Shown here piece by piece: positions 1-64,000 of a DNA stretch of 64,000 nucleotides. The stretch spans positions 4,448,001 to 4,512,000 of the forward strand of contig CAWIAD010000002.1 in NCBI GenBank assembly GCA_963833985.1. Reading direction: 5' to 3'. The notes beneath the pieces are model-generated. The model worked only from the letters and a program-made list of their open reading frames with translations, made no database searches and was not told the origin of the DNA. This DNA comes from an uncultured Planctomycetaceae bacterium (GTDB lineage: Bacteria; Planctomycetota; Planctomycetia; Isosphaerales; Isosphaeraceae). The position numbers and the translations under genes were made by a program. Positions within the stretch are counted from its first letter, which is position 1. Every line of letters begins with the position of its first letter.

Positions 1-346
1 TGCTTCGGGTGAGCAGCGGGGGCAGTCATGCGTTGACAGTCCGGAGACGAGCCGGGGGCATGCCGAACTTCGCATGATGCCACTGCGCATATCCTGATCG
101 GCTCGCCCCTTGGCGAAGTTCAGAAAAACACCTGAGCAAACGAAGCACATAGGTAGAAATGCGCCGGTTGCGCGGACTCATCTGCGCGGGGACGGGTGGA
201 ACGGCTCAACCTCGCTGCTGCGCGGAGCGTGGCAACGCGGTGTGCACGATCGCCCTTCGTGGCGAGGTCTTTCTTTCCAGCACCGGCTCTCAGGTTATAA
301 GGCTGATACGGCCGGGCGCTCGACTTCGCGTCGCTTCGCGCCTGGC

Positions 347-1456
347 CTACATTGCAGGGTTCTGAGCGGAGTGTTCGCGGGGACGGCGGATGTGATTGGC
401 GATGTCTTGCAGGGAGTGGAGGCGATAGGGGAAGTGGGCGGGAGCGATGGACTCCCGGGCCAGGTCGGCGCGGAGCCTGCGACGGGCGCGGATGTTGCGG
501 GCGCAGCGGAGGGCGTCAAGCTTGCCCAGGAAGAACGGAAGAAAGCGAAGGTGAGCCATGCGCCAGCCCGCCTGGGAGAGGACCAGGAAAGCGTGGGGGA
601 GCACAGCGGCCGGCAACTGGCGCGCCGGCAGGTTTGACCAGAACACAATCTCGGCGTTTCGCGCCATGCGACGCTGCAATGCGGGGCGCGCATGGTCGTA
701 AGTAGCGGAGATCTCGTGGAGGACGCGGCACCGCGCGTCAAACACGCAACGGTAGCCTGCCCAGCGCAGGCGGAAGCCCAGATCGACATCCTCGTAGTAC
801 GAGCCCAGGAGCGGATCAAATCCACCGACCTGGCGGATCGCCTCCGCGCGGTAGAACGCGCTGGAGCCGCTGGCGGAGAACACGTCCTCCCTCGGCCGGT
901 CTTGCCAGAGTGCGGCGGACTGGCCGTGGCCTCGCTTGGTCGGCCAGCCGGCAAGACTGTAGGCATCACCGGCCGAGTCCACCCGGCCCGGATCGCTGCG
1001 GACCAGCACCAGGGGCGCGACGGAACCGACGGTGGGCTCAGCAAACGGGGCCAGTCCAGCCTCGAGCCAGCCCTTGGTGACCTCGGTGTCATTGTTCAAG
1101 AGCTGGATGAACTGGCCGCGCGCGACCTTGAGGCCGGCATTAGCCGCGGCGCAGAATCCGCCGTTGGTCTTGCGCCGGACCAGCCGGACCAGTGGATAGT
1201 GCGAGTGCAGCCAGCGGACGGTATCGTCGCTGGATGCGTCATCCGCGACAATGATCTCGGTCCACCAGGTGCGGCCGCCGGGCAGGTGGTGAAAGACGCT
1301 GCGCAGGCACGTTTCCAGGAGCGCGCGGCCGTTGTAGGTCGGGATGACAATCGAGCACAGCGGCGCGAGCTCCGGGCCGCGGGATGGTCGAGACGTGCCG
1401 CTCAACGGCCGGCTTTCCCGGAAAACCGAGAGAGATTCCACGACACCTTCCCCCAA
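347..1456 (-). CDS. Glycosyltransferase family 2
   Basis: SIVIPTYNG, IIVADDASSD, NGGFCAAANAG, LLNNDTEV (DxD) and YYEDVDLGFRL motifs; exact start uncertain. Confidence 0.9.
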   Translation of the reverse strand: MGEGVVESLSVFRESRPLSGTSRPSRGPELAPLCSIVIPTYNGRALLETCLRSVFHHLPGGRTWWTEIIVADDASSDDTVRWLHSHYPLVRLVRRKTNGGFCAAANAGLKVARGQFIQLLNNDTEVTKGWLEAGLAPFAEPTVGSVAPLVLVRSDPGRVDSAGDAYSLAGWPTKRGHGQSAALWQDRPREDVFSASGSSAFYRAEAIRQVGGFDPLLGSYYEDVDLGFRLRWAGYRCVFDARCRVLHEISATYDHARPALQRRMARNAEIVFWSNLPARQLPAAVLPHAFLVLSQAGWRMAHLRFLPFFLGKLDALRCARNIRARRRLRADLARESIAPAHFPYRLHSLQDIANHIRRPREHSAQNPAM

Positions 1457-2556
1457 ACCACATGCTGGACGGTCATGAACAGGATTTTGAAATCCATCCA
1501 GAAAGACCAGCGACTCATATAATCAAGATCATATTGAATACGCTTCCGCAATGAGGTCCGCCCGCGCCAGCCGTGAACCTGGGCCCAGCCGGTCATTCCC
1601 GCGGGGACGGCGTGGCGGAGGTCGTAGTCTGGCATTGCGTGGCGAAACTGCTCCACGAACACGGGCCGCTCCGGACGCGGGCCAACCAGGCTCATATCCC
1701 CCTTGAGGACGTTGAAGAGCTGGGGCAGCTCATCGATGTTGGTGTGCCGCAGCCATTCGCCAATGCGCGTGCAGCGCGCGTCGTGGTTGGAGGCCCAGAT
1801 CGGGCCGGTTGCGGTTTCGGCGTCGGTGCGCATGCTCCGGAACTTGATGATCCGGAACCGCCGCCCCCCCTGCCCCACGCGTTCCTGCGAGTAAAACACC
1901 GGCCCGCCGGACGTCAGCAAGATCGCCAGAGCCACCGCGGTGAAGAGCGGGGACAGCAGCAGCAAGCCGAAAGCCGAGAGCAGGATGTCAGCGAGACGCT
2001 TGGCCGCGCGCGCCCGGCGGTCCGCCGAACCCCACCACGAGTCCGCGAGCAACCAGCGGGGCACGCGCGAACCCGGCCGGTGGCCGCCATGCTCTCCAGA
2101 CCGGCTCAGGGGCAAGGACGCCAGGTCCAGCCGTTCGGCATCCACGGGCACCCAATGCACCTTGACGTTGGACTTGTTAAGATGCGCCACGCGTGATAGA
2201 GGCTGACTCTTGGGTTTCTCGGGGACGGCCACGAGGACGTCGGTCGCTCGCGTGCGGTCGACCAGTTCGCGCAAGCGATCGAGTCCGCCGACGACAGGCA
2301 CGGGATCCGCTTCGGGATGAACGGGCAGGTGGCGGCCGCGCAGCTTGGGACTGGAGGTCTGGTCGTGGCCGGCATCCACGAAGCCGACAATCGTCAGCGG
2401 CCGGCTCGCATCGGCGTGCATTCGCTTGAGCAGCTTGCGAGCGTCGCGCCGGGCACCGACCACGATGATCCGGGATCGGTAGGGCTTCCGGCTGGAATCC
2501 GGACCGCCCCGCCCCCCAGCTTCCAGGGAATTCTTCATGAATTGCCACCGATCCAT
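1402..2556 (-). CDS. Polyprenyl glycosylphosphotransferase (WcaJ/WbaP-like sugar transferase)
   Basis: KRLADILLS..one TM..KFRSM, IDELPQLFNVLKGDMSLVGPRPERP, GMTGWAQVHG; N-terminal VGFVD Rossmann-like region, no N-terminal TM bundle. Confidence 0.92.
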   Translation of the reverse strand: MDRWQFMKNSLEAGGRGGPDSSRKPYRSRIIVVGARRDARKLLKRMHADASRPLTIVGFVDAGHDQTSSPKLRGRHLPVHPEADPVPVVGGLDRLRELVDRTRATDVLVAVPEKPKSQPLSRVAHLNKSNVKVHWVPVDAERLDLASLPLSRSGEHGGHRPGSRVPRWLLADSWWGSADRRARAAKRLADILLSAFGLLLLSPLFTAVALAILLTSGGPVFYSQERVGQGGRRFRIIKFRSMRTDAETATGPIWASNHDARCTRIGEWLRHTNIDELPQLFNVLKGDMSLVGPRPERPVFVEQFRHAMPDYDLRHAVPAGMTGWAQVHGWRGRTSLRKRIQYDLDYMSRWSFWMDFKILFMTVQHVVWGKVSWNLSRFSGKAGR

Positions 2557-2742
2557 CGGTCAGTTGCCCGTAGGCGGCAGGCCTTCGGGCTGCTTGTGGA
2601 CCGTGCGGCCTTCCGTGGCCGCCACGTCTTCCCACAGCTCTGATTCAAGTTTTCCATCGGCCATACCGACGGAATTCTCCAGAAAAAGCGCTTGATCGTT
2701 CGCTTCGGTACAGCTCTCCGGGGCTCGTGAAGAGGATGGCGC

Positions 2743-3876
2743 GTGAGTGCGTCGCAGATCCAATCTGACGAGGTTTCCCTTGATCCGGGTGTGCGGTTGA
2801 CGATCATCATCGTCAACTACAACGGCTGGCCCGACGTGCTGCGCCTCGTACGGGCCCTCCAGGCGGAACCCGAGTTCGCCACCGGTCAGTTCCAGATCGT
2901 CGTGGTGGACAACGCATCCTCCGGGCCAATTCCGGAACAGCTCTGGTGCTCACCTCCTCCGGGCCTCCGTGTTCTTGTCAGGCCGGATAATGGCGGTTTC
3001 GCCGCTGGCGTCAATGCCGGCTGGCGACTGGCTCAAAGCGGCTGGCTGCTCGTTCTCAATCCGGATGTGGAGATCGCGCGGGGGATGATCAGCCAGGTAC
3101 TCGAGCGGATCGAGAGGTACCAGCGCCTGCCAGGCAGGCCGCCCGGCATTGTCGGCTTTGCCCTCAAGAATCCCGACGGGTCGCTTCAGGGCTCCGTGGG
3201 CCGCTTTCCGAGCCTCTGGCGGACGATCACCGAGCAGTTCATACCGCGCTCCCGGCGGAAATACCAGGCGGGTTGGCGCATTCGATCCGGTCCGGTGGAC
3301 TGGGTCACCGGCGCCTGCATGCTCATCAACACTCGCCTGATGGCTGAACTGGGCGGCATGGACGAGGACTTCTTCCTTTACCACGAAGAAGTTGCATTCT
3401 GCCGCCGGGCCCGTGACCAGGGTTGGCACGTGGCGTACGATGCCGGCGTACAGGTCGTGCACCGACATCCCTTGCAGAATCGCTCCATTTCGCCCAAGAT
3501 GCGGGTCATCATCCGGCACAGCAAGCTGCTTTACTTTCAAAAGCACCTGCCCGGATGGCAGTTTCAGGGACTGTCGTGGATCATCTCCGTCGAGGCCGCG
3601 GTCCGCGGACAGGTGGCACGGGCGCTGGGCCGCCGGGAGGAGCGACGCGCGTGGCTCGCGATCGCGGGAATGACGCGCGGGCTCCGCAGGGGGGCGTCCA
3701 TTTGCGGGCGCGAGGTGCTTGTGCTGGCCGAATCGGTCACGCCACGGAAACCTGAACGAGCCGGCCCGGGCGCCTACCCTCCCATTCACAATGAACGGGA
3801 TCGCATGACGGCGGAGCGTCGCGGGCAGCGGGTTGCCCTCTCGCCCGCAGACGCCAATGAGAGCCGGCCGGCCTGA
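2743..3876 (+). CDS. Glycosyltransferase family 2 (WbbL-like)
   Basis: IIIVNYN, VVDNAS, NGGFAAGVNAG, LNPD, VDWVTGACML, DEDFFLYHEE. Confidence 0.9.
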   Translation: MSASQIQSDEVSLDPGVRLTIIIVNYNGWPDVLRLVRALQAEPEFATGQFQIVVVDNASSGPIPEQLWCSPPPGLRVLVRPDNGGFAAGVNAGWRLAQSGWLLVLNPDVEIARGMISQVLERIERYQRLPGRPPGIVGFALKNPDGSLQGSVGRFPSLWRTITEQFIPRSRRKYQAGWRIRSGPVDWVTGACMLINTRLMAELGGMDEDFFLYHEEVAFCRRARDQGWHVAYDAGVQVVHRHPLQNRSISPKMRVIIRHSKLLYFQKHLPGWQFQGLSWIISVEAAVRGQVARALGRREERRAWLAIAGMTRGLRRGASICGREVLVLAESVTPRKPERAGPGAYPPIHNERDRMTAERRGQRVALSPADANESRPA

Positions 3877-3907
3877 GGACAGGTCGGGACTGAAAGGACG
3901 GAGCCGC

Positions 3908-5479
3908 GTGACCCTGCGCCATCATCTCCTTCGCATCGGCCTGCTCATGGTGCTGGCCGCGGGCCTGCTCCATGGACTGGCCCGGCGTACCGAGGTCATG
4001 TTTGCCGACGGTCTGCGCTACGTGGCCCAGGCGCAAGCCATCGCCGGCGGCTCCTGGGGTGCGGCCCTGGCCCGGTCCGCGGACCATCCGCTCTACCCGT
4101 TCGCCATTGCGGTCCTCCATCGCCTGGCCGGCGGTTCCAGCCCCGCCGCCTGGCAGGCCGAGGCGCAGGGAGCGGCGGTGCTGGGTGGTGTGCTTCTGGT
4201 CATACCCATCTACCTCTTCGCATTCGAGCTGTACGGAGGCCAGGTCGCCTGGCTGGCGTGCGTGCTCACGTTCCTGGTACCGCTCATCAGCCACGTCTTT
4301 GCCGATGCCCTGGCCGAGAGCACGTTCCTGTTCTTCTGGACCACCGGCTGCTGGGCCGCCCTGCGATTCCTTCGCCAGGGCCGAATGAGCTGGCTGGCGG
4401 CCGCGGTGGGGATGGCCGCCCTGGCCTACCTGACGCGCCCCGAGGGCCTGCTGCTGCCCTTGGCCCTGGTGGGAACCCTGTTCCTGATGGTCCTCGTGCC
4501 GCCAGCGCGCTGGCCCTGGCAGATCTGGATCCGCGCGGTCTCGTTTCTGCTGGTCGGACCACTGCTCCTGGTCGGCCCCTACATGGCCGTGAAAGGGGGC
4601 GTCGGCACGAAGCCGGCGGTCGGCCGCCTGCTCGGTCTGGCGGCCCGGTCGCATGCGCTCGCCGTGGAGCGGGAACGCCCCCTGGACCCGCGTCAGTCGA
4701 CGGTCACAACCTATCTCATCGCCGGCCGTTCCGCCTTCCGGTCGATTGCGGTCGCCGTTCCCCCTCCCTACCTGCTGCTGGCGATCCTCAGCTTTCTGAG
4801 CAGCGGTTCGCGCCGCGGCTGGTCTCGGCCTGGTCTGTTTCTTGGCTGCATCCTCGGCGGCTGGCTGCTGGCCCTGATCCGGCTGCACGCCACGAGCGGT
4901 TACTGCACACCGCGTCATACCCTGATCTTTGCTCTGCCGGTCATCGCGGCCGGTGCCCACGGACTGAACCTCCTGGTGAACCTGCTGGCGTCCCGGCTTG
5001 TCGCCCCATCGGCCGCACGCGAACAGGCGCGGGTTCGTGTCGCCGCGCTCGCGGCGTGTCTGGGCATGCTCATCGTCGTCCAGGGCCGCGCACTCGGGGC
5101 ACCCATCAACCCGGGCTTCCGCGGGTATCGTCAAGCGGGTGAATGGCTTGCGACCCACACGCCGCACGATGCGAGGGTGCTCGACCTGAAGGGCTGGGCG
5201 CTCTTCTACGGCGGCAGGTCCGGCTATACCTTCGACGAGCTGCCGGCAGCCGAGCGCGACCATGAGCTGAGCTGGGTCGTCGCCCATGACTCCCTGCTCA
5301 TGGGCCCCTGGTTTTACTGCGACACACTCCGCAGGACGGTCGGCGGGCGATCGCCGGTGCAGTCGTTCCCCCCTCAAAAGACGCCTGGGATCGCCCAGGT
5401 TCATATCTTCAAGGTTACCGGGCCGCCGCCACGTACGGCGTCCAGCTCGACGTCGGAAATCGAATCACGCAGGCAATGA
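3908..5479 (+). CDS. GT-C fold (ArnT/PMT-like, GT39-type) membrane glycosyltransferase
   Basis: Multi-TM protein with ADGLRY, DHPLYP, LAES, LTRPEG; GTG start at 3908 behind GAAAGGA (ORF open from 3833). Confidence 0.75.
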   Translation: MTLRHHLLRIGLLMVLAAGLLHGLARRTEVMFADGLRYVAQAQAIAGGSWGAALARSADHPLYPFAIAVLHRLAGGSSPAAWQAEAQGAAVLGGVLLVIPIYLFAFELYGGQVAWLACVLTFLVPLISHVFADALAESTFLFFWTTGCWAALRFLRQGRMSWLAAAVGMAALAYLTRPEGLLLPLALVGTLFLMVLVPPARWPWQIWIRAVSFLLVGPLLLVGPYMAVKGGVGTKPAVGRLLGLAARSHALAVERERPLDPRQSTVTTYLIAGRSAFRSIAVAVPPPYLLLAILSFLSSGSRRGWSRPGLFLGCILGGWLLALIRLHATSGYCTPRHTLIFALPVIAAGAHGLNLLVNLLASRLVAPSAAREQARVRVAALAACLGMLIVVQGRALGAPINPGFRGYRQAGEWLATHTPHDARVLDLKGWALFYGGRSGYTFDELPAAERDHELSWVVAHDSLLMGPWFYCDTLRRTVGGRSPVQSFPPQKTPGIAQVHIFKVTGPPPRTASSSTSEIESRRQ

Positions 5480-5614
5480 CGGGTCTGACGGACGAGGTTG
5501 TGGGCCATCGGCAATTCGCTATAATCCGACCGCCGCCTGGTCCTCGCTGCGCCGCGTCCACCCGGTCATCGTCGGCTCTGCTTGCCGCAGGCGGCCTCAA
5601 GGAAGAAACCGCGG

Positions 5615-7475
5615 ATGCAAGACCAGGAAGGTAGCCCCCGGGGCTGGCGATCGTCGGCAACGATCCCGACATGGGTCCTGCTGGCCATTTCGCTGGCCGT
5701 GCTGAGCGGTCTGGTGCTGCTGCGGCAAGGCAACCTGGCCTGGGACGACGCTGATTACCTGCGCCGTGGGCTGGCCGATGCACGCTATGCGCGTGCGGGT
5801 CACGCCTGGAGCGTCCTCCCCAGGCTGCTCGACCGCCTCTTGCTCGAACAGCCGAAACCGCCCTGGCTGGTCGGCTGGATCGGCATGTCGGTGCTGGCCG
5901 CCGGCCGCTCGCGGATCGACGTGCTTATTGTTCTGGGCAGCGTGCTGCCGTTCCTGCTGCTGGCGTTCTGTACCGTGATGCTTGCCCGGCGGCGGAGCGG
6001 GCCGATGGCCGGCTTGCTGGCCCTGGCCCTGCTGCTTGCCTCGCCGCGCGCCCTGTCCTTTGGCGGCAAGGTCATGGTCGAGACCTTCCTGGGCTGCTGG
6101 ACGTTGCTCGCTCTCATGATGGCCGGTGAGGCGGCCGACCGGCCCAGCCGCAGGCGAGGTCTCGCGCTCGGCGCGGCCACCGGGCTGGCGCTCCTGACAA
6201 AGCTGACCGCGGTGCTGCTCCTGGCCGGCGCCCTGATTCCCTTCCTGTGCTGGACCTTGTGGCCCGGTCCCGAGCGCCGCCCGCGCGTTCGTGGCTTCCT
6301 CTGGGCGGTCGTCGCGGCGCTTGCCGTGGCCGGCCCCTGGTACTTCCGCAATGGCCAGGCCGCCATGAACTTTGCGTCCTTCTCGGCGAGCTACAACCTG
6401 CTCGCGGAGGGGCAAGCTCGTGTGCTGGCCCCCGGCGATCGACTCGGTCAGATCCTGGGCGAACTGCCGGGCTGGCCCCTGGTCGTCCTGCTGGGCTTCC
6501 TGGGTTTTGGGATCTCGCTGCGCCGTGGCTCGGCCTCTACCTCTAGTATACGACCATCCGCAACCGCGCACGCAGGAGTCGTACGCTTCCGGGTGCTGAC
6601 CCTTGCCAGCACGGCTGCCGCCACGACCCTGCTCATGTTTCCCAGGTACTTCGACTCGCGGTTCCTTCTTCCCCTCTGGCCACCTCTGGCGGTGGCCGCT
6701 GGGGAAATGCTGGCGCCCCTGGTCCAGGGAATGACGCCCGCGCAAGGCCGGGTTCGCCCTCGCCATGGCCGGGTGCGTCACGGCGTCGTTCCTCGCCCTG
6801 GCCCGTGAGCCGGCCTCGCGCACCTGCTGGGCGGCACAGGGGTTGATCGAGGCGCTGGTGGATCAGCATGGAGCCAGGACCCTGGGCAACATCGGCAACA
6901 CGGCCGACTGGAACGTGTGCAAGACCGGTCTGATCAATGAGCTGCGCGACCATCCCGAGAGCTGCTTCGTCCTGCACGAGCTTTCGGCGGAATCGGCCGA
7001 GAGACTGCGCGACCGCCTGGCTCGGCTGGACGCCGTGGTGGTGCTGGATCCCTCGGCGTTTCCACCCGGATTTCTCGCCGCCCTGCCTGGCCTGAACCGA
7101 GCGACGGCCACGGCCCAGGCGCTCGTCGGGGCTGATCCCGAAATGGTCCGCGTGCAGGACCTGCCGCATGCGGGCCTGCCGCCCCTGGCCGTCTATGTGC
7201 GCGACCGCGGCGCCAGGGAACGCAGTCGCGTGGCGGCATACCAAGAGCGGCTGAAATCCTTCACCTGGTGTTTTCCTTCCGGGCCCGAGGGCGGCAAGCC
7301 GGTCGCGATCACCGTGACCGGCAGGAGCCCCAAACCATACGGCGACCTCATGCTTCCCTTGCTCGATGCCCGGGAAAACGCCACGAACCATGCTTCCGGC
7401 GGCCGGTCCGCCGCTGAGTATCAGACTCAAGGAGCCCGCGATGCCGGATCGGTTGGACAACCAGCCCACCCTTGA
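5615..7475 (+). CDS. ArnT/GT39-like membrane glycosyltransferase, frameshifted near 6730-6765
   Basis: WDDADY, KPP, GLALLTK, PWY, RFLLP motifs; protein-like sequence continues in ORF 6765-7475. Confidence 0.65.
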
Positions 7476-9066
7476 TGATCCTGTCTTTTCAACATTTGAT
7501 CGTCATTCGATTCGGATTGCGCTTTTGATAGCCGCGACGGTGGTCGTTCTGGGATGGACGCTGCGCCACACCGAGGCCAGCTTCGCCGACGGCCTGCGCT
7601 ACATCCGTCAGGCCAATGAGATCCACCGCGGAGACTGGCGTGCCGGGCTTTACGGCTCGATCGATCATCCGCTGCATCCGCTGGGCATCGTGGCGGCGCA
7701 TCACCTGGTGGCCGGGGATGATCCGGTCTCATGGCAACAAGCCGCCGTGGCGCTGGGGTTCGCCTGCCTGGTGCTGGCCGTGATCCCGATCTACCTGCTG
7801 GCCCGCGAGACCTTCGGCGACGGGTCAGCCTGGCTGGGCTGCCTGCTGGTGGTGGCCAATCCTCTGCTGGGGTCGATCCTCGCGAACGTACTGAGCGAGA
7901 GCACCTTCCTGCTCTTCTGGGCGTGGGGGCTCTGGGCGGCCATCCGGTTCCTGCGCGAGGGACGCTTCCTCTGGCTGCCCATGACGATCGGCTTTGCCGT
8001 GCTCGCGTACCTGTCGCGACCCGAGGGCCTGCTGTTGCCGCTGGTGATGATCCTGACGCTCCTGCTCTTGCCCCTGCACCGCGCGATCCGCATCGACTGG
8101 CCGCGGTGGGGCATGGCCGTGGTGTTCCTGGTGGGCGGATCGTTGCTTTTGGCCGGTCCGTACATGGCTCTCAAAGGGGGCGTTGGTACCAAGCCCGCCC
8201 TGGCGCGGGTGCTCGGACTGGCACCCAGCTCGCATCCCCAGGCACTGGAGCGCGAGCGCCCGCTGCCGCCCGGTCAGACCACCTTCCAGACCTATGTCCT
8301 GGCCACGCAGCGCATGGCCAGAGCGGTGCGCGGGGCGGTCTCGACACCGCTCCTGCCGCTGGCGCTCCTGGGCTTGATCTTGATGCCGGCCGGGCCGGCG
8401 CGGGCGCGGATCCGCCTGTTCTTGCTGACCCTGCTGGCCGCCTCGGCCGTCGGCCTTGTCCGGCTGCACGCAACCGGGGGATACTGTACAATCCGTCACG
8501 GCCTGGTTCCGGCCCTGGTCCTGATTCTGGCCGCGGCCCATGGGCTCTTCCGCCTGATGGCCTGGATATCCATTCCCGGCGGCTGGCTGGGAGCGGCCCG
8601 GGAACGCCTCCATCCCGGACCTGCCGTCTGGGCGGCCGTCCTGGCCATCCTGATCGTCGTGCCGCGGACGGCCACGGTGGGCGGCGAGATACCGGGCCCC
8701 TTCCACCTCTATCGGGACGCCGGCGCATGGCTCGGCGCCCATGTCGCAGATGGCGAGCAGGCACTCGACCTGACCGACTGGCCGCTCTATTTCAGCCAGC
8801 GCCCGGGTTATCGATTCGCCCATGTCTACGATGCCCCCACCGATCCCTCGCTGCGCTGGGTGGTCGTCCGCCGGCCGCACCTGGAAGGACACGGGAGCTA
8901 CTCGAAACGGGTACGCCAGCTCGTCGGCGATGCCAGCCCCGTGGCCGTGCTGCCGGCCAATCCCGCCCCGGGCCAGCTTCAGCTCCTGATCTTCGACCGC
9001 CGCGCCACGGCGCCGCAGGTCGCCGGGGCCCCTGCCCTCGGCGCGGAGCAGCCTGTGCGGCGATGA
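7441..9066 (+). CDS. GT-C fold (ArnT/PMT-like) membrane glycosyltransferase, paralogue of 3908-5479
   Basis: Shares ADGLRY, DHPLHP, RPEG, KGGVGTKPA, ERERPL, LHATxGYCTxRH with the upstream paralogue; ATG 7441 after AAGGAG. Confidence 0.75.
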   Translation: MPDRLDNQPTLDDPVFSTFDRHSIRIALLIAATVVVLGWTLRHTEASFADGLRYIRQANEIHRGDWRAGLYGSIDHPLHPLGIVAAHHLVAGDDPVSWQQAAVALGFACLVLAVIPIYLLARETFGDGSAWLGCLLVVANPLLGSILANVLSESTFLLFWAWGLWAAIRFLREGRFLWLPMTIGFAVLAYLSRPEGLLLPLVMILTLLLLPLHRAIRIDWPRWGMAVVFLVGGSLLLAGPYMALKGGVGTKPALARVLGLAPSSHPQALERERPLPPGQTTFQTYVLATQRMARAVRGAVSTPLLPLALLGLILMPAGPARARIRLFLLTLLAASAVGLVRLHATGGYCTIRHGLVPALVLILAAAHGLFRLMAWISIPGGWLGAARERLHPGPAVWAAVLAILIVVPRTATVGGEIPGPFHLYRDAGAWLGAHVADGEQALDLTDWPLYFSQRPGYRFAHVYDAPTDPSLRWVVVRRPHLEGHGSYSKRVRQLVGDASPVAVLPANPAPGQLQLLIFDRRATAPQVAGAPALGAEQPVRR

Positions 9067-9088
9067 CGCGCAACAGCGGCAAGCCGCG

Positions 9089-9445
9089 TCATGCCGGCGG
9101 GTTCAGCTTTGCAAGCGCGTCCTTGCGCGATTCGACGATGTCCAGCACGCGGTGCAGGTTCATCGACCGGAAGATGTCTTGCAGGTAGGCGCTGATCCCG
9201 TAGAAGACCACCTTGCCTTTCTGGCGGTCGATTCTCCGCTTGATGGTCACCAGGAAGCCGATCTCCGAGCTGGCGAGATAGTTCACCTCGTTGAGATCAA
9301 CAGCAATCCGCGCATCCTCGCGCGCTTCGATCAGCTTGTACAACCAGTCGCGCTGGGTCGATTGCCAGTCGTAGTTGGTTTCGGATGTCGGCTCGAAGAC
9401 GATGATCAGCACATTCCCCGTCTCGCTCGTCGTGAAGTTCAACAT
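9089..9445 (-). CDS. STAS-domain anti-sigma factor antagonist
   Basis: 118 aa; VDLNEVNYLASSEIGFLV phospho-Ser motif. Confidence 0.85.
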   Translation of the reverse strand: MLNFTTSETGNVLIIVFEPTSETNYDWQSTQRDWLYKLIEAREDARIAVDLNEVNYLASSEIGFLVTIKRRIDRQKGKVVFYGISAYLQDIFRSMNLHRVLDIVESRKDALAKLNPPA

Positions 9446-9481
9446 CGCGGGAGCCCTTCGAGGCAGGGAGAAGAAATGCGA

Positions 9482-10537
9482 TCACGCGCGCACCCAAAAC
9501 GGGAAGCGGTGTGGGAAACCTCTGGATTCTAACCGCAAAGGAAATTGACTCAAGTCAGAAAACCTTGAATTCGATCGCAACCGTTCAACCTGAGCCGCCC
9601 GGCGCCGCCATGGGCAAGGCGCAGGTGGTCTGCCGCCCTCGGCAACAAAGTCGAGATAGAGCGTGGTGAACTGGGCAACAATCAGTCCTGGCGGCGTCAA
9701 GGTTGACAGCGTGGCGAGGATCTTCAGCCGGCCCCCACAAGAATCGCAGACCAGCAGACGACAGCGCTGCTGGTCGTGCTCCGCGAACAGCGAGTGCAGG
9801 CCGCGATGATCCTGCCCACCACAAAAGGGGCACTGCAACCGGTTGACGGGCCAGCCCGCGCCGCAACACTCGCAGCGGAGGAACTGTCGCTGTTCCAGCC
9901 CGCGCCATTCCCCGAGCGCGGGACGCGCGCCGCACACCGGACAGTGGCCATGTGTCCAGAATCCTGCCGGCAGCTCCTCCACGATCCGGCTCGACCAGTC
10001 GCCCAGCTCGCCCAGTAACGACAGGCGAAGCGTTGCAACGGCGTGTTCGGCGTCGGCTTCTAGCGGCTCGAGCCGGGGCAGCACGGCCTCCTCGCCCTCC
10101 AGCAGCATGGCCCCGGCGCATGCGGTGACCTGCTCGGGCTGGCGGGCAAGCCAGTCCCGGAAGGGCCCGCCAGACGCGCGGTGCAGGTCATTGCAGCGAT
10201 CGATGGAAGAAATGCGCTCGAGCAACCGGGCGTGATCCAGGGCAGGAGGAACAACCCGGACGGCCGGCACGCCTTCGCGCCAGCCTTCCCGCATGCGATC
10301 CAGCAGGAAACCGGTCTGAATGTCGTGCGTATCGAGCGCAGGGATGGGGCTCCCCGGCACTGCAAAGGCGGCCACCAGCACCCGTGCCAGCTTCTGACGG
10401 AGCGGCTCCCAGTCGGGGCCAGGGGGCGCCCAGCTTTCAAGGTCGGCCAGCGCGTGCCGGAGCGCCACTGGCAGCTCGGCGCCGGGTCGCGGCGGGTCGG
10501 ACGCTCTCCACGGTCTTCGCATCCAGTCCAGGTTCAA
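9482..10537 (-). CDS. fdhE: Formate dehydrogenase accessory protein FdhE
   Basis: CPVCG..CECCG..W..CPFCG..CDSCG Cys pattern; downstream of FDH beta/NrfD. Confidence 0.85.
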   Translation of the reverse strand: MNLDWMRRPWRASDPPRPGAELPVALRHALADLESWAPPGPDWEPLRQKLARVLVAAFAVPGSPIPALDTHDIQTGFLLDRMREGWREGVPAVRVVPPALDHARLLERISSIDRCNDLHRASGGPFRDWLARQPEQVTACAGAMLLEGEEAVLPRLEPLEADAEHAVATLRLSLLGELGDWSSRIVEELPAGFWTHGHCPVCGARPALGEWRGLEQRQFLRCECCGAGWPVNRLQCPFCGGQDHRGLHSLFAEHDQQRCRLLVCDSCGGRLKILATLSTLTPPGLIVAQFTTLYLDFVAEGGRPPAPCPWRRRAAQVERLRSNSRFSDLSQFPLRLESRGFPHRFPFWVRA

Positions 10538-10758
10538 GAGGAAACCTCGTCCTGCCGGGCTTGCCAGGGATTGTCCACCGGCTTGGTGCCGTCAATCTTG
10601 CTGGGCGCATGGATCGGCTTGCCGCGATAGTTACCGCCGTCGCCACCCGCTCCACCGCCGCGCGGGCGGCTGTCCTCCGGGCTCGAGCAACCACAGCAAG
10701 CCGCAACGAGCAGCAAGCCGAGCACAAAGCCCAGTGATCGCGGACAACTTCGCGGCAT
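10534..10758 (-). CDS. Small putative lipoprotein (74 aa) in the FDH operon
   Basis: MPRSCPRSLGFVLGLLLVAACCGC signal/lipobox; TGATG overlap with the nrfD stop and overlap with the fdhE start. Confidence 0.6.
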   Translation of the reverse strand: MPRSCPRSLGFVLGLLLVAACCGCSSPEDSRPRGGGAGGDGGNYRGKPIHAPSKIDGTKPVDNPWQARQDEVSS

Positions 10759-11690
10759 CAGCGTTGTACCAGACCGTGAGCCAGGTGCGGCAACGGCATT
10801 CCGACCACCGCGGCGCAGAGCGCGAAACCGCCGATGAGCACGAACAACGAGGCCGTCACCGCGGCCCTGGTCCCGCCCCAGCGCTTCACCAGCAACGGGA
10901 AGATGAGCCCGACAGGCACGATGAACGCCGGCAGCAAAATCCCGGGCCATGTGCTGTACGCCGGAACTGCCAGGCGGCCCAGCGAGATCGCCATGATTCC
11001 CAGCATGATCAGCTCCAGCACGATCGCCCACGTATCAAGCCGCTCCAGCCGCTCGATGACCGATTCGCGGACCTTCAGCCTGAGCAGGCGATCAAGAATC
11101 ACCATGGCGGCGATTCCGGTCGAGGCCGCCGACGCCAGAAAGAGTGCCCCCAGCCACGTGGTGTTCGACCAGACCGGCTGGTTGCTGGCCGTGAGCAGAA
11201 CGCCCGTGTACGAGCCCAGGAAGAAGGCTGCCAGCGACCCCCCCAGCGCGAATAGACGGCCCGTCCATCCGGTTCGCAGCCGCGCGGCCAGCGGGGAGAA
11301 CCTTCCCAGGCCCAGCCAGCCGTCCTCGGCCAGCACGCCCACGAACGAGGCGAAGCTGAACGCGCCGAAGGCCGACAGCCCCCACGAGCCCACCGACATC
11401 GGCGACCACCACTTGAACATCGGCCAGCCCGTGTTCGACTGGATCATCATGTGCCAGAAGCGTTCCGGTCGGCCCAGGTCCACCGTGAGCAAGAGACCGC
11501 ACACGCAGACCAGGGGGAACGCCATGTAATAGGCCACGCGCACGCCGGGGCGGTCGGTCTCGTCGCCGAACAGGTCAGCCAGCGCCGCCATCACGTAGGC
11601 ACCGGCGGCAATGCCGCCCAGGAAGAAGTACCAGATGATCAGGCCATGCCACTCCGGGTCCGCGACCCAGTGATCGAACTGGAGGTTCAT
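10758..11690 (-). CDS. nrfD: NrfD/PsrC-family membrane anchor subunit
   Basis: IIWYFFLGGIAAG, DLGRPERFWHM, SPMSVGSW, YTGVLL..PVW; ATGA overlap with the beta-subunit stop. Confidence 0.9.
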   Translation of the reverse strand: MNLQFDHWVADPEWHGLIIWYFFLGGIAAGAYVMAALADLFGDETDRPGVRVAYYMAFPLVCVCGLLLTVDLGRPERFWHMMIQSNTGWPMFKWWSPMSVGSWGLSAFGAFSFASFVGVLAEDGWLGLGRFSPLAARLRTGWTGRLFALGGSLAAFFLGSYTGVLLTASNQPVWSNTTWLGALFLASAASTGIAAMVILDRLLRLKVRESVIERLERLDTWAIVLELIMLGIMAISLGRLAVPAYSTWPGILLPAFIVPVGLIFPLLVKRWGGTRAAVTASLFVLIGGFALCAAVVGMPLPHLAHGLVQR

Positions 11691-12504
11691 CCGCGCCCGT
11701 CCTTCCGCCCTTCCGCACCGGCAACCTGCGCCCTCCTGCGGCCAAAGGAAACAAGCGCTCCAAGGCCGATGACCAGCGACGCGGCAATGGCCTTGAGGGA
11801 CGAGGGCCAGACCGACCGGCTGGGCACCTGTGCCGCCACCGAGGACGGCAAACCGTAGGTCTCCGGCGGGTCCATCAGCAGGTAAAAGGCGTTCAATCCA
11901 CCCAGGATCTTCGTGTCCGCTCCGTACAGATAGGCGTCGCTGGAACCCTGGGAATGCAACTGATCCACGCGCTCCTGTGCCCGCTGCTTCAGCTCGGCGA
12001 TCGGCCCGAACTGGATCGACCGCGTGGGACACGCCTGGCGCAGGCGGGCACCAGTCCGTTTTGCAGCCGGTCATAGCAGAACGTGCACTTCTGCGCAATG
12101 TGCTTCTCCGCGCTGACGTGAATCACGCCGAACGGGCAAGCCGTGATGCAGTCGCGGCAGCCGTTGCAGACCGGCTCCTGGATGTACACGGTGTCATACT
12201 CGGTGCGGACGATCGACCCGGTCGGGCAAACTTCCAGGCAGGGCGCATGGACACAGTGCTTGCACACGTCGGACATCATCAGCCACCGCGCCTGGGTCCG
12301 ATCGGCGCTGAACTGCTCCACGAATTTGACGTGCCGCCAGTCGACATCCGACAGCGCCACCGTGTTGTCGTAGCTCAGGCCGGAGAGCGGCACGTGCCCG
12401 CCGTTCCGCGCCGGCAGGGCGTTCCACTGATGGCACGCCACCTCGCACGCCTTGCAGCCAATGCAGACGGTCGTGTCGGTGTAGAAGCCGACCGGCTCGG
12501 GCAT
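11687..12504 (-). CDS. fdnH: Formate dehydrogenase beta (4Fe-4S) subunit, 1-nt frameshift near 12038
   Basis: CIGCKACEVAC, CKHCVHAPCLEVCP, CNGCRDCITACP, KCTFCYDR..PACA; adding one C restores QACPTRSIQFG and joins ORF 11687-11968. Confidence 0.85.
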
Positions 12505-12800
12505 GCTTCCGCCTCCTCTCGGCACGGAACCGGGAACACCGAAGCTTCAAGAGCGCTCACGCAATTCCCGGCTTGATGACCTCAGACCAGGGCAAGTCAT
12601 TCTACCGGATCCGGTCCAGGGTGCGGACCACACTCTCCTCGAAAGGCACCCGACGAACCGCTCCGGTTGCCGGCCCGGGCCATGGACGGATCTGTCCGCG
12701 GCGGATGCTCAGGACGATGACCCTCGACCCCCAGCCTCAGTTTACGATGAAATGGTAAGGCATCGTCCCAGAACGCCCGTGGCGAACCAAGCGTAAACCC

Positions 12801-12876
12801 GTAGGGTGGGTCAGCGCAGCGCAACCCACTGGCTGGCTGTAATATGGTTCAGCGCAGCGCAACCCACCGGCTGGCT
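12801..12876 (+). repeat. GTAG-type REP palindrome plus a tandem partial copy
   Basis: GTAGGGTGGGTCAGCGCAGCGCAACCCAC at 12801; TCAGCGCAGCGCAACCCACnGGCTGGCTG repeated at ~12849. Confidence 0.7.
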
Positions 12877-12905
12877 GGTCCAACAGATCCCTGCGGCCCA
12901 CTTTC

Positions 12906-14153
12906 TTACGCCAGGTTTCCGGACCGGGCGCCTCGTTCCCCATTCACGGGCCGGCTGGTTGTCGGGTTCGTCTTGTTCTGCAACAGGGCGCCGGGGTTGA
13001 TCCCGGCTGTGGGCGGGCCGCCGATCCAGAAGTCGAGCACCGGAGAGGAATGGTCCCCGAGCGCCAGAGCCGAGACGGCGGGCTCGCGGTGCACCGGCGA
13101 CGGAGCTGAAGCCGTGGACGGAGCCGCAGGGATGGGCCCCGAGCGTGGCACGGCGGGCGGGTCGGGCTCGGATCGCGGGACGGGCTCAGCCGGGTCGCCG
13201 CGTTCGGAACAGCGGACCATGGGGAGATCGCGCTCCTTCCGCAGCCGCTCCAGCTTGGTCCAGGCCGAGCGGAAGAGCCGATCGGCCGCCATTTCATAGC
13301 GGTGCAGCCGCGTCCCTTCGGGACCCAGGTCGATCTCCACTCCCGAGCGCCAGTCCTGCAACTGCGGCTGCTCGACCCCCTCCCACACCTCTTCATGCCG
13401 GCCTTCGAGCGCGGCCACTTCTTCCTCGATCATCTGCCGCAACCCGACCACACCGTCGTCCGAGCCCGTCCGGGCCTGCACGCGCAGCGCTTTCAGCCGG
13501 GCGGTCTGATGATCCAGGTGCCGCAGCTCCGCCGGCACCCCCAGCAGGTCCAGCGCCAGGGCCAGGTCGGCCTCGGTCCAGGTGCAGCCCGGCCCGCCCT
13601 CGTCGTCGCCGCTGAGCAGGCCGTTGCCCAGCAGCGTCCAGCGGCCGATGAGCCAGTCGCAGCCGGCCGAGCTGCGCATCAGGCGGAGCACGGTTCCCTC
13701 GGGATCGTCGCTCAGCTTGCGGCCGAGCTCGGCAGCCGCAAGCTGCTCATCCTGCTCCCAGTTGGCGAACCGGGCGGCATTCCTGCGGGCATCATGCCGG
13801 ATGATCCGCACGGCCAGCACCTCGCTCCTCCAGGCCCCCAGCGCCATCTGGCGCACCAGCTCGCGTTCGACCGTGTTGCGGGGCTTGAAAACGCGGGCAT
13901 ATTCGGCCGCGCGGCGTTCGACCTCCGCGGCCCCGTCCGGCGGCAGGACGATCCCCGCGCCGGTGAGCCCCTCCTTGCAGCCATTGCGCCGGCTGCGTTC
14001 CTTCCCCTGGTCCGAGGTCGGCCCACGCGACAGCCGCCCATTGGCCCGGCTGGCCTCGGCCCGTGCGGTGCTGGGACCAGGACAAATCGTCGTGGCGGCA
14101 GTGGCAGTGGCAGTGGAAGTGGAATCGAGCGGATCGGCGAGCGCGGCGAGCAT
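12906..14153 (-). CDS. Uncharacterised protein with an STGP-x-T-x-EGK-x-RS-x-x-NA-x-KHG-like N-terminal motif
   Basis: ASRANGRLSRGPTSDQGKERSRRNGCKEGLT; helical middle; Pro-rich tail ending QNKTNP; AAGGAG RBS. Confidence 0.8.
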   Translation of the reverse strand: MLAALADPLDSTSTATATAATTICPGPSTARAEASRANGRLSRGPTSDQGKERSRRNGCKEGLTGAGIVLPPDGAAEVERRAAEYARVFKPRNTVERELVRQMALGAWRSEVLAVRIIRHDARRNAARFANWEQDEQLAAAELGRKLSDDPEGTVLRLMRSSAGCDWLIGRWTLLGNGLLSGDDEGGPGCTWTEADLALALDLLGVPAELRHLDHQTARLKALRVQARTGSDDGVVGLRQMIEEEVAALEGRHEEVWEGVEQPQLQDWRSGVEIDLGPEGTRLHRYEMAADRLFRSAWTKLERLRKERDLPMVRCSERGDPAEPVPRSEPDPPAVPRSGPIPAAPSTASAPSPVHREPAVSALALGDHSSPVLDFWIGGPPTAGINPGALLQNKTNPTTSRPVNGERGARSGNLA

Positions 14154-14245
14154 CGGCGGCTCCTTGTCGAGGTGGAAGGGTTGTGGTGCCCCGGGGCTCG
14201 CTCCCCGCCCCGATTGATACGCCGGCCTCGTCGCCGGATTAAGCT

Positions 14246-14273
14246 ATTTTAAGCGATCAATTAGGAAAGTCAA
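14246..14273 (-). promoter_or_regulatory. Near-consensus sigma70 promoter of the 12906-14153 gene
   Basis: Minus strand TTGACT-16 nt-TAAAAT in an AT-rich patch ~90 nt upstream of ATG. Confidence 0.65.
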
Positions 14274-14335
14274 ATGGCGCTCGCTGAGCATATGGTTTGA
14301 TCCAAAGTTTGAAACCACGTCGCCGCGGCCGAAAA

Positions 14336-15006
14336 GCGCGGTTCGGACGGGGGAACCCTCCAACCTCGCCCGTCAGGGCGACCCGGTTCACGTGCAGGTC
14401 GGGCTCGCGCCCGAGGTTGGCGGCTGCGCCTGTCCGAACCACGGCCTGACGACCGTGGTCACGGTTTCCCGACTTCCGTGCTGTCTGGAACCGAGTGGTC
14501 CCAGCCGAGAAGCGCGGTCACCACGTCCCTCAGTCCGCTGAGCACGGCTTGACGACCGTGGTCACGGTGGCCGGACTACCGCGCTGCCTGGAACCGATTC
14601 GCCCCAGCAGAGAGGAGCCGTGAGCACGTCTGCCAGTCCGCTCACCACGTCCGTGCGATTGCGATGACCACGTCCGTGAGGGCGTGGTTCGGACGGGGGA
14701 ACCCTCCAACCTCGCCCGTGAGGGCGACCCGGTTCAAGTGCAGGTCGGGCTGACGCCCGAGGTTGGGGGCTGCGCCCGTCCGACCCACGGCCTGACGACC
14801 GTGGTCACCCTGGCCGGACTCCCGCGTCATCTGGAACGGGGTCGCCCCAGGCGAGAGGAGCGGTGACCCCGTCTGTCAGTCCGGTGACCATGTCCGTGAG
14901 GGCGTGGTTCGGACGGGGGAACCCCCAACCTCGCCCGTGAGGGCGATCCCGGCTGGCGGGTTGTCGCTGGCGGCTGGAACTGCCCACCGAGGCAGTGCTC
15001 CGCAAT
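14336..15006. repeat. Long-inverted-arm repeat array, block 1 (arms A1,B1,partial B,A2,B2,A3 plus tail)
   Basis: Arm A GTGACCACGTCCGTGAGGGCGTGGTTCGGACGGGGGAACCCTCCAACCTCGCCCGTGAGGGCGACC alternates with arm B, an imperfect reverse complement. Confidence 0.9.
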
Positions 15007-15319
15007 ACGTATCCTCCGCTTCTGCCCCAGTGCCTCAGCTTTCCCCTCCGGAGCGTCGTCGCTGCGCTCGACGCACGCGACGGTCTGACAGCGGTGGACA
15101 TCCTCATCGCAAACGAACTCTGGCCTCAGATGCAGGCGGTCTACCCGAAAACCGATATGATGTGGCCAGGCACGACAACAGCAGCGAACCGGGCATCACG
15201 AAAAGCGATCACGAGCAGGAAGGCCTTGCGAAAGCTATGGAAGGTGTCCCAGGAACTGGGTGTCACCGGAGTCTGCCGGCGGCACCACGCCAGGTTACCC
15301 TAGGCGAGAAGGGTGTGAC

Positions 15320-15889
15320 ATGAGCATGTCTCTAAAAAGACTGACCGTCGATCAGTACGAACAGATGGTCGCGAACGGAATCCTGCCCGAGACGAACCGC
15401 TTCGAGCTGATCGAAGGGAAGCTGGTGGAGAAGATGACGAAACGGCCAGCACATTCGGTCGTTGCCGGGCTCTGTATGGATGCAATCCAGGCGCTTCTCG
15501 CACCGGGCTGGCATATACGACCGGATCAACCGGTGCGCATCCCAAGCCAGCGCAGCGAGCCCGAGCCGGACATCGCGGTGGTGCGCGGCGAGCGAGCAAA
15601 GTATCTCGATCGTCACCCGGGCCCCGATGACGTCGCCCTGGTCGTGGAGATCGCACAGACCACGGCAGCCAAGGACCGGCGGCTGGCCCGAGTCTACGGC
15701 CCCGGCGGAATCCCTGTCTACTGGATCGTCAACCTTCCCAGGCGCCGGCTCGAAGTCTACGAAAACCCCGCTCATGGGCAATACCCGGCTCCCACGATTC
15801 TCGAAGAGGGAGAGTCTGTCGATCTGACCATCGGGGGTCGAGTTCTCGGCCAGATCGCCGTGGCCGACCTTCTGCCGAGGCGCCCATGA
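15320..15889 (+). CDS. Uma2 family (PD-(D/E)XK-like) endonuclease
   Basis: LTVDQYEQM, FELIEG, SEPEPDIAVV, LVVEIA, YGPGGIPVYWIVNL. Confidence 0.92.
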   Translation: MSMSLKRLTVDQYEQMVANGILPETNRFELIEGKLVEKMTKRPAHSVVAGLCMDAIQALLAPGWHIRPDQPVRIPSQRSEPEPDIAVVRGERAKYLDRHPGPDDVALVVEIAQTTAAKDRRLARVYGPGGIPVYWIVNLPRRRLEVYENPAHGQYPAPTILEEGESVDLTIGGRVLGQIAVADLLPRRP

Positions 15890-16057
15890 CGGCCGTTCTC
15901 TTGCACCACATCGTAGCGCTGTTGAAAGGACAGTATTGGGGGCCTCCCACATTTCGCGATCTCGGTGCGTGCATGGCCCCGTCTGTGGGCTGAAATCCGA
16001 TGTGTGTGGCCCCGCCTGATCGGGCCCCTTCTGATACGCCAACGCCGTGGTGGTGCT

Positions 16058-16299
16058 GATCGGGCTCACGCCCGAGGTTGGCGGCTGCGCCCGTCCGAAC
16101 CACGGCCTGACGACCGTGGTCACGGTTTCCCGACTTCTGTGCTGCCTCGAAATGAGCCGACCGAGCCGAAAGCGCGGTGACCACGTCCGTAAGGGCGTGG
16201 TTCGGACGGGGGAACCCCCCAACCTCGCCCGTGAGGGCGACCCGATCGGTGGCTCGTCGCTGGCGGCTGGAACTGCCCACCGGAGCAGTGCTCCGCAAT
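16058..16299. repeat. Long-inverted-arm repeat, block 2 (B3, 53-nt loop, A4, tail)
   Basis: B 16058-16123, A 16177-16242; tail GTCGCTGGCGGCTGGAACTGCCCACCG..GCAGTGCTCCGCAAT shared with 14963-15006. Confidence 0.9.
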
Positions 16300-16426
16300 G
16301 GGTGACCGCTTCTGTCTGTCCGCGGATCAGGATCGGAGTCGCGCGGCCGTCGGGATCTCGAACCGGCATGTTGTCGGATCGGTGTACAATAGGGGTGATC
16401 GCCCGAGTCGAAGGGAGCACGCCGCG

Positions 16427-16795
16427 ATGACGACCGTTGATTTTGAGCCGCTGACCGTCACGGTTCCCCTGCGCGAGGAGCCGCCGGGCGTTTTTCGCGT
16501 CGGTCAGAGCCGGGTCTTGCTGGAACTGGTCATTGACGCCTTCAAGAGTGGCGCGACGCCCGAAGCGATCGTGCAGTCCTACGACACCCTCGACCTCGCG
16601 GACGTCTACGCAGTGGTCACTCGATACCTCAGGGATCCAGCTCCGTTCGAGGACTACTTGAAGAAATGCGACGAAGCAGCCAGTGAAACGCGCCAGAAGA
16701 TCGAAGCGTTCCAGGGTCCCGAGGGGAACCTCCGCGCGCTGTTGATGGCACGAGCCAGGGCGAAGGGGCTGCTCGGTGATCAAGCTCGCCAGTGA
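16427..16795 (+). CDS. DUF433 protein (VapB45-like antitoxin)
   Basis: RVGQSRVLLELVIDAFKSGATPEAIVQSYDTLDLADVYAVVTRYL. Confidence 0.88.
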   Translation: MTTVDFEPLTVTVPLREEPPGVFRVGQSRVLLELVIDAFKSGATPEAIVQSYDTLDLADVYAVVTRYLRDPAPFEDYLKKCDEAASETRQKIEAFQGPEGNLRALLMARARAKGLLGDQARQ

Positions 16796-17126
16796 CGAGA
16801 ACTTCGACGGGGACATTGTCCGCGGACTGCTGCGCCGGATGCCTGAGCTGGATATCGTCCGCGTTCAGGACGCTGGTCTGGCGGGATCAGCAGATCTGGT
16901 CATCCTGGAGTGGGCGGCGAGTGAGGATCGAATTCTGCTGACTCATGATCGCCAGACCATGCCAGGTTTCGCCTACGACCTGGTCATCGCGGGCCGTCCA
17001 ATGCCCGGCCTCTTTCTGGTGAGCGACCGCATGACCAAGGGTCGAGCCATCGAGGAGCTGTTCTGGGCCGTGCACTGCTTCGTGGAAGAGGATTATCGTG
17101 ACCAGATCAAGTTCTTCCAGCACTGA
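16776..17126 (+). CDS. DUF5615 PIN-like toxin (VapC45-like)
   Basis: LASDENF, GLAGSADLVILEWAASEDRILLTHD; overlaps the DUF433 gene. Confidence 0.88.
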   Translation: MIKLASDENFDGDIVRGLLRRMPELDIVRVQDAGLAGSADLVILEWAASEDRILLTHDRQTMPGFAYDLVIAGRPMPGLFLVSDRMTKGRAIEELFWAVHCFVEEDYRDQIKFFQH

Positions 17127-17376
17127 CGGCGCTCCAGAGAAGGCCTGGGATCTGCTGTGCGGGCCTTCAGAGCGGGTCCGCTGAGCAGGCCATACAATCG
17201 CGCCAGGCGCTTCTGCAATCGTGGGCGGCTCTTTCCCGCTCAGAGCCGAATCGCTGCACGCGCAAGAGAAGGCGCACACGTTGAGGACAACAGTCGAGGA
17301 CTCGCCTGGAGCGGTGTCGCGGGCTGCGCCCGTCTGCTCGACAGATGCAGAGTGGTCCAACTGCCGTGGAGATGCA

Positions 17377-17585
17377 GGTCGGGCTCACGCCCGAAGTTGG
17401 CGGCTGCGCCCGTCCGAACCACGGCCTGAAGACCGTGGTCACGGTGGCCGGACTCCCCGGCCGTCTGGAACGGATTCGCCCCAGCCGTGAAACGTGGTCA
17501 CCACGTCAGTGCGATTGCGGTGACCACGTCCGTCAGGGCGTGGTTCGGACGGGGGAACCCTCCAACTTCGCCCGTGAGGGCGACC
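17377..17585. repeat. Long-inverted-arm repeat, block 3 (B4, 54-nt loop, 23-nt subunit, A5)
   Basis: B 17377-17442, A 17520-17585; same arm and loop sequences as blocks 1-2. Confidence 0.9.
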
Positions 17586-17801
17586 CGGCCGGTGGACTGA
17601 TCTCTGATCCTTTTGCCCTTCGTGCCCTTGGTGGTCCGGTTCCGGCCGATGCTGGCCGTTACCGCGGAGATACCCACGGTCTCTCACTGTTCTTGAGGCG
17701 CCCGGTGCAGGGCCACCGACCTTGCATGGCAAGGCCACAGCCAAACAGGACCGCGTGCTTCCCGGCCGGGGCCTCGCCCGGCTCTGCACGGTGAGCCGGT
17801 G

Positions 17802-20714
17802 TTACTGGCCCTGGATCGGTGTCTGCGCGTCCTCCAGCCCAGCAGACGATGCCTTGACGGTGATCAGTCCGGGCTGTCCGGGGCGGCCCTTGACAATCAC
17901 CTGGCACAGTCCGTTGTACGCTCGACGCGCGCTGGCCTGGAACGGCTCGTGGCTGGTCGCGTCACCGTTCCCCACAGCCACGATCTCGCCCGGGCCCTCG
18001 ATCGCGAACTGAACCAGATTGTGGCTGCGCGGCACGGCCCGTCCCTCCGGATCGGCGACGGTCACCGTCACGAAGGCCAGGTCCTGGCCGTCACTCCTGA
18101 TCTCGGGTCGATCCACCGACAGCAAGAGCTGCGCAGGTGCTCCGGTGGTCTTCACCCGGTCCCGCGCCCATTCCTTGCCGTCGCGATACGCCACCACCTC
18201 CAGTGTGCCGGGCTGGTAGACCATGTCGTCCCAGCGCAAGCGATAGTCATGGGGTCCTCGCTTCTTCCGCCCCATCGAATTGCCGTTCAGGAACAGCTCG
18301 GCCTCGTCGCCGGATGTGTAAACATGAACGGGCGTGACCTGTCCCACGCGTTCGGGCCAGTTCCAGTGCGGCAAGAGATGCGCCATGGGCAGGTCCGGAC
18401 GCCACCGCGCCTGGTAGATGTAGAAACGGTCCTTCTTGAACCCGCAGAGATCGACGATGCCGAAGTAGCTGCTGGCCGAGGGGACCTTCAGCTTGCCCAG
18501 GGCGTCAAGCTGCTGCTTCATCTCGGCACGCTTTTGCGGGTCCGAGAAGTTCAGGAGGTTGGTGACGTCGTTGTTGTAAGGTGTGGGCTCACCGAGGTAG
18601 TCGAACCCGGTCCAGACGAACTCCCCAAAGAATGCCGGGTTGCGGTCGAGTGCCTCGAAGACCTCATCCGGCGGCTGGGCCCAGCCCGGGGCGTCCACGT
18701 CATATGATGAAACCTGGAAGTTGGCCTGCGAGTCCTTGCCGCGCTTCACGGGGAAAAAGTATTCCCCGCGTGAGCTGATGCAGGACGACGATTCCGACGT
18801 GTAGATGGGCTTTTGCTCGTTGCCGGGGTGGTCCAGGATCTCTTGGTATTTCCAGGTGGTGTAGTTGAGGCCGAAGACGTCGACCGCCGTCTGGAAACCG
18901 TTGATGCCAGCTCTCCAGTTGTTGCAGCCCGCCGTGACGGGCCGCGTGGGGTCCTCGGCGTGCACAATGTCGCGCAGGGGTTTGGCCAGCTCCGGTCCGT
19001 TCTGTTCGGCGATCTCGTTGCCGATGCTCCACATGATGACGCTGGGATGGTTCCGCTCGCGGCGGACCATGGCCTGCAAATCCCTGGCGTGCCACGCGTC
19101 GAAGAGCCGGCTGTAGTCATTGGCCGTCTTGCCCCGCTTCCAGCAGTCGAACGCCTCGACCATCACCAGGAAGCCCATGCGGTCGGCCAGCTCGAGCAGT
19201 TCGGGCGCGGGCGGGTTGTGCGAGGTCCGGAGTGCGTTGCCGCCCATCTCCTTCAAGATCTCGAGCTGGCGCTCGAGAGCACGGGTGTTGAATGCCGCAC
19301 CCAGCGCGCCCAGGTCGTGATGGTTGCACGTCCCCTTGAGGAAGACGGTCTTGCCGTTGAGCTTGAACCCGTCGCGCGGGGTGAACTCGATCGTGCGAAA
19401 GCCAAAGGGCTGGTCGTAGACGTCGACGACTCGTTCCCCTTGCCGCAGCGTGACCCGAGCGACATAGCGGTTCTGAGGAGAGGCGAGATCCCAGATCGCG
19501 GGCCGTGTCACGGTCAGCTCGCTCTCCATCTGCGATACGCCCGGTTGGATCGCTGTCCGGGCGGACGTCGTCTCCACGACCGCAGCACCGGTTGTACCGT
19601 CGGCCTGAATCGGATGGATGGACGTCCCGCCGGTGAGCTCCGCGACATCATTGCCCTGGTTCTCGAGCATCACGGTGAGATGGACCTTGCCGGCTTCCGT
19701 GGTGATCGAAGGCGTGGTCACATAAACGCCCCAGTGCGCCACGTGGACAGGAGACGTCTTCACCAGCCAGACGTTGCGATAGAGCCCCGCGCCGGGGTAC
19801 CAGCGCGAGCCCCAGTTCACGGTGTCCAGCCGCACGGCAAGAACATTGTCGGAGCCGAACTTCACGTGCCGGGTCAGTTCCAGGCGGAAGGGCTGGTAGC
19901 CGTAGGGCCATGTGCCCACGTACTGCCCGTTGAGCCAGACCCGGGCATGGGCCATGGCACCGTCGAAGTCGATGAAGATCCGCTTGCCCTGGTCGGATTC
20001 GGGAACCTGGAAGTGCTTACGATACCAGCCGATGCCCTTCCACGGCAGCTTACCCGTATCGCCGGGCAGGTCGTCGCGGAAGGGTCCTTCGATGCCCCAG
20101 TCATGGGGCACGTCGAGGGTGCGCCAGGCCGAGTCGTCAAAGCGGGGGTCCGCGGGCGTCTCGCCGGCAGCCACGCGCTGGTTGCGAATGGGCTGGCCGC
20201 CCTCATCGAACAATTCGACCTCGCGGATGCTGGCCCACCGGCCGCCGGGAACTCCCTTGACGGTCACGCGGACGTATCGCGTGCGGCCCGGCGTGAAGGG
20301 ACTCCAGGTTTTCCCGCTCGTGCTGGTCTCGATCGAGCTCTCGTAGCCGGGCTCGGAAAACTCCCAGTTGATGGCGACGCGGTTCAGGCTGCGGACGGCT
20401 CCCAGGTCGACCACGAGCCACTCGTTGGGGCTGCCGCTGGCAGCGCACCAGCGTGTCGCCGGATCGCCGTCCACCGCGTGCTGTGCCAGGTTCGCCTTCG
20501 AGGTTTCCTCGCTCGAAGCCGAGGCCGTGATGCTCCAGGCCTCGCCTCCCGGCTCCGGCCGTTGCGAGCGGTCCGGCATCGGCCCGAAGCGGGCGAACTT
20601 CCAGCCGGCGTTGAATGACTCACGGAGTCGAGGACTGGAAACCTCGTCCGACCATGCGGACGGCAGGAGCGAGACGGCCACCCAGAGGCACGCAAGCGGG
20701 CAAGACCCACGCAT
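17802..20714 (-). CDS. Secreted GH2 beta-galactosidase with an inserted F5/8 type C (discoidin) domain
   Basis: VPHDWGIEGPF, GIGWYRK, GAGLYRNV, RTSHNPP, NHPSVIMWSIGNE, FVWTGFDYLGEPTP; AVDGDPATRW discoidin insert; signal peptide. Confidence 0.93.
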   Translation of the reverse strand: MRGSCPLACLWVAVSLLPSAWSDEVSSPRLRESFNAGWKFARFGPMPDRSQRPEPGGEAWSITASASSEETSKANLAQHAVDGDPATRWCAASGSPNEWLVVDLGAVRSLNRVAINWEFSEPGYESSIETSTSGKTWSPFTPGRTRYVRVTVKGVPGGRWASIREVELFDEGGQPIRNQRVAAGETPADPRFDDSAWRTLDVPHDWGIEGPFRDDLPGDTGKLPWKGIGWYRKHFQVPESDQGKRIFIDFDGAMAHARVWLNGQYVGTWPYGYQPFRLELTRHVKFGSDNVLAVRLDTVNWGSRWYPGAGLYRNVWLVKTSPVHVAHWGVYVTTPSITTEAGKVHLTVMLENQGNDVAELTGGTSIHPIQADGTTGAAVVETTSARTAIQPGVSQMESELTVTRPAIWDLASPQNRYVARVTLRQGERVVDVYDQPFGFRTIEFTPRDGFKLNGKTVFLKGTCNHHDLGALGAAFNTRALERQLEILKEMGGNALRTSHNPPAPELLELADRMGFLVMVEAFDCWKRGKTANDYSRLFDAWHARDLQAMVRRERNHPSVIMWSIGNEIAEQNGPELAKPLRDIVHAEDPTRPVTAGCNNWRAGINGFQTAVDVFGLNYTTWKYQEILDHPGNEQKPIYTSESSSCISSRGEYFFPVKRGKDSQANFQVSSYDVDAPGWAQPPDEVFEALDRNPAFFGEFVWTGFDYLGEPTPYNNDVTNLLNFSDPQKRAEMKQQLDALGKLKVPSASSYFGIVDLCGFKKDRFYIYQARWRPDLPMAHLLPHWNWPERVGQVTPVHVYTSGDEAELFLNGNSMGRKKRGPHDYRLRWDDMVYQPGTLEVVAYRDGKEWARDRVKTTGAPAQLLLSVDRPEIRSDGQDLAFVTVTVADPEGRAVPRSHNLVQFAIEGPGEIVAVGNGDATSHEPFQASARRAYNGLCQVIVKGRPGQPGLITVKASSAGLEDAQTPIQGQ

Positions 20715-21058
20715 GAGAACGGTCCTTTCCGGATCGAGGAGCGGCGACCCAGTCCGCATCATAACCCGGTGCCGAGGGGCTCTCAACTCTTCGTCAGTGC
20801 GTCATTTTGGCGGCTGGCGAGTTTGCATGCGCTCCGGAACGATTGTGGCGCGCAGGCGGCCTCCGGCAGAATCCCCGCGCCGGAGGCCCGTGTCTTCTCG
20901 ATGATCAAGCTCAGGCCGATGGTCGCGTCGGGCCAGCCGGGTTGAGATTCCCGGTCCAGACGCTTCGGAAGCGCAATACCGAGGCCGCTCGGTCCCGGTG
21001 GGAGAAGCCCGGTTCCAGGCGGCCCGGAGACGTGCTGCGAGTGCAGGCACATCGCTTG

Positions 21059-21601
21059 TTACTTCTTGCGGACGTACCTGAACCCGCAGCACATGTCCTT
21101 CGCGGGCGCACCATTCACCCAGCCGGTGCCCTTCACCTCGATGTGGTCGTCATCAATGAACGTGAGGGTCATATCGTGCATGTGCCTGTCCTTAGTCGGG
21201 TCGAGGTTACGACCGCCGTGGAACTGAAAGACGATCTGGTTGGCCGACGAGTTCGGGTCGGATTTCAAGACGGGCTGGTTTCCCAGGATGCAGTAGTGCG
21301 TCAGGATCACGTCGGGGCCCTCGGCCGTGTAGACCGAGACCATTTCCCTGGGTGATCCCGGGAAGATCGTCTCGTGCACCGCGGTACCATTCGCGGTCAG
21401 CCTGACGACCGACGCGACATCGTCCGTCGGCTTGCCTTCGTCGTTGGCGACCACCCAGGTCCCCACCAGTTTCTTGATCTTCTCCAGGCCCGCGTTGGTG
21501 GGCGGGGGCGGCAGCTTGCCGCCGGATTTGTCATCGCCGTAGCTCGAAGTCGAAAGCGCAAGTCCAAGCAACAACCCGCACATCGCGAAGCAGCGCAGCA
21601 T
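21059..21601 (-). CDS. Secreted hypothetical protein (beta-barrel-like)
   Basis: GGAGG RBS, signal peptide MLRCFAMCGLLLGLALS; LVGTW, THYCILGNQP, HMH motifs. Confidence 0.75.
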   Translation of the reverse strand: MLRCFAMCGLLLGLALSTSSYGDDKSGGKLPPPPTNAGLEKIKKLVGTWVVANDEGKPTDDVASVVRLTANGTAVHETIFPGSPREMVSVYTAEGPDVILTHYCILGNQPVLKSDPNSSANQIVFQFHGGRNLDPTKDRHMHDMTLTFIDDDHIEVKGTGWVNGAPAKDMCCGFRYVRKK

Positions 21602-22062
21602 CTCGTTCCTCCACAAAAATGTGATGTTCAATCTCGATCCGGGCAGTGATCTCGTCACGCCACCCTCATGACGAACGGGACGGCAACCATTCGACTGGAA
21701 GTGCAGCGAATTTCCAAGTTTTTCTGGAGACGGGCCAGGATCCTGTGGAAGGTGCAGTCGTCTCCGCACTGCGTCGACCAGAATTCGGCTTGGCATTGAG
21801 AGCGAGGCACGTCGGCCGAACGCAATCCGCGATCTCCGAGGCCGCTCCCCACAGGAAACTCGAGTCGTTCCGGGCCTCGCATGCCGCCAGAGACCAAAAC
21901 GCGGACCGTCGAGACGGGTGTCGCGCCAACGATCAGCAGGGCTCGAGAACTCCATCCCTGATGGTATGAAAGCTCGGTCGCCGTCATCAGCGGCCACTGT
22001 GTTACACTTGATTTGAAACGGCGTCACGCGCTGCTTCTCCATCCTCCGAGCAAGGCCGAGCG

Positions 22063-23436
22063 ATGCAACTGATCAAACCATCCGAAATCAAGGTCGACGC
22101 GGTGACGACCGAAATGCTTCGAGACATCGATGAGCTGGCTCATCAGGTGAATGACATCCGCCCACTGAATGACGACGTGCTCCGGCAGGTCAAGGAGGAG
22201 TTGATTGCAGAACGCGTCTTCAGTAGCAACGCCATCGAAGGCAGCACTCTCACCTTGCGCGAAACGCGACTGATCCTTCAAGAACGAACGTTCCTTGACA
22301 ACCGGAGAAAACGAGAGGCTCAGGAGGCTCTGAACCTTGGCAAGGCCGCGAACCGGGTCGAGGAGCTTTTGAACTCGGAAGGAGCATGGCACGACCGCTC
22401 GACGTTCTGTGGAGTGCACGAAATCCTGATGAAAGGCGTTAACGATCGGATCGCGGGTGTGCTTCGGAACAGCGCTGTGATGGTCCGTGGCGCCAAGCAG
22501 CAGCCCCCTGGCGAGGAAAAGGTCGCCGGCCTCGTCGATCAATTCCTTGGCGACTTGAAGGAAGCCGATCCCGAGCTGAACGGAGTCGTTCGAGCGGCCT
22601 GGGCGCACTGGGCGATTGCCCGGATTCATCCGTTTGAGGATGGCAACGGCCGGATGGCCAGGCTCTGGCAGGACCTGCTCCTGCTTCGCTCTCGGTTCAC
22701 CGTGGCAATTATCAGGCCTCAGGATCGTCAGGCCTACCTTGATTCGCTCAGCCAGGCAGACGAAAACGAGTTTAACCCCCTGCTTCAACTGGTCTGCCAG
22801 AGGGCCAAGAGCACGCTACAAGTTTATCTCACCGCTCAGGAGGCCGCCGACGAGTTGCAAGGGTGGGCGTCGGAACTTGTCGGTGAATCCGCCGTCCGCG
22901 ACGCCGAGCGCAGGAAAGCGGAATACTACCGATGGCGTCATGCCGTCGAGCAACTTCAAGACTCCTTCGATCGGTGCGCATCGCTCGTCAATCGCAGCAG
23001 CGACCGAACGCTCGAAGTGCAGGTTCAAAGCTACGATATCATTGATCAGCCGACGTGGGAGACCTTGCTTTCCGGAGGCAGTGCAAAAAAGACGTGGTTT
23101 TTCAGGATCCACTTCCGCAAGCATCACAAGGTCGTCTGGTTCTATTTTTACTTTGGGCGGCACTACCGGCACGCAGACGATCCACTGGTTGAGGACCAGG
23201 GCCCTTTCGTCTCTATTCTCATCAGTCAGCAGCAACCCGGCGATGAGCTGGCTGTCCGGCTTGATGAAATGGAAAACAGCCCCATATTGCTCAGGGAACT
23301 GCTCGTGCATGAGCGGCAGATCGTACGCCGACGCCTTGACCTCGTTGAGTCGCGGATGGTCTACGACCATGGTGTTAAGCCCATCGATGTCGCGAAGGAC
23401 TTTTATGAGAATGTGATTATTCACATATTGGGATAG
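22063..23436 (+). CDS. Fic family protein with C-terminal extension
   Basis: HPFEDGNGRMAR catalytic motif; N-terminal SNAIEG inhibitory motif; visibly lower GC. Confidence 0.92.
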   Translation: MQLIKPSEIKVDAVTTEMLRDIDELAHQVNDIRPLNDDVLRQVKEELIAERVFSSNAIEGSTLTLRETRLILQERTFLDNRRKREAQEALNLGKAANRVEELLNSEGAWHDRSTFCGVHEILMKGVNDRIAGVLRNSAVMVRGAKQQPPGEEKVAGLVDQFLGDLKEADPELNGVVRAAWAHWAIARIHPFEDGNGRMARLWQDLLLLRSRFTVAIIRPQDRQAYLDSLSQADENEFNPLLQLVCQRAKSTLQVYLTAQEAADELQGWASELVGESAVRDAERRKAEYYRWRHAVEQLQDSFDRCASLVNRSSDRTLEVQVQSYDIIDQPTWETLLSGGSAKKTWFFRIHFRKHHKVVWFYFYFGRHYRHADDPLVEDQGPFVSILISQQQPGDELAVRLDEMENSPILLRELLVHERQIVRRRLDLVESRMVYDHGVKPIDVAKDFYENVIIHILG

Positions 23437-23503
23437 GCGAACCGACGAGATCCCGATTGTGACGTTCGGCGCCCCTTCGAACTCGATTGCGATCGCATAC
23501 GAG

Positions 23504-26500
23504 TCAGCCGCGACCCACCCGTTCCACCCGGCAGACAAACACCTTGGCCTCGTGGATGGTCACGTTGGGGTCGCCCACGAGTGCGGAGAGATCGTTCACC
23601 ACATCGCCCTGGCTGATACCCTTGTAGCCCCAGTGCCAGGGCATGCCCACGTGATGAATCGTCTTGCCGTCGATCGGGAACGGGCGGATGCGCGGAGTGA
23701 CAAGCGCCTTGGCGCGGATGGCGGCACGGGGCGTGACGATCCGCACGGTTTCCAGGTTCACCACGCCCAGCTCGTGCGCGTGCTCGGGGCTGAGCTCCAC
23801 GAACAGCTCGGGCTGGAGGGCCGAGAGCCACGGCAGCCAGCGGCTCATCGACCCGCTGAGGTGGTGCTCGGTGAGACGGTAGGTCGACAGGACGCAGGGA
23901 TACTCGGGCGAGCCGACCGGAGCGTAGTCGTTGCCTGGCACCGGGAACACCTTTGCCGCGGGGTTGGCCCCCCGCGCGGGATAGACGAGGTTGGGCACCG
24001 GCGATTCATAAGGCTCGTAGTGCGCAGGGAGCGGTCCGTCCACCAGGCCTGAGGGAGCAAAGAGCCACGCCTTGCCGTCGGCCTTCATGATGAAGGGCGA
24101 CGCCCCGTCGTGAAAATCGAGCCCCAGACCGTCTGGATTCGCGGCCGCCCCCGGCGGCTTGGTCACCGGGAAATCCGGCACATCCAGGCCAACCCAGCGG
24201 CCCCGGACGCGGCTCCCGGGATGGGCGGGGTCGGGCCCTTCCGCGTCGGGGTCCCAGTAGATATAGCCCTTCGACCCATTGCCGAACCTGCGAGCCAGCC
24301 GCGCTTCCTTGGGCCAGGGGTTGCCTTGCGGATCGGCGGCGGCGCGGTTGTACATGATCCGGCGGTTGGCCGGCCAGGCGAAGGCCCAGCCCAGGGCCAC
24401 CCAGTCGTCCCCATGGCGGTTGGCCGCGTGGTTATGACCGTCCGGCTGGTCGGCCGTGGGCGCGAAGACGCCGCTGTAGATCCAGGCCCCGCAGGCCGTC
24501 GAGCCATCGGCCTTCAGGTCGCCGAAGCCCTGGACCGGCTTGCCGGTGGCCGTGAAGGTGCCATTCATCTCCTTCAGCACCCGCGCCGCCGAGGGCTCGT
24601 CGGCGATCCGCCAGCCCTCGTTCTCCGCCGGGTCGATGTAGTCCCATGTTAATGCCTGGATGGGACGGTCGCGCTCCAGCGCGCTGGCCGCGTAGAGCCG
24701 CTTCAGGCGCAGGCCGAGCTGCACGGTGAACCAGAGATCGGACCGCGCGTCGCCAGGCGGTTCGGCGGCCCGGTCGTGCCACTGGATGAGCCGCTGGGTG
24801 TTGGTGTAGCTGCCGTCCGCCTCGGCCGTGGCCGCGGCCGGCAGCAAGAACACCTCCGTGGCGATGTCCTCGGGCCTGATTTCGCCGTTCTTGATCTCGG
24901 GGCTATCAATCCAGAACGTGGCCGTCTCGGTCTCGTACAGGTCCTTGACCACCATCCAGTCCAGCTTCGCCAGAGCCCGGCGCTGGTACGACGAGTTCTG
25001 GCCTCCCACGGCCGGGTTCTGGCCCATGGCCATGAACCCGCGGATCTGACCCTCGGACATGGCCACGAACATGGGCAGGTGAGAATGGTCCCCCACGTTG
25101 CGGGGCAGCCAGCCGAAGCCGTATTCGTTCTCCTTCGTCGCTGCCGCGCCAAACCAAGCTTTCAGCAGGCTGACGATGAACCTGGGGAAATGGAACCAGT
25201 AGCTCGTCGGGCTGATCTCGGTCTCGATGTAGTCGGCGAGCGTGTCATGGTTCTTGAGCGCGCTGGGCATGTTGAGGTAGCCCGGCAGCAAGTTGTAGAG
25301 CGTGGGGATGTCGGTGGAGCCCTGGATCGACGCATGGCCCCGCAGCGCCAGGATGCCACCGCCCGGCCGCCCGATGTTCCCCAAGAGCGACTGGAGGATG
25401 GTGGCGGCCCGGATGGTCTGCACGCCGGTGGTATGCTGTGTCCAGCCGACGGCGTAGCAGACGGCGCCCGTGCGGTCGCGGCCCGACGCCTGGCAAAGGG
25501 TCTCGGCCACCTTCAGGAACGTCGCCTGCGGCGTGCCGCAGACGCGCTCGACCATCTCCGGTGTGTACCGGGCATAATGCCGGCGCAGGATCTGAAAGAC
25601 GCAGCGCGGATGTTGCAACGTGGGATCGGTGCGCGGGGGCTTGCTCAGTCTCCCGCCCCTGGCGCTGAAGGTCGATGCGTCGTTCAGGTCGCGGACCGGC
25701 TGGTTCCCCGGCCGGCCGACGGGCTCGGCGTCATAGCGCCAGGATTGCGGGTCGTAGGCGGCGCGCTCGGCGTCAAAGCCGGAAAAGAGCCCTTCCAGGT
25801 CCTCGGTGTCCTGAAACTCCTCGTTGATCAGGGTGGCCGCATTCGTGTACGCGGTGACGTATTCCTTGAAATACTTCTCTTCCTCGAGCACGTAGCGAAT
25901 GAGCCCGCCCAGGAAGACGATGTCGCTGCCGGCGCGCAACGGGGCATAAGTGTCGGCCAGGGCCGAGGTGCGCGTGAACCGAGGATCCACGTGGATGACC
26001 TTCGCCCCGTTCAGCTTCGCCTGCATGACGAAGCGAAAGGCCACGGGGTGGCACTCGGCCATGTTCGAGCCCATGATCAGAATGGAATCGGCGTACCGCA
26101 GATCCATCTGGTTGGTCGTGGCTCCGCCGCGGCCGTAGGAGGTGCCCAGACCGGGCACGGTCGAGCTGTGTCAGATGCGCGCCTGGTTTTCCAGCCAGAT
26201 GAGCCCGAGTGCGCGCCAGAGCTTGAGCTGGACGTAGTTCCATTCGTTGTCCATGGTGGCCCCGCCGAGCGAGGCGATCGTTGCGCAGTGGTTGACGCGC
26301 TTCCGTATCGGCTTGCCCTCGCGGTCGCGTCCGTCCCACCAGTCGCGGAAGTCCCGGTCGCGGGTTTCCTTGACCCGCTCGGCAATGCGGTCCATGGCCC
26401 AGTCGAGGTCTTTCTCTTCCCAGTGGCTGGAATGCGGGGCCCGGTACTTGACCTTTGTGAGCCGGTTCGGGTTGACGGCGAGTTGAAACGTGGCCGAGCC

Positions 26501-26776
26501 CTTGGGGCAGAGCGTGCCGCCGTTGATCGGGCTATCCGGGTTGCCCTCGATGTTGACGATCTGCCCTTGCCGCACGCTGACGATCTGCGCGCACCCCACA
26601 GCGCAGTAGGGGCAGATGCTGGGAACCTCGCGGGCTCCCTGGATCTTCAGCGTTGCGGCAGCCGCGCGGGCCGGCGTGAGGTCGAACCCGAGACCGGCAA
26701 GCGTGCCGATGCCCGCCGTCGCCGTGGTCCCTCCCAGGAACTGGCGACGCGTCGAACGGCCAGGCGAGGTGTTCAT
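23504..26776 (-). CDS. fdnG: Formate dehydrogenase alpha subunit, selenocysteine-containing, Tat-exported (1090 aa)
   Basis: TRRQFL Tat motif; CPYCAVGC..CPKG; ENQARI-TGA-HSSTV in frame joining ORFs 26171-26776 and 23504-26158; ALRGHASIQG, TYRLTEHH. Confidence 0.95.
26142..26173 (-). promoter_or_regulatory. Sec codon plus bacterial SECIS hairpin
   Basis: UGA at 26173-26171, then 12 nt later GUGCCC-GGUCU-GGGCAC, matching fdhF/fdnG SECIS geometry. Confidence 0.85.
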
Positions 26777-26842
26777 GGAAAAGAGAATCCCCCAGGTTCA
26801 AACTGCCGTGACGGTTCACCCGTCCGTCAGTCGACCTGGGGA

Positions 26843-26872
26843 ATTGTATCGGAGCCCTGGGCGACTTTCCAA
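26843..26872 (-). promoter_or_regulatory. Possible sigma70 promoter of fdnG
   Basis: TTGGAA-18 nt-TACAAT upstream of the fdnG ATG. Confidence 0.35.
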
Positions 26873-26874
26873 GC

Positions 26875-28800
26875 TCACGTGGAATGCGCGAACGTGAGAC
26901 CGGGATCGTCCGGGCCGGATCCCAGCAGCTTGAACGTGAAGTGATCGTCATCTTTCCAGATCACCTGTCCGGCCAGGGGGCGCTGAACCAGCGGGTTGAA
27001 CCGGTCCTGGGCGAGCGTGAGGATGCCATCTCCGTACGTCCGGCCGCCGTGCAGCTCCAGCGTGTTGCCCTGCCGCGTGACCCTCCAGATGAACTGCTGG
27101 GAGTCCGGGAACGACAGGGTAATCACCGACCCGTCCGCCGGCTTGGCAATCCACGTGCCCTTCAGGCCCACTCCCTGGGCGGGGTGCTCGGACTCGTCCT
27201 CCCCGGCCGCGCCGGGCTGCCCGCCGGGAGCGGTTGCGGCCGTTGCCGTCTCGGCATTCCCGGACGGCGGCTGGGACGGGGACTCGAGCTCCTTGACGAG
27301 TTGCGGAGCCAGTGAGTCCTTGGGCTGGAGCTGCTGTACCGCCTTGAACTCGTCCAGGGCCGCATCTCTGTGGCCCTGCGTCAGGTAATGATAACCCAGC
27401 ACGAATCGCGCGGCCGAGGAATTGGGGCTCTGGTTGACATACAGCTCCAGGGCACGGAACTGCCGGGTGTAGTCGGCGATGCTCGGGTACAGGCCGATCA
27501 TCGTCGTCCAGTCCCACCCGGGTTCCACGGAAAGCACGGCGTAGAGATCTGCCGCCGCCTCGTCATAGCGCTGGAGTGCGAAGAGGACCAGCGCGCGGAA
27601 CTCGTGCAGCGCGGGGTCACTCGGCAGCTTCTCCAGGGCCTGGTCGGTGGTGGCCAGTGCTTTCTCATACCCTCCGGTCCGGAATTCCACGCGTGCCCGG
27701 GCGAAGAGTGCATCGGCCTCGTCGCGGCGGACGTGTCCCGGCGCCGCGGCCGTGGCGTTCAAGGGATGGGCATAGATAAAGCCCTGCTGGTTGCCGGGCG
27801 CCGTCGACTGAGTGTAGTAGGGATTACGATAGCTGGAGTATCCCCACTCGTAGATCTGCGGGCCATAGTTCCAAGAGTTCAGGCCCCAGGTCCCTCCTCC
27901 GGAGGCGGGACCCGGCCGTGTGATTCCGTAGAGCCCGTAACCGTAGCCGTAGCCCGGGTAGTTGTAGCCGCCGTAGCCGCCGTAGCCGCCATAGCCCCGG
28001 AACCCGCCGTAGCCGCCGTACCCGCCGTACCCGCCGAACCCGCCGTAACCCAGGGAGCCGAGACCGTAGTAGCCGAGGCTCCCCAGGCCGTAGCCCAGGC
28101 CGCCCAGACCAGAGCCGAGTGCTCCCAGTCCGAGCCCGAGGCCAAGGCCGTAGCCGCCGTAAGAGAAGCCGGGATACCCCCATCCTCCGTAGCCCAGGCC
28201 GTAACCGCCATAACCGTAGCCCAGGCCGCCGTAGCCGCCGTAGCCGAGCGCTCCGTTACCGAAGGCACTGTAGTTGACGGGCCGGTAAGTTCTCCACTGG
28301 CCGCCGTTGTTCCTGTTGCCTGCCGTATTGCCCAGGTAGTTGCCGTTCCAGTAGCCGTGCATCCAGCGGCCGCGATCGTCCGCCGCGGAATTGCCGCCGG
28401 CCGGCCCGTGCGTTTCCGAGAAGTTCGCGAGGGCGCCCCGGTTGGCTCCGGCCTGGCCCAGCCACGGGCTCCTTGCCGCGTTACCAGCGACTCCGGTGGC
28501 GTTCGCTCCCGCTCCGATCCCGGCGCGATTCGCCGGACGGAGTGCATTGTAAGAGGCGGCGCCGGGCAGTGCTCCCATACCGGGCTGCATGGCCGCTCCA
28601 CCCGGAAAGCCTCCCAGGCCGTGGAACCCTCCGCCCACACCATAGCCGCGCGGTCCGCTGTGCACGGCGTCACCGTGATATCCGCCAATCCCGCCGCCGT
28701 GACCGCCCCCTCCGTGCTGCGCCAGGGCCGGCGCGGCTGCCAGTCCTGTGAAGAGGGTTGCCAGGGCACCAGCCGCCAACGAGAAATGTCGCTGTCTCAT
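26875..28800 (-). CDS. Secreted Gly/Tyr-rich low-complexity protein with TPR domain and C-terminal beta domain
   Basis: Signal peptide ending ALA; long GGY/GLG tract; LHEFRALVLFALQRYDEAA..PGWDW TPR region. Confidence 0.8.
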   Translation of the reverse strand: MRQRHFSLAAGALATLFTGLAAAPALAQHGGGGHGGGIGGYHGDAVHSGPRGYGVGGGFHGLGGFPGGAAMQPGMGALPGAASYNALRPANRAGIGAGANATGVAGNAARSPWLGQAGANRGALANFSETHGPAGGNSAADDRGRWMHGYWNGNYLGNTAGNRNNGGQWRTYRPVNYSAFGNGALGYGGYGGLGYGYGGYGLGYGGWGYPGFSYGGYGLGLGLGLGALGSGLGGLGYGLGSLGYYGLGSLGYGGFGGYGGYGGYGGFRGYGGYGGYGGYNYPGYGYGYGLYGITRPGPASGGGTWGLNSWNYGPQIYEWGYSSYRNPYYTQSTAPGNQQGFIYAHPLNATAAAPGHVRRDEADALFARARVEFRTGGYEKALATTDQALEKLPSDPALHEFRALVLFALQRYDEAAADLYAVLSVEPGWDWTTMIGLYPSIADYTRQFRALELYVNQSPNSSAARFVLGYHYLTQGHRDAALDEFKAVQQLQPKDSLAPQLVKELESPSQPPSGNAETATAATAPGGQPGAAGEDESEHPAQGVGLKGTWIAKPADGSVITLSFPDSQQFIWRVTRQGNTLELHGGRTYGDGILTLAQDRFNPLVQRPLAGQVIWKDDDHFTFKLLGSGPDDPGLTFAHST

Positions 28801-28871
28801 GGATCAGACCTCATGTTCCGGATTCTTGCTCGAACGGGCGTCACCGCGGACACGCACAGCAGAGCAAGATC

Positions 28872-29912
28872 CTACTTGTTCTTCTCTCGCGGCCGCGGCG
28901 CGGGCGGCATCCGCACCATGCTGTACTCTTCCGTCTGGGAGATCACCCGGCCGCCTACCGTCCTGCCAAGCGACGCCCAGTGGTAATTATGATCATTCAC
29001 TCGCGCGATGACGTGCGTCGCTCCGGCCACGCGGCCGTCTGGCAGCACGCCGGTCGACTGCACCACCCAGCGCGGGCCGTCCTGCGTCCACAGGCCGGTG
29101 CCATATCCGCCGGCCGAATCAAACACCCACGACTTGATCTGCCGGGAAAGCGGGTCCCAGCCAATCCTCTCGTTTACCGTCATCGCGGGCTTTCCCTGCA
29201 CGTGCACCGAGAAATCCCGGGGCAGGAAATTGCCATCCGCGGACCAGTCGGTATGGACCTTCACGACGGCCTGATCGTCCTCGTCCATCCAGTCTCCTAC
29301 CAGCCACTCCAGCACTTGCAGGCGGTCGCGCGGCGCGAGTGTGACATCGTGCTCTTCACGCACGGATGCGAATCGCCACTTGCCGTCCTGCTTCTCCAGA
29401 AGTGCGACATAGCGGCGCAAGCTGCACGGCCCTCCGTCCTCCGGGGTAAGCCGGACCTGGCCCTCGGCCGTGGCGGCCTCGTGGCCCAGCAAACGGAACG
29501 ATTCCAGCGAAAGCTCCATGCTCTGGTGCGGAGTGGAATCAAAGAACTCCGCGTACTCATTCTCGATCGCCTTGCTGCCGGTGGTGCGGTCACCAGACTC
29601 GTCCACCAGTTCCGCGTCCGCAGCGAACAGGGCAGCCAGGCCACGGGCGTCCTGTGCGTTGTAGGCCTTGAGGAAGGCCTCGGCGGTCGCGCGAATCGCC
29701 TGCTCATCCTCGCGGCGGATCGGCTCGGCCCCCGGTGCCGGCCGTTCCGCATCCGCCGCGCGGCGAGCAGTCTCCTCTCCCTGAGACTTCTCTCCAGCCG
29801 GGACGAAACCGGCCTGGGGTTGCTTTGCTTCCTGATCCCGCTTCTGCGCCCGGGCTGTCCGGCCGGCGAGCACCACCGCGGCGATCAGGAGAAGGATCCG
29901 CGCGGCTCTCAT
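28872..29912 (-). CDS. SgcJ/EcaC-like (DUF4440, SnoaL/NTF2 fold) secreted protein
   Basis: Signal peptide; EQAIRATAEAFLKAYNAQDARGLAALFAADA..DGKWRF; second domain LEWLVGDW, IGWDP..IKSWVFDS. Confidence 0.8.
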   Translation of the reverse strand: MRAARILLLIAAVVLAGRTARAQKRDQEAKQPQAGFVPAGEKSQGEETARRAADAERPAPGAEPIRREDEQAIRATAEAFLKAYNAQDARGLAALFAADAELVDESGDRTTGSKAIENEYAEFFDSTPHQSMELSLESFRLLGHEAATAEGQVRLTPEDGGPCSLRRYVALLEKQDGKWRFASVREEHDVTLAPRDRLQVLEWLVGDWMDEDDQAVVKVHTDWSADGNFLPRDFSVHVQGKPAMTVNERIGWDPLSRQIKSWVFDSAGGYGTGLWTQDGPRWVVQSTGVLPDGRVAGATHVIARVNDHNYHWASLGRTVGGRVISQTEEYSMVRMPPAPRPREKNK

Positions 29913-30022
29913 GGTTTGAAGACCTCCGACCAAAGACCTGGAAAGGGGCCCGCCGCCTTTCCGCTTGGCCCCGGGAACGGTTGCACATGAGGCGACGACT
30001 AGAAGACTCCTATGAGTAAACG

Positions 30023-30038
30023 TGCAATATCCATGCCG
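30023..30038 (-). promoter_or_regulatory. sigma54 -24/-12 promoter upstream of the SgcJ-like gene
   Basis: Minus strand CGGCATGGATATTGCA (GG-N10-GC) ~110 nt upstream of ATG. Confidence 0.65.
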
Positions 30039-30187
30039 AAATTCAGATTCAACCACGCATGTTCGTGCTTATGGATTCCGGGCATTCCGCGCAAAAAAAC
30101 CGCAGGCGGCATCGAGCTGCGCGCTCATGATGCCGCCTGTGGCCTGCTACGGAGATGCTCTGTTCGATGCGCCTCAGCCCATGCTCG

Positions 30188-32488
30188 CTAGTGTGACCTG
30201 CTGAAGGCGAGCCCGGGGTCGTCGGGCGGACCCGCCATGACCTTGAAGCGGAAATGATCGTTATCTTGCCAGGTTACCCGACCGACGAGCGGGGGCTGCG
30301 CGTCCTGCCCCGAACGGGCCAGGGTGAGGATGCCGTTGCCATAGGTTTCATCGCCCTCGAACTGTTCGGTCTTACCCTGATTCGTCACCATCCAGCGGAA
30401 GTGGTTCCCCTCGACGTTCAAGCGAATTGACGTTCCGCTGCCGGGTTCTGCGGTCCACGAACCCGCCAGGCTGCCTTCGGCTGCCAGCGGTGTTGTCGCG
30501 GTGGTGGCTTCCTTCGGCGCGGGCGCCCCGGCCGCCGGCATGGTGGCCTGGGTGGCCGTCAGTGGGGTGGCCGCTTGCGGCCCAGCGCCACTCAGGGAGT
30601 GCAGCATCTCCATGGCGACCAGGTCCCTGGGTTGCAGCCGGGTCACTTCCTGGAGCTGCTTGATCGCTGCATCCACGTGCCCCGCGGTGACGTAATGATA
30701 GGCCAGCACGAACCGATCCGCCGCGGATTGGGGAGTCTGCTGGACCGCTGCTTCCAGTGTTCGCAACTGAGCGGTGTAGACCTCGACATCGCGATACAGG
30801 CCGACAAGCGTCGGCCAGTCCCATCCCGGCCCGGTAGCGAGTACAGCGTAGAGCGCCGAGGCCGCCTCGTCATAACGCTGGAGTGCAAACAGCACGAGTG
30901 CGCGGAACTCGTGCAGCGAGACGTCGTTCGGCAGTTGCCGCAACGCCTGGTCGGTCGAGTCGAGCGCCTGGGTGTAGTTTTCCTGCTTGAACGCGGCGCG
31001 TGCTTGCTCGAACAGGCTGTCGGCTTGTTGCTGCACCGTCTGCGCCGGCTCCGGGGCCGTCGTGCTGATCGGCTGCGAGTAGTCGTAACTGGTCGGCTGC
31101 TGCACCACGACGACGTAGGGATTGGAGTACGACGAGTAGCCCCAGTCGTACAGCGACGAACCGTAACCCCCATAGCCCAGGCCCCCGTAGCCGAGCCCGC
31201 CATAACCATAGCCGCCGTACCCGCCGTACCCGCCATAGCCCGGGTAGCCCCAGCCACCGTATCCACCGTAGCCGCCATAACCACCGTAGCCGCCATAACC
31301 ACCGTAGCCCAGGCCGTACAGCCCGCCGAGGCCCCAGCCCAGGCCGCCAAGTCCCCAGCCCAGCCCGAGTCCCATACCCAGGCCATACCCGAAGCCCATG
31401 CCAGGGAAGCCGTAAAGGCCATAACCGCCATAGCCAAGGCCATAACCGCCATAGCCGCCGTAACCACCGTAGCCATAGCCATTGCGTCCATAGCCATAAC
31501 CGTAGCCCCGGCCATAGCGCCCGTATCCGCCATAACGCCCCTGGCCCAGTCCGGGATACCCCCAGCCGCCGTATCCCAGGCCGCCATTACCGCTGTTGTA
31601 ATTCAATCCACGGTTGCCGAACTGACCACGGTTGCCGAACTGACCGGCGCTGACGTTATTGATGGACCGATTGCCCGTGACTCCGCCGTTCCAGGTCCCG
31701 CGCATCCATGACTGGCGACCCGCCATGAGCGCACCAGCGCGGTTTGCCCCCAGCCCGCCGGCTCCGGCGCGGTTGCCGCCCAGGGCCGTGCTGCCGAACC
31801 GGCCCGTGCTGCCAAGCCCGCGGGCAGCGTAGTTGGCCCGGTTGCCAAAGGCAATTCCGCTGTTGCCCGGCCGCGAGAGACCACCCGCCCCACGACCCGC
31901 CAGTCCGCCCATCGAGGGCCTCATCCCGGAGCCCAGTGCTGAGCCAGCGCGGAGGCCGTTGTTCCCGACTCCTCCGCGGAAGCTGCTCATTCCCGATCCG
32001 GGTCGAGACCCGCCCATGCCCGGAGTCGCGCGGAACCCGGCACCGGTTGCTCCGCGCAGTCCTCCGTAGCCGGCGGCGGCACCGAAACCGCCCCGCCCCG
32101 GAGACATCCGAGCACCCATGTTCGGGGACGCACCGAATCCGCCCATGCGTGGAGCAGCGCCGAAGCCACCCATCCGGGGCGCACCGCCGAATCCGCCCAT
32201 GCGTGGAGCAGCGCTGAAGCCACCCATCCGGGGCGCACCGCCAAAGCCACCCATCCGGGGCGCACCACCAAAACCACCGCCTCCGCGGAAACCTCCACCG
32301 CCGCCACGGAAGCCACCGCCGCCGCCACGGAAGCCGCCACCTCCACCGCCGCCACGGCCACCGCCGCCACCGCCGCCACGGCCACCGCCGCCACCGCGGC
32401 CAGCGGCCACCGCGGTCGTGGGGTTGCCAGCGATCAGCATCAGGAAGCTCAGTCCGGAGACCGCCAGCACGTTTCGAATGGTTCTCAT
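30188..32488 (-). CDS. Secreted Gly/Tyr/Arg-rich low-complexity TPR protein, paralogue of 26875-28800
   Basis: Signal peptide, GGFRGGGG and MGGFGGAPR repeats, GGY tract, same LHEFRALVLFALQRYDEAA and TYGxGILTLA motifs. Confidence 0.8.
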   Translation of the reverse strand: MRTIRNVLAVSGLSFLMLIAGNPTTAVAAGRGGGGGRGGGGGGGRGGGGGGGFRGGGGGFRGGGGGFRGGGGFGGAPRMGGFGGAPRMGGFSAAPRMGGFGGAPRMGGFGAAPRMGGFGASPNMGARMSPGRGGFGAAAGYGGLRGATGAGFRATPGMGGSRPGSGMSSFRGGVGNNGLRAGSALGSGMRPSMGGLAGRGAGGLSRPGNSGIAFGNRANYAARGLGSTGRFGSTALGGNRAGAGGLGANRAGALMAGRQSWMRGTWNGGVTGNRSINNVSAGQFGNRGQFGNRGLNYNSGNGGLGYGGWGYPGLGQGRYGGYGRYGRGYGYGYGRNGYGYGGYGGYGGYGLGYGGYGLYGFPGMGFGYGLGMGLGLGWGLGGLGWGLGGLYGLGYGGYGGYGGYGGYGGYGGWGYPGYGGYGGYGGYGYGGLGYGGLGYGGYGSSLYDWGYSSYSNPYVVVVQQPTSYDYSQPISTTAPEPAQTVQQQADSLFEQARAAFKQENYTQALDSTDQALRQLPNDVSLHEFRALVLFALQRYDEAASALYAVLATGPGWDWPTLVGLYRDVEVYTAQLRTLEAAVQQTPQSAADRFVLAYHYVTAGHVDAAIKQLQEVTRLQPRDLVAMEMLHSLSGAGPQAATPLTATQATMPAAGAPAPKEATTATTPLAAEGSLAGSWTAEPGSGTSIRLNVEGNHFRWMVTNQGKTEQFEGDETYGNGILTLARSGQDAQPPLVGRVTWQDNDHFRFKVMAGPPDDPGLAFSRSH
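32115..32275 (-). repeat. Coding 27-nt tandem repeat (MGGFxxAPR)
   Basis: Repeated CCCATCCGGGGCGCACC / CCCATGCGTGGAGCAGC units. Confidence 0.8.
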
Positions 32489-32529
32489 GATCCGGGCACT
32501 CCGTCGATGGGGCCGCACGTCAGGCGCTC

Positions 32530-33861
32530 TTATTCTATGAACGGAACACCCAGGTTGTTCAGCAAATCGACCCCGTGTGTCCGGTTTTCAACCTCGTGCG
32601 GGCGTGTCGTGTGGCCCGTCTCGGGCATCGCGAGCCCGAAAAAGGCGGCGGCGGCGGCGGCAATCGCCGCCAGCGTCAAGAAACCCGCGTCAAACCCGGC
32701 GGCCTTGACCACGAACCCCGCGATCAAGTTACTGAGTCCCGCGCCGATGCCGGTCGCCGTGGCGATGGCCCCCTGGGTGAAGTTGAACCGGCCCGTCCCC
32801 TGCGTGAGGTCGGCCACGACGAGCACCGACACGACCCCGAAGACGCCCGCGCCAATGCCATCCAGTAGCTGCACGCCGACCAGGTAGTATGGGTTGACGC
32901 TCAGGCAATAGAGCAATCCCCGTACCGGAAGCACCGCAAACCCAACCAGGAAGACCGGCTTGCGGCCCGAACTCGTGGCCAGCCGGCTGGCGAGCACGGC
33001 CACCGGCACCATCACCACCTGGGCGGCGATGATGCACGCCGACATCAGCACCGCCGCACCCTCCTTCATCCCATCACTCGACTTCTGGCCGACCAGCGGC
33101 AGCATCGCCGCGTTGGCCAGGTGAAACAGCATCACCGAGACGGCGAAGACGAGAATGCGCCGATCGGCGAACAGTTCCGTGAGGGGCACGGTCCGCTCGA
33201 GCCCGTCCTGCCCATCGTCGGCACCACGAGCCAGCACATGGTCGATATCCTGCTCGCGGATCAGCAGCACGGCCACCGCGCTCGCGGCCGCCATGCCGGC
33301 CACGAGCAGAAACATGGACCCGTAACCGAACAGGTAGACCAGGCCTCCCGCAAGGGCCGCGGCCAGCACGTTGCCGGCGTGGTTGAACGCCTCGTTCCGT
33401 CCCGTCCGCCGCGCCAGCATTGCCCGGCCGACGAGACCCAGGCTGAGGGCGGCCAGGGCCGGCGGAAAGAGCGTGGCGGCCGCCCCGATCGTCGCCTGCG
33501 CCGCGACGACCACGGCGAGCGTGGGCACCAGGTACAGCAAGATGCAGCCCGCTGCCACGACCGCGGCCGCGATGGCAACCGCCACGCGCTTCCAGCGGAT
33601 GCGATCCACAATCGCTCCGGCGGGGGTCTGGGCCAGCACCGTGCCGATCTGCGAGGCCGCCAGGGCAATGCCCACCTGGCCCGCATCCCAGTGATGAACG
33701 TCACGCAGAAAGGTCCCGAGGAATGGCCCCATCCCGTCGCGCACGTCCGCGAGAAAGAGGTTCGCCGCGTCGAGCATCCGCAAGCTCCGCGGCGACGGCC
33801 CGGATCGGGAGTCCTGCGCACCGGAATCAGCAGCCCGCGCCCTCTTCGAGTCCTCGCTCAT
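32530..33861 (-). CDS. MFS transporter
   Basis: NLFLADVRDGMGPF, GRNEAFNHAGN, FHLANAAMLPL, DLTQGTGRFN; about 12 TMs. Confidence 0.9.
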   Translation of the reverse strand: MSEDSKRARAADSGAQDSRSGPSPRSLRMLDAANLFLADVRDGMGPFLGTFLRDVHHWDAGQVGIALAASQIGTVLAQTPAGAIVDRIRWKRVAVAIAAAVVAAGCILLYLVPTLAVVVAAQATIGAAATLFPPALAALSLGLVGRAMLARRTGRNEAFNHAGNVLAAALAGGLVYLFGYGSMFLLVAGMAAASAVAVLLIREQDIDHVLARGADDGQDGLERTVPLTELFADRRILVFAVSVMLFHLANAAMLPLVGQKSSDGMKEGAAVLMSACIIAAQVVMVPVAVLASRLATSSGRKPVFLVGFAVLPVRGLLYCLSVNPYYLVGVQLLDGIGAGVFGVVSVLVVADLTQGTGRFNFTQGAIATATGIGAGLSNLIAGFVVKAAGFDAGFLTLAAIAAAAAAFFGLAMPETGHTTRPHEVENRTHGVDLLNNLGVPFIE

Positions 33862-33878
33862 GTACTTCCTCGGTTGCC

Positions 33879-35123
33879 TCAGTAGGACACCAGGGCCAGC
33901 CAGGCAATGCCCAGCAGCACCGTCAGAACCGTCAGGGGCACTCCCACCCTGAGATACTCCAGGAAGGTGATCTCGATCCCCGCGCGGCGGGCGTTCTCGA
34001 CGACGATGAGGTTGGCGACGGAGCCCAGCAGCGTGAGGTTCCCCGCCAGCGTGCTGGACATCGCCAGGGCCAGCCAGGCCGGCTCCTGCCGCGGCATCAC
34101 CTCCATGAGCGGCTTGAACAGCAGGACTGCCGGAACGTTCGAGACCAGGTTGGAAAGCAGCACCGACAACCCGCTCGTGAGCACCACGGGCGAGTTCAGC
34201 AGGGCCGTCCAGCGCTCCAGGCCCCAGCTCCGCACCACATGCACCTCGAAGGCGTGCACGACCACGAAGAGACCGATGAACATGACAAGAAGGGGCCAGT
34301 CGATGGCGCGGTAGACCCGTTCCGGACGGACCCGGTCCAGCAGCAAGATTGCCGCCGCCACCGCGGCCACCACCGCGATCGGCAGGCCGGTGAAGAAGAG
34401 CGCCACGGTGGCCAGCGTCACCAGGCTGCTCTTGATCAGCAGCCTCAGGTGAATCCTGGGGGCAGGCAGCGTCTCGGCCACCGCCGCGGGACTGCCGCTT
34501 GCCAGTAGCGCCTTGCGGTACACGAGCGCCACGACGAAGAAGTCGAGCACCAGGCCCAGCACCGCAATGGGAGCGAGCCGCGCGGCGAACCGGACGTACG
34601 AGATGTGCGACAGGGAACCGATGATGATGTTTTGAGGGTTGCCGGTGATCGTCGCCACGGAACCGATGTTCGAGGCTGTCGCCAGGCCCACCAGGTAGGG
34701 AACCGCCGGCCGCCTGAGACGCTGGCAAAGCTGGACCACCAGCGGGGTGAACGCCACGCACACCACATCGTTGACCAGGAACGCCGAGAACGTTCCCGAG
34801 ACCAGGATGGTCACGGCAAGCAAGGCCAGCGGGCCCGAGCAGCGGGCGGCAATCTGTTCGGTGGCCAGCGTGAAGAACCCGGCCATGCGCAGGAACGCGA
34901 CGAGCACCATCATGCCGAAGAGGAGCACGATGGTCTCGTGATCGACGGCCCGCGCCGCCTCGCTCAGGCTGAGGGCGCCGCAGGCCAGCATCAGGGCCGC
35001 GCCCACCAGGGCGATGCCGGCGCGATCGGTCCGCAGGCCGGGAATCTTGCCGATGGCCAGCCCCACGTAGGTCAGGCCGAAGATCACCGAGACCAGCGGG
35101 TACAAGGTTGGCGGTGTGGTCAC
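33879..35123 (-). CDS. ArsB/NhaD/SLC13-type anion transporter
   Basis: SAFLVND, SNIGSVATITGNPQN, SNVPAV, STLAGNLTLLGSVANLIV. Confidence 0.9.
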   Translation of the reverse strand: MTTPPTLYPLVSVIFGLTYVGLAIGKIPGLRTDRAGIALVGAALMLACGALSLSEAARAVDHETIVLLFGMMVLVAFLRMAGFFTLATEQIAARCSGPLALLAVTILVSGTFSAFLVNDVVCVAFTPLVVQLCQRLRRPAVPYLVGLATASNIGSVATITGNPQNIIIGSLSHISYVRFAARLAPIAVLGLVLDFFVVALVYRKALLASGSPAAVAETLPAPRIHLRLLIKSSLVTLATVALFFTGLPIAVVAAVAAAILLLDRVRPERVYRAIDWPLLVMFIGLFVVVHAFEVHVVRSWGLERWTALLNSPVVLTSGLSVLLSNLVSNVPAVLLFKPLMEVMPRQEPAWLALAMSSTLAGNLTLLGSVANLIVVENARRAGIEITFLEYLRVGVPLTVLTVLLGIAWLALVSY

Positions 35124-35140
35124 GAATCAACCTTCCTGAA

Positions 35141-36433
35141 TCACGGTGTCGTCGAGAGGTCAGTGACCGTGGCCATGGGCACGCCGGCCCTGCGCCCGCG
35201 TTCCACGCCGCTGTCCATCTTTGCCAGCGTCTCCGGCACGAACGCCACAACGATGGCCGTGGCCGCCACGCCCACGCCGGCCAGGGCCGCGAACAGCCCG
35301 CGGTACCCCAGAGAATCGACCACGAAGCCCGAGACGGCCGGCCCCACCGCCGAGCCCAGTACCAGGCAGGAGCCGACGATCACCTGCGCTTCGCCCGAAC
35401 GTCGCGGGTCGGCCAGACGATCCGTCACCCAGGCGGCCGCGATCACGGCGAAGAGACCATTTCCCAGGCCATCAAGGATTTGATTCGCCACGGCCATCCC
35501 GGGGCTCGCGACGATCGAGACGATGGCCAGGCGCAGGGTCATGATGGTCCAGCCGGCAATGAGCAGCGGTTTGCGTCCCCAGCGATCGGCCACCCAGCCA
35601 GCCGGCCAGACGACCAGCAGCCAGGCGACCATGCTCACCGCGAAGGCGTAGGCAAGCATGCGCTCGGGGGCATGCAGATCACGCTTCAGGAACAGGCCCA
35701 GGTACACGCCGCCGGGCGCATTGGCCGCGTGGTAGAGGACCATGGCGGCGATGAATGCCCAGAGGCCGGCGTCACCGAGGAGCCCCTGGGCCCTGCTCTC
35801 GGGCCTGGCATGGTCGCCAGCCTCCAGGGCGCCCGCCCGGTGCCCGGAGTCTGCGTTCTCCTGGCGGTCCTTGCCGTCTTCGTGGATCAGCAGTGCGGCG
35901 ATCACGGCCAGGCCCTGCACGGCCGCCAGCGGCAGCAGGATGGCACCAACCCCGTACTGCTCGGCGAGGCGGCTTCCAGCCAGGGCCACCAGCACGATGC
36001 CGACCGGCTTCCAGAAGCGTAGCAGGCCCAGGGCCGTGCCCACGCCGCCCGCGGGCGCCAGCGCAGCCGCCTCCGCACCGGAGAGGCTCTCGACCACCGC
36101 CCTGCAAATGCCGTTCTCCGCGAACAGGACCACCAGCAGCCCCAGCCACACCAGGTTCTCCGCCCCGCGCAAGAGCACCGTGGCGAGCGCCGCCACCAGC
36201 AGAGCGACGATCAGGAACGGCTTGCGCCAGCCGATCCGGTCGGACCAGAGGCCCACCGGGAACTGCGCCAGCCCGGAGAGTGCGGCCAGGGTCGAGATGA
36301 TCCCGATCGCGCGGTCCGACAGCCCCTTCTCGCCCAGGTAGAGTGGCAGGTAGGGAAGTGTGAAGCCGATCGCCGCCATTCCCAGAAAGTAGGATCCGTA
36401 AAGTCCGAAGCGGTTGCGCCAGTCCATATCCAT
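35141..36433 (-). CDS. MFS transporter
   Basis: GLWSDRIGWRK and GWVADRWGRK MFS motif A; multiple TMs. Confidence 0.9.
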   Translation of the reverse strand: MDMDWRNRFGLYGSYFLGMAAIGFTLPYLPLYLGEKGLSDRAIGIISTLAALSGLAQFPVGLWSDRIGWRKPFLIVALLVAALATVLLRGAENLVWLGLLVVLFAENGICRAVVESLSGAEAAALAPAGGVGTALGLLRFWKPVGIVLVALAGSRLAEQYGVGAILLPLAAVQGLAVIAALLIHEDGKDRQENADSGHRAGALEAGDHARPESRAQGLLGDAGLWAFIAAMVLYHAANAPGGVYLGLFLKRDLHAPERMLAYAFAVSMVAWLLVVWPAGWVADRWGRKPLLIAGWTIMTLRLAIVSIVASPGMAVANQILDGLGNGLFAVIAAAWVTDRLADPRRSGEAQVIVGSCLVLGSAVGPAVSGFVVDSLGYRGLFAALAGVGVAATAIVVAFVPETLAKMDSGVERGRRAGVPMATVTDLSTTP

Positions 36434-36533
36434 TTCCGTCTCTCATCAAGGGAGGAGCATCGGGGAAGAAATCGGGCCGGGGCCAGCGATGCGGCCCCGG
36501 ACCTTGCAAGCGGTCAGTGTCCTGGCCGCCCGG

Positions 36534-37358
36534 TCATTCGGGGGGCAGCGGGGGCGGCAGCTCGGCGTCGCGGCGCCGGCCGCGCTTCTCCTTCGGCTCG
36601 GGACCGTCCGGCGGAGCCGGCGGCTCGCGCCGCGGAGCGGCCTTGAGCAGGCCGCGGCCAGGGCGGTCGGGGGGGCCGTCGGCGACGTGGCCGAGGTGGT
36701 CGATAACGTGGGTCATGGCTTCGGCCGCCCGGGCAAGCTCGCCCCCGCGCTCGTCTCGGCCCGCCTCGAGGTCGCGCCGGGCGGCCGTGTAGAGGTCGCG
36801 CGCGGCCTTGACATAGACGGCGGCTTCACGCGTGGTTTCACCGCCTTTGACCTCGCCGAGGCGATCGTAGGCGCGGTTCAGATCGCGGCGGGCCCGCTCC
36901 GTGTTCTCCTGGGGGCCGAACTCCGTGGTGGGGGGCGGCAGCTCGGGATCGCGGCGATCCAGGATCGCGGCGCTCTGGGCATGGTCCGCGGCCCGGGCCA
37001 GGTCGTGGGCGATGGCGCCGTACTCGTGGGCCAGGAAATCATCGCCCTGGGAGAGGGCTTTCAGTCCGTCGCGATAGTATCGGGCCGCACGATCGGTCCA
37101 GTCGCGGATCCGCTCCTCGGATCGCCCCGCGGCCCCATCCGCGGCGCGAAGCCGGCGCAGCAGGTCGTACGCCTTGGTCAAATCGCCCCTGGGTCCGGCC
37201 TCTGCCTTCTTCCTGGCCTCTTCCTTGCCCTTTGCCTTCCCTTTCTCCTTCGCCCTGGGCGGTTCGGGGTCGTCGCGTCCCGGCCCTTGCGCCGGGAAGA
37301 CGGCGGCCAGCCCCAGGCTGATCACGACGGATGTCATCATGGCGACGAGCTTCAGCAT
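36534..37358 (-). CDS. Secreted helical hypothetical protein with internal repeat
   Basis: GGAGG RBS; signal peptide; two similar helical units (A..LARAA.H). Confidence 0.7.
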   Translation of the reverse strand: MLKLVAMMTSVVISLGLAAVFPAQGPGRDDPEPPRAKEKGKAKGKEEARKKAEAGPRGDLTKAYDLLRRLRAADGAAGRSEERIRDWTDRAARYYRDGLKALSQGDDFLAHEYGAIAHDLARAADHAQSAAILDRRDPELPPPTTEFGPQENTERARRDLNRAYDRLGEVKGGETTREAAVYVKAARDLYTAARRDLEAGRDERGGELARAAEAMTHVIDHLGHVADGPPDRPGRGLLKAAPRREPPAPPDGPEPKEKRGRRRDAELPPPLPPE

Positions 37359-37462
37359 GGTGGTCCTCCGTTCTCGATCTCAGTGCAATGCATTTCGCTT
37401 GAGGCAACCGGCGTTCGCGGTACGCCCACGACTGCGGTTCCTCGATCCGCGGAGCACCTCAT

Positions 37463-37478
37463 CGCAGAACCCGTGCCG
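37463..37478 (-). promoter_or_regulatory. Putative sigma54 -24/-12 promoter
   Basis: Minus strand CGGCACGGGTTCTGCG (GG-N10-GC) ~105 nt upstream of ATG 37358. Confidence 0.5.
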
Positions 37479-37589
37479 GCCGGGAAAACGGCCGGATTCC
37501 TGCATTTCCTGCGGTCTGGTGCGATCCGGCTGGGCGAGAATCCCCCGTTTCGGGGGCATACCCCCCAGGCGGGGTCGCGGCCCCTGCCA

Positions 37590-38190
37590 CGCCCAGGACC
37601 TGCTCATCCGGGGCGTCCAGCGAGCCCGTGCCGCCATCCTGGACGACCTCCCCGAGCGTTTTCGCTTCCGGCAGGAGAGACTCAGGGCAGGGAACTGCCG
37701 TTCCTTCCTGATCGAGTGATCCGGGAGGTGGTCGCCAACGCCGTGATGCACCGCTTGTACCGGGTGCATGGGTCCATCCCGATCATCCGCTACGCCAACC
37801 GGCTGGAGAGACGCAATCCCGGCTACTCGCTCAGGGCGGAAGAACGCTTGGGCGAACCCGGTTCGGAGACCCGCAACCCAGGGATCGCCGCCATCTTCCA
37901 CGACGTGCGGCTCGCCGAGACCAAGGGGGAGGGGCATCCGGGTCATGCGTGACTCGATGGCGGAAGGCAACCTGTCGCCGCCCTGTTTCCAGTCGGATCG
38001 CATCAACAATAGCTTTCTCGTGATCCTCCTCTTTCATCACTTCCTCAGTCCCCAGGACGTGGAGTGGCTGAATGACTTCCGGGGGACGGTCCGAGCGAGT
38101 GCGAGACGAAGGCACTGGTTTCGGCACGTGAGGTCGGGGCGATGGACAACTCGTCTTATCGGAACCTCAATCGAGGCGTTGATACGCTGT
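37590..38190 (+). pseudogene. Degraded fragment of an HATPase_c_4 (RecG C-terminal-like) ATP-binding regulator
   Basis: IREVVANAVMHRLYR..IIRYANRLERRNPG..RNPGIAAIF..AETKG / GIRVMR split over several frames; no start. Confidence 0.7.
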
Positions 38191-38337
38191 GCGTGAGTAA
38201 GATAATTGACGCGAAATTCGCGCATTCTGATCAACTTAACTGAAGTCTTGGCGATGACCACCATCAATTAGCGTGATCGAGCGAGAGCTTTCGCATGGCG
38301 TGTCCCCGTTCAATGTCCTCAGTCCAAGGAGCACACC

Positions 38338-38849
38338 ATGATAGGGCATGAGTTGCATCGAAGTGGCAGTTTCTGGTCCTTCCTTTTGTCGATTGACAAG
38401 GACCTGGCCGATTCGACTCGGCAGCAAGGATGCTCGTGCGGTGGTCGCCTCCACTACGCCAACTACCCGCGTGCACCGCGGGACGGGCCGGATCATCTGC
38501 CAGAGGAGTATCGCTGCCGGTTCAGCTTCCGCTGCGATCGCGACGGCTGCAGGAAGAGGATGACGCCGCATTCGGTCCACTTCTCGGCAGAAAGATCTAC
38601 CTTGGTGCCCTGGTGATCTTGATCAGCGCCATGCGGCAAGGTCCAAAGCCGCGCCGGGTCCACGAGCTTTCGACGCTGTTTGGTGTTGACCGGGCGACCG
38701 TCGCGCGATGGCAGGCCTTCTGGCGCGACCACGTTCCGCAGACGCCTTTCTGGAAACTTGCGCGAGGTCGCCTCCCCGAGCAATCCGCTGATCAAGATGA
38801 TTTGATGGTCGACGTTCACCCGCAGAGGATGCGTCGTCACCGCTTCTGA
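38338..38849 (+). pseudogene. Frameshifted Cys-rich/HTH transposon accessory gene (DUF6431-like)
   Basis: CSCGGRLHYANYPR..FSFRCDRDGCRKRMTP / LGRKIY..VDRATVARWQAFW; family recalled as the first gene of integrase-ATPase transposons; no integrase follows. Confidence 0.55.
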
Positions 38850-39509
38850 TCAGCGGCGTGCATCGACTCAGGAGGAGATCTTATGCTGTCGAAGGCCATG
38901 AGAAGACCTTAGAAACGTCCCGACTGGGTCGATCTGGTGCCTGCGGAACGGACCCTGCTGGAATGGCTCATACCGAGGCCTTCGACCCTGCGCAGTGACC
39001 GGCGGCCTGGAAACAGAGCGGCCTCGCCAAGTCGTTCCCCGTTCCTCATAGAGTGTCAGGGAACGGAACGCTCGTTCAATGCACCGAGACGTGCAGCCCA
39101 CGACGCCGGGGTGGAGGTGAGCGGTTCAGCCGTCTCCGTTCCTCGGGGAGAGTCTCCGCCTACGGGACAGCGAATCGCGGCACTCATTTCAGCTACCCCT
39201 TCTCCAAGGTGCTGCTGGGAGGTACATGAACTGCCAAGTGAGGGCACACCTGATGCTTCGCAGAAACTGCTTCGGTGTCGTCGGACCGACACGCGCAAGA
39301 AGACTCCCAGTTCGAGGGAAACGGTGCAGGAACTGTAGCGTTAGAGGACGTGCACCAACTCGGTTCAAGTCCGGTTGCCCCGCCTCTGACGGGATGCCTG
39401 GCATTCCTGGTTCACGGCGTCGAGTCAAGTCCGCCGATCATTCTCCTCACTTCTCATTCTTTCATTTTTCTCTGTCCCCGGTCGACCTCCGCCTGCAATC
39501 TATAGAGGT

Positions 39510-40173
39510 ATGGAGACCAGCAGCCGTGGGGAGAACGATCCTCAGGACGAACAGTCACGGCTCCAGCGCGCTGCGGCGGGCGACCAGGCGGCCTGGGCCG
39601 CGATCCTGGCGCCTCATCAGGATCGCCTGCGGCGCATGGTCGCCCTGCGCCTGGACCACCGGCTCAGAGGGCGGATCGATCCGTCGGACGTGCTCCAGGA
39701 AGCCTTCATCCAGGCGGCGCAGGGACTGCCGAAATACCTGGAACATGCCGAGCGGCCGTTTTTCCTCTGGCTCCGTTTTTTGACCGGGATGTCACTCCAG
39801 GGCCTGCACCGCCGGCACCTGGGGATCCAGGCCCGTGACGCGGGGCGCGAGGTGCAACTGCTGGACCGGCCGTTGCCGGAAGCATCCTCGGCCGCCCTGG
39901 CGGCGCAGCTCCTGGGTCGCGATACCCGCCCCAGCGTGGCCGCGATCCGCGCCGAACGGCAGCGGCGGCTCCAGGAGTCGCTCAATGCCATGGACCCGGT
40001 CGACCGCTAGGTCCTGGTGCTACGTCATTTTGAAGAACTGACCAATGCCGAGGTCGCACGCGAGCCTCGGCCTCCGGGATTCGGCCGCGAGCAAGCGGTA
40101 CATCCGGGCCCTGCGAAAACTCAAGGAGATCCTGGCAACGCTGCCAGGCGGAATCGAGGAATTCCGGCCATGA
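39510..40173 (+). pseudogene. Planctomycete-type ECF sigma-70 factor with premature stop and frameshift
   Basis: RLRGRIDPSDVLQE; DR-TAG(40008-40010)-VLVLRHFEELTNAEVA; extra C near 40065 before LGLRDSAASKRYIRALRKL. Confidence 0.85.
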
Positions 40174-40192
40174 GGCGATGGTCCCGATCTCT

Positions 40193-40256
40193 GTAGGGTG
40201 CGTGCAACGCACCCATCCATCAATAGGAAAATACCGGTGCGTTGCACGCACCCTAC
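40193..40256. repeat. GTAG REP doublet (REPIN/BIME-like)
   Basis: GTAGGGTGCGTGCAACGCACC at 40193 and its perfect reverse complement ending at 40256. Confidence 0.85.
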
Positions 40257-40285
40257 ACGGCTGCCCGGGTAATACAGGAGTTCCG

Positions 40286-43200
40286 ATGAAGAGCGACAGC
40301 ACCGGCTCGGGCCGCGACCCTGTCGAGCAGCTCGCCGAGGAGTTCCAGGCGCGGCTGAGACGCGGCGAGCGGCCAGGCCTGGAAGAGTACGTCGCACGTT
40401 GCCCGGAGCGGGCCGATGATATCCGCGAGCTCTTCCCGCCACTCGTCGAGATGGAGCAGCTCAAGCCTGTCGTCCAGGCACCCGCCAGCACGCCAGAGCC
40501 GCGAGCAGACGAGGATCGTCCAGCCGCTCGCACTCTCCCCTCTCATCCCGAGCGGCTGGGCGACTACCAGATCCTGCGGGTGATCGGCGAGGGAGGCATG
40601 GGGGTCGTCTACGAGGCCGAGCACGAGTCGCTCAAGAACCGCGTGGCGCTGAAAGTCATGCATCCGCGGTTCCGGGCTGACCCGACCTATCTGCGACGGT
40701 TCCACACCGAGGCCCGCTCGGCGGCGCGGCTGCACCATACGAATATCGTACCGGTCTTCGATTACGGCCAACAGGATGGCATCTGCTACTACGCCATGCC
40801 GCTGATCGCCGGGGTCGGCTTGCATCAGGTGCTCGAAGACGTCCGGCACCTCCGCGCCTTGAATGGCCCCATGGACGAGCCAGCCGCCACCGGTCAGGGT
40901 CGACAGTCGGCGACGGAGCCGGTCCCCGAGACCCTCCGCGCCGTCACCGAGGGTCTGCTGACCGGTCGCTTTGCCGCACAGCCTCCCACTCCGACTGGAA
41001 CCGAGCTACCTCCCTCATTGGCAGTGGACACGGGGTCCCGGGATGCGACCGGAGGGAATGAGGCGCCAAAGGCCGTCGTGATCCCGGCTACGTCCGGGTC
41101 CGACAGCCGGACCGAAAGCCACACGATCGCCGGCCAGTCCGAGTCGGTCTATCACAAGGAGATCGCCCGGCTTGCCGGCCAGGTGGCCGACGCCCTCGAC
41201 TACGCCCACCGCCAGGGGGTTGTCCACCGTGATATCAAGCCCTCCAACCTCTTGCTCGACGCCGGGGGCAATGTCTGGGTCACGGATTTCGGTCTGGCGA
41301 AATTCGTGGAGGGGGACGACCTCTCGCAGTCGCACGACCTGGTGGGTACGTTGCGTTTCATGGCTCCCGAGCGGTTCCACGGCGTCACCGACCGCCGGGG
41401 AGACATCTACGCCGTGGGGGCGACGCTCTACGAGATGCTGGCGCTGCGGCCCGCGTTCGCCGAGCGCGACCAGATTCAGCTCATCGACCAGATCACCCAC
41501 CAGCCGCCCGCGCCTCTTCGGCACCTCGACCGCCGGATTCCCCGCGACATGGAAACCATCGTCCAGAAGGCCCTGGCCAAGGAGCCGAAGGACCGGTTCG
41601 CCACCGCCGGCGAGCTGCGCGACGAGCTGCGGCGGTTCCTGGAGAACCGGCCGATCCGCTCGCGCCCGGTCGGACCCGCCGAACAGTTCTCGCGGTGGTG
41701 CAAGCGCAACCCCGGCCTGGCCGCCGCCAACATCGCGGCCGCCGTCCTGACGACGCTCCTGGCCATTGGCTCGACCATCGCGGCGTGGATCTATCGCGAC
41801 CAGGCACACAGGCTGGACATCGAGCAGGGCCTGACAAAGGAGAGCCTGTTCCGGACCGAGGATGCCGAGCACAAGGCGCGGCTCGCACTGGGCCAGTCGC
41901 TGGTCTCCGAGGGAGCGGCCCTCCAGCGCACGGGGCTGATCGGCCACCGGTTCGACAGCCTGGACCGGCTCGGCAGGGCCGCGCAGGTCCTTGGCGCCGA
42001 CCCCGAGGGCCGGAAGCGCCTGCCAGAGATCCGCAATCATGCCATCGCGGCGCTAGGTCTTACTGACCTCCGCGTGCACAGGGAACACGACTACGGCGGC
42101 GGCGGCATCGGCGTGGATGCTGCCCTGGAGCGGTACGCACTATCCGAATTGTCCGGCGAAATCGTCGTCCACCGGCTGGACGACGATCGCGAGCTGGTCC
42201 GCCTGCCGTCGCCGGACCAGCGGGATTCACGGTCGGACTGGCCTGTCTTCAGCCCGGATGGCGAGTGGCTGGTTGGAGGATCCTTCGGACTGCTACGGAT
42301 ATGGCACCTGGGACGCCGGGAGCTGCTCGGGAGCGTGCCGACTGGAGGAGGCCTGGCATTCCACCCCGATAGACGCCGCCTGCTGTTCAAAGCGCCGGAA
42401 GGGGGCATTGGTGTCTGGGACCTTGTAGAGCGCCGGGTGGTCCGGCGGCTGACGTTGGACTTCGCGCCGAATAGCCTGGCACTCGATCCCGAGGGCCGGC
42501 GGCTCGCCGTCAACAACGCCTACCCGTCAGCGCCACGGGTCGCGATCCTCGATGTCGAAACCGGCCGCGTGCTCTCCGACTGGAGGTCGCAGGTCGGCAA
42601 CGGAGCCATGGCCTGGAGCGCGGATGGACAGTTGCTGGCCGTCGGCGGTGGAGGTGACGACCCCCGCCTTTACGTCTGGAACGTCCGCCGCGGGGCGCTG
42701 GCGTCGGTCCTTCAGGGGCATACCTCCCAAATCGTCGGCGCCCAGTTCGCGCACTCGGGCTACCTGCTAGCGACCGGAAGCTGGGATGGGACGAACCGTC
42801 TGTGGGACGCGGCCGCTGGGGAGCCGCTGGCGATCTTGCCGGTTGGGTTTGTGGGTTTCTCACCGGATGACGAACGGGCGGCTTTCGCTATGGGCGGGAA
42901 GGTCTGCGTCTATGACGTGGCCACAGCCGCGGAGTGCCGAACGCTCCACCCGGGCATGCTCGGCAACCGCTCCGAGGCGCGGGACGCGACCGGGGTGATC
43001 GCGGCGGATGTGAGCACCGACGGCCTGTTGGTGGCGACCTGTGACGGGGATGGCGTCCGCCTGTGGGAGTCCGACACGGGCCGCGAGCAGGCCCATCTCA
43101 AGGCAGGTTCTTGCGAGACCGAGCTGTTTCACCCTGACGGGAAAAGCCTCATCAGCTCCGGATTCTGGGGATTGTATCGCTGGCCGATCAGACCCGATCC

Positions 43201-45074
43201 GGAGGGCGGGCCAGAAGGAATCCGCGTCGGCCCGCCCGAACTACTGCGGGAATCCGCGGGCATCCAGTGGAGCAAAGTGACCTGGATGCCAGATCACCGG
43301 ACTCTAGCTTTGATCGACAACGCCAATGCCCGGGTCCTCCTCGTCGATTCGAGCCGTCCCCACTCGGCCCGGAGCAGAGCCATAGCCCTCGACAGCGGCG
43401 GAAATCGCCGCATGACCACGGTCGCCGTCAGCCCGGATGGCCGTTGGATGGCAGTCGGCGGCTGGTACGAGGCCGGGGTCCGGGTCTGGGACGTGCGCCA
43501 GCGCCGGCTCGAAAGCGTCTTGAGACCGAAGGACGCCATCAGCGACACCAAGTTCTTCATCGGCTTCAGCCCCGACGGCCGCTGGCTCATTTCGTCCACA
43601 TTCCTCGATGCGGGCACGCAGTTTTACCAGTTCTGGCACGTGGGCACATGGGAGCCTGGTCTTCGAATCGACCTGAAGCACAACGTGACCGCCGCGCGTT
43701 CTCCCGCATTCACGGCCGACGGTCGGCTCATGGCCCTGGCCATTGCGCCCGACCAGGTGCTGCTGGCCGACGCCGCCACGGGACGAGAGCTTGCACGGCT
43801 GACCACGTTGCAACTGCTGAATCCGGCACCTCTCGTCTTCAGCCCCGATGGCACGAAGCTGGTTGCCAGCACCAACCAGAAAACAGCGCTGGTGTGGGAC
43901 CTGCGGCGAATCCGGGACCAGCTTGTCCCGATGGGTCTGGACTGGGACGCGCCGCCGTATCCGCCCGCAACGGATTCGAGCACCACCACCGGTCCGCTGC
44001 CGCCGCCCAGGCCCGTACGGGTCGTTGGCGAAGTCATCGAGCCCCAGGCTCGGCGCCGCCGAACTGGTCGAGATGAAGCGCCGGCTTACCGTCAAGGCAG
44101 ACGATGCCGAGGCCCTGATCCAGCGCGGCTGGCTGTTCACCCTCCAGAAGAAGTGGCCCGAGGCCATCGCCGACCTGGAGCGCGGCCTGAATCTTCATCC
44201 CGACGACACCGACGCCCTGTTCCTGCTGGCCGAGGCCCAGAGCCAGGCGAACAACCCGCAGGCGGCGCGGGCAACCCTGGAAAAGTACCTGGCGCGAGCC
44301 CCCGACGATGCCGACGCCCGCGCCATGAAAGGTCAGATGGCACTCCGGCTCGGCAAGCTCCAGGAGGCGGTCGACGATTTCACCAAGGTGCTCGACGCTG
44401 ACCCCGAGGGGCGAAATCCAATCCGCTTCCGCCGCGCGCAGATCCTGAACCGCATGGGCAAATTCCAGGACGCCCTGGCGGACCTCGACTTTCTGATCAG
44501 GCACCATCCCTGGGACCCGAACCTCTACGAGCTGCGCAGCCAGGTGCACCATCGCCTGGGCCACCGGGAGCTGGCCAAGGCCGACATGAAGCAGGCTGCG
44601 GAATCCCCGCAGGCCGGCGCTGAGCATTACAACAACCTGGCGTGGCGGCTGGCCACCGGCCCGGCCGCCCTGCGCGATCCCGAGCAAGCGCTGGTATTGG
44701 CCCGGAAAGCGGTCGCGCTGTCGGCCGGAACCGCCATCTGCCTCAACACGCTGGGCGTTGCCCAGTACCGTGCGGGCCAGTATGCCGAGGCGATCGCCAC
44801 CCTGGAGCAAAGCCTCGCCGCCGGCAAGGGCGAGTCCGACGGCTTCGACCTGTTCTTCCTGGCCATGGCTCGCTACAAGCTGGGCCAACTTGGCCGGGCC
44901 AGGGCCGACCTCGACCGCGCCCTCCGCTGGCGGCGCGACCGTCCTAACCTGCCGGGCCAGTGGTCCGAGGAGCTGAACCTGTTCCAGGCCGAGGCCGAGG
45001 CTCTCCTGGGCATCCGCCTGCTGCCGCTGCCGGCAGACCTGTTCGTGCCCGATAAACCCGGCCGGCTGCCCTGA
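40286..45074 (+). CDS. Ser/Thr protein kinase with WD40 repeats and C-terminal TPRs, frameshifted near 44050
   Basis: GEGGMGVVY, VALK, HRDIKPSN, DFGLA, GTLRFMAPE; FSPDG WD40 repeats; TPRs (NNLAWRLAT, NTLGVAQYRAG) in ORF 43848-45074; RBS AGGAG. Confidence 0.9.
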
Positions 45075-45343
45075 AAGGTCGACTGGTTCCTACATTGGCA
45101 TTTGGACACGCGGCGGGCCGGCGGGCATAAGGCAGTGCTACACCCCGGTGGCAAGTTAATCATCCCCGCTAAGGATACAAAATTTATTAAGTCGAGGAGG
45201 CCCAAGTCCCCCTTGAACTTGTCGTCAGTGACCGGTGCCATGTCAGAATCCCCACTTGCTTTGATCCGGCCACGCTGTGACCGGGCACGCCGCGACTGCG
45301 GATGCGATAGGGCTGCACTCCGGCGCGCGTCGGTCGGATCGAC

Positions 45344-47185
45344 GAATGGCACTAGCTTAAGGCCGTAGCGGCCTGTCAGAAACGCCGTGCGGGGCGGACA
45401 AGGTATACGGCTACTTGCCGTGCACAGCCGCCGTCAGGCGCCAGCGATTGACAGAGACTCGTTCTTGAGCCCCTTGCCGGTACCTGGGCAGGTGCCTCAC
45501 CTCGCAGATGGCCTCCTTCGGTCGTGCGCTTAACCGGTCAGCGCGGTGCCGCTCCCGCCACACGCCCTTGCGGCGCGGCCCGCTTTCAGCCAAAGGGAAT
45601 GTCCCACAACCTCACCGCTTGCTAGTACCATTTCGCGCGATTGTGCGCCAGTTTGGCCTCGGCTCGGGTCTGGTTCAGGCGAGCCCCATGCCTCGGCCGT
45701 CGTTTCGTCGCCCGCGGCTCCCATCGTCCCGGACGGTTGCCGACGCGGTGGTAAGCGATCACCGCCAGCATCGCGTCGATCAGCGCGGGGCGATCCTTCG
45801 GCCGGGCCGCTTCGATCTTCGGAGCGAACGCCGTCACCGCCTGCTTGGCCCCCTTGAAGCTCACCTGCCGGGGCTCGATCCCGTTCGCCCCGGCGGCCAC
45901 CGCCATCGCCGTGCGGAGCAGGTTGTACGCCAACAGATGGGCCCAGATCTCCTTGTGCACCATCTCCGGCGTCTTGCACCGCAGGAACTCCATCTGCATC
46001 ACCGATTTGATCGATCTTATATCGATCTCTCCATCCCACCTCCGCTCATACAGGTCGCCGAGTTGTCCGCCGTCGATCGACGCGTCGAGGATCGTGGTGA
46101 CGACCTTGAAGCGCTCGGCTCGGTTGTCCTTGTCGCGGGCATCGACGGCCACCTGCCGCATCAGCAGGGTCTTCGGGTAGCGGCGATACTCCTCCCCTGT
46201 CATCCCGCGCGGCTTGTTAGGCCTTCGCCAGAGGATGACGTCGCCGTCGGGCCGGCTCTCCACCGTCCGGCTCCCAACGCGCTCCGCCTGTACACGGGCG
46301 ACCAGCTCGACGCCGAGCCACCGCAATTCGCATGCGAGGAAGTAGTTGTCGAACAGAGCGTCCGCCAGAACCACGTCGCCAGGGGAAAGCGACTCGTACA
46401 TCCGCCGCAGCAGTGTGGTCTCGCCAGTCCCCTTTCCCGCGTACGGGGCGATGGCCAGGTCGTGGCAAGCGCCGGTCGCCAGCGAGAGGAGTACGGTGAC
46501 TCGGGCCAGGGGAAAACCAATCCCCGGCTGCTGGACCACCGGCTGCGGGTACACCTCGCGGTTCTCCGGCGTGTCAGGCATCCAGATGCCCGACCCGTCG
46601 ACGATGAATACATTCCGCCCGATCCACTTCCACTGCTCCTCGGCTGCGGTCTGTAACTCCTCGGCGGTCCGCCGTGCCAGGGTGCGCAGGACGTCGGTGA
46701 CGATGCGGCCCCGGGCGTTGCAGTAGCTGGCCGTGTTTGGTGAACACGTTCCCAGCCCGCTGGCCGCCCGGTGGGCAATAATGTGCGAAACTGCGTTGCT
46801 GCAGCTTTGGTCGTCGTTGAGCACCTGGGAGAGAAAGCCCCAGATGGTGGTGACGGGGGTGAACACTCGGTCTCGATACTTGATGCCATGCTCATTGAGA
46901 GCGTTGAGGATGTTCTGTTCGCTCAAGGAGCCGGCGAAAGGCAGTCCATGGTCGCGCGCAAAGCGAGCGCGAACCTCCTGCAGGGTGATCATGGGAGGTC
47001 TCCTATGTCTCGAATGGAAATGGTGCGGCCCAGGAATCGCTGCCGTGGAGCCTAGTCCAAACAGCAACTCACTCGAGCGGGAAGTACCTCCCACTTCCAT
47101 TATACCTGGCAAGATTCAGCCAGGTTACTCATCCGCAATTTCACCAGGGGACCTGCCTTCACTTGTCCTTAAGCTAGTGCCATTC
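45344..47185 (-). mobile_element. IS4-family insertion sequence (1842 bp)
   Basis: Perfect 19-bp TIR GAATGGCACTAGCTTAAGG; 11-bp TSD GTCGGATCGAC at 45333-45343 and 47186-47196. Confidence 0.92.
45622..46992 (-). CDS. IS4 family transposase
   Basis: IVDGS, LADALF, YERRWDGEIDIRSIK (YREK signature). Confidence 0.93.
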   Translation of the reverse strand: MITLQEVRARFARDHGLPFAGSLSEQNILNALNEHGIKYRDRVFTPVTTIWGFLSQVLNDDQSCSNAVSHIIAHRAASGLGTCSPNTASYCNARGRIVTDVLRTLARRTAEELQTAAEEQWKWIGRNVFIVDGSGIWMPDTPENREVYPQPVVQQPGIGFPLARVTVLLSLATGACHDLAIAPYAGKGTGETTLLRRMYESLSPGDVVLADALFDNYFLACELRWLGVELVARVQAERVGSRTVESRPDGDVILWRRPNKPRGMTGEEYRRYPKTLLMRQVAVDARDKDNRAERFKVVTTILDASIDGGQLGDLYERRWDGEIDIRSIKSVMQMEFLRCKTPEMVHKEIWAHLLAYNLLRTAMAVAAGANGIEPRQVSFKGAKQAVTAFAPKIEAARPKDRPALIDAMLAVIAYHRVGNRPGRWEPRATKRRPRHGARLNQTRAEAKLAHNRAKWY

Positions 47186-47210
47186 GTCGGATCGACCGAC
47201 GCATCCAGAG

Positions 47211-47552
47211 AGTAATGCCGAGTTCGGCGCACAGATCGCCGATCCTGGTTTCGGGTTGGTTCATGGAAGCCACGGCCAGGCGCAGCTGGGGGGGCATCTT
47301 ATAGGGCCTTCCACCATTGCGGCCACGGGCGCGGGCGGCGGCCATGCCCGCTTTGGTCCGCTCGATGATTAGCTCCCGCTCGAATTCGGCCAGGGCGGCA
47401 GAGATGCCGAAGACCAGCTTACCGCCCGGAAATGTGGTGTCGGTGCTGGCGCCGTGCCCGGTCAGCACCTTGAAGCCAATGCCACGTGCTGTGAGGTCAT
47501 GCACCGTGTTGACCAGGTGCCGCAGATCGCGGCCAAGCCGGTCCAGCTTCCC
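47211..47552 (-). pseudogene. Serine resolvase/invertase fragment
   Basis: KLDRLGRDL..AALAEFERELIIERTKAGMAAARARGRNGGRP; N-terminal catalytic RVS and the end of the HTH are missing. Confidence 0.85.
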
Positions 47553-47567
47553 AACGAAACAGATCGT

Positions 47568-47788
47568 GCCCTCAAAGAGCGATTGCTCAACCTTCTGGCT
47601 CAAGGCCAGGAGCTTACGCGAGCGAGGCTGCGCGATTGACTGGCGGTCAAAACGAGCGACCAGGCGAAGTGCTGGAGTCGCTCGAGCAAACTGGCCAACT
47701 TGGCCGCACGCCGAGAGGTTGGCAGCGTCTCTGCTGACCAAGAGAGCAGGACCCGTTCCTTTCCCCTTATGAGAAGGGGAACGGAACG
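47568..47788 (+). pseudogene. Possible C-terminal remnant of a mobile-element protein, followed by a hairpin
   Basis: ALKERLLNLLAQGQELTRARLRD*..LESLEQTGQL..GW wHTH-like tail; hairpin CGTTCCTTTCCCCTT-ATGAG-AAGGGGAACGGAACG at 47754-47788. Confidence 0.35.
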
Positions 47789-47903
47789 GTCCTTGAGCAG
47801 TGAGCCGAGCTGTCGCTGCGCATCGATTATCTTGATCGAAACGTTATCAATTATCGTAACCACCCTCAGAAGTCTTTGGACAGGATTGCCGTTGGCTTGG
47901 CCG

Positions 47904-48107
47904 GGGCTGAGAGCCCTGCCTGGCCGCTCTCCTCGTGGGGTACGATTCCAATCGTGACATCCCATTCTCGTGGGGTACGATTCCAATCGTGCCATGCCTG
48001 GTCCATCAGATCGAAGAAGTGATACGATCGGTATCGTGTCCCACGAGGTGATCGAAGAAGTAACACGATTTGAAACGTGTCCCACGAGGTGATCGAAGAA
48101 GTGACGG
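47904..48107. repeat. GTGG-type REP cluster, copy 1
   Basis: Leader GGGCTGAGAGCCCTGCCTGGCCGCTCTCCT, 2x GTGGGGTACGATTCCAATCGTG, inverted ACGAT..CGTGTCCCAC units. Confidence 0.85.
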
Positions 48108-48196
48108 GTCGTGGACCCGAACCGGTCGCGGCGTTGCGGCTGCGAGACGAGGGAGTGCAACGGAGAACGGAGAACCGCGAACCGGGGCTCAGGACG

Positions 48197-48340
48197 AGAA
48201 GCTATCCAGTCAGAACCAGAGTCGCCGATGCGGAAATGGCCAGCGTGCGGCTCAATCCACACAGGTTCCGCGGCGATTGGAACGGCACGATCATCCTGCT
48301 GCGATCCGGAACCCACACAGGTTCTTTCCCCGCGCGGCGT
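48197..48340 (+). pseudogene. ISAzo13-family transposase C-terminal remnant
   Basis: YPVRTRVADAEMASVRLNPHRFRGDWNGTI resembles the ISAzo13 C-terminus (Y.TG.KV.D.EM....FHGDWNYTI). Confidence 0.6.
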
Positions 48341-48440
48341 GATCCGCGCACTCGCCCACGGCGCGGTATTTGCTTTTGGATAAAATCGATAAAATCTGCC
48401 CTGGCTGAACAGGCGATGGCACCGAACGACAGGACGAGAG

Positions 48441-49911
48441 ATGTCCGGGTTTTCCGGGAAGCTTCAGATTCCGCTGGGGGTCCAGGTGGGCGTGGTTGCC
48501 GCGTTGTTCGTGGCGTCGCTGGTGACGCTCGTCGCCACGGGCGCAGCGGTGTTCGCCCGCGAGCGCCGGCGAATGGAGGCAAGGAAGCTGCTGGCACTGG
48601 CCGGCGATCGACTGGCCGAGCGGGGAGCGCCGATCATCGCCCGCATCGGCCAGTTCCCCGAGTTTCCGGAGGAATCCTCGCGCGCCCGCATCGCGCGAGC
48701 TGTCGCTGGAGGCGGCACAGGCCCTGGCGGGTCACGACGACCTGGAGGGAGGCTACTTCGTCGAGAGCTTCCGGAGTTTCCTGGGAACCGCGCCTGTCCC
48801 GAAAGAGCCCGCACTCGCGGTGCAGAGCCCTGTGAAGACCCGGTCCGGCAGTGTCGTTCCCCCCTGGGACTCGTCGCGCTTGCCCCCGCTCGAGGCCGAC
48901 CTGATCGACATCCAGGTCGACGCCGCGATTCGCAAGGGACAGGTGCTTTTCTCCGTCGAGGAGCTCGACGACCGGAGCCCGGTGACGGTGGGCATTCGCA
49001 CGGCGCCGCTCATGTCCGGAACCCGGTGTATCGGGGCCACCTGGGTGATCACGCGGCTGGTGGATCCGCTCTTCGTCGATGCCTCGCTCCAGGGCTATCG
49101 TCTGGCAGCCGGCCTGGCACTGGGCGGAATGGCCCTGGCTCTGGGGCTCACCGCGGGGCTGGCCCGGACCGTCCGCCGCCAGGCGAGCGAGCGCGAACGC
49201 CTCCAGTTTGAGCTGCGGCGCAGCGAGCGACTGGCGGCCCTGGGCAAGCTGCTGGCCGGCGTGGCGCACGAGGTCCGCAATCCCCTGGCCGGCATTCGCT
49301 CGACCGCTCAGCTCTGGCAGCGCGGGGTGATGGGACTGGACGCCGAATCCCTGGATGGGCTCGTCCATGAAGTCGATCGCCTCGAGGAGATCGTCTCGCG
49401 GCTGCTCCAGTTCTCACGGGCCGACGCTCAGGACCTGGCCGCGGGAGACCTGGGCGCGGTGGCCGCCGAGGCGGCCCGGCTGGCAGTCATCGCGGGGGCG
49501 GAGCGGGGAATCCGCGTGGAGACGCAGCTCGTACCCGACCTGCCGCCGGTGGCGATGTCTCCCCAGGCGCTCTTGCAGGTCTTTCGCAACCTCACCTCCA
49601 ACGCCATCCAGGCCATGGCGCCCGGCGGGGTCCTCCGGCTCATGACACGCTACGATCCGGCCCGGCGGTCGGTCTGTGCCGTCGTGGCCGACACCGGGCC
49701 GGGCCTGGACGCGGAGGTCCTGGGCCACCTCTTCGAGCCCTTCTACACCACCAGGCCCGAAGGCACCGGCCTGGGCCTGGCCATCGCGCGGGAGATCGCC
49801 CTGGCGCACCGGGGCGAGCTGCTGGCCGCGAACCGGTCCGATGGCCCGGGTGCCTTGTTCACGCTGGTGATCCCCGCAATCTCCGCCAGCGACGATGGAG
49901 ACACGCGATGA
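48441..49911 (+). CDS. Sensor histidine kinase, frameshifted near 48685
   Basis: Two TMs; [12 protein letters not shown]-box, [27 protein letters not shown]. Confidence 0.9.
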
Positions 49912-51329
49912 GCGACTTGCCCGCCACGACTGCCGGGAAGCCGGCCGCCACGGTGCTGGTGGCCGATGACGATGCGACCATTCGTCGCAACCTGGTGCGC
50001 CTGCTGAGGTCCGAGGGCTACGAGACCTTCGAGGCCGGCACCGGCGCGGAGGCCCTGGCGCAGGTTCATGCCGGCGCCCCGGACGCCGTCCTGCTGGATC
50101 TGAAAATGCCCGGCCGCGACGGTCTGGCGGTCCTCGCGGAGCTGGGACCGCAGCTCGCGGAACTGCCGGTGATCGTGATCACGGCCCTGAGCGGCTCGGG
50201 AGCCGCCATCGAGGCGATGCGCCGGGGCGCTTACGATTACCTCAGCAAGCCCTTTGATCTCGACGAGGTGCTGCTCACGCTCCAGCGTGCCTTGAAGCAG
50301 CGCGCCCTGGCCGTGGAGGTGAGGGCCCTGCGCGAGCAGAACGCACGGGCGAACGCCGGAACCGAGGAGGAGGACAACGAGGATCCCGAGATGATCGGCC
50401 AGTCCGCGGCCATGCGCGAGGTCTTCAAGTCGATCGGCCTGGCCGCGGCCACTGAGGCCCCGGTGCTCATCGTCGGCGAGAGCGGAACTGGCAAGGAGCT
50501 CGTCGCCACCGCGGTCCACCGGCACTCGCCGCGCGGCACAGGACCGCTCGTCCGCGTCAATTGCGGGGCACTCCCCGAAGGCCTGGTGGAGAGCGAGCTC
50601 TTCGGCCACGAGAAAGGCGCATTCACCGGGGCCGACCGCCGCAAGCCGGGCCGCTTCGAGCGCGCGGCCGGCGGCACCGTCTTCCTCGACGAGATCGGCG
50701 AACTGCCGCTGCCGGCCCAGGCCAAGATCCTCCGCGTCTTGCAGCAGCGCGAGTTCGAGCGCGTCGGCGGCACCGAAACGCTGCGCAGCAACACGCGGAT
50801 CATCTCCGCCACCCACCGCGACCTGGCGCAGGAGGTGGCCTCGGGCCGGTTCCGGGAAGACCTCTTCTACCGGCTCAACGTCGTGCGCATCGTCATTCCG
50901 CCCTTGCGCGACCGGCCCGAGGATATCCGTCCCCTGGCCGAGAACATCCTCCGCCGGCTTGAGCGGAGGCACGGCTGGCGCGCGCTGGCCCTCTCGCCCC
51001 AGGCGCTCCAGGCTGTGATGGAGCGCGCCTGGCCGGGCAATGTCCGCCAGCTCGAGAACGCGCTGGCACGGGCGGCGATCGCCGCGCGCGGCCGGGCCAT
51101 CCTCCCCGAACATCTGGATGCCGAATCGCCGGGCGGCCAGGCCCCACCCGGCGCCGAGGAGGGTTCGGATCCCGTGCCCCTGCGCGCCTTGCTCGCCGAC
51201 GTGGAACGGCGTGCCATCGAGCGCACCTTGCAAGCGTGCAAGGGGAACCGGACGCGTACCGCCGAGCGCCTGGGCATCAGCAGACGCCAGCTCTTCGACA
51301 AGATCCGCGAGTACGACCTTCCCACCTGA
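49908..51329 (+). CDS. Sigma54-dependent (NtrC-family) response regulator
   Basis: REC (DLKMP), [40 protein letters not shown], Fis-type HTH. Confidence 0.95.
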
Positions 51330-51437
51330 GACGGCGCTGCCATCAGCCAGGGTCGAGCCCCACGCCCCGGCCTCTGGTTCAAGAGGGTTCGCGGCCGGTG
51401 GCCTGCCAGGGGCGGCATGCGTGAAAGGTTGTTTATT

Positions 51438-52117
51438 CTATTTAACGCGTCCTTCACCGCGCTTCGCGCTCGGGCCCAGGTGCTTCCAGATCTCGGCAAG
51501 CGGCTGGAAGCTCGCCACGAAGGGGCAGTCGCCCACCCAGTCTCCGCGCTCGCGGCGGTGGCCCACGGCGATCACCGGGATGCCGGCTGCCCGCGCCGCG
51601 TGCAGGCCGCTCGGGGAATCCTCGACGGCAATGGCATCCGCGGGCTTGAGCTTGAGCCGTTCGAGCGCCAGCAGATAGGCCTCGGGGTCCGGCTTCACGG
51701 CCTGAACGTCATCCTTGCCGACGATCAGCTCGAACGCGTCCCGCAGGTTCGATGCGGTCAGGACGGCCTCGACGTTCTCGCGCCAGGTGCCCGAGACGAC
51801 GGCCAGGCGCACGCGGCCGTGAACCTTGCGGACCAGCTCCGGGACTCCCGGATAGACCCGGGCGCATCCCGGAGCATCTGGATCGCCAGGGCCTGCTTCT
51901 TCTGCACCCAGCCTTCGATCTCGCCCCCCTCGATCTGCTGGTCGGCGAACAGGTCCCGGAGAAACAGGCGATCGTCGACCTCGGCGGCGCGGGCCGCGAC
52001 CTCGTCGGGAACTTGCCAGCCCAGCGCGGCCAGCGTGCGTTGCCAGGCCGCGACGTGATGGTTCTCGGTGTCGGCAATCACTCCGTCAAAGTCCAGCAGG
52101 AGAGCGCGGAAAGCCAT
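51438..52117 (-). CDS. HAD-superfamily phosphatase, frameshifted near 51860
   Basis: [12 protein letters not shown] motif I; KPDPEAY and EDSPSG motifs in ORF 51438-51812. Confidence 0.85.
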
Positions 52118-52197
52118 GAGTGTTCTACTGGCAGCGGAAAGACAGGAAATCATTGACGGGTTGCATTATCAACGTTTCCGGCTGCACCGTCAAATCA

Positions 52198-52226
52198 TTG
52201 ACAACGCTCGGGTTGCGCCCTATGTT
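52198..52226 (+). promoter_or_regulatory. sigma70 promoter of the sugar isomerase gene
   Basis: TTGACA-17 nt-TATGTT. Confidence 0.6.
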
Positions 52227-52382
52227 GCCTGTTCTGGACGGCGTCCGTCGGAAACGGTCCTCAGGGACATCGGTTTCCCGCCGGCAAGCGAGGGACGGGA
52301 CGGGACGAGATGCGAACACGTCCGCCCACAGAGCCGCGGCGCGACGATCCAGTGGATTCCAAGACACCAGGGAGAACGCAGC

Positions 52383-53396
52383 ATGTCGCGTCCCGTGACA
52401 CTCTTCACCGGCCAGTGGGCCGATCTACCGCTCGAGACGATCTGTGAGAAGGCCAGCAAGTGGGGCTACGAGGGCATCGAGCTGCCCTGCTGGGGCGACC
52501 ACTTCAACGTCCAGCAGGCGCTCGGCGATGAGCACTACTGCAAGGGACGCCACGAGCTGCTGGGCAAGTACGGGCTGAAGGTCTGGGCAATCTCCAACCA
52601 CCTGGTCGGGCAGGCGGTCTGCGACCTGATCGACGAGCGGCACAAGGTGATCCTGCCCGAGCACGTCTGGGGCGACGGCAAGCCGGAAGCCGTTCGCCAG
52701 CGTGCCGCCAGGGAGATGATGGATACGGCCAGGGCCGCACAGAAGCTGGGCGTGCCGGTCGTGAACGGCTTCACCGGCTCCTCGATCTGGCACCTGCTGT
52801 ACTCCTTCCCACCGGTCTCCGACGCCATGATCGCGGCTGGCTTCAAGGACCTGGCCGACCGCTGGAACCCGATCCTCGACGTCTTCAAGCAGACGGGCGT
52901 CAAGTTCGCCCTGGAAGTTCACCCCACCGAGATCGCCTTCGACATCTTCTCGGCCGAGACGGCGCTCGAGGCACTCTCGCACCGGCCCGAGTTCGGCTTC
53001 AACTTCGACCCCAGCCACCTGCTCTGGCAGTTCGTGGACCCGGTCGAGTTCCTCCGCGCCTTCCCGGACCGCATCTATCACATGCACGTCAAGGACGCGG
53101 CCCGGACCCTCACCGGCAAGAGCGGCATCCTCGGCTCGCACCTCAATTTCGGCGATCCCCGCCGGGGCTGGGACTTCCGCTCGCCCGGCCGTGGCCAGGT
53201 GGATTTCGACGCGATCGCCCGCGCCCTCAACGAGATTGGCTACACCGGCCCGATGTCCGTGGAATGGGAAGACCCCGGCATGGACCGCGAGTACGGCGCC
53301 GCCGAGGCCGCCCGCTTCGTCAAGGAGCGTATGGGCTTCAAGTCCCCCGGCCGCCTCTTCGACCAGGCATTCGCTGAAGGACAGGCCAAGAAGTAA
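52383..53396 (+). CDS. Sugar phosphate isomerase/epimerase (AP endonuclease 2 TIM barrel)
   Basis: [38 protein letters not shown]. Confidence 0.92.
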
Positions 53397-53700
53397 CCAC
53401 GAGCCGGCTCATCCCATCCAGGGTCATTCAGGAAGGGATTAGATCATCGGATCGCTCGTCTCCCTGCCGGCAGTGTTGCTGCTCGGCAGGATGCGAGCTC
53501 CTGAACCTTGCATCGGATGCCCTGCGCCGACCATGCGTCGCAAGCCGAGCGGAAGGGATTTGTTCATGTTAAACGCCATCGTGCGCTGCTATGGTTTACC
53601 GAGGATCGAGATGAGAAGACCTGAATGACGATGGCATATCCAGCGAGGACGGGAATCCTCATCCAGGATGATGCGTGCTACAATCGGCATCGGAAGCGCA

Positions 53701-53876
53701 GGGCTGAGAGCCCTGCCTGGCCGCTCTCCTGGCGAGGTACGATTCCAATCGTGCCTCCCATTTTCGTGGGGTACGATTCCAATCGTGCCTCCCATTCTCG
53801 TGGGGTACGATTCCAATCGTGCCATTCCTGGTCCATCAGATAGAAAAAGTGACACGATCCGAATCGTGGCCCACAG
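53701..53876. repeat. GTGG-type REP cluster, copy 2 (direct repeat of 47904-48107)
   Basis: Same leader, 3x GGTACGATTCCAATCGTG at 34-nt spacing, same CCTGGTCCATCAGAT tail. Confidence 0.85.
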
Positions 53877-54130
53877 AGAGAGCCCTCCCGTCCATCCAGG
53901 ATCGCATCAACCTGCTGAATGCCTGCCAAAGAACGATTGCGAACCTGCTTGGCGGTACCCAGTTTCAAGCGGTTCCGCCGGGCATTCAAGGGAATACGCC
54001 GGGAGCCATTCAGGTCATTTTCCATGACCTCGCCACCAGCTTGGATCGCTCCGCACGAGCAGATGATGTTGTGCGAATCATGTCGATATTCCCGCGTTGA
54101 AGGTTCAGAGCCGACAGGAGTGTTCCTAGA

Positions 54131-54349
54131 ATGAGTGGTCCCATCGTGCGCCGCTACGGCTTTCCCAACTTCGAGCAGATCTTCGGCAAGCGTCCGCTCG
54201 AGCATGGCGTGGACGAGCATGACGCCGAGCCCGGCACGCCCGGGGCGGAGCGCGCGGATCGCACAGATTCCTCGCCCCTGTCCGCGTCGTCGGCATCCGG
54301 ACCGGCGGCGCAGCCGGCGGAGGCGCGGCCGCTCGAAGAAAAGGGCTAG
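54131..54349 (+). CDS. Small hypothetical protein (72 aa)
   Basis: AGGAG RBS; MSGPIVRRYGFPNFEQIFGKR; stop overlaps the convergent nuclease gene. Confidence 0.6.
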   Translation: MSGPIVRRYGFPNFEQIFGKRPLEHGVDEHDAEPGTPGAERADRTDSSPLSASSASGPAAQPAEARPLEEKG

Positions 54350-55305
54350 GTCCCGGCCCCGGGCGCAAGGCACTCGTTGAGGACCTCCGAGAGCCGGATG
54401 CCTGCCTGCGACAGGCGCTTCACCGCCAGGGGCAGATTCGCGTCCTGGTAATCACGGCCGATCCGCATACCGGAAGTGAGCGTGTCCTTCGACCCGGGGA
54501 TGCGATAAGCCTGGCGCGCCCCTTGCAGGCTCTCGTTCACCCAGTCCTCCATCGTCCCGTTCGTCCACTGCTGCGCTTCGGGCCTGCGGGCCAGCCTGAG
54601 CAACTCGTCCAGCAAGTGGCGCTCGTCTCGGTAGCCGTTGCGCAGCAGCCCGGAATCCCAGACCTGGTGCAGGTTGGTGTAGTCATCGCGGAAGAACTCG
54701 AGCTGGAGGCCGTTGCCTCCGCGGTCGCGGCGGTCGCCCACGTGCATCGGCTGGTGTGCGTCCTCGAGCAGATGAACCACGTACCGCAGCGCCATCGCCC
54801 GCCTCCGCCGTGGGGCGTGCGGGTCTGCAAGGACCTTGCGGAACTCCTCGAAGCGCGAGACGACGCAGTTGCCATGGCAGTCGCGCGGGGTGTAACTGGC
54901 GGCGGTGATCGGCACGTTGACGTAGTGCCAGGCTGCGCTGCCGGGAATGTTGCGGCTGTTTTCGTCGGCCCAGGTGGAAGCGTCCGCGAGCGATTCGCCG
55001 GGGTCCAGCAGCTCGCGGATGAGCACACGCGCACGGGGCGTCAGCCGCATCTCGGCAAGCCGGGTGGACGCCCGGTGCGCCATGCGGCCCCATGCCTGCG
55101 CGGGCCCCGCGGCCGCCAGGGTGATCAGCGTCGCGGCAAGCAGCGACAGCGCGGGAAGTGCCGTGCGCAGGGGTGGGGCCGCGGAGGGAGCAGGGGACTG
55201 CCGGCCCGTCATCTCACCGCACGTGGCTGGCAATGCGTCGCCGCCGGCCCGGAGCATGGTTGTCATCGCCGATCTCACCTGGAAGCATGAAGAGGAACGC
55301 ATCAC
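54346..55305 (-). CDS. S1/P1 nuclease (secreted; start uncertain)
   Basis: AQA-WGRMAH, TWADE, WHYVN, HLLEDAHQPMH, NLHQVWD zinc ligands. Confidence 0.92.
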   Translation of the reverse strand: MMRSSSCFQVRSAMTTMLRAGGDALPATCGEMTGRQSPAPSAAPPLRTALPALSLLAATLITLAAAGPAQAWGRMAHRASTRLAEMRLTPRARVLIRELLDPGESLADASTWADENSRNIPGSAAWHYVNVPITAASYTPRDCHGNCVVSRFEEFRKVLADPHAPRRRRAMALRYVVHLLEDAHQPMHVGDRRDRGGNGLQLEFFRDDYTNLHQVWDSGLLRNGYRDERHLLDELLRLARRPEAQQWTNGTMEDWVNESLQGARQAYRIPGSKDTLTSGMRIGRDYQDANLPLAVKRLSQAGIRLSEVLNECLAPGAGT

Positions 55306-55470
55306 CCGTGGCGGCGACCTGCGCCGGGTTTGCTGCCGCGGCCCGCCGGTTCGCAGTGACCGCTTCCTGTCACGGTCGCGTCCGCATCAGCATAGACGCA
55401 AGCCCAGAGGATTTGCTAGTGTGAGCCGCGAGGCATTCCGCTTGCAGAGCTACACGAAGGACAGCAGACG

Positions 55471-57700
55471 ATGGCCCTTGTTGATCCCTATTCCACTTGT
55501 CCCTGCGGCAGCGGCAAGAAGTACAAATGGTGCTGCCAGAAGGCTGAGGCTTACGCCGACCGGGGCCAGCGGCTGGAGGAGAACGGCCAGCACGAGGCCG
55601 CTCTGGCGGTGTACAACGAGGGGCTCGCCAAGATACCGGGCAACGCCTGGCTGCTGCTGAGGAAGGCGATTCTGCTGGTTGAGATGTCCGAGCTCGAGGA
55701 GGCCAGGCGCTGCGTCATGGCCGTCGCGGCTGCTCAGCCCGGGAACGGGAACGCGGCGATCTTGCTGATCCAGCTCGCGATCCAGATCGACGGCCCGGTG
55801 CACGCGGCCGCCGAGCTGCAACGCGCCCTGCTGAACGCCGCTCCGGAAGCACGGCGGTCCTTCTCCCGGCTCATGGGCATGGTGGCAAGCGAACTGGCGG
55901 GACATCACGAGATGACTGCCGGCCTGAAGCATCTCGAGCTCGCCGTCCAGCTTGACGACGCGGAACATCCCGTTTCCAGGCAAGCCCTCGCATCGTTGCG
56001 CCGCAACGCGGCCATCGTTCCCTGGCTGAAGCAGCCGTACGACCTGGAGGAGACGCCCGCAGGGCTCCCCCCCGCTGCCCAGCAGCAGTTCGGTCAAGCC
56101 CTCGGCTGGGCGCGCGAAGGGCTCTGGGATTCGGCGGCCGCGGCCTTCGACCTGATGTCCTCTGACCGGCAGGCCGGCCAGGCAGCCACCTATAATCTGG
56201 GCCTCTGCCGGCTCTGGCTGGGTGAGAGCGACGCGGCGGTCTCCGCTCTGCGGCGCTGGATCGCACGCGAGGGCCGCACCACCAAGGCCGTGGATATGGA
56301 AACCCTCTGCCAGTTGATCGACAGCTCACCCGACCCGGATCCCATCGAGCGCGTACAGCTCTCCTGGCCCTTGCGCAATCGCGCCGGTTTGCAGGCGACC
56401 CTGACCTCCGAGCCCACGATGGTGCAATCCGGAGAGCGGCACCTCGACCCCGAGGACGAAAACTCGCCCGAGGTGACGGCCTACTCCTGGCTCGACCGTT
56501 CGCCGGTGAGGGCTCGTGCCGATCTGACGCCGCGCGAGGTCCCCGTGGTCCTGGCCGACGTGCTGCTGGCCGCCGACACGGTCGTGCTGGAAGCCTTTGA
56601 CGATGGCCGGTTGAACAGCCTGATCGACCGATTCGCCGCGCTGGCCGGCAGGTCCGTGCCCCCGGCTCAGCCGCGCACCAAGGTGATCGGCACGCTCGAT
56701 CGCCTGTCGCACGCGATGAGCTGGCACTGGTATCTTCCCCCCGAGCTCCCGGACCCGGAAAAAGAGCGGATCACCCGCGAACGGCGCGCCAGCCTGATCT
56801 CCACGGTCTGGCCCGAGACCCCGCAGCTGGTCCTCCGGGGCCGAACCCCGGCGCAGGCGGCCCGCGCGGCAGACAGCGAGGTTCCCCTCCGTGCCGCACT
56901 GATGCTCCTGGAATACAACGACGAGCCCCATGCCGGCGATGTGGACTGGAACGCGCTGCGGGAGCGGCTGGGCGTCCCACCCGAACCGGCCATCGATCCG
57001 CAGACCGCCGACGTCGCCAGCGTGCCGCTCGCCCGGCTCGCGTTTCTGCCGGTGCCGCAACTCAGCGACGACCGCCTGGTGCAGCTCTATCTTCGTGCCC
57101 GCGAATGGGGGATCACGTCGGCGGTTCGCAGGGCGGCGCACGAGCTGGTCGGCAGGCCGGTACTCGACACGCTCGGCGATGGCGACCGCCGATCGGTCTA
57201 CCTCTGCCTCTGCTTCGAATCGGTCGACCAGCACGACCGTGCGCAGGCACTGCGGTGGCTGCACGACGGCCAGGCCAAGCTTGGCACCGCGAGCGAAGAA
57301 GACAAGGTGTTCTGGGAGTCTCTGGAGATCCAGGCCAAGGCGCACCTGGACCACCCCGAAAGCTGGGTGCCCGAGCTGGCGGCCCTGCTCCAGCGCCTGC
57401 GCGGGCAAGCAGCGCTGTTTTTCGGTGCTCATGACCCGGATGATCGAGATGGGGCTGGTGCAACCGGTCGAATCACCGGAGCGGCCCGGCGAGATCGCCC
57501 TCGACACCCGGATGCTACAGCAGGTCCTGGAGCATTACGGGCCCAGGATCACGACCTCGTCCGGAGAGATGGGCGTTGCCGCGCGCCAGAGCGGGATCTG
57601 GACGCCCCAGTCCACGGCGCAGCCAGGGGGGATCTGGACCCCGGGATCAGCTCAGAGAGCCGACGAGACGAGCGGCAAGCGGATCATCGTGACCGGTTGA
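55471..57700 (+). CDS. SEC-C motif + TPR protein, frameshifted near 57410-57420
   Basis: CPCGSGKKYKWCC; TPRs; C-terminus (IWTPQS..IWTPGS..KRIIVTG) in ORF 56930-57700. Confidence 0.8.
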
Positions 57701-57750
57701 GCCATGGGCCCGACGCGGCCGGTTCGTCCATCCAGGGAGACCCATCTCGA

Positions 57751-59504
57751 ATGACCGCTGCCACATCACGCGACGCGACTCTCTCGCTCGTGCACGAGGG
57801 GTGGAATCACCTGATGTCTCAGCGTCCGCTGGCCGCCTGGGGAACCTGGCAGCGCGCACTCCGCCTGGATCGGTCCACGGCCGCTGCCCGCATGGCCATC
57901 GAGACGCTCGAGGGCGCCGCCGACCTGCCGATGGCCGCCCGCAAGGTGTACCGCTTCCGCAAGCCGGCAACCGATGCGCGAAAACGCGCTGGGACCGCAC
58001 GCTGGGCAGCCTCGAGGCCGCCGAGCTAGGCGCCACCGCCGATGCCTTCGGCCGGCTTGCGACCGAGGATGCGGACGATGCCGACGCCTGGTTCAACCGC
58101 GCCCTCTGCCTGGCCTGGAACGGCAACAACCGCGAGGCGATCAACTGCCTGGACCAGGTCGTGCGGCTCGAGGCCGACCTCGCCCTGAAGAAGGCCGTGG
58201 AAGCCTGGGCCCTTGCCGAGATCCTCCGCCAGGCCGGCGGCGCCGAGCACCTCTCCGATGACCTTCGCTACGCCTGCACCTTCGCCTGGAGCCACGATCG
58301 CACGGCCGGTCTGCGGGCCGCGTTTCCCGAGATCCGCCAGATTCCCGCCCCGCGTGATCCCACGCGTCCGGAAGATTCGCCGGGAGACCTCGAGGTCCTG
58401 GAGTGGCTGGACCGTGCCTTTCCCGTTGCGGAGACAGTCCGCGGCGAGAGCGACCTGCCGCGCGTACTGGCGACGGTCTACCTCTCCGCCGGAACCATCC
58501 GGCTCTCCAGTCCGCGCGTCGAGACGCTGGAGATTGCCGAGGAGAAGCTGAGGCGCATGCTGGGGCCCGATGCACGGCCTCAGCAGCGCGTTGCCGCACC
58601 CCTGCCCCTGCCCTTCCTCGACGCCGACGTCTGGACCGCGCGCATGCCGGAAGGGCTCGACCACGAGCTCGCTCACCGCCTCATCCGCGAGACCTGCGAG
58701 GTCTACTACGAGAACGAGTGGATTCACCGCCCGCGCCAGGGGCTGGACGGACTCTCACCGCTGGCCGCGTCGCAGGAGGCTCGCAGTGGCGATGCCGTCA
58801 TTGCGGCCAAGCTGGAAGCCGTGATCGAGCTCCGAGAGCAACTGGGCAGCCGGGGCAGCTCGCTCTCCATGTACCAGGGATATCCCTTTGACCGGCTCAG
58901 GCGCCGGCTCGGTCTGGACCTGGTTCATCCCGCGACCGTCGACCCGGACGATTTCTCGTGCGCCAGCGCCGCGGAGCTGAGCGACCAGGTCGCCGGCGAG
59001 CTCGACGACGCCCGGCTCATCGAGACGTTCCGGTCCGCGGCCGGATTGCGCGACGACGCGCTCACGGCGCGCTTCGCCACCGAGCTCACGAAGCGTGAAA
59101 CGGGCCTGCTCGGCCACATCGATCTGACGACGCTCTATGCTCCGCTGGTCCGGCATTCGATGAAGGGAAGCCATGCGGGGGAGGCCCTGGCCTACCTGGA
59201 ACAGGCACGCGCTCTGGGCAGCGCGACGAGCCGTCCCACCTTCGACACCTGGCGCGCCGAGATCTACACCCGCACGGGCCGTCCCGACCTCGCGGCGTCG
59301 ATCTACGAGACGCTCGTCCTCGACTCAGTCTCCGCCCCGCAGGTGGCGCTCGACGCGGCCGAGACGTTCCTGGACAACGGCCACCTGGCAGAGGCCAGGG
59401 CGTTTCTCGATCGCGCACGCGAACTCGCCCGGGACAGCCATGTTCCCTGGGTGGAGAGCCTGGCCCAGCACCATCTTCACAAGCTCAACGGCACGCAGCT
59501 CTGA
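57751..59504 (+). CDS. TPR protein, frameshifted near 57985
   Basis: GGGAG RBS, ATG 57751; DADAWFNRALCLAW TPR; YYENEWIHRPRQGLDGLSP. Confidence 0.75.
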
Positions 59505-59577
59505 AATGGACCTTACAGCCCAATACCGTTGAAATATTGAAATAGCGATAAGTTAAGTGCAGGCAGAGGTTTGTCCC

Positions 59578-59606
59578 TCGTTCCCACGCTCCGCGTGGGA
59601 ATGCCG
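59578..59606. repeat. REP-like palindrome CTCGTTCCCACGCTCCGCGTGGGAATG
   Basis: TTCCCACGC-TCC-GCGTGGGAA hairpin; inverted partner GTTCCCACGCAGGGCGTGGGTAC at ~61334. Confidence 0.75.
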
Positions 59607-59694
59607 TCTGCGATGCTCCGCGTCGATTGCGCCCGTGCTGCGGTGGGGCAATCCGTGGGACGCAGAGAGGCTGTGATTTTTTCGGAGATCCCCA

Positions 59695-59723
59695 TTGTAC
59701 TGAAAATGTGATCATGATATAAT
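59695..59723 (+). promoter_or_regulatory. sigma70 promoter of the IS1182 transposase
   Basis: TTGTAC-17 nt-TATAAT with extended TGn. Confidence 0.7.
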
Positions 59724-59786
59724 TCAGAACAGCGATGGCCCTCCGTCCTGCTGGCGTTTGCACCCACTCATCCCCGCGAGGCTCCC

Positions 59787-61148
59787 GTGACAATCCTCCC
59801 CCTGCTGCCGGACAACCTCCCCGAGCCCACCCCCGAGCAGGCCGCCAACACGCCCGGTCGGGGCAAACCCAGGCTTCGGGTCCCGCACCGCGATCAGGTT
59901 GAATTCACCTGGACCTCGCTCGACGATCGCCTCGATCCCGACTCTCAGGCCCGCGTCGTCTGGACCATGGTCTGCCGCCTGGACCACGACGCCTGGCTCG
60001 CCGACATCAAGGCCGTCGAGGGCCACGTCGGCCGCGACGCCACCGACCCCCGGTTGCTGGTCGCGCTCTGGGTGTTCGCCACCCTCAAGGGGGTCGGCAG
60101 TGCGCGCGAGCTGGAACGCCTCTGCAAGAACCACCTCGCCTACCAGTGGCTCTGCGGTGGCGTCTCGGTGAACTACCACATGCTCGCCGACTTCCGCTCC
60201 CAGGGAGGCGAGAAGTGGGACGAAATGCTCACCCAGATCGTCGCCACGCTCATGGACGAAGGCTTGGTCACCATGGAGCGGGTGGCCCAGGATGGCATGC
60301 GGGTGCGGGCCGACGCCGGTAAAAGTTCCTTCCGCAGTGGGGAGCGGCTCAAGGAGTTGCTGGCCGAGTCCGAAGCACAGGTCCAGGCGCTCAAAGAACT
60401 GGCTGAAACCAACCCTGACGAACTGTCGAAACGGCAGCGGGCCGCCTGCGCGCGTGCTGCGGCAGAGCGTCAAGCGCGGATCGAGGAGGCGGCACGCCAT
60501 TGCGAGGAGTTGCGGCAGAAGAAAGAGAAAAGAAACAAGGGGAGAAAAGAGAAATCGTCCGAGGCGCGCGCGTCGACCACCGATCCGGAGGCGCGGAACA
60601 TCAACTTCAGCGACGGCGGCTATCGCCCCGCGTTCAACGTGCAGTTCGCCACCGACACGGCGACAGGCATCGTGGTGGGGGTGGACGTGACCAACGCCGG
60701 CACCGACAGCGAGGAAATGCCGCCGATGCTCGATCAACTGGAGACGCGTTACAACGACGTGCCGGATGAGATGCTTGTCGATGGTGGGTTTGCATCTTTG
60801 GACGCGATTGATGCGGTCGAGGAGCGTGGCTGCAAGGTGTATGCACCGATCAAGGACCAGGAGAAGCAGAAGGAGGCGGGCAAAGACCCGTACGCCCGCA
60901 AGCCGCACGACACGGACAACACTGCGGCGTGGCGGGAGCGGATGGGCACGGAGGCGGCGCAGTTGATCTACAAGCTGCGGGCCCAGACGGCGGAGTGGGT
61001 TAACGCGATGTGCCGTAATAGAGGGCTTTGGCGGATGCCGGTGCGTGGCCGGACAAAATGTCGGATCGTGGCGACGCTGTACGCGATCACGCATAATCTG
61101 ATGCACCAGGGGAACGTGCGCACGGCGGTCGCGGAGGGGCAGGGATGA
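59787..61148 (+). CDS. IS1182 family transposase
   Basis: SARELERLC..AYQWLCGG..NYHMLADFR, QDGMRVRA, STTDPEAR, FNVQ, LVDGGF, YKLRAQTAE. Confidence 0.93.
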   Translation: MTILPLLPDNLPEPTPEQAANTPGRGKPRLRVPHRDQVEFTWTSLDDRLDPDSQARVVWTMVCRLDHDAWLADIKAVEGHVGRDATDPRLLVALWVFATLKGVGSARELERLCKNHLAYQWLCGGVSVNYHMLADFRSQGGEKWDEMLTQIVATLMDEGLVTMERVAQDGMRVRADAGKSSFRSGERLKELLAESEAQVQALKELAETNPDELSKRQRAACARAAAERQARIEEAARHCEELRQKKEKRNKGRKEKSSEARASTTDPEARNINFSDGGYRPAFNVQFATDTATGIVVGVDVTNAGTDSEEMPPMLDQLETRYNDVPDEMLVDGGFASLDAIDAVEERGCKVYAPIKDQEKQKEAGKDPYARKPHDTDNTAAWRERMGTEAAQLIYKLRAQTAEWVNAMCRNRGLWRMPVRGRTKCRIVATLYAITHNLMHQGNVRTAVAEGQG

Positions 61149-61474
61149 GGTAAAAAGGGGTAGAAAACAGGCAGCGGAGGGCATTTTCGAGCCTCGATAG
61201 CGGAGAGAACACCCACAGGTGACGTGATCGCAGGGGAACTACCGCGACCCCGACCCCTGATCAATCGACGCACGCCGATGGGAAAACCCGCCGTGCGGTC
61301 GAAAACTCACAGTCTCAGAGCGTCCCGACCGGTGTTCCCACGCAGGGCGTGGGTACAAGTCTGTCGCAAGCCGCTTGCCCCGTTTCGTTAACGCTATTTC
61401 AACGGTATTGGCCTTACAGCCGGCCTCGCCGCGGATTCCATCCACCGCGAACGCTCGACGAAGGGAGCGATTTC

Positions 61475-62068
61475 TCACTTCGGCTCCTCGTCCTTGCCGG
61501 CATCCGGAAGCCTCGCGGGGACGACGCTGAAGGCCACGGTCTGGACGGCGGGCGGACCGGGCTCGTTCTGATCGTGCAGGATGATGTCGAACTCGTACTC
61601 GCCGGGGGGAAGGCCCTTGAGCGACACGCTGTTACGCAGGTATCTCGGCCCCAGGGGGCTCGGCTCCCGGGGCTCGTAATCCAGCAGTTTCTGCTTGCGC
61701 AACAGCACGGCCTTCTGCCCCTTGCGGCGGATCTGCCCATCCTGGGTCAGATGCAGGGAATACTGCCCGTCCTTCAAGACCATCTTGTAGCCCAGCGGGC
61801 GGTAGTAGACGAGCAGCTTCTCGTCGGCGGTCTGGGCCGGCGGGACGAGCGGCTCGTACTGCTCGTAGCCGTCGATCGAGCGGCAGACCACCGCCTTGGT
61901 CATGTGCAATGACGTCGGGCTTGCAGCATTCTCCGGGTCCTGACCGGTTGCCCGGCCGCGCACTGCGCGGGCGATTCCTGCACCCCGGTTCGAACCGGTT
62001 CCTGGACAGTCCCGGCTCCGCAGCAAACCAGCAGCAGTCCGATCCGGAAGACTGGGTGCATGAACCAA
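61475..62068 (-). CDS. Hypothetical (probably secreted) protein; N-terminus possibly frameshifted
   Basis: Globular region VCRSIDGYEQYEPL..LPPGEYEFDI; a signal-like MHPVFRIGLLLVCC lies in another frame from 62061. Confidence 0.65.
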   Translation of the reverse strand: MVHAPSLPDRTAAGLLRSRDCPGTGSNRGAGIARAVRGRATGQDPENAASPTSLHMTKAVVCRSIDGYEQYEPLVPPAQTADEKLLVYYRPLGYKMVLKDGQYSLHLTQDGQIRRKGQKAVLLRKQKLLDYEPREPSPLGPRYLRNSVSLKGLPPGEYEFDIILHDQNEPGPPAVQTVAFSVVPARLPDAGKDEEPK

Positions 62069-62122
62069 GGCCTTCGTTCAGAGTGAGACGCGCATCCGGC
62101 CTTCTGCAACGTAACCGCTCGG

Positions 62123-62419
62123 CTAGCCGCCGGCAATAGCTCCGATCACCAGGAACGGCTCAGCGCCGGAGGCAACGGGCTCCGGCAGCGGGGCGTCCGG
62201 CAGTTCGTGAGACAGATCGAGCCCGCAGGCGAAGAACCGAAGAAACGGTCGGCGCCGGCCTGTCACATGGTCGCGGATCGCCCCGCGCAGCACCGGGTAG
62301 CGCGTCTCGAGCGCCTCCAGGACCGTGTGCTGCGTGGGCGGATCCTGGAGATCGAGCCGGACTTCCCCGTCCACGCGGGCCAGCACGCGCAGGTGGGTCG
62401 GAAGGACGACACGGATCAT
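62123..62419 (-). CDS. MoaD/ThiS family ubiquitin-like protein
   Basis: 98 aa ending GAIAGG; ATGA overlap with the BNR gene. Confidence 0.88.
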
Positions 62420-63531
62420 GGCAGTGTCTGGACCTCGACGGAAACGACGGCCGGCAAGTCACGGACGATGGGGGCCCAGGTTTCACCGGCGTCCGCGGAG
62501 GCGTACACCTGGCCGCCGGTCGTCCCGAAATAAACACCGCACTGGTCCAGCGAATCGACGGCCATCGCATCGCGCAACACGTTCACGTAGCAGTCGCCCT
62601 GCGGCAGCCCCTCGGTGAGCGGCTCCCAGTCGTTTCCTCCGGTACGGCTGCGGTAAACGCGCAGCTTACCGTCGATCGGGTAGTGCTCGGAATCACTCTT
62701 GATCGGCACCACGAAAACCGTGTCCGGCTCGTGCGCGTGCACGTCGATCACGAAGCCGAAGTCGGTGGGCAGGTTACCGCTGATCTCGTGCCACGAATCA
62801 CCCGCATCGTCGCTGCGCATCACGTCCCAGTGTTTCTGCATGAACAGCACACCGGGACGGTCACGGTGCATCGCGATGCGGTGAACGCAATGGCCCACCT
62901 CGGCATTCGGATCCGGGATGTACTGCGAGCGCAGACCCCGGTTGATGGGCTTCCACGTTTGCCCGCCGTCATCGGTCCGGAACGCCCCCGCGGCCGAGAT
63001 GGCGATGTAGATGCGCTGCGGATCGGCCGGGTCCAGCAGGATCGTGTGCAGGCAAAGCCCGCCCGCACCCGGCTGCCAGCGCGGGCCCGAGCCGTGCCCG
63101 CGCAACCCGGGAAGCTCCTGCCAGGACTTGCCGCCGTCGGTGGAACGGAACAGCGCGGCATCCTCGACCCCGGCGTAGACCTCGTCGGGATTCGTCAGTG
63201 ACGGCTCGAAGTGCCAGACCCGCTTGAATTCCCAGGGATGCGGCGTGCCGTCATACCACTGATGCGTCCCGGCATCGCCCTCGTACACGAACTTGTTATC
63301 AACCGTCTCCCAGGTTTTCCCCCCGTCGCCGGAGCGCTGGACCATCTGCCCGAACCACCCTGAGGACTGCGAGGCATAGATCCGGTCCGGGTCGACCGGC
63401 GAGCCTTTCATATGGTAGATCTCCCAGCCGCCAAACATGGGGCCGCTCACGTCCCAGTGCTTGCGCATGCCATCGGACGTGAGAATAAATGCGCCTTTTC
63501 GCGTTCCGACCAGCACTCTCACCGAGCTCAT
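62416..63531 (-). CDS. BNR/Asp-box beta-propeller (sialidase/Ycf48-like) protein
   Basis: [10 protein letters not shown]; repeated Sx[22 protein letters not shown] Asp boxes. Confidence 0.88.
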
Positions 63532-63612
63532 GGTCCACTCCCTCGCGAGCTCCGCGCTCGCTCTCTTGTTCACGGACACACTCGAGACGCCGGGCGAAAA
63601 CCGGCCTTCACG

Positions 63613-64000
63613 TCAAGGCCGCGCCCACGGCGCCAGGAACCTCATCTCGGGCATCTCGGGCAGACAGGACAGCGATCGGGGCTGCGCAGACAGCGCGGCG
63701 CTCAGTGCGGTGCCGGCAAATCGGAGGAGCTCGAGCACGGGACGGATCTCCACGGTCCCCGCGCGTGCACCGGGAATCCGAGCGGCGATGGCGATGGCCT
63801 CGTCAAGGTCCTGCGCCTCGATCAGGAAATAGCCGCCAAGCTGTTCACGGGTCTCGGCGAACGGGCCGTCGGTGATCATGGTCGTGCCCTCGCGCACCCT
63901 CACGCTCGTGGCGGCCGCCACGGGATGCAAGGGGTTGGCCGCCAGGTACTGGCCCTTCTCGTTGAGGTCGTGAGCCAGTTGCGTGGACTCGATGTAGCAG
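63613..64000 (-). CDS. YciI/DGPF-domain protein (5' end outside the window)
   Basis: TDGPFAETREQLGGYFLI..DLDEAIAIAARIP..VEIRP. Confidence 0.88.
   Translation of the reverse strand, partial: CYIESTQLAHDLNEKGQYLAANPLHPVAAATSVRVREGTTMITDGPFAETREQLGGYFLIEAQDLDEAIAIAARIPGARAGTVEIRPVLELLRFAGTALSAALSAQPRSLSCLPEMPEMRFLAPWARP

Follow-up and report, generated by a model that had tools for sequence, protein, structure and literature searches.

The window analysed here, a stretch of 64,000 nt from an uncultured Planctomycetaceae bacterium, contains an array of alternating inverted arms, A and B, that bracket small genes of toxin-antitoxin type. What are these arms, and did they bring in the genes that lie between them? 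The first-pass annotation had proposed a capture site, perhaps of an undescribed cassette system. The features of the region, with the basis of each call in brackets, are as follows.

12801..12829, + strand: REP with a GTAG foot, of a different family, like those beside a RAYT gene in locus L007 (REP comparison)
12906..14153, - strand: 415-aa gene of a multicopy family, with an N-terminal NRRNAxKSTGP-type motif (Pfam, comparison)
14336..14383, + strand: A1, partial, without hairpin 1 (sequence comparison, BLAST)
14397..14462, - strand: B1, with hairpin 3 of subtype TCGGGC/GCCCGA (BLAST, alignment)
14543..14565, - strand: partial B, hairpin 1 only (sequence comparison)
14664..14729, + strand: A2, subtype TCGCCC/GGGCGA (alignment)
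14743..14808, - strand: B2, tail-to-tail to A2 with 13 nt between (spacing measured)
14884..14949, + strand: A3; the 98.3% duplicated block stops 2 nt past it (block comparison)
14950..15006, + strand: 3' linker, common to 16243-16299 (repeat family comparison)
15320..15889, + strand: Uma2-family gene (PF05685), likely a bystander (Pfam)
16058..16123, - strand: B3 (alignment)
16177..16242, + strand: A4, head-to-head to B3 with 53 nt between (spacing measured)
16427..16795, + strand: DUF433 gene, likely a bystander (Pfam)
16776..17126, + strand: DUF5615 gene, likely a bystander (Pfam)
17377..17442, - strand: B4 (alignment)
17520..17585, + strand: A5 (alignment)

Every arm listed by the first-pass annotation was confirmed at its place, and Pfam agrees with the Uma2 gene and the DUF433-DUF5615 pair on the + strand. 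We take DUF433 to be antitoxin-type and DUF5615 to be PIN-like toxin-type. The A copies are mutually 95% alike and the B copies 92-95%, and A is 77-82% alike to reverse-complemented B. B is indeed an imperfect reverse complement of A with recurring mismatches, 10 differences being fixed between them (3 A and 4 B copies compared). The 13-nt loop from A to B held in both cases measured. The B-to-A spacers are 53, 75 and 77 nt long; since the latter two consist of a 54-nt core plus a degenerate copy of the A 5' end of 21-23 nt, the earlier figure of 53-54 nt is valid for the core and not for the whole spacer.

A and reverse-complemented B are two subtypes of one 66-nt DNA unit with three hairpins, whose loops are GTNA, GNA and GTNA. 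All 10 fixed differences leave each arm's own hairpins intact: nine lie in stems, with pairing kept, and the tenth affects the unpaired base in the GNA loop. Across 21 aligned units, 98.3% of the cells pair, 8 of the 17 pairs are changed on both sides, and the covariation score was reached by none of 500 shuffles. Compensatory covariation is thus present, within the arms. A selected hairpin of ssDNA or RNA had been suspected behind the fixed mismatches; the selected single-stranded structure stands, but what is conserved is three short hairpins per arm and not one long A:B hairpin. In a folding model the long A:B hairpin was the more stable form, at -55.5 kcal/mol, the separate hairpins 1 and 3 of the two arms giving -27.1 kcal/mol with hairpin 2 omitted; these energies count against the three-hairpin reading.

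The stability of this long pairing in silico, and the fact that REPs can act in mRNA (PMC8266576, available part), would suit a role in RNA, with the arms acting as a terminator, stabiliser or small RNA and conserved for their fold in transcripts. We consider this highly improbable: the covariation is confined to within the arms, the units flank a gene for a single-strand-DNA transposase (see below), and Rfam, run as a negative control, gave no match at E<=1. Moreover, 38 of 100 hairpin-1 loops are not GNRA whereas all 100 fit cGNNAg, which indicates a DNA rather than an RNA fold; the loops fit the DNA motifs cGNNAg and GNA. The foot of the unit is ATGG in 57 and GTGA in 28 of 100 parsed units. 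The absence of a GT[AG]G foot had been correctly noted for the strand with the GTNA loops, whose foot is GTGA or ATGG; at the tnpA locus described below, GTAG occurs on the opposite strand only.

In the genome of the window (G000), 122 copies were counted by BLAST and 128, in 56 clusters, by HMM; in round figures, about 125 intergenic copies are spread over 56 loci. A backwards control pattern gave no match, so the count is far above chance. By our own crude gene caller, 1 of 128 units falls inside a gene, whereas 79% of randomly chosen positions do. All 12 gene-less dimers of G000 combine two subtypes, and so do all 23 that were counted by eye in genome G253, within the first 100 of its 148 listed copies. 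As to the marks of a MITE, fixed ends and a target-site duplication, the listed comparisons of unit-bearing with unit-free paralogues gave ragged junctions, several of them at or near ATC/TC (no statistics applied), and no clean pair of an empty and a filled site.

Integron attC arrays also consist of imperfect hairpins between small genes, some of them toxin-antitoxin genes. Several observations would fit a cassette system, attC-like or driven by TnpA, that uses the arms for recombination and in this way captures and shuffles small toxin-antitoxin genes. The segments A3-Uma2-B3 and A4-DUF433-DUF5615-B4 share the tail-to-tail geometry of unit-tnpA-unit, both begin with the same linker, and the duplicate array diverges 2 nt past A3. 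There is a mild enrichment of DUF433, with 3 of 14 lying within 3 kb versus 0.5 expected, one of them the locus in the window; in L017 the tnpA arrays have a Uma2 gene upstream; and TnpA-REP has been proposed to sequester flanking genes (PMC3333891, in the part available). However, Uma2 genes within 1 kb of a unit number 2 of 61 in G000 versus 1.0 expected, and 0 of 47 on two G253 contigs versus 0.9 expected. Units were found near none of 29 loci of DUF433 homologues and near 1 of 16 loci of Uma2 homologues, on one side only; bracketing of such genes on both sides occurs only at the locus in the window. The same site in a relative (G002) holds 3.8 kb of different small genes and no unit. Genes beside clusters are not smaller than the average either (21 of 112 under 200 aa versus 28%). 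Unlike attC sites, which are co-oriented, one to each cassette gene, and move with it, the arms alternate in orientation, are spread genome-wide and have no link to cassette genes, whose homologues occur without arms. The best score in G000 on PRK15417, which we take to be the integron integrase model, was 65 bits versus a cut-off of 435.

Recombination sites of this kind are therefore very unlikely: the tests of enrichment and of homologues go most of the way to refuting the cassette reading. No association of the arms with small toxin-antitoxin genes was seen, and the genes of this type that they bracket are probably bystanders. The first-pass annotation had itself said that arms scattered genome-wide with no link to small cassette genes, or lacking compensatory covariation, would speak against its proposal; the former is largely what we found, whereas the covariation exists.

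Its alternative mention of REPIN-like elements was justified. A cognate IS200-type transposase was found elsewhere in the genome:

G000:C2:1859854-1860387: single-copy IS200-type Y1 (HUH) transposase gene tnpA (IS200 model)

One unit lies upstream of this gene and an inverted unit downstream. Among the 7 PF01797 genes of G000, units occur within 3 kb of this tnpA only and at none of the other 6. The subtype of A seen in the window differs from the subtype that flanks the present tnpA copy. With NF033573 (cut-off 55) the 177-aa product reaches 95 bits, and with the RAYT model NF047646 it reaches 27 bits, below the cut-off of 80. The HuH and Y---Q core is present, with the catalytic motif YLGRQ, and within the clade 48 of 54 proteins have Y---Q and none Y----Q (6 unparsed). 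Judged by its sequence, the enzyme is of class 1, neither RAYT nor class 3. At the 10 loci of close homologues, the upstream unit is present in all and the downstream unit is full in nine and shortened in one; three distant IS200 loci and one weak match had no units. Of 121 genomes of the family, 19 carry the repeat and 5 the enzyme; each of these 5 is among the 19, and they include the three with the highest counts (148, 90 and 29). The enzyme clade was found in none of the 102 repeat-free genomes. The other 14 repeat-bearing genomes, including G004 (99% complete, 24 copies), gave no match to the enzyme. As the genomes are related to one another, and likewise the arrays, these and the other counts are not independent. 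Each of the five enzyme genomes has a single tnpA locus, the two G258 matches being one locus at overlapping contig ends. The same methyltransferase lies downstream in L001, L016 and L017 though tnpA dS exceeds 1, and dN is well below dS in 20 of 21 pairs, i.e. all those with computable dS. Purifying selection, synteny in three loci and single copy number point to a domestication of tnpA.

The link to the IS200-type enzyme could also be historical, the units being passengers that spread mainly with the multicopy 415-aa family or with another Y1 enzyme (subclass 2.3-like or RAYT). Of the 16 members of the 415-aa family in G000, 15 are preceded by a unit at a distance of 255-584 nt, and its orientation is the same every time. 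Window positions 12907-14951 match G000:C2:1804550-1806586 at 98.3%; this block of about 2 kb, a recent duplication, carries a 415-aa-family gene and the left array together, without the Uma2, DUF433 and DUF5615 genes. Of the 56 clusters, 20 have subclass-2.3-like transposase sequence no more than 600 nt away, and 32 adjoin the 415-aa family or subclass-2.3-like pieces, so many copies may be hitchhikers. That the units are such passengers is nevertheless very unlikely. Outside G000 the 415-aa link is weak: it was seen at 1 of 23 loci and, counting by eye, at 2 of 16 matches in G004 and, on two contigs of G253, a genome with 148 copies, at 1 of 8 loci. Moreover, all 10 loci of the IS200-type clade are flanked by the unit, versus none of the other 6 Y1 genes of G000 within 3 kb. 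The 415-aa protein had no useful PHROG match. The model of its N-terminal part is all helical (pLDDT 81, pTM 0.47), and comparison with PDB and BFVD gave no similar fold at E<=0.001.

The system of repeat and transposase is REPtron-like, with BIME-like mixed-subtype dimers. In the available parts of PMC3333891 and PMC8266576, the E. coli REPtron (REP/BIME and TnpA-REP) likewise combines a single-copy Y1/HUH gene with inverted hairpin repeats. Its repeats too have more than 100 intergenic copies in inverted dimers and arrays (128 copies here, 1 in a called gene), form two-subtype dimers in tandem arrays, as y with z1/z2, and persist in genomes without a match to the enzyme. It differs in that the enzyme here is of class 1 (Y---Q, IS200 model) and that of the REPtron of class 2 (Y---NP), the unit here has 66 nt and three hairpins versus 20-50 nt and one hairpin for REP, and the 5' GT[AG]G foot is absent here. 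With subclass 1.1 of IS200/IS605 (IS608, ISDra2; PDB 2vhg, 2xm3) the enzyme has the catalytic core in common and its best solved-structure matches, and this subclass is its sister group in a quick tree (support 88). However, the gene here is single copy and syntenic instead of occurring in several near-identical copies, and its ends are inverted copies of one unit, whereas subclass 1.1 has distinct left and right ends on one strand. No tnpB-sized neighbour of the enzyme was seen in the ORF lists of the loci.

Subclass 1.2, or IS200 Group 3, is described in the accessible sections of PMC6006769 and PMC5581495 as IS200-related, low in copy and not IS-like in behaviour; Group 3, compared by these descriptions only, has abundant flanking 16-mers and no duplicates (PMC5581495). 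The Y---Q---H found here resembles the Y---Q--HH of subclass 1.2 (PMC6006769), and two 1.2-type genes (L136, L137) also bear inverted multi-hairpin arms. Unlike subclass 1.2 as given in that part of PMC6006769, which lists no REP for it, our enzyme has W[AGST] instead of WQ, Y---QDEKH, NHVH and an extra conserved N-terminal arm. It is 22% identical to L136 and forms a separate branch in the quick tree, and the repeat is unrelated in sequence to the subclass 1.2 arms. Class 3, in the same source, shares with our system the Planctomycetes, NHVH, a length of about 178 aa and hairpins in high copy number, whose loops are GTNA and whose 8-position stem begins with CC; it differs in its Y----Q, its CnGA foot and its bulged hairpin, which are absent here, where the stems are perfect and the hairpins three. 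The class-3 repeat motif had no match in G000, and its 74 loci in viral contigs showed no transposase or 415-aa-family gene. Membership of class 3 was rejected, as a class-3-type protein from G162 matches over 43 residues at 25 bits only.

The arms are two subtypes of a REP-like three-hairpin unit, probably bound as ssDNA and spread by the single-copy IS200-type transposase encoded elsewhere. We infer mobilisation of the units by this enzyme from the analogy with TnpA-REP acting on BIMEs. TnpA would recognise the strand bearing the GTNA/GNA loops, its catalytic tyrosine would nick in the flanking linkers, and the enzyme would excise, insert or locally amplify units or dimers. Such activity could lead to alternating arrays with partial end copies. 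The dimers may derive from the arms on the left and right of tnpA, without the gene itself. Combining two subtypes would preserve the hairpins of each arm and at the same time prevent a perfect long palindrome. Here, an array lies upstream of the mobile 415-aa gene, where fdnH and a GH2 gene enclose a variable site, with further dimers around the Uma2 gene and the DUF433-DUF5615 pair, genes that most likely arrived independently of the arms. It is unlikely that a separate IS200 domestication, sister to true insertion sequences, instead yielded a gene-moving engine whose mixed-subtype arms mobilise what lies between or beside them; if true, this would explain the 15 arm-linked, enzyme-less copies of the 415-aa family and the two arm-bracketed toxin-antitoxin-type loci.

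The general kind of system is already known. Literature searches gave no description of the repeat, with the figures and most supplements of PMC3733652 and PMC5581495 outside their scope and Table S1 parts 2-6 of PMC6006769 covered by motif only; these figures, supplements and table parts may bear on novelty. The finding differs from the undescribed cassette system first proposed. How REP repeats spread, and whether IS200 was domesticated once or several times, are open questions in the available parts of PMC5581495 and PMC6006769. Here, a class-1 enzyme close to true IS200 comes with obligatory mixed dimers and a substrate that is long and covaries strongly, which makes recognition, strand and cut site accessible to a simple cleavage assay.

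The alternating inverted repeats, arm A and arm B, are a real feature of the window. They were re-located where the first-pass annotation had placed them, and the identities of the Uma2, DUF433 and DUF5615 genes between them were borne out. This region and its neighbours are as follows.

11830-12525: fdnH, whose reading frame seems to shift close to the 3' end when compared with relatives; the 178-aa ORF matches homologues up to residue 168 while DNA similarity runs on, possibly an assembly error
12906-14153: gene for a 415-aa protein
14336-17585: arms A (+) and B (-), bracketing the Uma2 gene and the DUF433-DUF5615 pair
17802-23436: a GH2 glycosidase gene, one gene of no known function and a Fic-domain gene, which together break up the formate dehydrogenase genes; GH2 adjoins fdnH also in the related genomes G003 and G007

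Identity is 95% among A copies, 92-95% among B copies, and 77-82% between A and the reverse complement of B. The A-to-B loop measures 13 nt, as annotated. For the B-to-A loop, described as 53-54 nt, a 53-nt spacer and a 54-nt core were found, but full spacers of 75 and 77 nt also occur, in which a degenerate copy of the A start is added to the core. An Rfam search of the arm region gave no match.

A and the reverse-complemented B are subtypes of a single 66-nt unit, with 122 copies in the source genome (G000) by BLAST and 128, in 56 clusters, with a broader profile. Only one of the 128 lies mostly within a called gene, versus 79% for random positions, according to our own crude gene caller. 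The unit begins with GTGA or ATGG, followed by three stem-loops: the first has 8 bp and a GTNA loop, the second 3-5 bp and a GNA-type loop, and the third 6 bp and again a GTNA loop. Across 21 units from the window and the transposase loci, pairing holds in 98.3% of cells, both sides have changed in 8 of 17 pairs, and none of 500 shuffles reached the covariation score, a test inflated by relatedness and run on a structure derived from the same sequences. In slid controls the paired share drops to 22-45%. Nine of the ten fixed A/B differences lie in stems with within-arm pairing kept, the tenth being a free loop base; it is because these differences preserve pairing inside each arm that the G:G and C:C mismatches noted in the first-pass annotation recur. 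The hairpin-1 loop reads cGNNAg in 100 of 100 parsed units (the parser demands G..A), 38 of them non-GNRA. DNA hairpins with GNA triloops are described as very stable in PMC3201870, and the title of one of its references names d(cGNNAg) as a stable DNA tetraloop. The fit of the loops to these DNA motifs points to single-stranded DNA, from the strand on which A reads plus and B minus. In G000, where 77 of 100 units belong to a single subtype, all 12 inverted unit pairs (dimers) combine different subtypes; so do 23 of 23 in the relative G253 (counted by eye in the first 100 of 148 listed copies).

That the arms are capture sites of a cassette system for small toxin-antitoxin-type genes, as initially proposed, is unlikely. 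Both bracketed blocks do share a common linker and the tail-to-tail geometry of the unit-tnpA-unit arrangement at the transposase gene, and DUF433 genes lie within 3 kb of a unit in 3 of 14 cases (expected 0.5), one being the window locus; the figure for DUF5615 is 1 of 11. Carriage of flanking genes by TnpA-REP, proposed in PMC3333891, would also favour the idea. However, two-sided bracketing of such genes occurs at the window locus only, and Uma2 genes are not enriched within 1 kb of units, neither in G000 (2/61, expected 1.0) nor on two G253 contigs with complete lists (0/47, expected 0.9). Homologues are found without arms: none of the DUF433 loci (29, many of them in genomes that have the repeat) carries them, and one of 16 Uma2 loci does, on one side only. 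The orthologous fdnH-GH2 site, empty (about 80 nt) in G003 and G007, gathers small genes without arms. In G002 (L096:2010-5773), where no unit is present, other small, unannotated genes fill 3.8 kb of it, alongside a duplicated 92-nt stretch from the beginning of fdnH; the site is therefore an insertion hotspot. A search of G000 with an integron integrase model (PRK15417) gave no match above cut-off.

Part of the copy number probably has another source. The 415-aa protein has no Pfam or NCBIfam match. Its N-terminal domain is modelled as entirely helical; the model shows no transposase fold and gave no significant hit in fold searches. Its gene and the left array are duplicated at G000:C2:1804550-1806586 (98.3% over 2,046 nt); the block runs from the stop codon of the gene to 2 nt past the third A copy and excludes the Uma2 and DUF433 blocks. 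Among the 16 family members in G000, 11 are near-identical, in 1.5-2.5-kb blocks, and 15 are preceded, at a distance of 255-584 nt, by a unit in a single orientation, but the 16 represent just two subfamilies that have expanded, to 11 and 5 copies. Outside G000 the link to units is weak (1/23 loci; 2/16 matches in G004; 1/8 loci on two G253 contigs), and the family reaches 79 matches in G015. As 32 of the 56 unit clusters adjoin this family or pieces of subclass-2.3-like transposases, hitchhiking probably contributes to unit copy number. Truncated pieces of the latter Y1 type are bracketed by units at G000:C2:4163330-4164400, C2:495674-496266 and C1:2927575-2928168, with several of the junctions at GATC.

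Seven PF01797 genes are present in G000. Units occur within 3 kb of just one of them, tnpA (G000:C2:1859854-1860387): two lie upstream, one of them on the strand of the gene, and an inverted one lies downstream. Judged by sequence, its product is of IS200 type (95 bits with NF033573, cut-off 55; 27 with the RAYT model, cut-off 80), and its best solved-structure relatives are IS200/IS605 transposases. With its close homologues it makes up a compact clade (54 protein clusters), separated from other IS200 proteins by a wide score gap, and the named records are from Isosphaeraceae or Planctomycetota. At ten clade loci (L001, L009, L013/14, L015, L164 and L016-L020, with L017 and L019 near-identical), the upstream unit is always present and a full downstream unit is found at nine, that of L015 being truncated. 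The flanking pair is of different subtypes wherever both arms are complete, and at L013/14 tnpA sits inside a strictly alternating array resembling that of the window. Three IS200 loci outside the clade, only distantly related, had no flanking unit, nor did a further weak hit. Among 121 family genomes, many incomplete and the related ones non-independent, the repeat occurs in 19 and the enzyme in five, all repeat-bearing and including the three highest counts; none of the 102 repeat-free genomes has the enzyme. The lack of an enzyme match in 14 of the 19, including G004 (99% complete, 24 copies), counts against a strict link. At L001, units are followed immediately on their 3' side by stacked tandem copies of 15-17 nt (850-971, 1281-1400, 1975-2064), which start in the last hairpin arm and may mark the cut site. 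L017 (2533-2796) and L019 differ by 260 nt containing one unit, and L019 goes on with the upstream region repeated in inverted orientation, either a true rearrangement or a misassembly.

The unit-enzyme system would work like a REPtron, but it is not a RAYT/REP member, the class 2 motif and GTAG foot being absent, and the clade belongs neither to TnpA-Y1 class 3 nor, judged by motif, to subclass 1.2. In a quick tree of 89 proteins the clade (support 100) stands apart from RAYT and class 3 and is sister to typical IS200 enzymes at 88 (the tool's threshold is 95). Bertels' IS200 Group 3, which according to PMC5581495 has no duplicates and abundant 16-mers in its flanks, is a precedent for non-duplicated IS200 genes with flanking repeats, as in the clade. 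A second is provided by two subclass-1.2-type IS200-like genes, of G168 and G162, with inverted multi-hairpin arms (L136:1380-1480 and 1930-2030; L137 flanks) unrelated in sequence to the unit; Quentin (PMC6006769) lists no REP for this subclass. The 66-nt unit is not described in the literature text covered, nor did its motif turn up in Table S1 of Quentin (PMC6006769); figures and supplements could hold a description.

One tnpA locus is found per genome, the same methyltransferase adjoins it in L001, L016 and L017 at a tnpA dS from G000 above 1, and dN is well below dS in the 20 pairs, out of 21, that gave a computable dS. The single locus, kept neighbour and low dN are hallmarks of domestication. 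If it acts as TnpA-REP does on BIMEs (PMC3333891, PMC8266576), the IS200-type enzyme would bind the folded unit as single-stranded DNA, nick within the flanking linkers and then rejoin the ends. Ragged unit ends and partial copies at array ends both fit this proposal, and such nicking and rejoining would move dimers and amplify the arrays.
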